The notes under the pieces were generated by a model. It was given only the letters and a program-made list of their open reading frames with translations, made no database searches and was not told the origin of the DNA. From positions 310,001 through 374,000 of the forward strand of contig CT868063.1 in assembly GCA_000165425.1 (NCBI GenBank): a stretch of 64,000 nucleotides of DNA, written 5' to 3'. This stretch comes from Paramecium tetraurelia. Its lineage: Eukaryota. Numbering within the stretch: position 1 is the stretch's first letter; every line of letters starts with the position of its first letter. The translations under genes were made by a program, and so were the position numbers. This document shows, in pieces, positions 1-64,000 of this stretch.

Positions 1-458
1 GCCGTCATTATAAATAAAATAATAGAAAAAAGAATAATAATAGAAATAACTTAGATTACCTTTGTTATTGAAGTAGGACAAGCCAACTCTTGCGAAAAGG
101 AGAAGGAGTCTTAATTTATTTGTTATATGATGAGAACGATTGAAAAAATGATTATAATACAAATTTTAGTTATTATTTTTCTTTCGTTTTTTAAATTTTG
201 CTGAGTGAGGATTTCATTCATAGTCTCTTAGTTTTTCAATCAAATAATCTATGACTAAAACTTATTTATCGAATTTCTGAGTAGATGATTTTCTTGAGCT
301 TTATGAATCTGATTCTAAGTCATTTAAATTGAATTCCTCAAGACTATCTAAAGAGGGACTTGGCAGAGGTCTAGAATAATATTTAATAAATACCTTGTTT
401 TTAATGGTGAAGAAGGAGTAAAGCTTGTTTTGAATTGAAAAAGGTTTTAATTATCCAT
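1..458 (-). CDS. Hypothetical protein, 5' part only (runs off the window)
   Basis: ATG at 458 gives MDNQNLFQFKTSFTPSSPLKTR; 23-nt GT..AG intron at 371-393; open with TAA/TAG=Gln. Confidence 0.55.
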
Positions 459-674
459 AAAGATGACTAACTATTAAAAATATATATTTATTTAATTTCA
501 AATTGAAAATCACTAATTAAAATTTGTAATTTAATAGAATTCTACAAAATTAATTTGAAAAGATTATAATTCTAGGATATAACTTTATCATATCAATATG
601 TAGCCAATAGAAATTGATGTATTAGAAATTGAAAAAAGAACCATTTATTTTTGATTTCGATGATATTATAATAA

Positions 675-3097
675 TCATAATAATTTATGACTTAATGTAG
701 GCATGGACAACTCCGTTATTGGAGGTGTGATTGTAAAAGTAACTAATCTTTCACCTTATGGAGGTATAAAACTCTTGAAATAATAACCTCTTTCCGGTTT
801 GGTCAATTTACAACCTCCCTTGTTCACTAAGTTTGTTTCAAAGTTCACTTATTGATTGGATTCATTCTTATAATAGATGTAACCAATTCTAAAAATAGTA
901 AACAATAAATAACCCTAGATTTCCATTATTGTCCATCTTCATAGTGATTCCTGGCAATACTTCTTCCACCTTATTGTTGGATCTGACTTGATGCATCATT
1001 GTCTAAGAAACAAGATTTGGATCCCTGGGAACTTCCTTCAATTACACATATTGTTCTCCATAAGTGCTCAACACAACTGAATGTTCATTCCAAGATGGTA
1101 CATGCCATTTGATTTTGATGTATAAAATGTATTTACCAGGAGTGAAATTCTCTCCTACTCTGCCAACATGTGTTTCAATGTCCTTATAGAATTTTCCCTC
1201 TAAGTATTCATATCCATTTTGTAATTCCTTTGCTAATAAGAGTCTAACATAAGAGTATTCATATTTCAATTCAGGTTGAGATCTATATTATCTTGTAGAT
1301 TCTTAATGAATGGCAAAGAAGTATTCTCCTTCTTTTTTAATTTCGAATTCGAAATACACTCCCTTGTTCCTTCTAACGTTGAATCTCATAGAGTTATAAA
1401 TGTAATCAGTTTTGAAATATCCACAGAACACTGAAAAGAAGTATTTGGTATAATCATCTAATGACATAAAAAAGATTCCGTCATTTTCCTTTCCAGTATT
1501 TCCAGCCTACTCTCTTAATTCAGGGGTCCACAAATCTGATTCGTCACTCCAATCACCCTTCCATTCTTTACGTGCCCATGGATTTCTTATCTTAAGTAAA
1601 TGAACTTATCCTCTTTAAGGATGATTTACAGTCTTAACATTTAAGATAGAGTATGCATGTCCTGGTTCTAATCCAATAGCAGAGTAGTCAGCATTTTTAC
1701 TATAAGTACCAGTCACCATAACACACTTTTGTTTAACGCAAGTAATGAAATTTTCTTTGAAATTTGGCTTGTTTGTTAATAAAAGCCAAACTGGACCTCC
1801 TGTAATTGTTTTGATAACTTCTCTGGGATCTCCAGCATCAATATTAGTATAGGACCCATTTACTTTTGCCCATGATTTCTCTAACAATGACACCCAAATC
1901 TCTTTATCAGCATTTTTGGTAAAGGCAATTTTGCCATTTTTTACTGGTATATTATCATCTATAGGGATAACTTTCCACTCTCCATTAATGCACATCTTAA
2001 CACCATAAACACCAAATTTGTTTGCTCTCTAAATAGGGAATAGGTCTTTAATTTGATCAGGCCTAAATAATTAAGTGAAAATATATACCATTTGCATGCT
2101 ATGGAACTCAAAGTTGACATAAAATAGCAATCACCTAGATCACCTTGGCAAATATCTCTATGAGATATCCATTTATTTAAGCCAACACCACTTTTATCAT
2201 GTTGGGTATCTATTGAAAAAACCTTTTGTTCTCCTTAAAAGAGTTCTTATAAACGTTTCCAATTATTGGCACTGAATTTTGGTCCCAAACTTGTTACATT
2301 TGGGGGGAAATCAGGATCTGTAAATATCTCTTATGTTTATTAGCATCTTTTTTAAAGATCAGCCAATTCCTTTACTCCTGGAATCTTAAAGTCAACTCCC
2401 ATAAAATCTTTAAATCTTTCATCTTCTTCCCTAGTCAATTCTAAACTAATTGTTTATTATGGTTTGGGAATAGTCAATAGATTTGATGTTTCTAGAATCA
2501 ATTAATATTCATACTTGATGGGGCTTCCAAAATGATTTATGGATCACCTTGAGTATTTTCAAAAACAATCTCCTACCATTTTTCAAACAGACTGACAATT
2601 GCACTTTCACTTAATGGATTATCAGGAAATTCCTCTCTGAGCTTTTTGAATTGTGCATCTGTTATTGCCACGTAAAAGAATTCTAATAAATTTCTAAATT
2701 CAGGGTCTTATAGTTCTTTATCCTTATTTTTGTCATAGAAATTATACAATCTCTATATGGGCACCTTCTTTTCTCTCACTCCTCTAATGATATTCTTTAA
2801 CAATGGTAAAGAATCATAAGAATTTTATGATCCTCCTCTCAATGTAAATTCTTCATCATCCACTATTTATTGATAAATATCCTCTGTTATTCCTGCAGGG
2901 CTTTTGAATTTGGTAATCACCTTCAGATAAAAGTACTTTATGTCTTCATTAGAGATATTTGGATCGAAAACTTACACTAGCTATCTTATCTATTCTAAAT
3001 TCAAAGCCTAGGTCTTAAATTCATGCAACAATTCCCTTGGGCTTCTTAGCATAATAAATTAAGATAGAGCTTCTTGAATTAACGAATCTGAGCTCAT
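675..3097 (-). CDS. Calpain-family cysteine protease (C2) with N-terminal EF-hand-like region
   Basis: Catalytic motifs QGDLGDCYF, GHAYS, IRNPW and LLEKSWAK; EF-hand-like DKNKDKELQDPE near the N-terminus; short introns; ends ..SHKLL-TGA. Confidence 0.92.
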
Positions 3098-3328
3098 TTT
3101 AGATATTTTATTAAATAATTAGTAACTTAACATTAATTGGATATGAATTCCATTATTATTTTATGAAATAACTTAAATAAACAATCAAACTATATATACA
3201 ATATATATCCTAATAAATTTTATATCAAAATTTGATATCCGAAAATACATACTTAACATAATTCGAAAAGTTAATTTATTTAAAACAACTCTTAAAAAGT
3301 AATAAATTTATAGAATACGCTAATCATA

Positions 3329-4869
3329 TCAAAATAATCCCTAATCCCTTTTTTCATTTAATAATCTAATTTTTGTGTTGGAGAAGTAATACTTTTCACA
3401 TTGTTTGGCAGAAAAGTGAATTTAATTAACCTAATTTTCTTCTTCATCCATTAATTCAGCTTCATCTTCATCATTAAAAACAATGCTGTCCTTAACAACC
3501 TATAAGTTCTCATTATATATAGAATCATCGCTATCTTCAAACTAACCGTCTTTCATTTTTGATTTATTCCACAATGGTGATGTACATTTTATGCTCAGAA
3601 ACTTCTGATGTTTTTTATGTCCACATAAATTAGTCTACGTTGAAAGTATTAAATTATTTGTTAAACTTGGAGGTAATTTGAACCATTCATGCCTTAAAGC
3701 CTCTTAAGCTGTGGGTCTCCTCTCAGGATTCTCATTCAATAAACTAAAGACAAATTACTTTGCCTTCTCAGTAATATTGATTTATTTTAATTACAATTAA
3801 TTTACCTTTGCTTATAAATTATTTTAATAAATTTCTTATGTTGAATTGCCTGCAAATGGTAAAGTACCTGTAAATAAAGTATATAAAATAACTCCTATTG
3901 AATAAATATCAATCTTTTAATTGTAAGGCTAATTTCTTAAGACTTCCGGTGCTATATATCCTATTGTACCACATTTTTCCAAATATTAAACTTCATTTTT
4001 ATAATATTCAGCCAATCCAAAATCAGCAATTGCAAAATCTGTATAATTATTTGAATCTTTTAAAATTAAATTTTCTGGTTTCAAATCTCTATGCATGATT
4101 CCTGTTTAATGAACATAGCCTATGATTTTTAATAAATTTGATGCAAAATCCATGACAAATTATTCGTTATATTTGTATGTTGGTGATCGTATTTAATCCA
4201 ACAATTCACCACCATTTAAACATTCTAATATGATGTAGATCTTCTTTTTATTTTCAAATACTTCAAATAGTCTTGTAATACCATCATGATCCAATTACCT
4301 TAGAATTGATATTTCCTTAAGCAAATGAGACTAAAATGATATACTTATAATACCAAGGAAGATTCCGAAAATTTATTTTTTTCAAATTACTTAGTTGCGA
4401 ATGTCTATCCTGTTTTTATATTTAAAATTCTAAAAACCTTTGCTTATGATCCTCTACCAAGTAATTCACATTTTTTAAATTATTTTTTGAAATTTCTTTA
4501 AATAGCATAATGCTTTAAATGTTCAAACCACTTCAACAAGGATTCTATTTTACCCTAAATTAGAATCTTTTTTCCTTGTTTTTACATTAAAATGAAAGAA
4601 TCATGTAATTAGTTTGCTTTAGATTCATCATAACTTATCTAACAATTTTCAAAATTAATAAATTTATTCTTCTTTATAAGATATTGGTTGAACAAATAAT
4701 AATGCTTTTTGATTCGAAATTCATCCTACTTGTTTGAAAATTTTAAATGCTCGTCGCTTTTTGTTATTTTTGCACTTTTGTTGGTAAGATAGATTCTAAA
4801 TTCCTTTGTGATTAATTAGGGTTCAAATTTTTCATCTTGATTCCTACCATTATCATTGATTTATAACAT
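3329..4869 (-). CDS. Ser/Thr protein kinase, CAMK-like, with N-terminal PH-like region
   Basis: [35 protein letters not shown]; acidic C-terminal tail. Confidence 0.9.
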
Positions 4870-5008
4870 AGAAAATTTTAAATAGTAAATTTATTAAAAA
4901 TTTACTAACCAAAAATATAATGACCATTAAACTATTATTTATTTAATGGAAAGAAACCTTAAATATTAGTTACAACATAATTCTAAGATAATATTATCAA
5001 TTTTCTTA

Positions 5009-6588
5009 TCATTTTCTTCCTCCCTTGATACTTAAGTGATAAATTTGTAGTAGACTGGCTGGAGATTTAGTATATTTATAGAAATCATCATCGTTCATTT
5101 CCTCAAAGTTCTCTTCTATGCTTCCTTATCTCAATTTATATTTATAATCTACTTAGGTTTCCTCCTCTTGTACTTAATCTTGAATGTCGTCGAGAATGCT
5201 TATACATTCTGAAGCATTCTTGGATTTAGAACTGTCAGAGAGAGTAATCTTAGAGCAAAGGTTGTTCCATAAGGGAGATTACGAAATAATGATATTTTGC
5301 AATTCAGGTCTTTTTTTGATGTTTAAGAGTGGTATATTCTTTAATGAAAGTGAAAAATATTGTAAAGTTTCCATTTTAGGTAAATAAAACCAATCATGTT
5401 AAAGAGCCTAATAAGCAGTAGGTCTTTGATTTTGATTCTATTCTAAAAGACAAGTCACAAAATCATATGCATGAGTACTGATTTTGGCCATCTTTAATTA
5501 TTCAAAGTCAATATTGCATTACAAATTGCTCTTAATGACTTCATTGGTATCCTTACCACCAAAGGGACTAGAATCAGTGAGCAACATAAACATAATCACT
5601 CCTACAGAGAATACATCAACTTTGTAATCATAGATTTCATTTCTCAATATTTCCGGAGCTATATATCCTATAGTTCCACACCTTGAGAAGATATATTCAC
5701 CTCTAATGTTATACTCATCTGATAATCCAAAGTCAGCGATCACAAGATCTGTGATATTGGCTTAGGATCTTAATAATAAATTTTAAGGCTTGATATCTCT
5801 GTGTAATATTTTATTTTGATGAATATAATCCAAGGCTTATAATAAATTTTTTATTAATTCTTGCACAACGGATTCACTATACACCTCTGCAGAACTAATT
5901 GCTTATAATAACTCTCCTCCTGGCAAATAGTCTAGTATTAAATAGAGATGTTTGGCATTTTCGTAAACTTCGTTTAATTTTATGACATTTTTATGTTATA
6001 ATTATCTCAGTATCTAAATTTCTTTAAAGAGACCTAGCTTTGAATATCAATCATTCATTACTTTGTTACTGATATTATTCTTTTTAAACACCTTAACCGC
6101 ATAGACTTGGTTGTCTCTCTTACTAAAAATTTTGTACACTTTTGCATGGGCTCCTTTCCCAGTTAATTTAATAAAATCGTAATTCATTCGAAAATCATTT
6201 TAGATCGTATATATCTTAATATAACCATACCATTCATCAATAATGTCCTTACTTCCATATAATAACAATGTCTCGTAATTTGTACTCAATTCTAATCCAT
6301 AATACTAAATTCATATGATTTTAATACATGTTCCCTCATTGTTTTTTTGAGAATTAGGTTTTCTAAATTTATGTGTTTATTTTTTGATATTAGATACTAA
6401 TTCTGTAAATGATAATGAGGTTTCTAGATTAATTCATCCTATCCATTGATGGAATAAATTTTATTTTGATGATGATCTTAATTTAATGATCGTACAATTT
6501 GAAGTACTTGATGTGCATTCTCTCTTTTCCATAATGCATCATTCCTATTTTGAATCTCATAGAAGTAAGAGTTATTACTTTAATTCAT
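5009..6588 (-). CDS. Ser/Thr protein kinase, CAMK-like, with N-terminal PH-like region (tandem paralog)
   Basis: TGKGAHAKV, LHRDIKPQN, IADFGLS, RCGTIGYIAPE, KVDVFSVG. Confidence 0.9.
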
Positions 6589-7046
6589 TTATTTTATATT
6601 ATTATTCACTTAAGAAATTATAATTTTGATCTTTAGCTGAATCATTTATTCTCAGTACTATAGCATTTAATATATGAGATAATGATTATTGTATTAATAT
6701 ATGGAGAATACAAAATGTCAGCCAAATCAAATAAAACACTACCAAAATATTTGAAATGATTGATTACGTATGTTACAATAATTTTAAGAAAGTTAATTTA
6801 ATTAAATGGATAATATACTCAAATATTGACAACGAAAATAACGAAATCTCCACTTATAAATTTATCTTTATTCTATAATCCTAATAACTACAAAGATATC
6901 CCTTTTTAGAAGTTTTAACAATAGTTGAGTGTTCAAAGGATGAAATGGTAAAGTTAAAATATTGTAAATTTACAATATTCACAATAATTATTAATTCATA
7001 TATATTTAATATTATAATTAATAACAGAAAAATTGATTAATTTAGA

Positions 7047-8949
7047 ATGCTCAGGATTCAAAATCGCATTAAACATGATAATGCTGAATTGCTGGCTATT
7101 ATAGATAGATGTGCATGTATGATATTTTTTGAAGTTAGAAATTATGAAAGAAGACAGGTTGACTCTAAGGCAAATGATAAAAGACAATAATTCAGAAATT
7201 ATTTCATTAGTTACAACATATAAGAAGAAGAATGGTATGAATTTTCATTCAATATTGTAGATCTAAGATTGTTATAATAAGAATTAAGAAAGTTGTTGAA
7301 TAAAGTTAAAGGCAAATAATAATAATAATAATAATAAACTCAGATTTAATTTAATACTAGAACAACAAAAGAAAACTAACTAAATATTTCTCAATCTAAA
7401 ACTTCGCGAACTCCTTCAAGATAAACTGCAAGTATTTAAAAAAATAGAAATTTTGTAAGTCCACCTAAAAGATCTTTAAGCAGATAAACTAAATAGTCAA
7501 TAATCCCTAAATAAGAAAACTCTCCAAGATTCAATGAGGATATTAAATAGAATAGTCCCACTTCTCCAGAATTTCATTTGTATATAATTAAAATTAACCT
7601 TTAAGTGTTTCCCCAAATAAAATTGAATTGCAAAGATAACAACTAGAACAATTTGAATAAAAACTAAAGCAATATACTTAAGGTGATAACTTCTAAAAAT
7701 TGTTTGATCAATAAGAATACGCAAAAAAGAGAGATGATATTGTTCTAGCTAGTTTTTAAAATGTATTTAATTGTTGTTAATTATTAGTTTACAGTTTAGC
7801 ATTCAGAACCCGATAAGGATTAGAATAAAGACAAAGAGGAAGAACTATCATCATAAAATCTTCACAGAAGACAACATTCATACATGTCAATGACAAAAGA
7901 AATTGGAACTCATTAACATCATAATACTGAAATAATAGAAATCAAGTTATCTACATAATCAAAATAAGAGCCAAAATAGTCATTTGAAAACTCTTACAAG
8001 GATTTTGGAAGTGATTCTTAGGTGTATCAGAATAAACAGAGATATGGAACTGGAAAATATGATTAAGATACTCTAAATAGCATTTAAGTGTAGTAATAAG
8101 CCTAAATTGAACAAGAAAAGTAATAGCAATTTGAACATCAAAATGAGAACATCTATCAATCTTAATTATTAGACAAATATGAAGAGGATGAATATGTTTA
8201 ATTTTAAAATACTTAAAACGAGAGACAATAGACATAATAATTTGTAGCTACAAATGATGAAGATCAATATAAACCTGTGATTACTGAAGATGAAATAATG
8301 AAGAAGTATGCAGATTTGTTCACTGCACCTGATTTTTTGAAGTAATGCAGAGCTACTTGCTAGACTCAGAAAACTCTTGATTCATTTGCTGATAGTCGAA
8401 GCCTTAATTTCATTGTTCCTTGTTAAAGTATGGTCTGTTAGGATGTTGAAACAACTAAAAAGGGGAAATATACATTGTTATCTTAATTAACGGCTGAGTA
8501 AATATTTGATGAGATTTTTCCTGAATGTTCTTTATAGAAAATTAGCAAGGCCTTTTTTAGGTTTAAGATGGAGGTTGTATTTTAACAATTGCAGTGTGAT
8601 CCTTCATAAGAGGAATTAGATGAGTTGTTTTAGTAGGTTGATATTCAAAGAGATGGATTTGTGGATGTGAATGAGATGGGACAGTTTTTGGATAATGTTT
8701 GTCCTTAACAAGATAGATAAGTTTATAATCAAATTGATGTAAGCAATAAGGGATATTTTGATGAATAAGAATTGGGCTAAAGGTTAAATAAGAACATTGC
8801 AAGACAATACTTCTCAGAATTAGATTTATTAAACACTAATAAAATAACATATTGGGAATACTACTTGAAGTAATATATCATATTAATATAGACGTACTAC
8901 AAATATTGGACAATAAGTTATTAATATGATATAAGAAAGCTTAGATTGA
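7047..8949 (+). CDS. EF-hand domain protein with long low-complexity N-terminal half
   Basis: ORF with several tiny introns; C-terminal EF-hand-like loops DVSNKGYFDEQE and DLLNTNKITYWE; frame is also open upstream to an ATG at 6756, so the start is uncertain. Confidence 0.65.
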
Positions 8950-8993
8950 TTAAAAGTTTAATATAAAATTATTAAATTTTTATTATATCGTTA

Positions 8994-9679
8994 ATGTTGA
9001 CTTAGAAAGAATCATTGGGAAAGGAGGAAGATTTCAATTTGAATAAATTTCGCGATTCTTTGTATCTTAGAATGTCCAGTCCTAGTACCTTAAAAGTAAG
9101 TACCACACGGAAGGAGGATAATTCAGTTAAGAAATCTTCCAAATCTACTCTCTATACTGATTAACAACATAGAAAAAGGTGGGTTAAATATCTATAAATA
9201 GTGCTCCATCATTCGATGAATTACTTAAATCTATGAATAATGGGAATGCGCATGCATAATTATAGAATGGATCAAATCAAAAAAAAAGTATAAATGATTC
9301 ATCTAGAAAGATGAGTGGCTTATAACATAAAATAGAATGCTTTGGTAACAATGAAATAAACTAGTTAACCAAATTATCTCAGCCGTAATCCCAATTTATA
9401 AATTTTAGATTTATCAGCAATTAGCCACTCTACTAATCAACTAAAGCTTAACCTAAAAGAACTACATTCTCAAGCAGCATTACAGAAAACCCTGTTTTTA
9501 ATAAAGGCTCAGGGAAAACACTTTTGGATAAACTATCCTTAAAAGAATTGATAGAACTTAGAAGTAAAGTTGATCATAGTACTTAATCAGAAGTTCACCA
9601 ACTATCAGCTAATTATGTTTAAGAGTTAGTAAAGCTGTCTTAAATTATCACAAAGCAAGTTAAAAATGTTAAATATTGA
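8994..9679 (+). CDS. Hypothetical protein
   Basis: MLTQKESLGKEEDFNLNKFRDS.., one intron near 9179-9201, ends KQVKNVKY-TGA. Confidence 0.65.
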
Positions 9680-10009
9680 AATGATATATCTATCTACATT
9701 AATATAAAATAAAAATCATAATGTTTTTAATCAGTCCTCTACCAATATTATAAGAAATAATAGCCAAACAATGTTCATTATAACCTAAACAACTATTTTG
9801 AATTTTTGTATGGCCCTAAGGATTTGTATTATGAAATCATTAAGTCTACAACTTCTATTAACAAAACTATTGATACTACCCATAGTTGCAAACGCAAATA
9901 CACCATTATTAGAGATGAAACTAAACATGATGCGAAAAAACTAAATTGAGCCCTCAAAAGAGATTTAGAATGTACATAATTATGAGATTAATAAAATAAA
10001 AATATAGTA

Positions 10010-10577
10010 ATGTTCAAGAACAACTTCTATTCATATGTTGGAGGTACAAGATCAGACATTGCAATGAGTATTGAATCATACTTTGAAGTGATGGAGGTCC
10101 TTTTGGATTAATACTTAAGTAGAGAAGTAATGAATGGCTTTCTAAAATCCCTAGATGTTGTTCAATTTCAAAAACTGCAGTCAAGTATTGAATGACATCG
10201 TTGTCTCTGCACCTTTGGCTTTCTTGCCATTTTCACTTATAGGAACATAATGGTTGTTTGCAGGAGCCAATAGAAAAGGAGCCAATAAGGCTTATGGACC
10301 AATCCTTGCATCTGTTCATATGTTGGTGTTATGGAAAGCATATACTGCCCCAATTCCGAATAAATTGTTTACTAAAATCATTGCAGATCCAACTGTTGAT
10401 GGATAGTACATTAGGTATAAAATTATTAATCAATTAAGAACATAATTATCGGTAATGAAACCTGGGTTGTGGTAAGTTTTAAGTAGAGAATTGTATCACA
10501 AGGGGTATAGATACCCAGAGATGTTGGAATTCAAGACAGCTACCGAATTCCCAACTGGATTTGTTAAACCATATTGA
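10010..10577 (+). CDS. Small two-TM membrane protein, probable ciliate-specific mitochondrial inner-membrane complex subunit
   Basis: Two introns; ..PIPNKLFTKIIADPTVDGQYIRTQLSVMKPGLWQVLSRELYHKGYRYPEM..TEFPTGFVKPY; function assigned only from recalled resemblance to Tetrahymena OXPHOS subunits. Confidence 0.6.
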
Positions 10578-10647
10578 TGGCACATAATATATAAAATATA
10601 TCCAATAATTTAATACAATTATTTTTTAATATAAAATATTTAAGTAA

Positions 10648-13600
10648 ATGCAGACAGATGAACCATATGTGACTAATTTTTATATCGAATAATAAATAAA
10701 AATATTAAAACCACATCCTATAGCTATTAAATTAAGTGTCGATATTTTACAAAACTACTATTAATTGTAATAGGTAAGATATAACATTATCAAATTTAAT
10801 AGAGAGAATCCATTAGATCCTTCCAGTAATCACTGCATAACATTTATGACTTTTTCCGACAAGACCAATTCCAAGGATAATGGGAGATAAATAATTAAAT
10901 AAATATTTTACTTGACGAAATTTTAAAAATTGAAGAAAGCTCTATCAAAAAAATATCCTTTCGACGTTCTGTCTCTAGGAAATCATTAGCAAAGTATATT
11001 TTCTTACTTTACAAATTTGAATAGATCTTTTAAAATGCTATCTTCAAAATTAAGGATTAGTATTGATACATTCAGTAAAATTTGGATTGACAAATAAAGC
11101 ACTCCTAATCAATTGAAATGGTCTTGTTTATGTATTAAAAACATACAGAAGTACTTCTCCTTTTACTAAATAAAGTTAATTGAGACAAGATGTTGAAAGA
11201 GTAGTCAGAAAACAATAGAAAATGTTTATATGCAGAATTTGTGAGTCACAAGTGCAGGCAAATGACATGACTCAACATTGTATTCAATGTGAAAAAAAAG
11301 CTGAGAGTAAAAAAAGATTGATAGAGTTGAATTTAGAATTGGCAAATTTATGTGATCAAGCATATCACACCAAAAGAAATGTTTAAGTGAATTTAGCAAT
11401 CAAAAAGTATCTACATTTATAAATATTTAGAATGAAGGATAAAAATAAATAAAGACAGTATGCGAATAAATAATTTAGAAGAATATAATCTCTATATGAT
11501 TAGGAAGAAGATGAAGATGTTGAGGAAGGTGAATATCAATAAGAACAAAATTATATTGCAAATATAATGACATAAATCATTTACTTTGCTGAAAAAACAC
11601 TAAACAATTAGATAGAAATTGAAGACACCAAATGTAATCATTATTTGTAATTAGTGACTATTTTGCTATTGAATGATTTAGTAAGTTCTACTGAATACAT
11701 TGAAAACCAGGATGCCTTGAATATAATCAATTCAACTCATAAATGTTTATTGGAGAGACTTGAATATCATAAAAAGCAACAAGGATTTAACAAAAACGTT
11801 AAAAAGCAATCAAACTAAAACTAAGATTAAACTGAAGATAAAATTAATAAAATAAGAAGAGCATTTACTAAATCAAATTCAATTTCTTTTAGGCTTCCAA
11901 AATTCCAAAATAAATCATCCTCTTCTTTACAAAGAATATCAACTGATCCAATACAAGAGGAAGAGGATTCACCTACTCATCTTAAGGTTAAATCATCTTA
12001 AAAAATTATATCTTAAAGGAGCAGATTTAGAATGAACTCCTCCATTTTTAAGATAAGTGATGGCTCTGAATCACCCAAATCTCTAAAGAATATACAGCAA
12101 TCAATAAATCAATCTAAATCAAGTAGTTTAAATAATCATGAAACTAACTAATCTATCGATTCTAACAACACCAATAATAAGGTTGATTCATGTTACAAAA
12201 ATTCAAATACTGAACAAAAAAATGAATTAGCCTAACCTTCTCCAACTTAAAAAAAACTTTCATCATTCAAAGCTCAGCTTTAAAAATTAGCAGTTGAAAT
12301 AAAATAACCATCCTTATAAGAAATTAGTCATAAAATAGAGCCCTTAAATCTATCCATTAAGGAAGGAGAAAACTCATCAAATTTATCAAGTATTGACTCT
12401 GGAAGATCTAATTCAGCAACTAATAATGATTTAAATTTATTAGCATTATAAAAAAGATAGTGCAAACAAAAATAAACGAAAAAGTAGAACTTTCACTCAT
12501 AAGATATTGAAAAAATGCAGTAGTGCCATAAGATTTAACATAGAAAAAGTAGATTTTATGAAAATTAGATGTGTAAATCTCCTACAGTTTTGCATGATTA
12601 TTATAGATTAAATGATATTCAAATTGGTAAGGGATATCATTCAGATTCAAATTTAATTAAAACAACAGGTCATTCATAAAGTTAAACATCAAAAGTTGGA
12701 ATCAAAGATTTTGAATTCATTAAGCCATTAGGAAAAGGTGCTTATGGATGGGTATTCCTTGTTAAAAAGAAAGGATCTGGAGATTTGTATGCTTTAAAAA
12801 TAATTGATTGTGCTTAAAGGGTAATATTTTGAAATGATTTAGAATTTGGAAGCATTTCTTGAATAACTCAAAGCAGAAAGAAATATCTTTGAAATCCTTA
12901 ATAGCAATTTTGTAGTCAAGGCCTACTTCTCTTTTGTTCATGAACAATATTTATGCTTTGTTTAGGAATATATGGTTGGTGGAGACCTAGCAACCATTTT
13001 GAAAACATACACTGTATTACTTCTTAATATAAATAGGCTTTGGATGAATTTTATGTTCGTCATTACATGGCTGAAATAGTCCTAGCCTTGGATCATTTAA
13101 GGATATAAAATATAGTTCATAGAGATTTAAAACCAGAGAATATTCTATTGGATTGTCAAGGACACGCAAAACTTGCAGATTTTGGCCTGTCTGAATAAGG
13201 AGTCAATAGCAGATTAAAATTAAGGGATAGTTTAAATTCATTCAATACAATTGAGATACCAACGTGTGTTGAATAAATGATTGATCAATAAGGTTATCAG
13301 ACAGTATACAAATAACTGAGAAAAGTAGAATCTATTTTGGTAGATAAGTTTGGAAGTAAAACTAAAAAGTATATTATTCTTCAAAATATAGAATTGTAGG
13401 TACTCCTGATTATATTGCCCCAGAAATAATTTTGGGGACTTCTGCTAGTAATTTCAGTTGTGATTATTGGAGTTTAGGAGTTATTATGTATGAATTGCTG
13501 TGTGGAATTACTCCTTTTAATGATGATACAGTTGATAAAATATTTGATAATATTCTTAATATGAGATTAGAATGGCCTAGAATTGGTGATGGAGAAGATT

Positions 13601-14085
13601 GCATATCTGACTAGGCTTATGATTTAATGAGTAAATTATTAGAACCTGATTTTAAAAATCGTCTAGGACATAGATCCATTGAAGAGATTAAGAACCATCA
13701 ATTCTTTAAAGGTATTTTAAATGAGTTATTGAAAAAGGAATTTCTTGGAATACATTGTTAAGTAAGCCTGGTTTGATTGTTCCTGAATTGAACTGCGAAT
13801 AAAGGGACACAGAGAAAATGATGCAATTCTTAAAAAAATTAGAAAAAACAAATAAAGATAATGAGAACAAGAAATTAACATAATAATTAAATGCATAATT
13901 ACAGTTTTTAGAAAGAATTGACCTTCTTAAGTAGAGAAGTATTCAGGAATCAGAGAGATACTTGTATTAGAATATCATTAATTAGGTAATAAGTGAAACT
14001 TGAGGAATCGAAATTAAATACATAGATTGATACTTTGACATAATTTTTTGCTAAGATTTATTAAACTTATTCGTCGATGTAGTGA
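10648..14085 (+). CDS. AGC kinase, IRE/MAST/Greatwall/Rim15-like, with N-terminal CxxC..HC zinc finger
   Basis: [43 protein letters not shown], insert before [17 protein letters not shown]. Confidence 0.9.
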
Positions 14086-14113
14086 ATATATTTTGCATTA
14101 GTAAAATCATCAT

Positions 14114-14967
14114 TCATCCTTTGTTAAATTTACTATTTTGTAATCCCTCCCGCAGTTTTCTCTGAATTTCAAATATTTCATCCTCTCTGTATTAACATTA
14201 AGATTAGCTGGCTTTTGACTTATGACTCTTTCAAAAGTATCTAATCTTTAAGTCTCGCACCTTCTTTTACTATTCCAATCTTTAGATAGATGAAAGGATA
14301 AATTCATTTGATCTCCAATTAATCCATTTGTATTATTAAACTCAAGGCATTCATTCTAATTCCGATATTTATCATAACCTAATAATAATTAATAAAGTTA
14401 ACTTAAATTTCTTTGTCTAGTTTAAGATGAGGTTTCATACTTATGAAGATTATCTAAAATTCTTTTTTTTCTATTTAGAAAATTTACATCCTATCTCAGT
14501 GACTTAAATAACTCTTATTCCTACTTAATAGATTATAATTCTTTTAATCTTTGTTTTGGTTCTATTGGTAATCCTAAATCTTTAGAATAATCTAACTTAT
14601 CAGAAGTGTATTGAAAAGAATAGTTTTTCTGTTTAAAATCATTTCTGATATTTTCGAATATATCACTATGAAACTGAGTTTACTTTTATCCAAATATCTT
14701 TTAGTTGCAATTAATATCTTCTTTAAATCTTGGATAATGCTCGATAAAAATATAATCAGGTTTAGTAGGTCCTCTCATTTTTGGATATAATTCTGTTTAA
14801 TTTAATGATGATTTTTCAAGTCTCTTAGAAAAAATTGATGTTTTTAAGAAATTATCGAATTTAGTAGCAGGATTGTCTATTCTATCATAAGCTTCTTGTA
14901 CAGGTTTGTAACCTAGATTTCTATATTACTTTGTAAAATCTAAATAAGAATTAGTTACTTTGTTCAT
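14114..14967 (-). CDS. Hypothetical protein
   Basis: MNKVTNSYLDFTKQYRNLGYKPVQEAYDRIDNPATKFDNFLK..; open in ciliate code; convergent with the upstream kinase. Confidence 0.55.
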
Positions 14968-16649
14968 AACAATTATTTTATATAATAAATTTTAACAAAT
15001 AACAATAATTATAAGATAAACTTAGAAGTAACATATGTTTTCTTACTTTGATAAATAAATTCTTGTGATAACATGTAATTAGACAATTTTACGAATGCTT
15101 GTCGGATTTGTATTAAGTTGATATGAAAATACATTAACATTGATTATTTTAAAGTAGTATGAAAATTCATGCAAGTAGAGAAATAAGGATTTAGTTGGAT
15201 AATATTATTAAGATGATATAAAGATTTAAAAAGTTGAAAAATAGAAAGAAATGAAGAAGGATTTTTATGGAAAGAGTTTAAGTTATAAAAAGATTGGGAT
15301 TATTATAAAAACATCAATATGAATATATTGCATGTAATTCAATTTATGACTCTTATGATTTTTTATGTGAATATAAAAGAAAAAGATGGACAACAAGTTA
15401 ATTTTGGGTAACAGTAGATTATGATTTGATGAATGAGAAAAAAGCGTTGGAGAACTGTACGAAATAAACTATTCGGCTAATTTTATAGGAATCAAAATGA
15501 TTGAGCCATCTAATTCATACATACAAAATGACCAAAAGATGGATTAATATTGGAGATGATTCAAGATTAATTTAGATATCATATATCTTTATCTAGAATA
15601 TTTGCCTATTAGATTATTTTGATAGATTAATGAATAAACATACATATTAGTTAGTAGGATGCCTTATCTGTAGGAGAAATTATATATTCAAATTTGCAAT
15701 AAAATAAGAGTTATTTATTCCAAGTGTTAAATAATAACCAATTCAGCTAATCATTATAATAATGATTATATTGTTATATATATCACCTTCAATATTCCCA
15801 ATACTTTAATTTTAATGATAAGCACCAAAACTTAGGAGAGAACAAAAAAATTTTGTAGCTCAAAATATTAATTCATATTTGATCTGCCTATGTCCTTAAA
15901 GAAAATTTGAGCAAATAAAATTGAGCGCTCAAAAAATTGATTAAATCTATAAAACTGTATAAATCAAAAATAAAAGTATAAATTTAAAGAATAAAATGAG
16001 TGAAATTATTACGACAAATAAAAAATAACATGGCCTTAATATGGTGATTCTTAATGATGAAGGAGACAATTTTAAGAATGGATATTTAACATTTATATAG
16101 AAGCTGAATTTATATCTTAATCATGTCATTTAAAAAAGAAATAAATATTTTTGAATTTCTGTTTAGTTTAAACTAGTAGATAGAATTGAGATTTATGAAA
16201 AGAGATTAATTATAAGTTTAGCATTAAGTAACTAAACTTCGGTAATAGGGATAAAAAAATAAATCATCATAGATTGCCTAATTCAGAAATTAACACAATA
16301 TTATAAGATGTGACTATGAATTCTTTGTATTTTATACTAATATGTTTTTTAATTATCATTAATTGGAATATTAAATAGATAACTTTATATTGAGAAAGAC
16401 ATAAAAAATGATTTAAATGTATTTTATAATTTATTTAAAAGAATAAAGATGTATTATAAATAAGGGATGACGACATCTCAAAATATGAAGTTTCATCAAA
16501 AGATCAAAATGAAGAGCCTTAAATTAGAGAATTATTTAGCTTCAAATAAAATGTCTATAATCTAATTAGTCTAAATATAGTGAAATTATAATTTTATTTA
16601 TTGCATAATTTTTACATTAATGTTGTCTGTGATGCTTATTATTAAAATT

Positions 16650-17670
16650 ATGAATAAATCAAATATTCATTTGTCATAAAGTAAATCAAATATTGTTTTG
16701 CCGTGCAGAAAGTCATTTTAAAAATAACTTTTGCCTTAAGAAGAGGATTCAATTTCAAAAATTGAGTCTTTTGAATCAGAATCTCCTTTAAAAGAAACTA
16801 ATAAAGAATAGGGAGATTTTGCAGATTCCGACAAAGTTTAATTATCTATTTAACATGAAATATTCTCAAATGAAAAATAGTCTAAACAGAACCATAATCT
16901 ATGCAAAGGTTTCGTTTATCCAAATCCATTCAAAGAGTTAAGAATTCCATTTGATAAAATTTAGTTTATTTTATCGCCCATTTAAAGAGAGGGAATTTTG
17001 TAATGTTAAATTCGTAAAGTTGTGACGTAATCTCCAAAGGAGAATGCGAAATATGAATTAATTATGTTTGATTTACCAATTTTGATAGCTGAAAAGGTTC
17101 ATACTTTATTTAAAAAGAAAATTATAATTAAGTAGTCAGGTTTGAATTACTTTGCTGGAAAATTAAAATGGGATAAATATGGTTAGAACTTCATATTTAT
17201 GGATAATAAATTAAGTCCCAAGAAATGCTCTTCCATTAGTATGCATAGATTATGCACTGGAGGAGCTAATTACTAAAAAACTGGAAAGTAAAAGCCTCAT
17301 AAAATTAGAGTAATTTAATGATTGAGAATAGGTGTACTTACCAGAGATAGATTAAAGTAATTAGATGCATTAATACCGAATAGAAAAGTGCAAATACTTT
17401 GATAAAAAACCGAAATTTTTTTAGGAATTTTAGAACAGAGAACCAGAATATAGTAATGAAGCAAAATCTTTTGTTTTGCCATTCTACAATAGAGCCTTGA
17501 TAGCTTCTTCTAAAAATTTATAGTTGTGTCAACAAGATAAAAATTAAGTTTTCTTTCTTTTGGGAAAGATTGAAAAAGGATTATACAATCTCGATTTCTA
17601 ATGGCCAATATTTCCTTTGTAGGCCTTTTAAATAGCAATGTCATGTTTTGTAACTAGGGCCTCGGATTGA
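16650..17670 (+). CDS. Tubby-like protein (divergent)
   Basis: GILQCQIRK, NREPEYSNEAKSFVLPFYNRALIASSKNLQL, LGKIEKGLYNLDFQWPIFPLQAFQIAMSCF; one 22-nt intron. Confidence 0.8.
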
Positions 17671-17711
17671 TTTAATAATTAATATTTACATTATAATTAA
17701 TACAGCTTTAA

Positions 17712-19497
17712 ATGTTCCTTAATCCTTAATTGATAGAGGATGCTTAAGAATCTGCTAACTAAACCAATTAATCTAGTTAAAGATAATAGCCCAAAGGAAG
17801 ATCGAATGTGACTAAATTCTAAGTAAAAACAAAAGAAGAGTAGAAATAAGAAAGTAAACCATTGAGTAGAATTTAATAAGTAAGAATCATAATAAAAGAT
17901 TTCAGAAAGAGGTAGAAATACAGAAGAAATAGATGGAGTCTCAAATCAAAGAGAATGATGAAATGGTCGAAAGTTTAGTATAATTCGATTCGGATCCAGA
18001 ATAGGAAGACACAAAAAAATATGCAAATCCATTATTAGATGATCAAAAATAAGAAGTGGAATAGAAGGTATAGAACAGTGGAATTATTTATAGCCTGAAT
18101 AATATCCAATACCAAAGGGCGCACATGAATTCAAATAGCAAATTGTTTTATAGAGTAATTAACAATACAAGAAAAACCTAGGTCAAAATGAATCTACTTA
18201 TAATCAAGATTTTGATATAGAAATAGAGAAAGTAAGCATCAAGATTTATACAAGTTTTCTATAATTGGAAATAATCACAATCAATATTATGAACCAGGAC
18301 AAAAGTTGACTTAGGATGATTCATTACCTTAACTTGAAAAGTAGAATCACAAAATTAAATTTGCTGAAAGTCTATATTAAGAAAGCAGACCCTAATAAAA
18401 TGTTGTTGAAGAAGATTAGATTATAATTTAAAAAGAGATAATTTAAGAGGAGGAGAAAATAATATAGAACAATGATAATTATCAGGAATTGTAGGAGATA
18501 ATAGTTCAAGAGGAAGACGATGAATTGTTGAATCAATAATAAAAAGAGTAGGAATAAAGGAAAGAATTGAAATAATAGCATGATAAAATTTAAATGGACC
18601 TCACTAATGATACAAATGAAGTTATAGAATAAAAAGAGAATATACCTGAAGTCCAATAGGTTCCTTAAGAATAACCTAAATAAACTTGTCCATATCCAAA
18701 ACCACTCGCTTCAGTTGAAATGCCATATGGAAAGAAGCATTTTCTTTTGAATCCTGTCCCTAAAGGAGGAATGATCTAATGCACAATCAAGAGAGATCGA
18801 AGTGGAATGAGCAGATTTTATCCAAAATACCATCTTCACATATCAAATGGATTTTTGTATCTGATGAGTGCAAAAAAGAGAGCTTACAATAACACCAGCA
18901 ACTATATTATATCTATGTCAAGAGAAGACTTAGAAAAAGGAAATAACTTTATAGGCAAGGTCAGAAGTAATTTCATGGGAACTGAATTCGTCTTATATGA
19001 TTCAGGATTGAATCCAGATAAAACAAAGGATGAATCAAAACTTAGATAATAACTTGGTATCGTTTAATATGAAAGCAATCTTCTCGGATCCAAAGGACCA
19101 AGAAAAATGGTGGTATCTTTTTCTTCTTAATAAGGTTTTAATGCCTAAATTGGATGCAGAAGATAAATTCCATGTTTTCAAACCAACCAATTCTAAAGAG
19201 GGAATATTGAAAGAATACCTAAATAACAATAGAGATCATATTGTAACGTATGTTAATAGGCCTCCATAATGGAATAGTAAGCATAAGGCTTTTGTTCTTA
19301 ATTTTTACCAAAGGGTAGATAAGCCAAGTGTGAAAAATTTCCAGCTTATTGTTGAAGGCAAAGAAGACAATATTTTACTGTAATTTGGTAGAGTCGGAGA
19401 TGATCTCTTTAATCTAGACTTCTAATATCCTATTACTCCTTTACAAGCATTTTAAATCGCACTAACAAGTTTTGACTACAAAATTGCATGTGAATGA
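17712..19497 (+). CDS. Tubby-like protein (canonical C-terminal Tub domain, acidic/Gln-rich N-terminus)
   Basis: MSAKKRAYNNTSNYIIS, GKVRSNFMGTEF, KPSVKNFQL, LQFGRVG, LDFQYPITPLQAFQIALTSFDYKIACE-TGA. Confidence 0.95.
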
Positions 19498-19546
19498 AAT
19501 GTTTTGTCAATAAATAAATTAACAATTATATATATATTCAAAAGAA

Positions 19547-19936
19547 ATGTAAAGTAAATAACTAGATTGGATTTGTATCGGATGCAAAAACCTCAACTAT
19601 TCCTTCAGAAAGTATTGCAATCGTTGTCACACGTTTGCAAGAGATGCCCCAGGAACTAAATTTATTCCACTTGAATAACCCAGCATTATAGATTCACTCA
19701 AACTTTAAGAACCTGATCTAACTGGCAGTGGACATAGCACTGCTGATAGTGTAGGTAGCATTGCAAATGACCATACTGCATTTCATCAAGCACTTTTCCT
19801 AGAAAACTTGTCACACACTAAGTAAGAAACGGTCAAAATCAACTTCGATTTTATGAAATCATGTAGACTTTGTGCAACAGAAAACTACTTTTATCAATCC
19901 AAGTGTAAACAGTGTGGGTTTTAAATTTCTCATTGA
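19547..19936 (+). CDS. Small protein with RanBP2-type zinc finger(s)
   Basis: Intronless 129 aa; DWICIGCKNLNYSFRKYCNRCH at the N-terminus and CRLCATENYFYQSKCKQCG at the C-terminus. Confidence 0.85.
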
Positions 19937-19968
19937 TTTGACATCCTTTTTCAACATCTTATGATTAT

Positions 19969-20247
19969 TCATATGTATTTCTTGTTCTAAAATTTAAAAT
20001 CTTTAAATTAACTAAATATATGATCTCTTTATAGCCCAGATTCTAAGACTTTTTAACATTAACGCTCTATTTGGAAGCTGATTGACTTTTTCTATTTTAA
20101 TTTTTATAATTCATTTGTTCCTAAACAATTATGTGATCCAAAGCTACATATTTTATCTGAATTTACAAACTTGGACTCGTAATTCAATTATACATGATAT
20201 TGATGTTTAGGTTAAACCATTCTCGAACGATAATCCAAATAATCCAT
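19969..20247 (-). CDS. Possible small hypothetical protein
   Basis: MDYLDYRSRMVQPKHQYHVQLNYESKFV.. about 85 aa if a 26-nt intron is assumed; no recognisable motif. Confidence 0.3.
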
Positions 20248-20958
20248 ATTATATAGACATAAATTAATTAAATCTGATAAATTCTTACATTTTACCTAAT
20301 ATTTAATAAATTTGTATTGCCAACCGCATAATTAAATTTTTCATATATAATCACATGGCTTCTCATTTATCGAAACTTTAAAATTATTGATTTTCAACAT
20401 GTTTCAATACTTTAACTAACTGTGAAACTTAATGATATCGTTTATTATATAAATAAAAAATCTCGCTTAAATATTTTTTATTTTATAATCCAAATATTAA
20501 AAAATCGATTGTTAAAATAGTTTTAGAATCTAAGGAAATATAATCAAAAAACACTTTAAAAATAGTTTTAGAATTTTGATTTATTTTTAAGATCTTTCTT
20601 GATATAAAAAATTAAAATCTTTATTTTAATAAATTATTTTATTTAGAAATCTTAAATAGAAATAAAGGCTTTAATTTTTGATATCAATATTATTAATAAT
20701 TAATGGATACTTAGTCAAAAACTTTATTTAAATCCAAAGATATTTTAAAGAATCAATTTATTATTATAAACAAAAAATTATTCAATTATTAGAATGGCAA
20801 ATAATACTTATATGTTCATTATATTATTTGTAATAAATATATATATTATTGATTGGCTCAAACAAATAACTTAAATTATATCAAAACTGATTAATAAATA
20901 TCAGATTTAAGAATAATAGATCCTTAATTTATTTAGATCATATATATTAACATATATC

Positions 20959-21905
20959 TCAATTAGTTTTAGAATTCTTTCTAAACCAAGGAATAAAACA
21001 ACTAACCTCAGATTGATATTTCTTATAAGAAGGTCTCTTTTTTAATAAATGCTACTCCATGTTTGGAATTGAATAGGCTAAAAACATGATCTGGATTCCA
21101 AGTGCCCCGATTCCCCAATACCAATATTGCATTCCAAATGATAATACCGCTATGTACATTCCCCACCAAAATAGACATTCTCCAAAGTAATTAGGATGTC
21201 TAGAATATTTCCATAGTCCAGTCTCACAATCTCCTTTTATTTGTTTTGTTCTATAGGGATATAATTAATAATCTGCAATCCATTAGATAATCACAGCAAT
21301 TATAGATATTAGTAATCCTATTTCATATAACATATTGTGCTCTTAGGTTTCCTTAATGGTGTAATATAGGGGTATGTATCCCAAATATACAATGATCGTA
21401 GGATAAATGTGAAATGAAACTAAACTGAATATCCAATAAATAAAACTATTATTTATTTTATTTTTAAATTCTTCATACCTAAAGTCTTCATATGTAAGAC
21501 CTAATTATATAATTTAACAAATTACCTGGCCAAAATCTAAAATAACTTATGTCTTGCTTTATGCAATAAAAAAAGCAAACTATGACTGGCCACCATGTTT
21601 TACTATCAAAACACCAATATGCTGTAAAATACATAGGAATTATATGCCAGTAGAGATCATAAATTGAGGAATTTCTATGTTGAATAAGTTTGAATGACTT
21701 ACTTGATTAATATGGATTAAACAAAAACAATCAATGTTGCTATGAGATCGACAATGAATTAAGAGATCAATTAATCCTGGTAGAAGGTTTCGACAAATTT
21801 CGAAAGGGGAATCCTTTAATAGATTGAACAAATTTACCATACTACTCCACATATGATGTATGGGATAAGCATATGTTAAAGTGATTGCTAGTAAGAATAT
21901 TTCAT
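20959..21905 (-). CDS. DUF1295 / steroid 5-alpha-reductase-like membrane protein
   Basis: NSSIYDLYW, EDFRYEE, ETGLWKYSRHPNYFGECLFWWG; multiple TM segments; short introns. Confidence 0.88.
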
Positions 21906-22098
21906 TAATTTTAAGAATATTATTAATCTTCTTTTAAACAAAATTTAGAAAAGATTTAAATTACAGAACTAAATATCAATCTATGCACATATTTAAAATA
22001 TAAATTATAATTCTGATGCGATGAGCCAAGTAAATAAATTATGAAAAATTTATAAAACACTGCAAATTCAAATTGTTAAATATGAATTACAAAAACAA

Positions 22099-22786
22099 TC
22101 ATTATTTTTGGCTGAAATCGATTCTTTTCCATCCAAAAATTTCCTCATTAATGTCCCAATTATCATAAGGTTTTCTAAAGATAAAATATAGATAATTACC
22201 CAATTCTTTTGTTTGTTATGAAATATTGACCATTTTCTATCTTCATTATTAATCTTCTTGCATATTCTGGGCATTCCCATCCTGCCTCTTCGTAATTTTG
22301 TTCACCAATATCAACATACTTTTCTTCCAAATTCACATTGAGAATAACTCCAACATGGCCGAATCTCTGTTCCTTCGAATATGGATATATTATGAGATCT
22401 CCAAACTAAGGTGGTCTAAAGTAAAACAAATAACTAACTCTTTAGAGCCATTTGGATAATTGACAAATGGGAATGTTCCTTCTTCCTTAGTGCAATCCTC
22501 AATTATATCAAGTGCCCAGATGTTATGAGCATGAGGAATATCAGTAAAGGCAGCTTTAAATTTCAATGTTAGAAATCTTCTAGCATATTCCACACATTGA
22601 TATCTAATTAGGATTTGAGATTTACTTAAATCCAATATATACATCTCTTGCTAAACCAGTCTCTTCTTTGGGCCAATAAGTCTAATACTCATGGATTCTA
22701 TCTCTATCAAACACAAATCCAAGGTTAGAATAACCTATAACCCCAAAAGGTTACCCCATAATTGCTCCCCAAGTTGTATTTTGCAT
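22099..22786 (-). CDS. Stand-alone CHAP-domain amidase (glutathionylspermidine-amidase-like)
   Basis: KYQCVEYARRFL (catalytic Cys), FGHVGVI (His), IGEQNY, terminal IFGWKRI; three tiny introns. Confidence 0.88.
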
Positions 22787-23089
22787 AAATTATATTAATT
22801 CAGTTATTTATTCTTTTATACTTTTATATGCACAGCCATTTTCCTTTTTTTAACCAAATTTACTACTTTTTTTAAGTTCATCCCTTCTATCCTCTGTTTA
22901 TAGATATGGATTATTAAAGAAATAAATAGATAAAATAGATATTCAAATACTATAGAAGTTAGCTATATATTCTCTAATAAACTCAGAAAGATATCTCAAT
23001 AATAAAAAGAATTCATCCAATTTTTATGAAGACTTTTAGTATTTTAAATGATTTCAATTGATAATTTGCAACTATGACATTATATATAA

Positions 23090-24092
23090 TCACTACACTT
23101 TAATTCTATTCAAAACGCCGTGATTATCACAATGGCCATCATGAGGGAAGTGTAACATTTCATTTACTAAATAATCAATATGACCATTATGGATGACAAT
23201 TGGATGACCGCAATTTGGACCATGAAAATGTAATACTTTAGATATAGCAAATGGAGTTTCTCCACAATTTCCACCATTGCAAGCCAAACAACAATTATTA
23301 ACAAGCTATTTTGATTTACAACAACATTGTTCTTATTTACAATCTATACATTTTATCAAATCATATTATTTTTAGGAATCAAAATGCTGATGATCTTTTA
23401 TTGGCGCACAATTTTATTATTATTATTAATCTATCAAATCGTGCAACTCAATCCTGCCAGTTTCTAAATATTATTAATCAAATATTTACATTCATTATAA
23501 TTATATAATCGTCCATTAAATAATATATCAATGTGATTAGAATGAAAAATTTAAGGATGTGAAGCTGTAAAAAATATTCTTAAATCTGCTGAAATTTAAT
23601 TGATTTCTTAGAGATTGATGAATGAATCTGTATTTTCTATTTTTTTATGAATTTTCTAATGTTTTTTTAAACTACTCTTATAAAGAAAAGTTCTATTGCA
23701 TTCACACACAAAACTCTATCGTTATATTTTATGCTTATTTTGATGTTATTAATAATTTTAGTTAGTTATGAATTGTTTTTAACAAACGTCACAAGTGAAA
23801 GGCTTCTGTCCTTTGTGCTTGAATTAGTGTCTTTTTAGATTTGAAATTTGGGAGAATGTTTAATTGCACTCTGAACAGTTATATGGTTTTTCTCCAGTGT
23901 GAATACGATCATGCTTTTATAAGGAGGAATATTATCTAAACTATTAATTACAAGTCACACTAGTAAATTATCGATAAAAACTAACCATTTATAGGGCTTT
24001 TCCCCTGAATGGATTAATTAATGTTCTTATAAAGCCCGCTTTTATTTAAAGGCTTTATCGCAAGCATCGCAAATAAATTCTTGCTAATTCAT
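23090..24092 (-). CDS. C2H2 zinc-finger transcription factor (5 fingers) with His/Cys-rich C-terminal repeats
   Basis: [34 protein letters not shown] linkers; frame continues across a 26-nt intron into HFHGPNCGHPIVIHNGHIDYLVNEMLHFPHDGHCDNHG. Confidence 0.85.
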
Positions 24093-24220
24093 ATATATAT
24101 ATTAATTAAATTAAAATTGATTATCCCACCTTATGCAATAAAAGTATTATTCAAAGCAAATTGATGGTGATATTGCAAAGACCTTTTGAACAATAGATGT
24201 ATATAAAGTCTAAAATATAA

Positions 24221-27200
24221 TCAATTTTCATTGTATTACGCACTTCGTTCAGCCTCATTTTGATTCTAAAGTTCCTGCTTGAGTGCTTCGATATTAAGGA
24301 ACTTAATTCCCTTCTTCCTATTCCTTATTGTTCTGATTTTTCCTTAGATGAAGATAATACTAGACATCTAACCACTATAATACGGTGTCTTCTTAAAGAA
24401 TTTATAATAATCATGGATAAGGTCCTTGCCTTTATATGAACTCGATTCCAAACTAATGATGATTTAAATTCATACTCTTTTACTCCATATTTTAATTCGA
24501 CGGACAGTTTAGTCAAACTAACTATTACGTCATGAAATAGATATCCCATTAATCCCTGTTCATCTTCATAAAGTGGGATGTTTAAAGCCCTCAAGAAATT
24601 GGTTTTATTGGCGGGATCCAAAAGTTCCTTGACTGGAACTCCAAAACATATTGCTATCTCTGAAGATAACTTCCAAAACTACTTATAATTCAGGAACCCA
24701 GTTCCCTTGGGATCATATTATGCCCAATAGTTCAGCACATCATGTAATTGATATTTAGATATTGCACTCTATTCTGATTTCACATGTTCTTCATATGCAC
24801 CAAGTATCGAAGCTATAAATAAATTGAGTATGACTAAAGAAAAAAGTAGATGGAAACTAATATAGTAAGCATATGCCCAATATGTTCCGCATCCATTGAA
24901 ACCATGTTCTTAGTAATCATAATAGTCCTTAATGTAGATACATGCGAAGTCTGGTGTTCTTCTGTGAACCGAATCAACCAGCAAGGCCCACCATTATTCT
25001 GAACTTGCTACTCTAATTAATGAAAACATTGCTGTCGTAAATTTTCTAAGATGAAGATCAAACCCTTCTATATAATTCTAAGGTCTCAAATAACCTAATA
25101 GATCCATCCCCAAAGAGGCATAGATAAAAAGAAACAAAGCCATAATGAATATCATAGATAGAGCAGAAGGTATGACTGAAAATATTGTATTAAATAGTTT
25201 CTCTAACTCTGGAAAACGCCTAAAAATATATAGACAAGTACCTAATTATATAGTAGTTTCTTAATAATTGAAATGCTACTGATATTGCTGTGCAAGATCT
25301 CAGAACATAAAAATTGTCAGACAGTTCCTGGAGGATGAATAAATCAAAAAGATTAAAAATGATTCCAAAAAAATCTATGATTAAAAAGACATCTCTTTTT
25401 TACCACTATTTTACAATGAATCTGACAGTAATTTCAACTGCAGATATCAAAATGCAATATTAATTAATTTCTATTAAGATATTTCGAAATATCTTATTTT
25501 GTCTTGTATAAAATAATGATAGAATGATTGTATTTAAGGCTATGATTGTATGCCAAAAGTATTTCAGTTTCTTACTCTCTGCAATAAAATAAAATAACTT
25601 TATCACCTTGTTCTTTGGTAACTCATAATTAACCCTAGGAGTAAGGTAATGTATACTGTGTTTAATCTGAAGCCACTCTCTTTGGTTGCCATTTAATTCT
25701 GACATACCTTAAGCCTTTATTTTAGTTTCCTAATATGTATTTACAACCAAACTGATAAACATATTGAGCATACAGATATTCCCGATAAAAAAAAACACTT
25801 AAAAATATACAGCCCACCATCTATTATGATTGTTTATTGGAGCAAGGTCTTTTCCCCTTGAACTCCATGTATCTATTAGGATTGGAAGCCAAGCCTCTGT
25901 AGTTGCGGTAACAAACAAAGTTAAAGCACTATCAAATACATTATCAAATCCCAGTATTTTATTTACCCATGAACCACCATTATCCATACAATCCCATTTA
26001 TCCTTTACTTTGTATTGCAATTCACTCGATATTGAACAATAATATAGGCCACCTTTCAATAACTTTGTTGCAAATATTCCATATACAAGGAGAATTACAA
26101 AACAAAATATACTTAATTGAATCATGGTTAAAAATGCTTTCATTAAAGCTTAAGAAACATAATTGATATTCGAATTTAATTCTGCCCCTATTCTTATGAA
26201 TTCCAAAATTCTCAAACTTGAAAAAAGGTTAAAGATTAATTGATTGTAATTGAAGATAGCCACAATGTCTATTGTTGTAATTATAAAATTGAGTGCATTG
26301 TAAGGTGACTTTTGTAAATATGAATCCTCTCCAATGAATAAGCCATCAGAAACAATGTTTAAAAAGATTTGAATGCAAAATAAAATGGTATTGACAGAAT
26401 GTATTGTTTTTAGGACTGCAAACAAATCAGATTCAGGATTTAAAAAAGGAGTGAGCAGCATAGTTCTAATAACACATATCAAGACCAAAATAATTAAGAA
26501 CACTCTAAAGGGTAAATTCTCAATTAAGGACTTAACACGAAGTCTAATTGGGTTCTTTTCAGAAAATATAAACAATGTTTTATTCTGGAATTCTTATTGA
26601 TTTACAACAACATCAGATTTAATTACTTATAATTTGCTTTCTTGTTATTAATTGTCTTGGCAAAGGTTCAAAAATTCATCAAGATTCTAAAAGGAAGCCT
26701 GTCCTTGTAATTAATTTATCATTGAATTTGTCTTTCTCTTTTGTCCAATTACTTTTAACTCTTTTAAATAAATAGACTCCTTCTTCTTCTCATTTCTTTT
26801 TTATTTCACTATATTTAACTACAATTTCGATACTGTGTTCTCAATCTATGTCTATTTAATAAAATCATACCTACATTTTCTTTGTAGAAAATAACTTTTT
26901 ATAGTCTATTGGTTTCAAACTTGTCTAAACGCTTTCAATATGCTAGCTGAATTCATTTAAAAAGACAGCAGTTAGTAATCTAATAAAGAATATTTATCCA
27001 AAAATCACACTTATAATGTAAAACACGATTGATGCTTCAGTGTGTCTACCATATTTATACATTGTAATGTGCCACTCTTCATTATAAAATATATTGACTA
27101 CTGCCATTATTGAAGATCCTAAATCATTATAATATATTGTCATGTTATTTTCTGACATTTGGTATTACAATAAATGTTTGCCAAAGATTGACATTAAAAA

Positions 27201-29448
27201 TATTAGACAAATCCATAAGAAAAGTATTTTCTTAAGTGCAATTAAAGTACTGATTAAGGATCTGATCAATACAGCAATAGTATAAAACACTTTAGCAAAA
27301 AATAATGATTTAAATATTCTCAAGATTTTAAGTGATTTTATAAAGGCGATCTCTCTATCATCATTATATATTAGCGGTTAATTAAAGGTGACTAAATAGA
27401 AGATTAAAAACCATTGGGATAAGATTATCAAAAAATCGAAAACATTAATTCTCTTTGAAAAAAAATCTTAAATTCCTTTTCCACAAAATTAAATCGTAAT
27501 CTCTAAAAATGTATAAAGAATGCAAATAAAATCAATCAACTATAACTTCTCATTCAAGATTTATGGAATACCATCATAATCAAAGGCAATACCAAAAGCA
27601 GAAAGAAAGATAAACAAAGTATTAATCACTAAAATTTTTGGAGAGTTTAATAGTTTATTAATAAACAATTCCTATTCAGCATCCTTAATATTTACGTTTT
27701 ATTCTTCCCTAAAATAGATGTTAAAATTAGAAGTTTAATTTCCTTTTTCTTTTTGCTTACTAATAACACTTAGACGATTTATCAACTATTATTGATTTTT
27801 TTTCTTTATCTCTTCCTCAATCTATTATTACTCTTACTTTAACTTCTTTTAAGTATTTTTAATTGAAGATTTCTCCATAAAGGATTCATAAAACAAAGCC
27901 AAAAGCAAATTGGACATAATAAAAGCCATCAATAGAATCATAATCAAAAAATAAGTTGCAGTTACATATGTTGTCATAGCTTTCCAAAACTAAAATTTCA
28001 TAAATGTTTACCATAAACGTTGTCCCAGACCAACCAGTCACATTTAAAAATGTAAAGACAACTAATAAGGAATTAAAAAAATTATCAAATCTTGTAAAAT
28101 TCCAAGTAAAGGCTTCTATATCATTTTCGGTTTCATTTCTAGGCAAATCATAATCCAAAAGACTTCCACAATAAGTATTTTCTGGACATTCCCATATTCC
28201 ACATAACTTTTATATATTTGGATCGGCTATCCACACATTATCTATAGGATATTGAGTCAATCGACATCTTCTTTCAGTTAAACCTATAAATAAGTGCAAA
28301 CCAATGATTGAAAAATAGATCATAACCAAAAAAATGGGAATCAAGACCTGTTTTACTCTTAAAAAGCTGCCAACATAAGCATTAAATTAAATCTTTAAAA
28401 TCGATACCTCCTCTATAAATCTAAAAATTCTCAAGAACCTTATTGCTTTTATTATTTATGAAATCTGCGAATCATCCAAAAACAAACACCAAGTAAAGAG
28501 AAATGCCATAAAATTCAAGAAATTCCAAATATTCTTCAGGTATGATTTCTTACTTAAAATAAACCCACTTGCTATTGATTTTAAAATGATATCTATTCCT
28601 ATTATGATATTAACAATGATTTCTATTCCCTCGCTTATTATAGATTCCTCCATGCAAAATGGTACAATTCCAACGATTGCTACGATCAGAAATACTTACT
28701 GATATTTCCTTGATTATAGCATATATATATACTTTGATTTTATGGTAGCAATAACTTTAATCCGTAATGGACTATTGATATCAAAAATAAAGAAAGATCT
28801 ACTTGATTGCTATTCGTCCTACAATATCAAAGTTCCTAGTTTTTCAGGATACTTTAAGCTTACTAAATCCGGGCGATTCAAAAGATTTTGCCAATCAAAT
28901 ATCTCTCCTTCTGATATTAAAATTTATTCCAATCTCATAGATTGAATAGAATAGATTGCTTCATCTACTTGGGATTATGGCAACTCCTTAAATTCAATAC
29001 CCAACTTTTTTAAAGTGGAAGACATTATTTATTTTTAACATTAAAAATATAGATTTTGACATTCATCTAAATCCAAGTCGAACTCCAACATTATTTAATA
29101 TTAATAATTGGATTCCGCCCTCAAGATCGAATAGCAACTAGAAGAGTGTAACAGGACATGTCTATCAAAAGTTCCCATTTTATTCTTAGAATCAAGTTCT
29201 GAGTTTTAGAGAATTCTTTTTTCTTTATTGGGTAACTTATGATTCTTTAATTTTTTCAACTTCTATCTTAAACATGTTCCCACCTCTTAAATATTAATTA
29301 TTTACTTTGACTTTTTTATCCTTTTTAATATTACACTTTTCCACTACAATGACAATTTTATATAACAGATTTGGTTCCTTTTACTTTGCATCCATATCAA
29401 CATCTAAAACATGATTTGAAGCTTTACTATTTGCTAGTTTGTATTCAT
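24221..29448 (-). CDS. Four-domain voltage-gated Ca2+/Na+ channel-family alpha subunit
   Basis: Four 6TM repeats, pore loops NVTGW / YNEEW / TTEAW / SSEQW, NLFIA after IVS6, EF-hand WAQYDPKGTGFL and IQ-like IFIQGKIR; start uncertain (in-frame ATGs from 29025 up to 29448). Confidence 0.9.
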
Positions 29449-29708
29449 TTTTCTTCAATTTCCTATTCTCATGTTAGTTTAATTTGAGATAACTAATTTA
29501 TGAAAATAAAAATTTAGTTAATAAACCTAATTTATCGAATTAATCAGCTCTCCTTATTTAAGCATTAAAGTAATAACTATTCAACTCAATAAATTTAATT
29601 AAATCCTTAATGGCTTCTGATTTATTTTTTATTTAACTAAATTGAATTTCATCTTATACCTGATCTACTATTCGGATAGATAATTGAAGCAATTTTTAAT
29701 TGTATTGA

Positions 29709-30032
29709 TCAATACACTATACTTTTGTATAAAGTTGAATAGCAGCTTATAATTTCAAGTCTCAAAGTAGTTGATTTAAACATTCTTTCAATTCTTAACT
29801 TTTTCTTGTACTTATCGATGATTCCAGAATTTCTTAATGTTTGGATCATCTTTCGTACCATCGATGTGTAGTTTCTTTGCTCCTTCACTTTTCCCATAAT
29901 ATATCTAAATTAGGGATTCCTTTCAGTTAACCATATAAGTGGTTGCTCCATGTGAATATCAAATTTGCATTAACCATTTACTTTCCCTAACATTTCCAAA
30001 CCTTCAACATACCTATTTTCAGCAAGAAACAT
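29709..30032 (-). CDS. Possible small basic hypothetical protein
   Basis: 107-codon open frame MFLAENRYVEGLEMLGK..KKKLRIERMFK; competing open frames exist on the other strand. Confidence 0.3.
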
Positions 30033-30118
30033 GGCTTTGTCAATGATCCGAATAAATTGACTTTAGAAAATTAAATCAAATATATATATAATTTTAAAAT
30101 GAACTTGTTTAATAGAAA

Positions 30119-33100
30119 TCAAATCTAATTAATAAATGCTTTCAGAATCAATTCATAGCTAATGTTATCCTAAACTCCTGGCTTCAAAAATCCTCCTGAT
30201 ATTTTTAATTCAATTTTTGTTTCTTTCCATTGTCCTATCTTCTTTAGAGCTTCAATAGAGGCAATAAATTAATCTGGCTGAGGAGGTTTGAAAGTAAATG
30301 TTATTACAACCTCATTTCCTGGTTATATGGCACCTTTTTAATTATCACACACAAAGTATTTTTCATCTTTCTAGTAAAAATCATAGGAAATTAAATATTA
30401 CAGATAGTATTACTTCATAATTAACAGGTTTCTCCATTTTTGGATCTAGAAGTTTGCAACTACCAATCACTATTTTTCTAGAGTTATCTTCTTCTTTCAA
30501 TTTCTCAAATTCAAGCATAATCTTATTGTTTAAGTAGGTGTAGACCTTTTCCTCATCCTTTAATTTCAATTAATCAAAGGGAAATTCAATTTTCTTGTTA
30601 ATTTCATTGATTTAAGGAATCAAATTGTAAGGCTAATAAATATTTACATAAGCTTAACGATTATAGCAATATCCCCAAATGAACACTCTCTTCTCAGATT
30701 TCTGATTAGGTACATGAACAGATATTAGATCATAAAATTTATCAGACACTCGATCAGGTTTAAAAATCACCTTACAAGTAATTTCTTATTAAGCATTGAC
30801 AATTGCCTCTTAAGGTATAAATTAAAAGACTTCAGTTCCACAAGAATTTTGAACTCCCCTAGCCTTGCTTATTAATTAAAATTTGATTGGGAAATTTGAA
30901 ACATTCGTTATTTTAAATGTTCTTTCAGCATACTCTCCCAATACTACTCCTCCAACAGATATTAATCCATTTTCTGGTACCACCTTTACTTCTGGTCTCA
31001 CACCTATTCCTTTTAATTTCGCTGAAACTGCTGCGTGATCACAATATAATTTTAAAGTCTCCTCGAATGGTTGATCTTCTGTGGGTTAAAATTACACAAT
31101 TAAAGATTTCTTATTACTAGGTTCTATTGTTCTGAGAGCATTTAAAATTGTAAATCCACAAGAGATTGGCAACATCTGCATTTTCAATTCAGCCTTGAAT
31201 GGAGTTTGATTGAAAACAGTAAGCTCTTTTGTTTGTCTAATTCCCACTGCCACTTCACCAAAATCTATTATGGTTTTACTCAAAAGCAAACTCTTTTGAA
31301 TGGTGACAGTAGAAATTTATAAGTATATTACTTATTTTGCATTATCTGGCATATCAGTGTATTTGAAATAACATGGAATCAACCAAGAATAATGTTATGA
31401 ATAATCTTATAGAATATGATGATACAATACTTAAATCTTCAGGTTTGTTGAATTCAACAAGAGTTCCTCCAAGATTTCTTAATTCTTTAGCACTATCAAA
31501 CTATTTTTCAAATTCTTCTCTTTTAATTCTTTCCTCTTCTTGTTTTAATTTTTCTAATTCTGCTTGTCTTCTTTCATCTTCTTCAAGTTATTACTATTAA
31601 GCTTTTGTTAATTTCTCTGGTTTTTTTTAATCCTTTTTAACTTCCTTTTTGGCAGCCTTACCTTTAGCAGCCATTTCCTCTTCTTTTTTCAATTCCTCTT
31701 ATTCTCTTTTCTTTCTTTCCTCTTCTTCATATCTAATTTTTAATCTCAATTCAAAATTGTTATTTGGATCATTTTCATATTTTTCTTTCAATTCTTAGAG
31801 AGTATAAGCTCCTAATTTTTTAAAGAAAGAGTCATATTCCAAATGTACTTATATTAATTAATCCCTTTAAATTTATTGAACCATCGGAGCCATTCTAAGA
31901 CCGCATAATTCATAGAATGGTAAAAAGAATTCAATGATAATGTCTCTTTAAGATATATTTTTGATATCAATGGTGGTTGAATACTTTTCATCAATTTATT
32001 AGACTGGAATATCAAATTTAATTCCTGAAAATTCTAGAGGACATTTAGAGATTTCACAAGTGTAAGGTATTCTGATTTCTTTTGTTGATATAGTACCTGA
32101 AACTATTTTGCATTTTAAAATTCCTTCATCTTATCTATCACTAATTCCAATTACCTTCTAAGTTCTATATATTATATCTGTTGTAAATTTTTATTTAGGA
32201 AGTAAACGCAATGGCACCAAATCAGTTGTAATTGAAATCTCTTTCGGTAAAGGGTAGATGGCCAATTCTTAGGGTAAATCGCTTAAATTCTCAAATGTGA
32301 TGGCTCTTTTTGCCCCTTATCCATCAAACAGTTTTCCAAAATCTAGTCTTGCAGGTGTAATCTGAAGAGTAGCCATAGTCATCTACGCAACAATATTAAA
32401 GGGAACAGGCATTTTCTAATCAGCTCCTATCAATTTAAAGGGAACATCTATAACATTATCCTTGAAAAACCTTTGACATATTGTTTGTAATTGTCTTTCT
32501 GCATTAAACTTGACCCAAATCTCAAATTTAGAATTTCCTTATATGTATCCCAATTTTGGATTAAACTCGAAGAAATCTTTAGTCTCTTTGGGAGTTTAAA
32601 TTTAAATTTTCATGGCATTCTAACTTCTATTAAAGAACACAATCTTCTCTCTGTAAATATGGTTGAATAAACAAATTTGGAAATTATAAATTTGTTTTTC
32701 TACATAGATGGGTACTTCAGTGCAATAGCCTCTAATTTCAATTTGACAAGGGGGAGAATGCAAGAAGTTTTCGTAATACAGTGTGAGAGGCAATGAAAAT
32801 GGACCAACTTCTGCTGGAATATATTGAATTGGTATTTTAAGCATGGAATATCCTTATAGGACATGTTGTCTTTAGAATTTAAGCTATTTCAAGTAGGGTA
32901 GAATGCCTTCTTCATCAAAGGGTCGATCTCTATTTGATTTTTAAGAGACTGATTCAGTAGCTATTGTTTACAAATCCATGCCTTTTGCACTTCTAATGAA
33001 AACATCTGTATCAAGAGCACCTAAATTTTGAATTTTGAGAATGAGAGTTGAATCCTCTCCTAAGATAACTTTGCCAAAATCAATAACAGGTTATTCTACT

Positions 33101-33635
33101 TTTGCAATTGCTTTTTTGCTTGTGCACAGAATATGAATTTAGAAGGGTCCAGTCTCAGCTTAGCATTACAATTAGACATCGATATCATCATTTAATTATG
33201 GAGTAAATCTAACTGTTATCGGACATGACATGCCTGCCGAAACTCTGCCTGGAGGAGTGTATATCAGTTCAAAGAAATCCTTAAGTCAAAATTATAGGTT
33301 ACCCTAACAGCTTCTGGAAGTGGGAGTATTTTGAATGAATTGAAAGTGTAAGAAACATTGGTAAGTTACATTATTATGGTGTGTGGCTTGCCTACATCAA
33401 AATCCTATAATAAGTATCTACATCATACTTTGAAAATTATCTCAGCAGGTTTAGAAATGAAAGCCACTCCCTCAAATTTCCTACCTTGTACTATTTAATC
33501 TTTGTAAATGTTTTCTTTGTGACGCTGACGAGCCTTGTCAAAATATTCCTTCTCAAGAGGAGTTAGCTCCTTTAGCTTTATTATTCTTTATCCGAATTCG
33601 TCTTGTCTTGGTGACTCTTCCTCTTAATCTGACAT
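30119..33635 (-). CDS. CFAP74: Cilia- and flagella-associated protein 74-like (ASH/Ig-like domain axonemal protein)
   Basis: QIVQGRKFEGVGFISKPAEIIFKDFDVGK..LTNVSYTFNSFK..PPGRVSAGMSC, repeated (I/L)DFG ASH-type repeats, ends YELILKAFINQI. Confidence 0.8.
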
Positions 33636-33644
33636 AATAAATTA

Positions 33645-34265
33645 ATGTTATTAAGAAAATCAATAAATTACTTTTCTATTTTCACAAACAAATTACCTAA
33701 GACATATTATGAGGTCTTAGAAGTTACTCCTAAGGCAACAACTAAGGAAATCAAATTGCAATATATTAAATTGGTGAAGTAGTACCATCCTGATAATGGT
33801 GAATCTGGATCAGAAGAGAAATTCAAAGAAATCTCTAAAGCCTATCAAGCACTTAAGGATCCAATTAAAAGATAACTCTATGATTCTGATGCATTAAATT
33901 TTGAATAATCTGGAGAAGCACATTCAGCAAATGATATGAATCCTGATTCCTATTTTTATAGCACAAATAAAAGGGAGTACTATTAAAATAAATGGTACAA
34001 TTTTAGAAAGCCATCTTATGAAACACTACATTAAGAATAAACATACTAATTTGTTGATGAACTCACATCTAAAGCGATTATTGGCAGAGTACTTATAGTT
34101 TTAGGTGTCTATGCCATTTGGGATTTATATAGATTATATTCTAGAAGATAACATAAGAAGTTTTTAGAAACTCAAAAAGAAATACTTGATTCAAGTTTCA
34201 TTCAGGCACCGTTGGAATAATATATTGATACTAGATAAACCGAGATGTAATTAGACTTAGATTGA
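33645..34265 (+). CDS. DnaJ (J-domain) protein with probable mitochondrial presequence and C-terminal TM
   Basis: Intronless 206 aa; [52 protein letters not shown]. Confidence 0.9.
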
Positions 34266-34339
34266 TAATATGACATAGATTGTTTAAGTATAATCAAAAT
34301 ATTTGTAAAAATGATAAAAATTACATATAAAGATACATA

Positions 34340-35893
34340 TCATTCGTTGATTTCTTCGATTTAGTTTGATTGTTATTCTAGATCTTTAGGGTATTATTTT
34401 GCAAATTCAATTTAACTCTCATTAACAGTTTCTAAATTATTCTTCATACGACTCAAATAAGTAGAATCTGAATTGTTAACTCGCATAGTGTTAATCTCCA
34501 ACCAAGGGTATTCTTTGATGAGTTTCTTTCTAGTAAATTCAGATCTGCAAAATGGACAATTTTTCTATCTCAATAGCCATTCCTCAAGACACATGGAATG
34601 GAAAATATGAAAACAAGGAGTTACAGAACAAATCTTTTGTAGTTTCGTAGTAGCCTTCTTCATTTATTCTAAACACACAGCACATTCTTCAAATTAAGAT
34701 AAGCCTGGATATACTTTAGTGATTTTTTCATAGTTATGTCCTTTAAAGTGATCTTTAATAAACCTTAACGAGAAACCTCATAAGTTGCTTAAGTTGTACC
34801 TTTGTTATTGGCTTGGATGATTTAGCGATCTGGACTTTAGGCTTGCATTTGTTCCATATTTTGAACTTGGTCTAGATTTCTTCTAATGACCTCTTGTATT
34901 TGTTATTGGAATTATCGTTGTTACCGAGATTTGAGAGCTGATAGCCCGAAAGCAAATAAGAGCAATGATCCTACCACACATCCAGTCACAACAATGATAA
35001 TTTTATTTCTTTCAAAAGTGCTTTCTTACTCCTCTTCATCTGTGATGATCTTGAATTGTAGGTTCACAGATTTAGATTGATTATTGTAGATTCCTATATA
35101 AATTACATCGACATAGGTATTATTCAATTTGCTTCTTAATTCTTATTGAATATTATTGAGTGCCAATAATTTCTAGCTGTTCTTCATAGTTGGGATACTC
35201 AATTACGGATTTACCTTTAATACAAAGCTATAATCTATATATGATAATACACAATTAAATACATAATTCGTCCTCTTCGTTTTATAAAAATAGATTTATG
35301 TCCTTAGAACTAAATTTGTACTGAAAATACTTCCAATCGTGCGAATCTAAGGTAAATGAGGAAAAAACGTTGCTCTGTATCTATGTGGATTGGAATTAGC
35401 AATATTATCCGAAAGCACCATCCAAACAGTGACATTATTCAGCTACACAGACAGAATCCATGACGTCAGGATAGTTGTATCCATTACAATCATTTATGCA
35501 ACCTTGCACATGTTGGTTTTCCGAATAATAGATCTCTAGACTGATATGCTAGTATTGAGTTTAGTTTAATTGTAAACATTTTATATAGATTAATGCGACG
35601 TAATCTAATTGGACAAGCTGATTCTCATTATTTGCTAAGTAACTTTGATAGTCATAAATTTCAGCTCCCTTTGGGTTGTAAGATAAATCAAGATCACTTA
35701 GTTTGGTTGATTCCAAATCGCTTGGAGAAACTAAACAAAGTACATCGTCTTCTCTTTTGTCGAATTTGATTATTAAACTGTTCACTTTTTAGGTATAGTT
35801 TAGTTAAATCATCTATTGGGTATCTGGTTAGGCTGTTCCATAGTAATTGGGTAAACTTTACACAAGCCATAAGAATATGGTATAAATAATCAT
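34340..35893 (-). CDS. Type I membrane RING-H2 E3 ligase with EGF-like ectodomain
   Basis: Signal peptide MIIYTIFLWLVQS; CINDCNG..CVAEQCHCLDGAFGQYC; TM IIIVVTGCVVGSLLLFAFGL; CAVCLE..PCFHIFHSMCLEEWL..CPFCR. Confidence 0.85.
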
Positions 35894-35903
35894 TTATAAA
35901 TTA

Positions 35904-37711
35904 ATGTGTACAAAAAAAATAGGGGTTTACTAAATGGATTTGACCATCAAATTGGGACGAGGAGCCTATGGAGATGTGTATCCTGGCCAAGACAAAAATG
36001 GTCTTTTTATTGCTATCAAATAAATAGCATTGCCCAACAAGGATGAGAAGGAAGTGGAGAAGGCTTTAAACATGGCCAAGAATGAGATTTCAGTAATGCG
36101 AACCATCCAGGATGTGAATGTAGTCAAATTTGTAGATATGGTGAGAACGTAAAACAACTTGTATCTGATGATGGAATACTGCAATGGAGGGAGTTTAGAC
36201 AAATATATTTGCAAGAAATGTTCAAAGGATGAAAGATATTTGGCGGAAAAGGAAGCCAAAATAATCATGAAATAAATAGTTTCAGGCTACAATGCTCTCT
36301 ATTAGCGTAACATTGTACATAGAGATCTTAAATCTGCCAATATATTAATACATGATGGTGTTGTTAAGATAGCGGATTTTGGATTTAGCAAATTCCTAGA
36401 AAAAACAGATGAATAGTTATTGTACACTTATGCTGGCAGTCCTTTGTATATGGCACCTTAGATTTTATAATAAAAATAATACACCAATAAGGCTGATGTT
36501 TGGTCTATGGGAATTATATTTTATGAAATACTTTTTGGCAAACTACCTTGGCATGCTATCACAATTCCAGATTTGATTAATAAAATTAAAAATGAAGAAC
36601 TGCACATACCTCAATTTCCAGTTGTTTCAGATTTGATGAAGGAACTCATTAAGAAGATGTTATAGAAAGAAGAAGCAGACAGGATTTGTTGGAAGGATGT
36701 CTAAAATCATGCTTATTTTAATGAACAAATGGAGTTCGAATATTTAACCAATCTAAGAAATTCCTATAATGAGATTGAAGAAGAAACTGATGAGCTAAAA
36801 AAATCAAATGCCAAAAAGAACATTTATTTTCAATAGTAAAATGTTGTCTAACATGTCTATCATGCTGAACAAATATAAGACTAAATTTAGAATGCATGTC
36901 CTGGCATTCTAGAAGCTAAGTAAGAAATCAAATTAGAAAATCATAAGAAGAATAGAAACTTAGATTAAATGTACAAAAAATAAAAAGAAAAAGTATCAAT
37001 TCAATCATAGATGCAATTAATTTCAGATTGGGTTGTGCATCGAAAGAATAAATCAGCATTTGTCAGTTTAATTAATTCTTAGCTATATGATTAATTTTAA
37101 TAAAGTAACTCTTTAGACTAATATAATTAGATTTAAAAACTGTTTTAAATGAATAATTATTCTGGGGATTCTTGTTTCTATTAACAAAGTATCAAAATAG
37201 CATTCTTTTCAAAATGAAATGCAGACTATGCAGTGGTAGATTAGATTCTAACAATTAAAGATGTTCTGCTGAAGATTGGAAGAAGTTTTGTAAATCTAAA
37301 GAAGGACAGACTTCCCTAAAAGTGATTGAACATGATTTTCAAGTTATTAATCAATTTTGGGATTCCATTATACCTGAAACTCTTAAATCATTGCAAGGCA
37401 CTCAAGATTAACTTCTATTAAGCATCCTTAAAGTCTGTAATAAGAATCAAATTGAAAAATAATCCTTTGATTGCATTTTCAAGAATGCAGCCAAAGCAGT
37501 TCTAGAAGCAGTTAAACTAAGAATAATTTAATAAAAAAATAATATTTCCTTGTAACTTTTAAGATTTGGATAACATTTATAAAACAGTTTAGACATGAAT
37601 TAATTATTTAAATTCAAAGGGCCAAAACAAATCGATTTTTTCAAGTATTATGAACAAGTTGAAAATTTTACTACGTAATAAATTCTTCAGAAATTGAATA
37701 TATAATTATGA
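35904..37711 (+). CDS. Ser/Thr kinase, ULK/ATG1-like ciliate family
   Basis: LGRGAYGDVY, MMEYCNGGSL, VHRDLKSAN, IADFGFSK, AGSPLYMAPQIL, ADVWSMG. Confidence 0.88.
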
Positions 37712-39164
37712 AATCAAACTTTGGATATTAATCCAAAATAATATTTAAATGATCTGAGATATTCTTTAAAATTATTGTGAATCTATACTAGAGTCTTATT
37801 TACTCTTCAATTTCTGACTCATTAATAGAGAATATGCAAAAATTGTATTTTTTATCCAATTTATCTAAGTCTATGAGTATAATTTCCAATTAGACATAGA
37901 GATATTTAATTAAACAAAAGTATTTATTTCTTTAAAATAACTTCTCCTATTATAAAAATCAATACTTTTCCAAAGGGAACAATTATTGTAATTTTCCTAT
38001 ATTTTTTAAACCAATTAATTATGATAAATTCTTTAAATTTTTCCTGAAGAATAGATATCTTTTCTTTACAAGAATTTTATAGAATCATTTTTTAACTATT
38101 AAGGTCATATGAAATAGTTAATAATCAACAATGATAAATAAATTTCAATTTTTTTTCTCCTTTATGGATTCTTTCGATTATAACCCACCCAATAAGATCA
38201 GTAAATTAAACTTTTATAATAAATCGATTTTTTGTATTATTTGAATTGTTTTTCCCCCTAACTAAGATAAGAAGATCTTAATATAAAGTAATTTCGATAG
38301 CTAATTTTCTAGCGCAATTACTCAAATTTTAATAAATGATTTAATTAAATTATAAATATATTACAATTCCACTCAAAATCTTAAGAGTCAATTCATAAAT
38401 AGAATGTCATTTTACCTTCTCATTTATTACTAATTTACATTTATAAGATTATTATAATTTGAACTTTCTTATATTAGAATTTACGCTTAGGTTTGTTAAA
38501 TTTAGATTCGCAGCAATAAAATTTAATTAAATTGAATTGTCTCCTTTTTATATAAACATCTAAAATTAATCAATAATGGTATTTAAAACAAAGCATTTTT
38601 TATTTGAGCTAGATATCCTGAAGTTCATTTAATGTAATCGAATTTATAGGCTTTTTCATAATAAAATTAGTTCAGCTATTCAGAATTCGAACAATAAAAT
38701 CTTCTCAAATTTTAATAAAAATAATTATCAATCAAACATTTCCACTAGATTATACTAATCTTAAGATTTTTGGCTAATAAATAATTCAGGACTATCAAGT
38801 AGTCTAGTTTCAAATATTTGATTTAAAAAGAAATTTATGAGGATTAACACAAATATAGGAGTGTCAATAGTTATGATATGCTAAGAAAAAGGATATTGGT
38901 ATTGTTTGGGTCTTAATTGAGGAATCATGTAAAGTAAATAAATTGATATTAGATATATATTCAATTATTTTCTTTGGTTGTGGCTTCAGTGGGCATTTGG
39001 AGGAATAAATATGTAGCATTCATGAGTATTTAATATTTATTTATAAATAAGTTATTGCTCTATATTAATTTTAGAATACCCGTTTTTGAAAATTAGATGA
39101 ATTGAAAGTATTTGTTATTTAACATAGTTAGAGGGTGGGCTGATTAATATTATTTATTTTAGAG

Positions 39165-40278
39165 ATGAAAGCTACGATTGCAATCCTTTTATTGGTGAGC
39201 ATAGCCTCAGCAACTTCAACTCATGATTAAATTATGGCATTACTTCAAACAGGAACAAAAGCTATGGATGCCATTGACACAGTCTTTGGTTTGTTGAATG
39301 ACCTGATTCAATCAAATAAGGATGCTCAATTTGCTGCTGATTAAAAGAATGAAACAGATGAATGGATTGGTGCATAGTAATATCATGATCTAATTCTAGA
39401 ACTATTGAACAATTCACTAAGATCAAGACCTTGAACTAAAAGCTATTCTAATAATCAATTGAAAATAGAGTGCAATTTGAATAAGAACTTTCAGACACAA
39501 AGAATTATTTGGCATGGAATGAATAAAGATAAGATGAAATTGCAAGAAAAATTTAAGTCTTATTAGATGAATAATGTTTGAGCAACTAACTTTTCGTCAG
39601 ATCAATCAAATAAAACAGAGAAGCACTCGAAGTAGTCAGAGTCCTTAAGCAAGACGTTGCAGGGTATATCATAAATGGAGATTCATTCGAACTCGTCTAA
39701 GAGAAAGCTACTAGTGTCGCTGAAAAATTAAAGGCTTACAGCACTCTTTTCAATGAAAACGAAGTCAAATCTTTCCTCAGTTTAGCTTCTAAATAAGAAG
39801 ATGGATCTGTATTAATCCTAATTTTATTCCTTAGGTTAGTAGAGGTGCCACTTTAGCTGAAAGAGTCTTGGCAGTTTTGGAATCACTTGAAGCCAATCTC
39901 TAAGCTTCTCTTGAGGCTTTGGAAGTCAATGAAATCAATGCTTCATGGGAATTAGCTGGATGGGTCTCTTTGAGTGAAGCTGAAGTTGCTAATTTGAAAG
40001 TTGAATACGAGAGAAAATAAGTTTATGCTGACAGACTCGCCACTGTATTTCATCTTATATATTTTATTTAGTAAATCTAAGCTGCCTTAGCCTAATAAGC
40101 AAAATCAAAGATTATCCTCTAAGAATCCCAAGATGCTCTTGACTAAGCCCAATCTGATTTGGAAAACAAGAGAGCCGACTATGCTGAAGCCAAAGCCAAA
40201 AGAGATGAAGAAAATGCTATATTGGAGCAAGTCATCATCATTTTCAAGAAATAAGTTGCCTCTTGGTCTGGAAGATGA
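39165..40278 (+). CDS. Trichocyst matrix protein (TMP / granule lattice family) precursor
   Basis: Signal peptide MKATIAILLLVSIASA; LLQTG..DAIDTVFGLLNDL; two acidic coiled-coil halves with central spacer; three tiny introns; high-expression codon usage. Confidence 0.82.
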
Positions 40279-40328
40279 TTAATATATGAAAAACTATAAA
40301 ACAATCAAATTATGTGATAATATAAAAA

Positions 40329-41911
40329 ATGAGATAAAATTCTGATTCATGCTTTAGTTTCTGTTCCAATAGGTGTAGTTCTTTGTGGATTAATGGATAC
40401 CCAACACTTAAGAATATCTCCTTATCAATTAGTCTTCACAATGTTTCCTTAAGAAATAGCCAGCACAAGATTATAAAGTGTTAGAATGCCATAATATAAG
40501 AAAAATATTTGGTTGTAGATGATAGACATATTAATCTTGAAAATCTATAATTAAAAAGGTATAACATAAAGAATGTAGAAGGATAGATTCCAAACATTTA
40601 ATACCTCAATATTTCTAATAATTTAGATTCTCTTGAAATATTTGGTCCAGAATTATAAATTGATTAGATCTATAATTATTTGAAATTATATACAATATAA
40701 CAAAAATTTGAAGATAATTATTAAATTATCAAACTTTTAGGGAAAGGTTCATTTGCAAAAGTCTATAAAGTGAAAAAAATTCATATAAATTTATAATCAT
40801 AAGATAAATAAGAATATACATATGCCTCAAAAATTTTTAATAAAATTAAGTTGAGATAAAATCAAGAAGAGAACGAAGTAAGCAATTAAATAATTTAATA
40901 GATGAGTTTATGGAAAGAGATTGAAATTATGAGATTGATGAAAAATAAACATATTATCAAATTGTTTGAAGTTTTTGAAGATGAAAAAAAAATATATCTT
41001 CTCTTAGATTTTCTCTAAGGTAGAGATTTACTAAATCACATATATAAAAATGATAATGTATATGATGAAACTCTTGTTCTGAAATTGATGCATAATGTTT
41101 TAAATGGCCTATCATATATACATAGTCACAATATTATTCATCGAGATATTAAACCAGAAAATTTGATACTTAAACAAAAAAATAATATTGAAGACATTAT
41201 ACTTGCTGATTTTGGTTTAGCTGATTTTTATAATCCGGATGGTGATTATTTATTCAAACGATGTGGATCCATAGGATATATAGCTCCTGAGATGTTGAAT
41301 AATGAAAAATATGATTACAAGGTCGATGTCTATTCATTAGGAACGGTTTTCTTTCTTCTATTAACTGGGTAGCAGGCTTTTGAAGGATAATCTTCTTAAG
41401 AAATTTTTACAAGAAATCAGAAAGGAAAAATCGATTTTAAATTGCTAGATCAAACCAATATCAGTTAAGCAGCTAAGGATCTTTGCATGAAGATGTTAAA
41501 ATAAAACCCAATAGAAAGAATTTCCATAGATGAAGCCTTAATTCATCCATGGTTACAAAGGAGGAAATAGAATTTATATGTTGAACCCTTTAAAATCATT
41601 AAGAAACCCACTATTGTCCGAGGACTTAAAGATATAGTAAGATGTAACACTCCTCTTTGGATAAATAAGAGTTTAAAAAGTATTACTGATTCTTCTGATA
41701 ATTAAGATTATTTGAGTAAATTTATGTATTAATTTTAGCCTTTAATGTAAGAGATTAAACAATTCAAGATTTTGTAGATGAGGAACTTTTAAGATAAAAA
41801 CGTGGATCCAACAATTACGATCTAGAAGATGACACAATAGAAGAGGACTAAATGCCCTCATATAATGTCAATAAACATTTTCCTCTAGTAAAACAAAATA
41901 GCTTTCCATGA
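40329..41911 (+). CDS. Ser/Thr protein kinase, CAMK-like, with N-terminal PH-like region
   Basis: LGKGSFAKV, IHRDIKPEN, LADFGLA, RCGSIGYIAPE, YDYKVDVYSLG; same family as 3329-6588. Confidence 0.9.
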
Positions 41912-42038
41912 AATAATTACAAATATTGTCTACTTGAGGTTGAATAATTTCTATATATAAAACATGACATATATTTCCATAAAAAATCATACTCTAAAAT
42001 TGATATTATGATATATTATAAATAATAGTTTCAAGCTA

Positions 42039-43337
42039 TCATTTATCAATTTTTTGATAATTATCTTGAATGATTTGATATTCTGGTTTATTTAGAGTTT
42101 AAGGGAGAATATTATTGAGCATTATTTTTTTTATTATATTTGGCAGTAGTAGGTTCCTTGGCACATTAGTTAAATAAATACCTTCATAAATGAATTTTCC
42201 AGAAGGGATGAGTCGAGCATAATTTTCTGAAGATTTTCCATTTAATTTTTTTAAGTGGGAACCATTAAACTTTTCTTGAATTAAACTGTGTTTAGCAATT
42301 TAGCTTTGGAAGTATAATGTTCTATCTCAATTAATTATTTTTTATCAATCTCAAACCATTTAATATCTCGAACTGATTAGGAATTTAATGCGAATTACTA
42401 TCTCATGTCATAGAATATTTTCATTTTTTTATTAATTTCAAGCATAAAAACTACTAATTCGTAGAATTATAAGGCTATTATACAATATAAGATTTACACT
42501 CTCTAACTTAAAATTATGAATAGGATTCAACCATATCTGAGATTTCATTTCTCAAGAAACCATATTCCAATAGACAGTCCTTATACACTAGGTAAGCTAC
42601 ATCTCTGATAATAAAAGAATTCTGGGTTTTGCAATTAAATAGGAATTTTAAATTTGGGATAAAAGCAAGTTTATAATTAAGCATATTTATAATTTTGAAG
42701 AGCCAAACAAATTATAATTTCCTGTTAAATGTTTCATCTTCATAGGGGTATTGATGGAATTTACAAGAATTATAGATATCCGAATTTTGAGTTACCCTTT
42801 ATATGTAATTGAAATAATTGTTGGTAAATTCAGATTCATTTTAATGAATTTGTTCATAAAATTATAATTACTATATAAATATAATAATTACATCCGATAC
42901 ATTAAGGTACATTGAATTTTAAAATTATGTAGCAATCATTTACTAATCTGACATAATCTAACATGTTTAATTTATATTTGTAGTAGCTGCTGTCTTGGTT
43001 TATATATTTTGTCTGATAGGTTTGATCTCTATTTAATTATATTATTTACTTGATTTTATTCGCAATAATAGACGACCTTGTCTATAACTTAATATTAATC
43101 ACTGCTCAAGATGATATGCAAAGCGTAGCATTTTTTGAGTTGTTCATTAATTGTTTACGGTTGATAATTTAGAACTTATTCTAGTTTTCTCAAGTCTGCG
43201 ATTAATAATTTTGCATCCCTCAATCTTACTTATGTAAATTGTGGATCAAGTATTGAGAATTCAGAAGCCTGATTCTTGGATTTCTATTGAAATTAGGATG
43301 TTGATGATTTAGAGAATATTGACTTTATAAAATTCAT
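42039..43337 (-). CDS. ANTH/ENTH-like domain protein (divergent)
   Basis: LKKCYALHIIL and AYLVYKDCLLEYGFLRNEISDMVE resemble ANTH helices; joining into one gene depends on intron choices. Confidence 0.45.
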
Positions 43338-43380
43338 TTATTAATGAAAATTGTAAAATTCAAATATATAAACACAAGGT

Positions 43381-43731
43381 TCAATGAGTAAATCCGATAG
43401 CTGTTTGTCCAGCTCTTTTGGCAGCTCTGCAAATATCATCTGCCAAAATTGTAGCCCTTCCAGAATAATTAGCATAGATCATCGAATCACGAAGAATGTT
43501 AGAGATGTACAATTTCATATACAATTTAGAGAGTTCATAGACATCTGAACTAATTCTTTTGACTCCCCCTCTTCTGGCCAGTCTTCTAATATCTCCATTA
43601 GAAATTAATCTGGATTTATTTGTATGTTGAGGAAACTTTTTATAGTCTATGTTTCGTCCTTATCCTTTGAGTTTTTAATTGTTCTGCCTGTATTTCATGG
43701 TATTAGATTTGGGTGTCACTTTTGGTGGCAT
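43381..43731 (-). CDS. Divergent histone H4 variant (116 aa)
   Basis: Intronless ORF containing IRRLARRGGVKRIS and a gap-free H4 histone fold ending KRAGQTAIGFTH. Confidence 0.92.
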
Positions 43732-43825
43732 TTGTAATAATTTGAAATTATATTTTTTTTACTGTTGATAATAAATTCATAAATGTAATAATTTATATAT
43801 ATATACAAATAATGACAATCAATAT

Positions 43826-45622
<1,797 letters not shown>

Positions 45623-46422
45623 ATTTCTATATAATAATACAAATTTATTATTATAAATTAAAACCCATACTAATTACTTTACATTTTTCACCTCTTACTT
45701 CTAAATTAAATAAAACCATAACAATTCCTCATAATATCCCACTAAATTAATTGATCAAACCAATTTTTCTATTTGATTCAAATTTCGAACTGCCATTGAA
45801 ATTTTAATTTTTCCATAACTCACATGATTCAATCATTTTAGAGTTATTGATATTCCAATTACCTTGGTTTTAATATTCTATCAAGGCAAAATATAAATTA
45901 TATATCTACTAAACGATAATTAATTAACAAATAAATGTAAAATAAAATATTATTGATAAATGTATGGTAGCCAACTCAAAAGCTGATAAATAGCTCAATT
46001 TAGAAATCATCAATCAATGTATTTGCTGGGCTTCCCTAAAATCTTTCAAAATTAATTTACATCATCAATTGAATGAATAATCTGGAAAATATACACAATT
46101 GCATTTGTGATCGCAAAAAACTATTGAAATTACGATTATTTTCTTAACAGACTCTAAATTTGTGGGTTTAGCAATAATCTATAAAAAATTCACTATATTT
46201 TTGATGATTGGGTGATTCTTAAGACGAAGCCTTTTATACCTCAAATATATAAAAATTAATATGCTCTCTTCATGAATCATTAGGGAAATAAAGCTATGGC
46301 TCAGTTCACCTAGGTTCAGATGACAACCCATAAATTTTAATAAGAATCAGAAGCAGAAATTCAAAATGAGGTAGAAATATAATTTGAATATATATATCTA
46401 GAATATGTGCAAATACTGTAAA

Positions 46423-46491
46423 TCACTTACGTGCCTTACGTCTCTTTCTCTTAAGTCTTCGCATTCTCTTCTTTCGCCACTTTTCTCTCAT
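46423..46491 (-). CDS. RPL41: Ribosomal protein eL41 (eS32), 22 aa
   Basis: MREKWRKKRMRRLKRKRRKARK-TGA matches the eL41 consensus MRxKWRKKRMRRLKRKRRK. Confidence 0.95.
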   Translation of the reverse strand: MREKWRKKRMRRLKRKRRKARK

Positions 46492-46651
46492 TATTTATTT
46501 ATTTTTAATATTAATATATTAGAAGATTTAAATTAAGTTTTAAATTGCTTTCTTAAATTAAATCATCAAATATCACTTTATAGCCAATAAAGTGATCGTT
46601 TTGATAGAATATTTTATATTAGAAATATCTCAAAATACTAATAGACAGATT

Positions 46652-47996
46652 TCATTATAAAAATACAACGTCATCATCATTAAGTTTATTGCTGCTTTCC
46701 TCCAATTAACCACTATAATCTACATATTCAGGTGCAGAATCAGATAGGAAAATAAAGAAATCATCAGATGATTGTTTTATTTATTTCATCTAAATATTAA
46801 TTAACTAAATTACATTTCTCCAAAATTGTAGTAATTCACTTTAATTTCGAATGTAAAATGATAGACCCATAGATGTATCTACATGTTTTTAGTTTAACAA
46901 GTGAATGTTTTTGCAGCTATAAGAAGTTCGGTTGAACATTTTATTTTCATTAATTTGATCCTTGTTTTCAGCTTCCTATACATAATGTGGATCCAAATAG
47001 AGGTAATGATCATTAATTTTTCCAAGTATATAGAATGCTCGTTTCGGTGTACCTCCAACAATACCTTAGAAATACGGTAGCTCCATTATTTCATCTAGAA
47101 TTTTCAAATATTTTTAATTAGGTTCATCCAAACCAATTCTAGTTAAGACAAATATCGCTAAACTGTTTTTGCCAATGAGTTAAGTCTTTTCTAATTGTTC
47201 CTCCAGATCTTTGTCAGTTTCAAATTTGGCTTCAAACATTCTATTCATCAATTAATCAAGAAAGAGACAAGAATCATTAAATACTGACAATTTCAGATTT
47301 TCAGATGCTAAATTCAAAATAATTTATAAAATTAACCTCTAATAGGTATAGTATTATGCAATAGTTCAAGGAGAAATAGAATGTAATTAGGTCTATACCA
47401 CTCTCCTGGATCCAGGTTGAATTCTTTTTTTGCTAAATAAGCAATTTTTTAAATGCTAAATGGACAAATAAAATTATGGGCTTTTTATTTATCCTTACTA
47501 TTTTAGAATTCAATGAACTCCTTATTTTCTTATGAGTCATTATCGGCAAAGGCCAATATAATGTTATCATAATCCTCATCTCTTTTATCTCCATGGTTTT
47601 TAAGATGTTTCTTTAGCATTTAAGCCATGGCCATTTATCCAACTCTAAGCATGCATCCCCATCCAGTATCTGAGATGTAGTTAGATTCTTAAATATAATT
47701 GCTGAATTTACAATATAAAGGCGGATAGTTTCTCCTATATGTAATCCAAATAGTCTCTTGAACTAACTGCTTAATTTTGTTAATGCGATCCTTCGATTAA
47801 AATAAAGTTTACTTCAATTTCAAACTAGTCAATATCAATTCGATGTCCTAATATGTATATTGGGTGATCTGAAGGAACGTTCTTGTTATTCAAATATACG
47901 CTTAGAATGTATTTCAAGTTATAACTACAGATACTTTAAATTTCCTTACATCCAATCTGTTATTACTTCTTTATAATTTTCTTATCTCTAATCCAT
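46652..47996 (-). CDS. ATG4: Autophagy cysteine protease ATG4 (peptidase C54)
   Basis: IWITYRRNYPPL, SDTGWGCMLRVGQM, GEWY, YLDPHYVQ, IDTSMG; acidic C-terminus NDDDVVFLQ. Confidence 0.93.
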
Positions 47997-48171
47997 TTAT
48001 AAAATAAAATGTAAATTAATATTACGAATCGTAATTCATTCTCTAACTTATTATGACATATTTTCAAGCTTTAATACTAATCCTGTGGGATATTTACATA
48101 GATACGAGTTTTATTGATACTCAATATGTAGTTTAGAGAATACTTAATTTATAGTTAATATTTAATTAATT

Positions 48172-48725
48172 ATGGCTAATTGGAGTTTAAAAAAGTATTT
48201 AGAATTGGCCAAGGGCTTCTAAGGACGTGCCAGAAATACTTCCAAAATAATGATGAACAGAGTATAAAAATCCTTGCAATATGCCTATGTGAGTAGAAGA
48301 CTTAGACCAAGAATTCTAAGTAAGTCTATTATCATGAATAGGACGTGAGTGGATTTAGGCCATCAATGCTGGAGTGAGGGAACACAGAATAAGTTACAGT
48401 CAATTTATTTTCGGATTAAACCATTCTAACATATAATTAGATAGAAAAATTCTAGCTAATCTTGCCATCAATGAACCATTTTCCTTTAAAACTGTTGTGG
48501 ATGAAGTCAAAATATAAAACAGCATGAAAGTAATAATACATTATGAATCAAAAGGAAAAACCTTATGATAATGTGTCACTTGACTAAGCATATGAAAAAG
48601 GCTTAATTGCTAACAATGTGACTCAAACTTGGTTTAAGAGAGGTATAAAGGAGGGACATAAATTGTATGGATTAAAATAAGAATTAACTCCAGAAGAACT
48701 CAAGAAAATAGAAAAAGGCGAATGA
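48172..48725 (+). CDS. MRPL20: Mitochondrial ribosomal protein bL20m
   Basis: LAKGFQGRARN..SLQYAYVSRR..WIQAINAGVRE..YSQFIFGL..LDRKILANLAINEPFSF; two introns. Confidence 0.92.
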
Positions 48726-48861
48726 AATATTTCATTGCACATAAAATAAGATAAAAATATTATCAAAATCATGCATTCATTAATTTCAAGAAATCTTAGT
48801 GAGCCAAAATATCTTAATCATTTCTTAAAATGACCTAATTTAACATTGGTTGTCTTGGCTT

Positions 48862-49746
48862 TCAAAAATCAGCAGCTTTAATCTAAATAATTAACTTATT
48901 CATTTACATCCTAAGCCTATTTATTTTCCATATTAATAATCAGTTTTGAGTTGGCTTTATGATAATCATAATTATATTTTTTCATCTAATCAAGTAGAGT
49001 TAATTTTGGTTTCTTGTCTAATTCATCTTTTAACCAATAATGAGTAGTTAATGAAAATTTATCTGTTTTAGAAATAGATAAAATCGAGCATCGTCCATGA
49101 GAATATGCCTTCTCTCCTAAAGAACTTGATCCTAATAATATCATATTCTGGGCTTTAACAGTTTCAAATAAAGTGATCGCCCCACATGAGTCAGATATCA
49201 AAAAGGCTTCTTAATAAAGTTACAAGAATTCCATTTCTTTTGTGATTTTTTCCATCTCAAAATCCAATAAATATGTTGTGTCCTACATTTTAGTGTATCC
49301 ATCTCCACCATGCCCATTCATAAACATCAATAGTTTTTGCTCTTTTGATAAAGTTAATCTTCTTGATTATGGAGTCTTAATTAAATGATATCACTTACAT
49401 ATCTATTATATTTATTACGCATAACATCTATCCAATATTTAATATTAACATCATTTCTCTTAAAGTCCAAATTTACATTCTTATGCAAATTTGGCTCTCT
49501 TTATCCATCATATGCACAAGCCACTCCAGGCACATTATTCTTCCTATTACAAGCTGTATCTTCAGGAATCATTAAAGAAATTTGATCATCATTTATTCTC
49601 CATTCTTTCAATTATTGATAGATCATTAGAGAATTAATAGCTTGTCTGTAATTGAACCAAAATTTTGAAGTTGACAAAATGATGTACTAGTTCTGAGGAA
49701 TTGGTCTATAACATAGTATAGCTGTGAATAAAATGAAAATTATCAT
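48862..49746 (-). CDS. GPI8: GPI-anchor transamidase catalytic subunit (peptidase C13), no C-terminal TM
   Basis: Signal peptide; STSKFWFNYRQ, ACNRKN..PG, NGHGGDGY (His), SDSCGA (Cys); first TGA at 48862-48864 but frame stays open to 48769. Confidence 0.88.
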
Positions 49747-51191
49747 TAATTATAATAAGTATTAAATTCATTATATAAAATTAGTAAATTTTGTTAAATA
49801 TATAGGTAGAATATTATTATAAATTTATGTAAATTTTTAAGAACAAATTTGATAATTTTATAATTGTATTTCAATTCACTTGATTTATCATTCTTGATTC
49901 TATAATCAATTAGTGATTTATTTCTATATTATAATTCAATTCCTTATATTTTCAAGGGTTTATGGTTACAGTAAGTTTTAAAGATTCTTCTAATATATAT
50001 GGTAATATAATTTAGAAATTCTTCATTATCCATAGAAGCAATTTAAAATGTCTAATTATCATCATTTATATTATAAAAAAGTTCAATCAATGACAAGAAA
50101 TCTTGATATAAAATATAAATTTAAGAATCTCTCTATTTAATTATAAAATTTGACTCAAAAATTCTTTTTATATTTATGTATCATAGCTTTTTTTTAAAAG
50201 TAGGAGTTTCTTAATTTTTATATTTCACAAATTTAGCTTCGAACTCTCATATAAAATCAATGATTTATCCTTAAAAGAATAAAAAGGATATACGTCTTTA
50301 TACTGATAATTTTAAAATTTCTATTACATTACCTTCTTATTCCAGCGAATTTAACTTGTAATGTAATGATATTTATATTGATTAGCGTTAAGTTTGCTCT
50401 TAATTTGATCACTCATAATCGAAGTGAGTTCTTAAGACTTGATCTCATTCAGCTATTTACTATAATATCGAATTCTATCATAAGATTAGTAAAAGTTTGA
50501 TGTTATTTTTAAATTGTATGTTTTGTTTTTATTCCATAATGAATTTAAAGTGATATCAAAAATGTTATGTCTGTTTTTAATTCGTTGTTGTTTTTAAGTG
50601 CTTTAAATTGCGATCTTTACTATTACTGTTAATTAATCCTCACAATGGCTTAAGAATAGTGGACAATAGTTGGGTCAATGTATGTGGAATATTAAACAAA
50701 AATTTGACAATCAACAACATACACTATTATGGAATTGAGGATAAAGTTTGCATTATTTTTGTGGAAGATTTTCATAGATAAATAAATTTAAAACTTATGA
50801 ATCTCACTTATATAATTTAGAGATTTGATTTTAGTATTATATTAAAAGGGTATCTGGATTCTGTTTCTTTTTTAAGCTTGAAGTGGATAATGAAAAAATC
50901 AAAAATTATTAATTCTTGGCTTTGAATTTGATAATTATAAGAATTGATTCTGTTCAATTTAGATTTTTTGAGTATGGGAATATTTGTATGTTATATTATA
51001 TATGCAATGCTTAATATGTAGTCTATATTGTTGTTTAGAATTACTAAATTTTATTAAACAAGATCGATGTAATTTATTGTAGCAGGAAATAATATTTTAA
51101 TTGAAAAATGCAAAATTAGATTGATTAGGGATTACTCTAAGAACATGAATAAAATAATGGTATTGTTGGGCTTAACTGATTAGTTGAGGGT

Positions 51192-52342
51192 ATGGAGAAT
51201 GAGTACGTTGATAAACACAAATAACCGACTTAAATATTTGAGATGGGGAAGGAATACTTTAAACAGTGCCATCAGTTATTAGCTATTTACACGGCTCTTA
51301 AATTTATTGCTGCAATTACTTTAGTATATTCTGAAACAAAAATACTAGATTACTTTGAGAGAAACTATATATGGAGATGAAATACTACAAAAGAATTACC
51401 ATGAAATCTTTAATGATGCATACTTAGTATTCTGGATGTACATTTCATGTATTGATGTAATCGAAAATTAGGTGCTCATAGTCTTTTTGCCTTCATCTAT
51501 TATATTTAACTCTTGATGAAGATCGATAATGAAGTTAAATGCACACAAGTAGTGGAAGAAATCGGGCAGATGATTGTGATAGAAATCCCTGAAGGTTACA
51601 CCAATTAAGAGAGGGAGGCCTTCATAAACGATTAAGTTCAGATCTAGAATCAAGAGATGATTTAAAGATTGGAGATCGACGGACAAATCGAGGAGTCAAG
51701 AAGAATCAGTCTCATCGCAACAGAAATTAAAGTTTGGCATCCTAATATATTAGAAAACCCTCTTATAAAATGAAAGGCCCTTGAATATTTTAGGAAAGGG
51801 ATGCTTCGTCTTATTCCAATTCATTCAATTATGGGGACTCATATTCTATTTCCACAAGAAGAGTACCACAGAATCTAACGAGGATCTCAAATTTTATTCC
51901 TTGTACAAGGGATATTTGTTTTCTGTATAATTATGTGTAAATGATAGGTTGTATTTATGGGAATATATTAATATTTAGAAATCTACATCATAACTCTATT
52001 AGTTCTAATTTTCCTCCCAATTCTTCTTTTTTATAGTCTCTACGACTGGATAAAGAATTATTGTTAGAAAAGAAGAGAGAGAAGGAGAATAGACGATTCC
52101 CTCAAAGAAAGCATGTATAGTTTATAAGAAACGGCAGAAGGTAAAGATATATTTGAAAGGTAGGAGAAAACGAATGCGCAATTTGTATGAATTAGTATGA
52201 GGAGAAAGATAAAATAGCAATACTTCCATGTTCCAACAAGCATCGGTTCCATTCAACATGCGTTAGATCTTGGTTGGAAATTAATAGCAAATGTCCTTTA
52301 TGCAGAAGTGATGTATTTACACTGCCAGATGAAATTTTCTGA
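51192..52342 (+). CDS. Multi-TM RING-H2 E3 ubiquitin ligase
   Basis: Hydrophobic segments then ECAICMNQYEEKDKIAILPCSNKHRFHSTCVRSWLEINSKCPLCR. Confidence 0.85.
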
Positions 52343-52479
52343 TTTATTTTAACAAATGTAATTCACACTTTTATAGTCATCCCGTTCAACAAGGGTTATT
52401 TACTCAGAGATAATTATTATGTTCAGTTATATATATCATTATTGATAAGAATTATTGTTATTTTAAATTAAGTTAGAGA

Positions 52480-53849
52480 ATGATAAATCTGAATGAGGAA
52501 TAGAAAATACAACAGAACAAACTAGTCAATATATTTGGGTAGCATGCAAAATAAGCAGTTATCATCTTCATTATGAATGCACTTTTAAGAGTTTAAGAAA
52601 ACGATACCTTCTTTATGTCCATTACCTTGTATTTAACCATCATAATGTTTCTATTTAATTGTGTGGCAGCAGTATTCCTGTTGTGTTTTAAGAGAGAATT
52701 TCCAAAGATTGAATACTTCCTAATATACACTATGAATGTCTTCATGTTTATAATTCTCCTTGTGTATTCACTCAATTACTTTATCCAAAAAAAGGAATAA
52801 GACCATCTGCTTCAATTGTACTTAAAAACCTACATCATGATATTGTTGGGCAAGGTATCATTGTTAACCTATATGAAAGGAAATAGAAATACTGATAATC
52901 AAAATATTCCCAATTGAATTAACGAATAGATCAGTTAATTGTTTCACTTCATGTATAATCGCTATGATGATTTTATCTCATGGAGACAATTATGAATGCC
53001 AAAACAAATACTCAATGGTTCTTTTATCACTCCTCCTTTCAAATATTCTGACATCCATATTCAATATAGTTTTCACTCTCATTCTCTTTAATCAAAATAG
53101 ATCTTAGAAGGAATTAAGAAACTTTGCTGAGTAATCCACTTTAATTTATGAATAGCTTGCTTTTGACAGTCCTATTCCTAGTACATCTTGCTTAATATGT
53201 ACTGGTCTTTATTAAAACCAATGCCATAATTGAATAAGAATGCTAGTGTTTGAGTTTTATATTTCAATTCTAGAAATATGTTGCTCCAATTAATTTCATT
53301 TCATTCTTGTTTGTGATCTATTAGGAGGTGTATTATTTCAAAGAAGCAATCAAATATCAAGAATTGATTGAAAAGAACACACAACATAACAATATGTGTA
53401 ATACTATTCAATTAATTAAATTAGACAGCGGAGGCATTTAGAATTAATAACCATTCAAATAAGGAGTTAGGCATTCCATTAAAAGTCTCAGTTCTGTTGT
53501 CAACCCAATGGAGGCTAGTCAGAGTAATTCCCAAGCTCCAAACTTTGGAACGTATGCTATTTAAGTTAATTAGAGTGATAACCAAGGATAAAAACTAGAG
53601 AAAATGGGAACTAGTCAATTTGGAGCTTCTTAACATAATTAAGGTATGTAACACTCTTGGGCTAATGTTTAAAACCCTAATCCCTTTGGTACAATTGTGA
53701 AAGAATAGCAAGACAGCATTGAAAATCAAAAAAGGGGAAGCAAATCTGTTGATGAAAGCTTAATTCGTTAAGAAGAGTCTCAGATTCCTGAAAATCTGTC
53801 TCAAGTCAATAATCCTATGGAATCTGGTAGTGTAGTTACTATTCATTGA
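52480..53849 (+). CDS. Seven-TM membrane protein with long polar C-terminal tail
   Basis: About seven hydrophobic segments across several tiny introns, followed by a Ser/Gln/Asn-rich tail ending ESGSVVTIH-TGA. Confidence 0.6.
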
Positions 53850-54155
53850 TATATAATTAAATTGAATATTTAAATCATTTCAGTCTATCAAAAAGCCTTG
53901 TTATTTTAGAATACCATAATATCATTAACTTGATTTGAGAATTGATTCGAAGAATAATTAAACTAGTATTTTTTTAAAAAAGAGGTATTTTAGAATGAAA
54001 ATCTTTGGATTCCATCAAATAAAAAATGTTATCTACAATAAAAATTATGTATATTTGAATTTTATTCTCTGAATAATATATTTACGAGAATAAATTCAAA
54101 TATATACAAAAATTTTACAAGTAAACAAATAATCTCATATTAAGTTTTATATAAT

Positions 54156-54862
54156 TCATTATTATTAAAAGATTCTTTTAACTCTTCTAACATCTCCAAG
54201 AAATATGTCTTTAGGAAATTTAGCTTTTTGTTTCTCTATGTTCTCTCTATTATATTGAAGGCCAAAAGAAAACTACATGATTTCCTTTTCATTCAAATGT
54301 TCAGATTTAACCAAAGATCTTGGTACGTCTATCGTCTGTTGCTTTAATGGCGTAAAGTTTTGTCTCCTATACGGCTGAATTTTGTAATCTAGTGATTTCT
54401 ATAAGTTCCTGATTATTAGCGAAGAATCTTCATTTTCAGAATTTAGGGCTTTCTATTCTAATTTTAGATTACTTGTTTAAACAATTTTTTTTATTCTGAG
54501 GAAGCACGATCCTTCAATCTTGGGAAATAGGCTGTGGATTAATCAACTTTTTGATTTGAATAATTGAATTCGAGATTTGATTGATCAATCTCGGTTTTAG
54601 CTCTTGATTTCGAAGCTGATCTGCCATTGATATTAGGTACATTAATCGATCTATAAATTTAATTAAACTATGTATCAATATCTTGACTATCTATAATATT
54701 TTGTAGAGTGGATATATAACTACCATGAAAAAGCAAAGAGCTTTTTTAATTGACATTTTTGTTTGAATACAATTTTAAGAGGGCCCCAAAATTAGATTCT
54801 TGGACTCTTCTTCTATTCTTATTACCTGTTAGCGTAGGACGATAATAATGATTATTATTCAT
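54156..54862 (-). CDS. Hypothetical protein
   Basis: MNNNHYYRPTLTGNKNRRV..; ends DIFLGDVRRVKRIFQQQ-TGA; frame needs one short intron (candidate 54621-54640). Confidence 0.55.
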
Positions 54863-54907
54863 AAATTTATAAAATAATGTTATCCTTACTAGAATAACAG
54901 AAATTTG

Positions 54908-56618
54908 ATGGACCAACCTTTTGAGATACTATTTCAGATAACTACATTCATCTAATCCAATAAATCAAAGAAGGAAGAATAACATCTACATCTGACAATA
55001 TTTATGCTGTAACAGATCCTAGAATGCATCTTCACTATTATATCAGAGAAGTATTTAACTGAATTTCAGAAATTGTCTCATTTTTTGAAAGCGATTAAAT
55101 CTAATAAGAGGAGTGTATTGATTCTTAAGAATAATGGAGATTTATTTTAGCTTTTTTTTATGATTCTAATATTTTCAAAGAAAATTGAATATCGTATTGT
55201 AATATAATAAAACATTGTTATGATTGTATTACAATATGTCTGATATCTATTATAGTATTGCATTATTTGAATGTAGAATTAATATCTATTGATTAAAAAT
55301 TTAGACATATAATCTTTTTAACCTCAAAAGAGAAGGGAGATAATTGAAAACTTGGAAAATTATTTATTTGAGCATATTTAAATAGAACAGAAAGCGAGAA
55401 CTGAAACAATGACTGTTAGAAATTCAAATTAAGAATTATATATATTGTGCTTTCTTAATAATGACTCTAATTATTGAATAGATCAAATAATTTGATTATC
55501 AATTTTATTAATAATTAATATGTATAGTCAAAATCATAGTATATTCAACTCTCTGATGAAATAATTAGAACCATACTAATTTGATGAACCTACATTACCG
55601 CAATGGTAATTGTCTAGTATCAAATAGCCTATATTATCTCCTTATTTTGAAAATGCATCAGAAATTTAGAGTTCAAATTTTGAATTCGTGAAGGTATAAA
55701 ATGGCCGTGCAAGTTTCAAAGTTACATTACCTGTAAAAACATCCTTAAAATTTGAACTTAGACCCAATCTCTAAGTGGTATGAGTTACTAATTAAGAGAT
55801 CTTAGGGTTAGGGGAGGGAAAATTAATTTGTAAAACAGAACACAGCATTAACGAAATACCTTTAAAATAACCGTGCAATATAATGAAACCATTCGAATTA
55901 ATTAATTAAGGAAACAAAGACTGTAAAATTGGAATACAAGTTAGTTGATTTTATTATTAAATATGATAATATATAATTTATAGATGTAAGAACTCATCAA
56001 TGAACAAAGCTTAGGAGCAACTTGAATTCGATTAAGACTCTTAACTACTTAAAAGCTTATTAATGATAAAGAATTATTGAATTAAGATCAGAACCATCGC
56101 TTTAAATTCAAGCTAAACAAAAGAAGTTCAAGGAATGAGCTAAATAATTCAATTTCTATCAGGATTTCCTTCTTAATACTTAAACAATCTACCTTAAGAC
56201 TTAATGCTTTTGTTTGTATTGATTTACTTTTTAGTATTGCAGCCAGGATAATGCTATATCAATTGATTATTTTTTTCTAAGAAACAAACAAATTTGCTTA
56301 TAGTTAATTCTATTTTTTATGAATTATGACTCTATTTGTTTAATATTCTCTAACATCCAAATAAGAAAATACAAATAACCTAAATTAAAGTAGAAAATTT
56401 CAACTATGTGCAATAATAAATCGATTCTGGAAATAGTTAAAAATTATAACTGTATGAATTCATCAACTAAATAAGCATAGTAAGTATTCTCTTTCAATTC
56501 TATGATCAAAATATAAGGTTAAAATAATAGTTCATAAAAAAATAGTATAATAATGACCCTTAAAGAACAGCAAGTTAAATTGAATTCAGAAATTCAATTA
56601 GAAACTTAATAAACTTGA
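54908..56618 (+). CDS. Hypothetical protein, possibly with a late TM segment
   Basis: MDQPFEILFQITTFIQSNK..; coding-like with several GT..AG mini-introns; exact model not resolved. Confidence 0.45.
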
Positions 56619-57016
56619 TGGAATCAAAAATATTTGTTAATTGAAGGGGATCAATTAATATTTATTTATTTTATTGATATTTTTTGAGTAAATAAGGTTG
56701 TGAAAGTCAATTCAAATATTATTTAACAATAAGCATTGTAAATTAAATTTGATAATGATATTTTTCAATAAAACAAGAATTACAAGATAGTTAAAGCAAA
56801 AAGAAATCAGAAAAATTATATTCTTTGAAAGCGTAACCTCAATGATTTTATAAATATGAGTATGTAAAATCGTTACAAATATAAGGAAAGAACCACAAAA
56901 CAAAGATTTAAGCAGATATAGATGCTTTATGGATGGATTAACAGGCTTATAGTAAAAATTCGGGAATTTAAAAATATTGAAATATCTAAACAAATATTTT
57001 AAATAATAAATTATCA

Positions 57017-57261
57017 ATGGCTAAGTCAAAGAATGCTACCTCTCATCATAATGCCCGTAAACATCACAGAAACGGTATTAAAAAGCTTCCCAATCAAAGA
57101 TATAGAACATTGAAAGGAGTAATTGTTAATTGTTATCAAAGTGCAACTAAAGATTCGCAAAAAATAGAAGATTTGCTATTAAGAATGATCCTTCCATCAA
57201 AAAGAACAAGAGTGTCGAAACTAGATTAGCCAAAAGAAAAGCAAATAAGAATATACATTGA
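57017..57261 (+). CDS. RPL29: Ribosomal protein eL29
   Basis: [29 protein letters not shown][23-nt intron][12 protein letters not shown]. Confidence 0.96.
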
Positions 57262-57328
57262 TCATGATGTACACATATAAATAACATACATTAAATGCTT
57301 CATATCAATATATATTATAGATGATTAT

Positions 57329-59454
57329 TCATAAGTTGATCTTACTTTTGTGAATAACATCCTTTTTGATCTATTCACAATACCCATAGTGAAAACATAA
57401 GTGATCAATACCTTATTGCCATTTCTTACTTCTAGTTATCATCTTTAAGACAATATATCGATGTTACTTTAATATACAAGTTTCATTAGATTCACTTAAG
57501 GCTAATCATACACTGCGGTTTTATAATTGATAATTAAATATATGTATATGTATATTATTGCTCAACGATTGTTCACTGAATTGTATACTAAATTTAATCT
57601 TTCCATCAAAGAGAACTAAAAATTTCCAATCGTTGATAGCATTGAAACTACTTGTGTCAATGTTTAAGAATGCTAATTCAGTAGTGACATCATCTCTTAA
57701 GACCCATAATATTATTATTTGACTTCATGATTTATTGAATTTGGTTGATGCAAAGCCTAATTTAATTATTATTGAATTAAACTCAGTTCAGAAGTAACTG
57801 AGGCTTGCTTGTTGATTAAATAATCTATGTTTTAACTTTTCTAAGGGGTAAGAAGATTCTGATTGTTGGAGCATAATAGGTGCGATTATTGTGAATTGAT
57901 ACTTGTAAATCTTTGAGATTAAATATTGGAGTGAACTTCTGATATATCATTTTATTCCTAATTTTGACTGAGTCCTTATTCAACTATCTATTGAATACAG
58001 ATTTTATCTTAGGTTTCATTAAGATTTTACTATTACAAATACTAATTTGCAATTATTGATGATTATATTTGTTCTACTGGTTAATTAGAACAATTAAAAG
58101 GTTCTATTATAGTGGTTTATTTTGATAATTCTTATTATGATTATTGCTATTGAGAAGATTTAGAAATGATGCCTAATTCTTTTTAAAGTTGTTTTTATTC
58201 ATTTTCATAGTTTTATTCTTAATCATGTGGACTTTTTTATTTTTAATCAATATTATCTTTTTGATTCTTGTTTATAGGTATTTATTTAGATATCTAAGTA
58301 GCAATTTATTGACTGGAATTGGCAATATTATTTTTTTAATCAAAACTATTTTAATCTTTATTTGTTAATTTTTGATTTATATTAGTTACTTATTTCTATT
58401 AATTTGAATCCTTTCCTATTTATTTAGGTTATGTACCCTACTTCTTATGGTTATTATTACTTGAGCTTAGATTAAAATCATCATCTAATACAATAATGTG
58501 TTTGATTTTTTCTTTTTTTTAATGATGAGTTTGAGGTTATTTAAGCTAATTACTTGGTTAGGATGCATTACTTGATTTTGTAGTATTTGCCTAGTCTTTT
58601 CGAAGTTATTATTATGATTGTAAATTTGGTTATGTCGTAGATGCAGCCTATGAATTCTAGTTGGATTATGTAGAGGAATTATTCAATTTATTGTCATTTG
58701 ATTAAGTGTTGCTTTAAATCTTCTATTAAGTTTACTTCTAAATTGAATCCTAATTTTAAATGCAAATTCTTAGAGGTTTTGATACTTGCTCAGTTTATTT
58801 AATTTATTGTAGGGTCCCAGTTCGTATTTTAGCTAGCTAGTCATTCTATTTATGATTTTGATTTTCTGGTTTCTCTTGTTAGGGTTAATTCAACTAAATA
58901 TTATTTTATACTACTTCAGCTAAATTTTATTAAATTTAGTCGAATTATTTTAATAAGAAAAATTTGTTTTAGTATTTCTAATTTTAATTTTTACTACTGT
59001 TGTCAGATTACTTTTTATCTTAAGATTGATGATTAGAGATATTTGAAGTTTTAGAATTTAGTTTTTAGATTTTTTTGTTGGCTAAGTTTGACTTATTTGA
59101 TTCTTTCTTTTTATGTTATTTTCCTTTATCCTTAGATTCTGAAGTCTTGTTCTTTTTTTTCTGCAATTCTGACGCGTGTTATTTGGAAATGCCTTCTTCC
59201 TTCACTTATAGATTTTGAAAACGTTATTATTTAACTTTTTTTTATGTAATTACCTCTATATCCTTCTCTTCTTCAGGTTGTATTTCAATCTGAACTTCAA
59301 GTCCTTCTCTTTCATCTAGCCACTGTTTAATAGTAAGTAATGGAATATTTCGTAAGTAGCTAACATATTTAATATCGACATCAGTAGGATTATCACCTAG
59401 CTATTCATATACTTATCTTTTCTGATCCTCCTCTAAATCTTGCTATAAAATCAT
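57329..59454 (-). CDS. Gln/Asn-rich protein with N-terminal homeodomain-like segment
   Basis: QVYEQLGDNPTDVDIKYVSYLRNIPLLTIKQWLDER, basic KKKNK stretch, very Gln-rich middle (TAA/TAG/CAA). Confidence 0.6.
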
Positions 59455-59789
59455 TGCTATATTTTTGATTATATTTTGAACAAACTCTCAATTATTAACA
59501 TGCAATTTGACTATTTTTTGTAAACCTTTTTATAATATATAAATATTTATTTGAAAGGTACTTTATTATTATTATCATTTAATTATTTGAAAAATTTATT
59601 TTCCAATATAGTATTACGTATATAAATGTACATTTAATTATATCTTTTGTTTTCAAAAGGAATACTGATAATTAACACTAGAAAATTACTAAATTAATTT
59701 TAAATCATGAACTTTCTGTCCATTTATGAAAGCACAATAATATAGAAATATATGGAATTAATTATTGAAAAATCAATAAATATATAAAT

Positions 59790-60274
59790 ATGACTTCTAA
59801 AGTTCACTCACAATTAAACGAATCTGACATCTAGAAAGTTAACTATCCTGATTTAGCTGAAGTCAGATACGATCAAAATAGTGACAAAATATTTGTTGGA
59901 ATTCCAACTCAAAATCATTATATCCAAAATGGTATTCAAAAATTCATATTCAAGGAATCCCTATACCCAATGGATTTCTCATTACTCCCATTTATAACAA
60001 TGAAATTCCCTGCACAAATGTCCCCTTTGATGCCTAGGGATCAGTAATCCCAATTTAAATGCAATGCAAATACTGCCGCAAGATTGGAACCACAATTATG
60101 CAACATCGAGCTGGTCCATAAACTTGGATCGTTTCATTTTTGCTTTTCATTTTCTTCCTCCCACTATTCTTTTTACCATTCCTACTCGAAAATTGCAAAG
60201 ACAAAGTACATTACTGTCCTAATTGTGGATAATGTGTTGGGAAGAAGAAATACAAATTATGCAATAGTGATTGA
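59790..60274 (+). CDS. LITAF-domain protein
   Basis: QCKYCRKIGTT..hydrophobic stretch..CKDKVHYCPNCGQCVG; one 23-nt intron. Confidence 0.92.
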
Positions 60275-60713
60275 AAATAGTTATATTCCATATTATTATA
60301 CAAAAAATTTAAAAACTTAAGTGAACTCTAATCTAGTGAATCAAGTGATTATTACATATTATTAACTAATATTAAGACATTTAAGATTGCTTATATCATA
60401 AAACTGAGAAACTAATTATTAAATTAATTGATAATTTGATTTAAAATTTTTGATACTTTTATTAATTGATTTATCTAATCACCTAAGAAGATACTTTCAT
60501 AAATTATTCATTCCTTTAGGTTGAATTATCGTTTATTTTTGTCTTGTCTCTTGGAATTGATATAGCTATTTTCTTTCTTTTAAATCGTTATCTATTTAAT
60601 ATTGATTGATTTTAAAGAAGTTATGAAAGTAGATCTTTGAAGATGACCACATTTAATAATGATATAAATATATAATGAATAAAATTAATAACAATAATAT
60701 TTATATTAAAATA

Positions 60714-61004
60714 ATGATGTAAAATTAATTATCCAAACAAGATGGAATTAATACAATTAGAATTGATTTCAATAGTTCTGTTTAGAGATAAGAGGAGGAT
60801 TAAGAGTCAGATTAATCTAAGGAAGACATTAATAACTCATAATCTAAAGACTCAGAGAATGATAATTAATCAGAATTATTAATCAAGATGATCAAAAATA
60901 CCTTATATATTTATGCATACTTCTGCATAAGTATTAGGATATTAAACCTGTTTAAGCCAAAATACAACTTCATTTGGAATATGTATGAGCATATAAAAAA
61001 ATGA
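60714..61004 (+). CDS. Small acidic protein with a single C-terminal hydrophobic segment
   Basis: Intronless 96 aa; acidic N-terminus then NTLYIYAYFCISIRILNLF. Confidence 0.55.
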
Positions 61005-61040
61005 TATCGAAATAACAAAACAGATATTTAGTCACATTAA

Positions 61041-63579
61041 TCAGTTTTCAGGTTTATCATTTAATTCTTCAATTCCTTTAACATTAGTTCCACTATAATC
61101 ATCACTTTCATCCATTACTACAATATGTTTATTTAATTGTTCTAACTTTGGTATCACTTCTTATAATTCATGTCTCCAAATAACCCTAAATAAATTAAGA
61201 CTTTACTAATGAGAAAAGACTTCTTCTTCACCCTGCTATTGAAACACAAATGATAGACTAGAAACTTACTTTTTGTAAGATTTTGAAACTTTATCTTTTT
61301 CAATGTCAACATTGTAAACCGAATCCGAAGCTAATAGAATATCAAAAATATCAAGGCACTTTTCCTATTGTTTTTATTCAAAAATTTTCATTTTCTCGTT
61401 TATAATTTACAGAATATCATCTTTACTATCATCAGTTTATTATTTGATTTCAACAATCTCTTCTTTTTTTCTGATAGACTTAGGTTCATCTTATTTATTA
61501 ATATCAATTTTCTGTATGCCTTTATTTACTTTAGGTAAATCATAAGTCTAAGTTAGTTATTAATTATGTGATTTATCTAAATCTTTATAAGATTTCAAAG
61601 GCGTATTGTTTACAACATCTTATTAAATTTAAGATTATTCAAAGTTTTATGAGGGTTTTCTTGAATTTGATAGTACATTATCTGTAAATTATTAATTTTA
61701 ATTAACATTAACATCTCCTTTTTGTTTCTATTCAATTTATTTGTTTTCTTATTAAATTTATTTGTATTTTGGATTAGGTTTAATTGCTACAGGTTTTGTA
61801 TTATCCCAGATGTCCACAGCATCTCTCTATTCAGGATTGTGTAATTGTTTATTTTATGATAGAGGATAATTGGATTCCTATTATGAGACAGATTAAGCCT
61901 ATTAATTTGTTTCTTCTTAACAATTTTAACCGTCTTTTTCCTCATTGTCTTGATTTTCTAATTATTAAATTGCTGAATCTTCTTATTTGCCAGATTCCTG
62001 TTTTTATGTTTAGATATCTTCAAATTAAAAAGTTTCTTCATGAGACTTTTCGCTTAAGGTTTCTAAAACTTCCTCCTTTGGAACATCTAAATATGTTGGA
62101 ACAACCTATCTTTTAACTCCATTATCTCCTGTTAGTTTTCTTGAGTGAACCTTTCCTTTATGTTTTTCATGAGTAACTTGTTTTTTATTACTATTTTGCA
62201 CATAATGCTAATTTTGAGTTTCCTCATGTTATTAATGATTATCGGTTTCAATATTTTATTATTAGATTTAAACAGTCTGATGATTTTATTGATTATTTCG
62301 TATTTATTTCGTTTTATGAAATTATTGAGTAGAGGGGATATCTGGTAATTCTGATTAACTGGATTATTAAGATTAAGGATTGCTTGTTTCAGATACTGAT
62401 TCATGTTATTTTTGTTGTTGTTATTATTATTACTTTTTTCTTGGTTTTGCTCTTCTCTGTGATGATTTTCTCTCTGGAACTTATTCTTTGCTGAAATCCA
62501 TTTATTTAGGAGTCACTTCTTCTTTGAAATATACTGGCTCAGTTTTAACTATTTCATCAATTTATTGGAAATGTTCTTCCTGTTATTCTTCATTAATTTC
62601 AGTTTGCAATATTGGTGTTGAATGTCTTGATTGCTAGATTTCTTGTATTATTTAATCTGCTAAGAGTTCAAATTTATCATTTATGAATGGAATCTATGGT
62701 TCTTCTTTTTTCTAGTAGAACTCATTGTAGTCACTCATTTAAATTTCATAATTGTAAGGAATCTTTATTGTATATGCTTTTTATCTAATCCTATTGACAA
62801 TATCTTCGTATTAATCAATCATAGTTTGCATTCTAATAAAATATATTTGCAGTACTTAAGGTCGTAGTTGTATCTATCATCTTTAAGAAAATTCTCCATT
62901 TATTTAAGCAGTCGTTATTGAATTAGTTCACTAGTTATAATTTATCTCGAGACAACTTTATTATTACTGATGACAAGTATTTCTGTTGCTTTCATAGATT
63001 TGTCTAACATAATTGGGATTCCTTACACTCAGTACGAATAGTGAACTTATTAGAACATAGAGATTTATTAAGTTATTCTTCATTATTAGTAGATTGGAAT
63101 GACTCCAATTCATATAATGATGAAGGTATTTTACTACTCAAATTAGTTTTGTAAATGTTTTTTTATAGGAATGCATCAACTTTCTTTTTGAAATCAGCAA
63201 CCATCATTTTGGTCTACATTTGGTTGTATTTTGTGTGATTAGGTTCATTATAGCTACTATAGGTCATAGAATGCACATACTCTTAAGGTTTGCTCAATTC
63301 CTTAAACTCGTTAACATTATAAATTGTAGAATGATGATAAAAGTTCTTGCTATCCTCTTTTTTGTGAGACAACGCTTACTTAGAGATTAATCAGCATGTA
63401 TACCAGCTTCTGTTTTACTAAATTCTTTTGAGTTCTAGATGTAACCATTTCCTAAGAGAGACTAAACTATAACTCTCCTTGTACTTGAAAAATTGGCTGC
63501 CTGTAGCATTAAGTGAAGGTAATCTAAGATATCGATAAGGATTGATTCTCAAGTATTCCACGCTAAATTGTTGACTCAT
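61041..63579 (-). CDS. Hypothetical low-complexity / coiled-coil protein
   Basis: MSQQFSVEYLRINPYRYLRLPSL..; long open frame in ciliate code with poly-Gln tracts; ends EELNDKPEN-TGA. Confidence 0.65.
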
Positions 63580-64000
63580 TTTATATATTTATTATAACTT
63601 TAATTACATTCATACTTTGAACCTTAAGATTTAAACTTAACTTAATCTCTAAGAAATTATAATTATTTATAGTTTTCGGACTACTCTAAATAAATTTTAT
63701 ATATATAATGAATAAAGAGATTACAAATACAATATTGTTGAACCTTATTGAAATTATTAAGTGATTTCACATGGATAGTTCTTTGTTATATTTTATGGTT
63801 ATCAACTTAAAATTCATTATCATTACTATTATACATGTTTAATTGGAGTAATGATATGGAATTGTTTTTAATTATTTAATAGAAATTTTAACTATTCTAA
63901 TCATATTATAGCACAATTTCCTTGATTTTCATTTAATTCAAATATTGATATAATTTTTTACAAATCATTATTATAGTTCTTCATTAGCAATGGTGTTTTC

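Follow-up and report, generated by a model that had tools for sequence, protein, structure and literature searches.

The Paramecium tetraurelia gene GSPATT00007102001 encodes five C2H2 fingers N-terminal to a two-repeat module (residues ~160-316). We propose that this module is the form taken in eukaryotes by a His/Cys-rich metal-binding domain that has so far gone undescribed. Metal binding by this module is very likely, and metal-responsive regulation by the gene product is plausible. Taken as a whole, the explanation towards which we lean slightly is that of a C2H2 factor coupled to zinc status through an undescribed metal-binding module, and we regard the gene as a good candidate for a regulator that senses zinc in a protist. 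Zinc-sensing transcription factors have been characterised in animals (MTF-1), fungi (Zap1 and Loz1) and plants (bZIP19/23); we know of no zinc sensor in ciliates or in most other protists. If the module is a sensor, it would represent a new metal-sensing domain common to bacteria and eukaryotes, and it would explain a widespread bacterial operon in which an SmtB-like repressor is paired with a His-rich protein. Paramecium, with RNAi by feeding and good genomics, would then offer an experimental handle on zinc homeostasis in protists.

Neither the gene identifier nor four short motifs of the module occurred in the library of papers searched. In the abstracts covered, the domain is not described in work on His-rich proteins, ArsR and zinc, in work on the Zur regulon, ZIP and Planctomycetes, or in work on ciliate zinc and metallothionein factors. 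Where the abstracts of the ciliate papers mention AP-1/bZIP factors, they do so only as possible regulators of metallothionein.

Gene structure and the finger array

The locus spans positions 23090-24092 of the window (the whole 64-kb stretch of DNA that was analysed) on the minus strand. Under the ciliate code (code 6), it reads from an ATG at 24092 to a TGA stop at 23092-23090 through three exons, separated by two introns that are each 26 nt long with GT..AG ends. Splicing leaves a coding sequence of 951 nt and a product of 316 residues, all of which (316/316) match the database protein P0187 (P. tetraurelia GSPATT00007102001, XP_001436288.1), whose existing annotation is "C2H2-type domain-containing protein" and nothing further. 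From the 5' end of the gene, its exons, introns and fingers are as follows.

Exon 1: 23986..24092, minus strand; start codon at 24092-24090 and finger 1, ending in phase 2, where it splits the codon for finger 2's first Cys
Finger 1: 24077-24009, minus strand; in exon 1
Intron 1: 23960..23985, minus strand; within finger 2, its removal giving P0187 exactly
Exon 2: 23490..23959, minus strand; remainder of finger 2, fingers 3-5, linker and start of repeat A in a single open frame
Finger 2: interrupted by intron 1, with the exon-2 part running to 23899, minus strand
Finger 3: 23883-23815, minus strand; in exon 2
Finger 4: 23799-23731, minus strand; in exon 2
Finger 5: 23712-23647, minus strand; in exon 2, with a C-x-C knuckle
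Intron 2: 23464..23489, minus strand; within repeat A, between predicted strands 3 and 4
Exon 3: 23090..23463, minus strand; end of repeat A, linker, Cys cluster, repeat B, tail and TGA stop
Probable 3' untranslated end: 23041..23089, minus strand; strand-specific RNA reads reach ~23041, with none below

An earlier sequence-only reading had placed two repeats, A and B, with a Cys cluster between them, in frame after five fingers. Both repeats and the cluster are present as it quoted them, the spliced coding sequence is that of P0187, and the His/Cys-rich part begins within the finger exon, where repeat A shares the uninterrupted frame of fingers 2-5 and no stop codon separates them. Since repeat A is itself interrupted by intron 2, the module crosses the junction between exons 2 and 3. 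At the level of the gene model, then, the locus is confirmed as one gene in which fingers and module are fused. A search of the 64-kb window returned a single match (0 expected) and no further copies.

A search of indexed RNA runs gave no match for the gene. The RNA data consist of raw reads from two oligo-dT runs, and the 18 and 67 reads obtained are too few to decide for or against splicing. The reads at the locus fall on a single strand throughout, lie over both halves of the gene (exons 1-2 and exon 3) but not over the junction between them, and end at the gene borders. Neither run has any depth at 23464-23651 or at 23323-23416, and these reads show no splice joints. One X21 read bin stops exactly at the exon-3 border, 23463.

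Pfam places the finger array in the C2H2 (Krueppel-type) family, with scores above the gathering cut-offs of PF00096 and PF13465. The zf-C2H2 model matches exon 2 at E 3.6e-15 (55.9 bits, cut-off 25.2) and exon 1 at E 7.4e-06 (26.6 bits, same cut-off), and zf-H2C2_2 matches exon 2 at 59.5 bits (cut-off 40). Five beta-beta-alpha units appear in the AlphaFold2 model. Fingers 1-4 have canonical C2H2 spacing and are joined by linkers that include HKGQKPF. The knuckle of finger 5 is a non-canonical C-x1-C (C121, C123), which is kept in eight aurelia proteins and despite which the finger is still modelled as beta-beta-alpha. In the explanation we favour, the product would be a nuclear, sequence-specific DNA-binding protein. 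The same architecture recurs in eight proteins of the aurelia complex at 85-97% identity and, at 60%, in an older paralogue. The gene has an ohnologue, GSPATT00016566001.

The two-repeat module and its bacterial relatives

The C-terminal half of the protein comprises a degenerate repeat A, a Cys cluster and an intact repeat B.

Repeat A: 23429..23574, minus strand (residues 165-204, across intron 2); corresponds to bacterial repeat 1 in degenerate form
Linker: 23375..23428, minus strand (residues 205-222); its conserved Cys, C211, lines up with 'NPxxC', the linker motif of the bacterial proteins
Cys cluster: 23264..23359, minus strand (residues 228-259); insertion relative to the bacterial family
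Repeat B: 23117..23236, minus strand (residues 269-308); corresponds to bacterial repeat 2 in intact form

In repeat B, fifteen columns are invariant over 33 aligned sequences from bacteria and eukaryotes: H271, H273, C277, H279, H284, H287, D289, V292, L296, H297, H303, C304, D305, H307 and G308. Eleven of these are His, Cys or Asp, and repeat B carries the conserved putative ligand set H-x-H-G-x-x-C-G-H ... H-x-x-H-x-D-Y-L ... H-x-x-H-x-x-H-C-D-x-H-G. Repeat A retains H175, H178, D180, L187 and H200; most of its ligand positions are lost, the N-terminal HxH..C part is gone, and only four His remain. The description of both repeats as His/Cys-rich needs correction for repeat A, which is not His-rich. 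A local alignment of the two repeats scores 55 against a shuffled mean of 25 (sd 4.7), a score reached by none of 2000 shuffles. Between them, the Cys cluster contributes nine cysteines (231, 234, 239-241, 250, 251, 254 and 259) in a segment that is modelled as disordered (pLDDT below 50) and is only partly conserved in the paralogue P0032.

A word-index homologue search with the module region returned two Paramecium clusters and nothing else. A whole-database search recovered 25 bacterial or metagenomic proteins of ~115 residues at E 4e-13 to 6e-7, and a profile of this bacterial family matches repeat B at 52.9 bits (5e-16). The likeness of repeat B to small bacterial His-rich proteins, noted in the sequence-only reading, is real. 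Paramecium residues ~165-311 are collinear with the entire bacterial protein, running through repeat 1, a Cys-bearing linker and repeat 2, and repeat B is 58-74% identical to bacterial repeat 2. Residues 169-216, in and beyond repeat A, align weakly to profile positions 20-66 (9.2 bits, i-E 0.018 in a 193-protein set), a match that is bridged by P0132 (38.7 bits), P0047 (20.0) and P0136 (13.7). H175, H178, D180, L187, H200 and C211 all sit in columns that are at least 90% conserved.

Module relatives are encoded by 473 matching stretches in bacterial genomes. The bacterial family is unnamed, and some databases carry the automatic label 'threonine dehydratase', as for Planctopirus ephydatiae Spb1_00260 (P0014). 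In bacteria the ~115-residue protein occurs either on its own or joined to an ArsR, CDF or ABC-3 domain, whereas in ciliates the module is attached to C2H2 fingers; both bacterial repeats are ligand-rich, whereas the ciliate module combines a degenerate repeat 1 with a Cys-rich insert. One further protein in the phmmer listing, the repetitive P0046 (1411 residues), was rejected as spurious, being unmatched by the family profile.

A fold of 2 x 4 beta-strands is predicted for both the bacterial P0014 and the Paramecium P0187. The strands lie at residues 19-47 and 82-110 in the P0014 model (pLDDT 84, pTM 0.76) and at residues 172-200 and 281-313 in the AlphaFold2 model of P0187, where repeat A is predicted as four beta-strands with a pLDDT of about 77-80. 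In an Atlas structure search, residues 161-313 align to the bacterial family with TM 0.62-0.65, normalised by target. Family databases returned nothing for the module: Pfam gave no family for it in exon 3 at E<=1 and no match to P0014 at E<=1e-4, and NCBIfam gave nothing on exon 3 and nothing relevant on P0014, P0017 or P0187. Among known structures, a PDB sequence search with the module found no match, a PDB profile search found a single chance-level match to a capsid protein (E 0.77), Foldseek against the PDB reached a best E of 1.3, and VIA-align over 48,161 chains reached a best Z of 3.0. The module has no counterpart in Pfam, in NCBIfam, or in the PDB by sequence or fold, a missing match being no proof of a new fold.

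Metal-linked fusions and gene neighbourhoods

Independent comparative evidence comes from the domains and genes that accompany the module, and it ties the module to zinc or transition-metal homeostasis. In a domain-fusion census of 56 module-holding proteins, C2H2 fingers accompany the module in 12. The combination occurs outside Paramecium in transcriptome-derived proteins of three protists, the ciliate Pseudomicrothorax and the amoebozoans Cavostelium and Nematostelium, and in a brown-alga protein. An ArsR/SmtB helix-turn-helix domain is fused to the module in three holders (P0033, P0034 and P0119), a Cation_efflux (CDF) domain in four, with the CDF proteins carrying a ZT_dimer domain, and an ABC-3 domain in one, whose best NCBIfam matches are AztB/ZnuB-like.

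The neighbourhoods of 80 bacterial loci point in the same direction. In 32 of the 80, the module gene directly follows an ArsR-type (SmtB-like) gene of the same strand, with a gap of <=30 bp in 22 of these 32 and a 4-bp gene overlap in three. All of the 27 ArsR neighbours that were aligned carry D-x-H-x10-H-x2-E, a complete alpha5 metal site, which corresponds to the SmtB-type motif DXHXAXXXXXAXXHXXE(H) given in passages of PMC9241078. Fur-family genes and ZIP transporters are each found at seven loci, and ZnuA, ABC-3 and cobW/COG0523 at one locus each. NicO-like genes neighbour the module at two loci (L006 and L021) and ArsP_1 permeases at three, which tempers an assignment to zinc; a Cu/Zn SOD gene lies near the module gene at a further locus, L029.

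A candidate zinc-responsive regulator and its alternatives

In the mechanism we propose, repeat B would bind Zn(II), or possibly Ni or Co, through its dense set of conserved His, Cys and Asp residues, and the few ligands retained in repeat A, together with the Cys cluster, may assist. How the module folds or packs would depend on metal occupancy, and occupancy would in turn switch the finger array at the level of DNA binding, activation, stability or localisation. Cellular zinc status would in this way be passed on to the transcription of transport or buffering genes, a putative functional parallel to MTF-1 or Zap1 with a different sensor domain. A broader reading, which we hold only tentatively, makes the module a portable Zn(II)-sensing domain of ancient origin that has gone unnoticed, acting in bacteria alongside SmtB-type repressors and zinc transporters or fused to them, and joined in ciliates, amoebozoans and stramenopiles to C2H2 arrays. 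If this is correct, a family of zinc-sensing transcription factors would exist in protist lineages from which no such sensor is known, with the Paramecium gene as its tractable founding member. Because the partner repressor in bacteria has its own complete sensing site, the bacterial module may be a metal sink, not a sensor, and this possibility weakens the step from binding metal to sensing it.

Several other explanations bear on these proposals. The protein could be a constitutive transcription factor whose module is a zinc-stabilised structural domain, serving for example dimerisation or partner binding and always metal-loaded. Many small His/Cys domains are purely structural, and the fifteen invariant columns of repeat B and the compact all-beta predicted fold are what a folding scaffold would lead one to expect; specific recurrence on ArsR/SmtB, CDF and zinc-type ABC permease proteins is not, nor is adjacency to SmtB-like, Fur-family, ZIP, ZnuA and COG0523 genes, and we consider this explanation unlikely while taking it seriously. 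The module could instead be a sink or buffer, a metallothionein-like His-rich store that sequesters metal or delivers it (for example to the protein's own fingers) without any transcriptional switch. Under SmtB, the metallothionein gene smtA is induced by metal excess. Induction under metal excess would likewise be expected of the bacterial module gene, which lies downstream of an SmtB-like repressor whose alpha5 site is complete, and the Cys-rich insert of the ciliate protein resembles metallothionein clusters. Buffers, however, need abundance, and one copy on a low-abundance DNA-binding protein would offer little capacity; the natural fusions of the module to DNA-binding domains, both in bacteria (ArsR helix-turn-helix) and in eukaryotes (C2H2), also favour a regulatory link, which leaves a pure store improbable.

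That the module senses Ni, Co, Cu, Cd or Fe in place of zinc appears quite improbable. His-rich sites bind Ni and Co as well, the alpha5 site type is found also in Ni/Co sensors, NmtR among them (passages of PMC9241078), and the NicO-like and Cu/Zn SOD neighbours would fit such a role, but most of the specific partners are zinc-typed: ZIP at seven loci, ZnuA, ABC-3 (AztB/ZnuB), cobW/COG0523, Fur-family and CDF with ZT_dimer. An artefact of the gene model, with the fingers and the exon-3 part belonging to separate transcripts or products, seems to us highly improbable. It would accord with the read-free stretch at 23464-23651, the lack of joints among the RNA reads and a Halteria relative, P0005, modelled as 131 residues without fingers, although P0005 derives from an 803-nt contig. 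It is opposed by the opening of repeat A in the exon-2 frame with no stop after the fingers, by a canonical and frame-keeping intron 2 that the module's predicted fold crosses, and by the X21 read bin that ends at the exon-3 border. The fusion is moreover kept in eight orthologues or paralogues plus the older paralogue, and it recurs in transcriptome contigs of three other protists.

The favoured reading of a zinc-responsive factor can be set beside known systems by architecture. MTF-1 has six C2H2 fingers and a C-terminal Cys cluster that is needed for its metal response. The Paramecium protein resembles it in joining a C2H2 array to a C-terminal Cys cluster, an analogy of architecture alone, and differs in having five fingers and a His-rich two-repeat module that is no described part of MTF-1; orthology with MTF-1 is unlikely. 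Zap1 of S. cerevisiae and Loz1 of S. pombe likewise combine C2H2 domains with His/Cys-rich zinc-responsive regions, again as an architectural analogy. Those factors sense zinc through fingers or short accessory segments, whereas Paramecium has a beta-rich domain, predicted to fold separately, that it shares with bacteria. The accessory domain of Loz1 is rich in His, Lys and Arg, according to the abstract of 10.1101/2024.09.20.614115.

Streptococcal Pht proteins are built of short repeated beta-strand units with an HxxHxH zinc site and have a role in zinc scavenging, as passages of PMC3842936 describe. The Paramecium and bacterial module carries HxxHxD in short beta-strands, a resemblance only: Pht proteins are surface proteins with HxxHxH, and no Pht entries are among the module's fold matches (best Z 3.0). 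Metallothioneins build metal-thiolate cores from Cys-x-Cys and Cys-Cys clusters; no family model matched exon 3 (Pfam, E<=1), whose nine-Cys region is the one modelled as disordered. A sink-type domain on a transcription factor, it may be observed, need not act as a switch. The closest functional parallel to the Paramecium protein is offered by the ArsR/SmtB fusions P0033, P0034 and P0119, in which a DNA-binding domain and the same module share one chain. These differ in being bacterial repressors, with a winged helix-turn-helix and its own alpha5 site in place of the C2H2 fingers of Paramecium.

Gene structure and transcript evidence

Positions 23090-24092 of this AT-rich window (24-32% GC), read on the minus strand with the ciliate code, form a compact gene of three exons:

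24092-23986, minus strand, exon 1
23985-23960, minus strand, intron 1 (26 nt, GT..AG)
23959-23490, minus strand, exon 2
23489-23464, minus strand, intron 2 (26 nt, GT..AG)
23463-23090, minus strand, exon 3, with TGA at its end

The joined exons form a 951-nt CDS, whose 316-aa product is residue-for-residue identical to P0187, the gene's own protein (Paramecium tetraurelia GSPATT00007102001 = XP_001436288.1 = UniProt A0CDM4), whose sole annotation is "C2H2-type domain-containing protein". The coordinates, intron and peptides quoted in the sequence-only reading, which had proposed a zinc/metal-sensing transcription factor here, are therefore exact. Pfam C2H2 matches lie well above threshold in exon 2 (55.9 bits) and exon 1 (26.6 bits), and AlphaFold2, given a 33-sequence alignment, models five beta-beta-alpha units, their helices spanning 18-29, 46-57, 74-85, 102-113 and 130-145. 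Fingers 1-4 have the canonical form and Krueppel-type linkers. In finger 5 (23647-23712) a C-x-C knuckle (C121, C123) replaces C-x2-4-C, and this C-x-C form is kept in 8/8 aurelia-complex proteins of the 90% cluster; the older Paramecium paralogue P0032 has C-x3-C.

Four observations argue for a single gene encoding both the fingers and the C-terminal two-repeat module (repeat A, linker, Cys cluster, repeat B). Repeat A starts within exon 2, sharing an open frame with fingers 2-5. Because intron 2 interrupts repeat A, the fold of the module extends across the exon junction. Eight aurelia-complex proteins (two from each of 4/5 species listed) have the same fusion, as does P0032. C2H2 fingers also accompany the module in a brown-alga protein (Choristocarpus tenellus) and in proteins assembled from the transcriptomes of one ciliate, Pseudomicrothorax dubius, and two amoebozoans, Cavostelium apophysatum and Nematostelium gracile. 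Thin RNA evidence comes from two oligo-dT RNA-seq runs (18 and 67 reads, 58 nt each), with every first mate on the plus strand and coverage at 23041-23322, 23417-23463 and 23652-24074. Neither run has reads in intergenic 24075-24215, and reads resume at 24216. Reads are likewise absent from 23323-23416 in X22, one of the two runs, and from 23464-23651, which includes intron 2, in both; no read joints are listed among these 18 + 67 reads. The transcript borders and strand fit the gene model, with intron 2 itself free of read coverage. The very AT-rich look of the uncovered stretches may be a cause of the missing reads.

Base differences from the window at 23246, 23287, 23741, 23923 and 24290 are common to RNA reads and DNA-like contigs from other runs under the same species label (23923 G>T in 16/16 RNA reads and both contig sets), and look like strain polymorphisms, not RNA editing. 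The upstream neighbour gene on the same strand, 24151-25299, encodes the C-terminal part of a voltage-gated-type cation channel, with an Ion_trans domain at its end (PF00520, E 2.6e-18).

A His/Cys-rich module shared with bacteria

Of the 157 residues in ~160-316, 15 are His and 12 are Cys; this region has no match in Pfam or NCBIfam and no PDB sequence relative. Alignment of repeat A with repeat B shows the two to be related (local score 55; shuffles mean 25, sd 4.7; 0/2000 shuffles reach 55). A near-length search of 5.8 billion proteins returned one ciliate-labelled relative, Halteria P0005 (68% identity), and 25 bacterial/metagenomic proteins of ~97-135 aa (E 4e-13 to 6e-7) that consist of two tandem ligand-rich repeats and a short Cys-bearing linker. 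A family profile built from 30 bacterial/metagenomic relatives matches the Paramecium protein twice, in the bacterial order: residues 256-311 match profile positions 64-114 strongly (52.9 bits, 5e-16), and residues 169-216 match positions 20-66 weakly (9.2 bits, i-E 0.018 in a 193-protein set). Three ciliate-like proteins with a better preserved repeat 1 bridge to the weak match (P0132, 38.7 bits; P0047, 20.0; P0136, 13.7).

Across the 33-sequence alignment, repeat B has 15 columns invariant from bacteria to Paramecium, and in repeat A H175, H178, D180, L187, H200 and C211 occupy columns conserved at >=90%. From this weak collinear match and these few conserved columns, repeat A reads as a degenerate copy of bacterial repeat 1. 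The description "His/Cys-rich repeats" thus holds for the intact, bacterial-like repeat B but not for repeat A, which is not His-rich itself. Inserted in the linker is the Cys cluster (aa 228-259), conserved in the eight orthologues and P0005 and reduced in P0032. Five ciliate-like metagenomic relatives (P0054, P0108, P0138, P0153, P0167) have an expanded, long Cys-rich inter-repeat linker with many CxC and CC motifs, and the eukaryotic family therefore varies in this insert, which is metallothionein-like.

P0005 itself (131 aa, 803-nt contig, labelled Halteria grandinella) has a gene model without fingers and shares 68-70% identity with the Paramecium exon-3 product, variable Cys cluster and tail included, above the identity of the paralogue P0032 (59%). 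Such closeness is surprising for a spirotrich, and the short contig may carry a wrong label or stem from contamination.

The bacterial relative P0014 (Planctopirus ephydatiae Spb1_00260) is modelled with good confidence as two units of four beta-strands (pLDDT 84, pTM 0.76). The Paramecium model follows the same pattern in repeat A (strands 172-200) and repeat B (281-313) at pLDDT about 72-80, with the Cys cluster below 50. In the ESM Atlas, residues 161-313 align to three bacterial clusters of the module family (TM 0.62-0.65 by target). No solved structure with this fold was found by Foldseek (best E 1.3) or VIA-align (best Z 3.0 over 48,161 chains), and a profile search of PDB sequences gave nothing credible; the missing match does not prove a new fold. 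The ~115-aa bacterial family, including P0014 and the Atlas clusters, bears the automatic database name "threonine dehydratase", which has no backing in sequence, predicted fold or gene context and looks like a propagated misannotation.

Fusion partners and bacterial neighbourhoods

Scanned exhaustively with HMMER, 1.84 billion cluster representatives yielded 248 clusters at E<=1e-3; the 1411-aa repetitive P0046 was rejected as spurious, the family profile giving no match. Pfam partners (E<=1e-4) were sought in 56 proteins, comprising 53/59 of those listed with at least 150 aa plus P0033, P0034 and P0014. C2H2 fingers accompany the module in 12/56, an ArsR-type HTH in 3/56, Cation_efflux (CDF) in 4/56, two of these also with a zinc-transporter dimerisation domain, and an ABC-3 permease in 1/56; 36/56 have no partner family. 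The ArsR-type fusion P0033 matches the NCBIfam ArsR/SmtB metalloregulator model at 2e-23, and the best NCBIfam matches of the ABC-3 fusion are the zinc permeases AztB and ZnuB, below their cut-offs. Four amoebozoan and unnamed eukaryotic C2H2-plus-module proteins (P0038, P0053, P0056, P0097) have an extra conserved N-terminal segment before the fingers, C-x4-C type fingers and a fully ligand-rich repeat 1, unlike the ciliate branch, which suggests deep divergence or independent fusions.

At tblastn E<=1e-3, a scan of one genome per species gave 473 stretches coding for a relative. Of these, the 80 best loci, including some from Planctomycetota, Acidobacteriota, Pseudomonas, Erwinia, Burkholderia and Bradyrhizobium, were analysed by simple longest-ORF calling, and two ORFs on either side, the nearest and the second-nearest, were scanned (150 at E<=1e-5, 150 at E<=1e-8), apart from 14 second neighbours of L074-L080.

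Genes near module homologues (best 80 of 473 loci)
ArsR-type, immediately upstream, same strand: 32/80
ArsR-type, downstream: 1 (L057)
Fur family: 7 (L008, L017, L024, L033, L037, L044, L062)
ZIP transporter: 7 (L008, L017, L024, L033, L037, L062, L078)
ZnuA: L075
ABC-3: L042
cobW/COG0523: L040
TonB-dependent receptors: L053, L054, L067
NicO-like: L006, L021
ArsP_1 permease: L047, L050, L072
Cu/Zn superoxide dismutase: L029

For L077-L080 and the downstream side of L076, the first neighbours were scanned only at E<=1e-8, a cut-off strict enough to overlook ArsR domains in some cases. ArsR pairs have gaps <=30 bp in 22/32 and 4-bp overlaps in 3/32, which fits co-transcription. D96, H98, H109 and E112 (D-x-H-x10-H-x2-E) are kept in 27/27 aligned ArsR neighbours (27 of the 32), with spacing equal to the alpha5 motif DXHXAXXXXXAXXHXXE(H) given in PMC9241078 for SmtB-type sensors, which according to that paper release DNA at high metal concentrations. 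In a recurring cluster, seen mostly in MAGs labelled planctomycetes (L008, L017, L024, L033, L037, L062), a divergent ZIP gene precedes a same-strand series of SmtB-like ArsR gene, His-rich gene and Fur-family gene; it is unusual for an operon to place a single small metal-binding protein between two metalloregulators.

Probable metal binding and a possible regulatory role

Given the conserved ligand set, the fusions and the neighbourhoods, the module very likely binds a transition metal, and the partner set points to zinc. The proposed link to zinc homeostasis, like the homology to bacterial His-rich proteins, now has independent comparative evidence; metal sensing by the Paramecium protein is inferred. 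Two independent fusions to DNA-binding domains, the ArsR HTH in bacteria and C2H2 fingers in several eukaryotic lineages, suggest as the best explanation that the module would tune the DNA-binding part attached to it as metal occupancy changes. The same data carry the main counter-argument: the bacterial repressor has a complete sensing site of its own, and the free-standing bacterial protein may therefore act as a sink for zinc whose expression rises under metal excess, as with SmtA under SmtB. On a transcription factor the module could similarly be sink-like or purely structural and need not act as a switch, and ligand loss in repeat A and the poorly conserved Cys cluster weigh against sensing. 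On balance we lean towards the gene product being a candidate zinc-responsive transcription factor, which would make it a putative metal-responsive C2H2 factor that uses a previously undescribed domain.

The candidate sensor belongs to an undescribed family common to bacteria and Paramecium. Topic searches at listing and abstract level found no description of the domain, and neither the gene's identifier nor any of four short motifs from the module occurs in about 8.4 million literature texts. The module's HxxHxD motif resembles the HxxHxH zinc site on short beta-strand units of streptococcal Pht proteins, as described in PMC3842936; Pfam, Foldseek, VIA-align and PDB profile searches gave no sequence or fold link between the two.

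In MTF-1, Zap1 and Loz1, a DNA-binding domain of C2H2 type is combined with a metal-responsive region rich in Cys and His. The Paramecium protein would be alike in function and is likened to them by architecture only; we claim no homology beyond the fingers and do not place it in those families. Its closest functional parallel would be the ArsR-module fusions P0033, P0034 and P0119.

Follow-up and report, generated by a model that had tools for sequence, protein, structure and literature searches.

The window, by which we mean the whole stretch of 64,000 nucleotides of Paramecium tetraurelia DNA that was analysed, carries on its minus strand a complete and intronless coding sequence for an H4-like protein (43381..43731), made up of 116 codons and a TGA stop at 43381-43383. 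Two in-frame TAA triplets, at codons 19 and 24, are read as glutamine (Q19 and Q24), so that it takes the ciliate nuclear code to keep the frame open, and the ORF was translated with NCBI table 6. The intact ORF of 116 amino acids that had been proposed for 43381..43731 is thereby recovered, on the minus strand and terminated by TGA. No intron-like stretch of 20-36 nt with the form GTA...TAG was found on the minus strand of 43300-43850. Codons 1-42 (43606..43731, minus strand) encode a basic N-terminal tail that is predicted to be disordered, and codons 43-116 (43384..43605, minus strand) correspond to H4 residues 29-102 and represent the histone fold, as suggested by the sequence alignment and the predicted helices. 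Under the one-stop ciliate code, 21 ORFs of at least 40 amino acids overlap the interval 42500-44800; hence an open frame alone is no proof of a gene, and the case rests on homology, conservation and RNA. The G+C content of the window is 24-32%.

Several other genes surround this coding sequence. Upstream lies a gene for a Ser/Thr protein kinase (43826-45138, minus strand; Pkinase E = 6.3e-18 for the last exon), the stop codon of which is only 94 nt from the ATG of the H4 variant. Its 23-nt intron (44962-44984, GTA...TAG) is spliced out in a contig of the run X4, indicating that X4 is derived from RNA. A second protein kinase gene is located at 40329-42011 on the plus strand (Pkinase E = 5.2e-62), and a fragment of an Atg4-like cysteine peptidase at 46652-47248 on the minus strand (Peptidase_C54 E = 1.5e-32). 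Downstream of the variant, low and patchy minus-strand RNA coverage (depth 0-2.75) extends over 42400-43300 and over ORFs without a Pfam family; no Pfam family was detected in the overlapping minus-strand ORFs 42936-43475 and 42421-42954. A tblastn survey of the 64-kb window with the collected H4 proteins revealed no second histone gene. The tblastn match at 57005-57157 was rejected as a histone, as it falls within a basic ribosomal-protein-like ORF (57017-57160, plus strand, beginning MAKSKN...). Through its basic region this ORF weakly matches H4 tails (E = 0.002-0.03), and it presumably resembles a gene for ribosomal protein L29e.

The RNA data for 42400-45400 comprise three raw oligo-dT runs of one study (X22, X23 and X24) and the contig run X4. 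The read depth of X22 is 24.7, 27.0 and 21.2 over the three bins of 43410-43712, compared with 1.45 and 2.29 in the flanking bins, while the same three bins have depths of 0.56, 0 and 0 in X23 and of 0 throughout in X24. The bins of the upstream kinase gene (43915-45400) vary between 0 and 6.3 across the three runs. For both genes the first mates lie on the plus strand, as a reverse-stranded library yields for transcripts of the minus strand. In X4, the contigs over 43337-43760 have a word depth of 431-2724, against 13.6 for the kinase contig; these depths were used for presence and abundance only, and runs found with the gene are unfit for gene ranking. The transcript spans approximately 43337..43760 on the minus strand, as given by the X4 contigs and by the raw-read depth of X22, which is confined to these bins. 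It has untranslated regions of about 29 nt (5') and 44 nt (3') and untemplated A after 43337, and its 5' end is approximate in that it coincides with a templated run of eight A's at 43753-43760. The variant gene makes a short polyadenylated mRNA, the levels of which are very different between samples. An 80-nt record in X4 links 43337 to 43760 through a run of A's (seven extra A's and the templated A8 at 43753-43760). This join is probably spurious and produced by the poly(A) tail during assembly, and given this record, reads with more than eight A's before 43752 must exist.

Relationship of the protein to histone H4

Histone H4 is normally among the least variable proteins, and the diversity of H4 in ciliates was reportedly treated by Katz et al. 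in 2004. The protein encoded at this locus is, to judge from its sequence, a genuine and highly divergent H4 paralogue. A phmmer search against the PDB sequences gave 93 distinct matches at E <= 0.01, and the best 60 of these 93 are all H4 chains, with E values among these 60 from 1.7e-17 (7d69_B) to 1.3e-15 and of about 9e-16 for canonical H4. The phmmer alignment is gapless and places residues 41-114 of the query on H4 27-100. No gaps occur in the core of our MAFFT alignment either (A3, 40 rows), in which identities were counted over residues 43-116, equivalent to H4 29-102. The core is identical to 13 near-canonical rows of A3, which were picked by hand, at 33-37 of 74 positions, and at 33 of 74 for the rows with animal-like cores (P0254 and P0192). 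These counts agree with the original prediction, where a gapless alignment to H4 29-102 with 33 of 74 identities had been reported; the motif IRRLARRGGVKRIS that was called perfect there is indeed exact in both alignments, and the substitutions H75Y, K77G, K79A, Y88R, L90A and Y98I as well as the terminal GFTH are all present. H4 residue numbers are used here with an offset of 14, in what we take to be the numbering of H4.

The variant retains the DNA-binding motif of alpha1/L1 (IRRLARRGGVKRIS), R45, and R78 and T80 of L2, and K77 and K79 are lost. Compared with canonical H4 (PDB 1AOI, 1EQZ and 3A6N), it also keeps Y72, D85, K91, R92, G94, T96, G99 and F100, but it differs by H75Y, M84D, Y88R, R95Q, L97A and Y98I. 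No histone-fold family of Pfam scores above its threshold. The best score is that of Histone (PF00125), with 24.6 bits against a cut-off of 26.4 (E = 3.3e-5), and CBFD_NFYB_HMF stays below both its own cut-off and this score. PF15511, which is the precomputed annotation of most H4s, reaches 15.1 bits against 28.1. TAF6, CENP-T and CENP-S have an H4-like histone fold in common with the variant, but the Pfam scores of such families are all below threshold (12.9-16.3 bits against 21-29): TAF 12.9 against 21, CENP-T_C 15.1 against 28.1, CENP-S 16.1 against 28 and TFIID-31kDa 16.3 against 29. The neighbours of the variant according to a protein language model are H4 clusters. An AlphaFold2 model built from A3 has helices at 45-53, 56-89 and 97-111 after a disordered tail, and is a mediocre monomer with a mean pLDDT of 70.6 and values below 50-60 in the tail. 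The top 50 Foldseek matches of this model are all H4 chains, yet with rmsd values of about 9 Å or more, hence the fold evidence adds little beyond the sequence.

The presumed main H4 of Paramecium is itself very divergent, and the proper yardstick is this protein of 107 amino acids rather than human H4. Several copies of the 107-aa form (UniProt A0BJB4 type; P0021 and P0125-P0129), identical to one another, are found in P. tetraurelia, P. primaurelia, P. octaurelia and P. sonneborni, and it is presumed to be the bulk H4 from its copy number and the names of its entries. It matches the canonical consensus at 42-43 of 74 core positions, while the variant is identical to it at 31-33 of 74. The 107-aa protein starts with AQRNTV... 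and ends with GRNLLLNND where canonical H4 has GRTLYGFGG, and its tail is three residues longer after AKRHK. It has Q at position 77 and N at 79, and K77, K79, Y98 and the GF end are all absent. The 107-aa H4 retains H75, Y88 and AKRHK but ends in LLLNND, whereas the variant changes H75 and Y88 yet retains the C-terminal GF, in which it is nearer to canonical H4. On the other hand, both Paramecium proteins share NGD before the motif and SSD.Y after it in A3, a GQG[K/R] in the tail and the loss of K77 and K79. The common NGD and SSD.Y flanks and the tail GQG[K/R] indicate descent from an H4 of the Paramecium type.

Conservation and descent of the variant family

The protein of the window is present letter for letter in the public protein collections, where it is automatically named 'Histone H4'. 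Its mates in the 90% cluster are a second P. tetraurelia protein (A0DFC6 / GSPATT00016556001), two proteins of P. octaurelia and one of P. pentaurelia. The fold residues 43-115 are identical in these five proteins of the aurelia complex, which differ at 1-4 positions, all of them confined to the tail and residue 116. The gene of A0DFC6 lies on a different contig from the gene of the window and its product differs solely by H116R; most likely the two are partners from a whole-genome duplication.

More distant matches are 69-87% identical and fall into four groups of fragments (76% for P0140, P0278 and P0279; 83-86% for P0280, P0382 and P0282; 69% for P0281; 87% for P0342 and P0384-P0388). In three of the four groups the fragments stop exactly at KR.G, just ahead of Q109 of the window protein, and several begin where this protein has L or V. 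Such ends and starts match those expected from calling a ciliate gene with the standard code, and the four groups are therefore read as probable truncated orthologues. One further entry, P0383, was rejected as a relative; it is a bacterial-type membrane protein of 524 amino acids that was placed by a clustering artefact in one 90% cluster with P0282, a fragment of 47 amino acids. Nothing else above about 50% identity was found with HMMER among 1.84 billion representatives or by a profile search of a word-indexed protein collection. Moreover, the substitutions E53L, F61Y, V70M, T73A, H75Y, M84D and V86I are invariant in every family member that covers them, and position 88 is always R or K.

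In a maximum likelihood tree of 72 core columns, inferred from all 40 rows with none dropped and with a bootstrap that did not converge, the eight variant rows form one clade (support 100/100); its stem measures 1.27 changes per site and the branches within the crown 0.1-0.5. The position of this clade among the other H4s is left open by 26 of the 33 inner branches.

The reads of X22 contain five minor variants, at 43450, 43462, 43591, 43612 and 43717, each in 10-33% of the reads, and the likeliest explanation is that they come from the duplicate copy. Every one of them falls on a third codon position and is synonymous. Of changes made at random, about three-quarters would be expected to affect the protein, so that five synonymous ones out of five are a sign of purifying selection. 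Together with the invariant residues of the family, this implies that the fold is evidently under strong purifying selection after a long burst of change. An unexpressed gene with dN/dS near 1 had been named in the original prediction as an outcome that would speak against it; we instead found X22 mRNA at a depth of 21-27, a fold that is identical in five genes and variants that are all synonymous, a pattern that points to selection.

The tail and the H2B-facing surface

Before I29 the variant has a tail of 42 residues, 14 more than the 28 of canonical H4. The tail contains eight K and three R, has a pI of 10.9 and is predicted to be disordered. The GK acetylation repeats, the K16-K20 basic patch and K20 itself are all missing, and the translated residues 1-42 contain neither GKGG nor KRH, just as the original prediction had described. 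Its designation of the tail as novel applies only in part. The acetylation and basic-patch motifs have gone, but GQG[K/R] and a degenerate KKF persist from the tail of the main Paramecium H4; in A3, GQGR and YKKFP of the variant occupy the sites of GQGK and AKRHK in the 107-aa protein.

The residues that are specific for the variant are distributed over alpha2 (53, 56, 57, 60-62, 70 and 73-77), L2/alpha3 (79, 81, 82, 84, 86-88, 90 and 93) and the C-terminus (95, 97 and 98). In the octamer, H75 and Y98 of H4 have roles in contacts. Among the residues of the four-helix bundle with H2B, Y72 is kept, and H75Y and Y88R/K, together with Y98I at the C-terminus, occur throughout the variant family. 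In a recent preprint, Y72 and Y88 of H4 are described as stacking on Y83 and L80 of H2B in the four-helix bundle (bioRxiv 10.1101/2024.12.31.630874). As Y72 is kept and Y88, which stacks on H2B, is lost, an altered docking of H2B may fairly be expected on structural grounds. The H2B-docking surface had been predicted to be altered, and for H75Y, M84D and Y88R/K, which are conserved across the family, this view holds; K77, K79 and Y98, on the other hand, are also replaced in the 107-aa H4 of Paramecium and hence are not marks of the variant. The comparisons support the view that the H2B-facing changes (H75Y and Y88R/K, with M84D) are a conserved feature of the family and not drift.

We also surveyed 394 H4-like proteins aligned to the core profile, a set that is biased towards similarity to the query and from which the mis-clustered bacterial P0383 was omitted. 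R or K at position 88 is found in 25 of them, and 23 of these 25 also have Y75 and D or E at 84. The full set is carried by 18 proteins of the variant family, three of the P0177 group (P0177, P0389 and P0390), P0168 and P0188, usually together with Q95. The two exceptions are P0164, with Y, M and R at positions 75, 84 and 88, and P0183, with H, I and R. The P0177 group, P0168 and P0188 thus resemble the Paramecium variant in having Y75, D/E84, R88 and mostly Q95 on an H4 fold, but they match it at 29-33 of 73 positions as opposed to 40-43 of 71 for canonical H4, and P0168 and P0188 have long C-terminal extensions, unlike the variant. The set of Y75, D/E84 and R88 that they share with the variant is probably convergent. 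In alpha3, one helical turn separates positions 84 and 88, and we suspect that Y75, D/E84, R88 and Q95 may constitute a compensated alternative interface between H4 and H2B that has evolved recurrently.

Possible roles of the variant

We consider it fairly probable that the gene encodes a functional H4 variant specific for the Paramecium lineage, probably as one of two whole-genome-duplication copies in a genome of the Paramecium aurelia complex. The alpha1/L1 motif, R45, Y72, R78, T80, K91, R92 and a hydrophobic alpha2 are kept, which suggests that H3 pairing and DNA binding are most likely retained; the variant would then still pair with an H3-type histone in a handshake dimer and bind DNA. 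Its rebuilt H2B-facing surface (H75Y, M84D, Y88R/K, R95Q, L97A and Y98I) may dock H2A-H2B, or variants of these, in a different way; the C-terminal strand is changed as well. Regulatory factors that read the H4 tail would find no GK repeats, no K16-K20 patch and no K20 on the variant, which would thereby escape deposition acetylation, K16ac, K20me and the stimulation of ISWI-type remodellers through the basic patch. Its production would come in bursts, at times that call for a specialised chromatin state. Dedicated partners are available for such a protein: the H3 proteins of P. tetraurelia number ten, among them the divergent H3v1 and H3v2, the role of which is given as unknown (PMC4770206), and the species reportedly has 6 forms of H2B and 9 of H2A (PMC4122937).

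A special case of this explanation, and the idea of the original prediction, is that the variant acts in the germline or in development, where it would build chromatin for DNA elimination during meiosis or in the new macronucleus, with H3v1/H3v2 or an H2B variant. Between samples of one study its expression varies by a factor of more than 40 while that of the neighbouring gene is steady, divergent H3v1 and H3v2 do exist in P. tetraurelia (PMC4770206), and the degenerate basic patch may make its particles poor substrates for ISWI; however, no such role for the variant was found in the literature searched, and we regard this as a tentative possibility. The on/off expression could equally follow DNA replication or growth state. 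It is thus also conceivable, albeit unlikely, that the variant is an ordinary second isoform of H4 that is coupled to replication and placed in bulk chromatin beside the 107-aa protein, since its mRNA is abundant or absent depending on the sample, the behaviour expected of S-phase histone genes when growing and starved cultures are compared, and the match of the 107-aa H4 to the canonical consensus at 42-43 of 74 positions shows that this lineage tolerates change in H4. Against this, no more than 31-33 of 74 core positions agree with the 107-aa H4, the tail and the H2B-facing surface differ, and the separate conservation of the two proteins argues for distinct roles.

The loss of the canonical H2B contacts H75 and Y88, of the tail motifs and of scores above the Pfam cut-offs, together with weak sub-threshold matches to TFIID-31kDa, CENP-S, CENP-T_C and TAF, would also agree with a non-nucleosomal protein with a histone fold derived from H4, such as a TAF6-like or CENP-T/S-like subunit or a chaperone-bound decoy. 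We find this improbable, because those Pfam matches have E values of 0.011-0.13 compared with 1e-15 to 1e-17 for H4, and because no member of the family departs from the DNA-contact motif of alpha1/L1 or from R45, R78 and T80, a constancy that is hard to explain without H4-like DNA binding. Open frames are common under the one-stop code, but a decaying duplicate, a pseudogene or a chance ORF has next to no probability here; it is ruled out by a fold that is 100% conserved in five genes of three named species, by orthologues at 69-87% identity, by an abundant, bounded and polyadenylated mRNA and by minor variants of which five out of five are synonymous.

Within the favoured reading of a lineage-specific variant, the protein may supply the H4 component of a dedicated, stage-specific nucleosome that partners a divergent H3 or H2B and marks chromatin for elimination or protection, a proposal that we hold to be rather doubtful. 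Partner variants of H3 and H2B would be fitted to the rebuilt interface (Y75, D84, R88 and Q95), and production would be limited to a stage of the life cycle such as meiosis or the development of the new macronucleus. A tail devoid of acetylation sites and the basic patch could make such chromatin invisible to ISWI-type remodelling and to readers of the H4 tail. If this is true, the same set of residues elsewhere would represent a recurrent way of building an alternative H4-H2B interface.

No description of an H4 variant in Paramecium was found in the literature searched, nor were the identifiers GSPATT00016556001 and A0DFC6, and the gene identifiers are absent from those supplements of PMC3091696 that were examined. 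In a survey from 2014, the number of distinct H4 proteins in P. tetraurelia was put at 5 from a search with Pfam at E < 1e-6 (PMC4122937); with E = 3.3e-5 under the current Pfam model, the variant may be outside these five. As it falls below the Pfam histone cut-off, domain-based catalogues of histones may have missed it. The protein is an unusually divergent H4 variant and a tractable candidate for a specialised nucleosome, and its host is a model organism in which genome rearrangement depends on chromatin. It combines strong divergence from H4 with a fold that is identical in five genes of three named sibling species and with expression that is switched on and off. Moreover, it offers a test by nature of which surfaces of H4 tolerate rebuilding, since the tail and the H2B interface appear altered while the elements for DNA binding and H3 pairing seem to be retained.

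H4 variants are rare and are called 'few' and 'infrequent' in reviews (PMC3380720 and PMC8015243). Those described differ modestly from H4, whereas the Paramecium variant shares less than half of the fold residues. The trypanosome H4.V, which is named as an H4 variant in the first of these reviews (PMC3380720), and human H4G are, like the variant studied here, rare and lineage-specific H4 paralogues. Human H4.7/H4G has a polyadenylated transcript and, through its alpha3 and C-terminus, forms less stable nucleosome-like particles (PMC8015243). The same review gives H4G as 85% identical to H4 (PMC8015243), in comparison with about 45% in the fold for the Paramecium variant, and there is no sign of a common origin. 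A scan of metagenomes with P0279 returned solely L001, an unrelated H4-like gene that is 44% identical. In L001, the interval 1325-2101 on the plus strand encodes a protein of 258 amino acids whose H4-like fold, the part that is 44% identical to P0279, lies at the N-terminus and is followed by a long Pro/Thr-rich repetitive extension.
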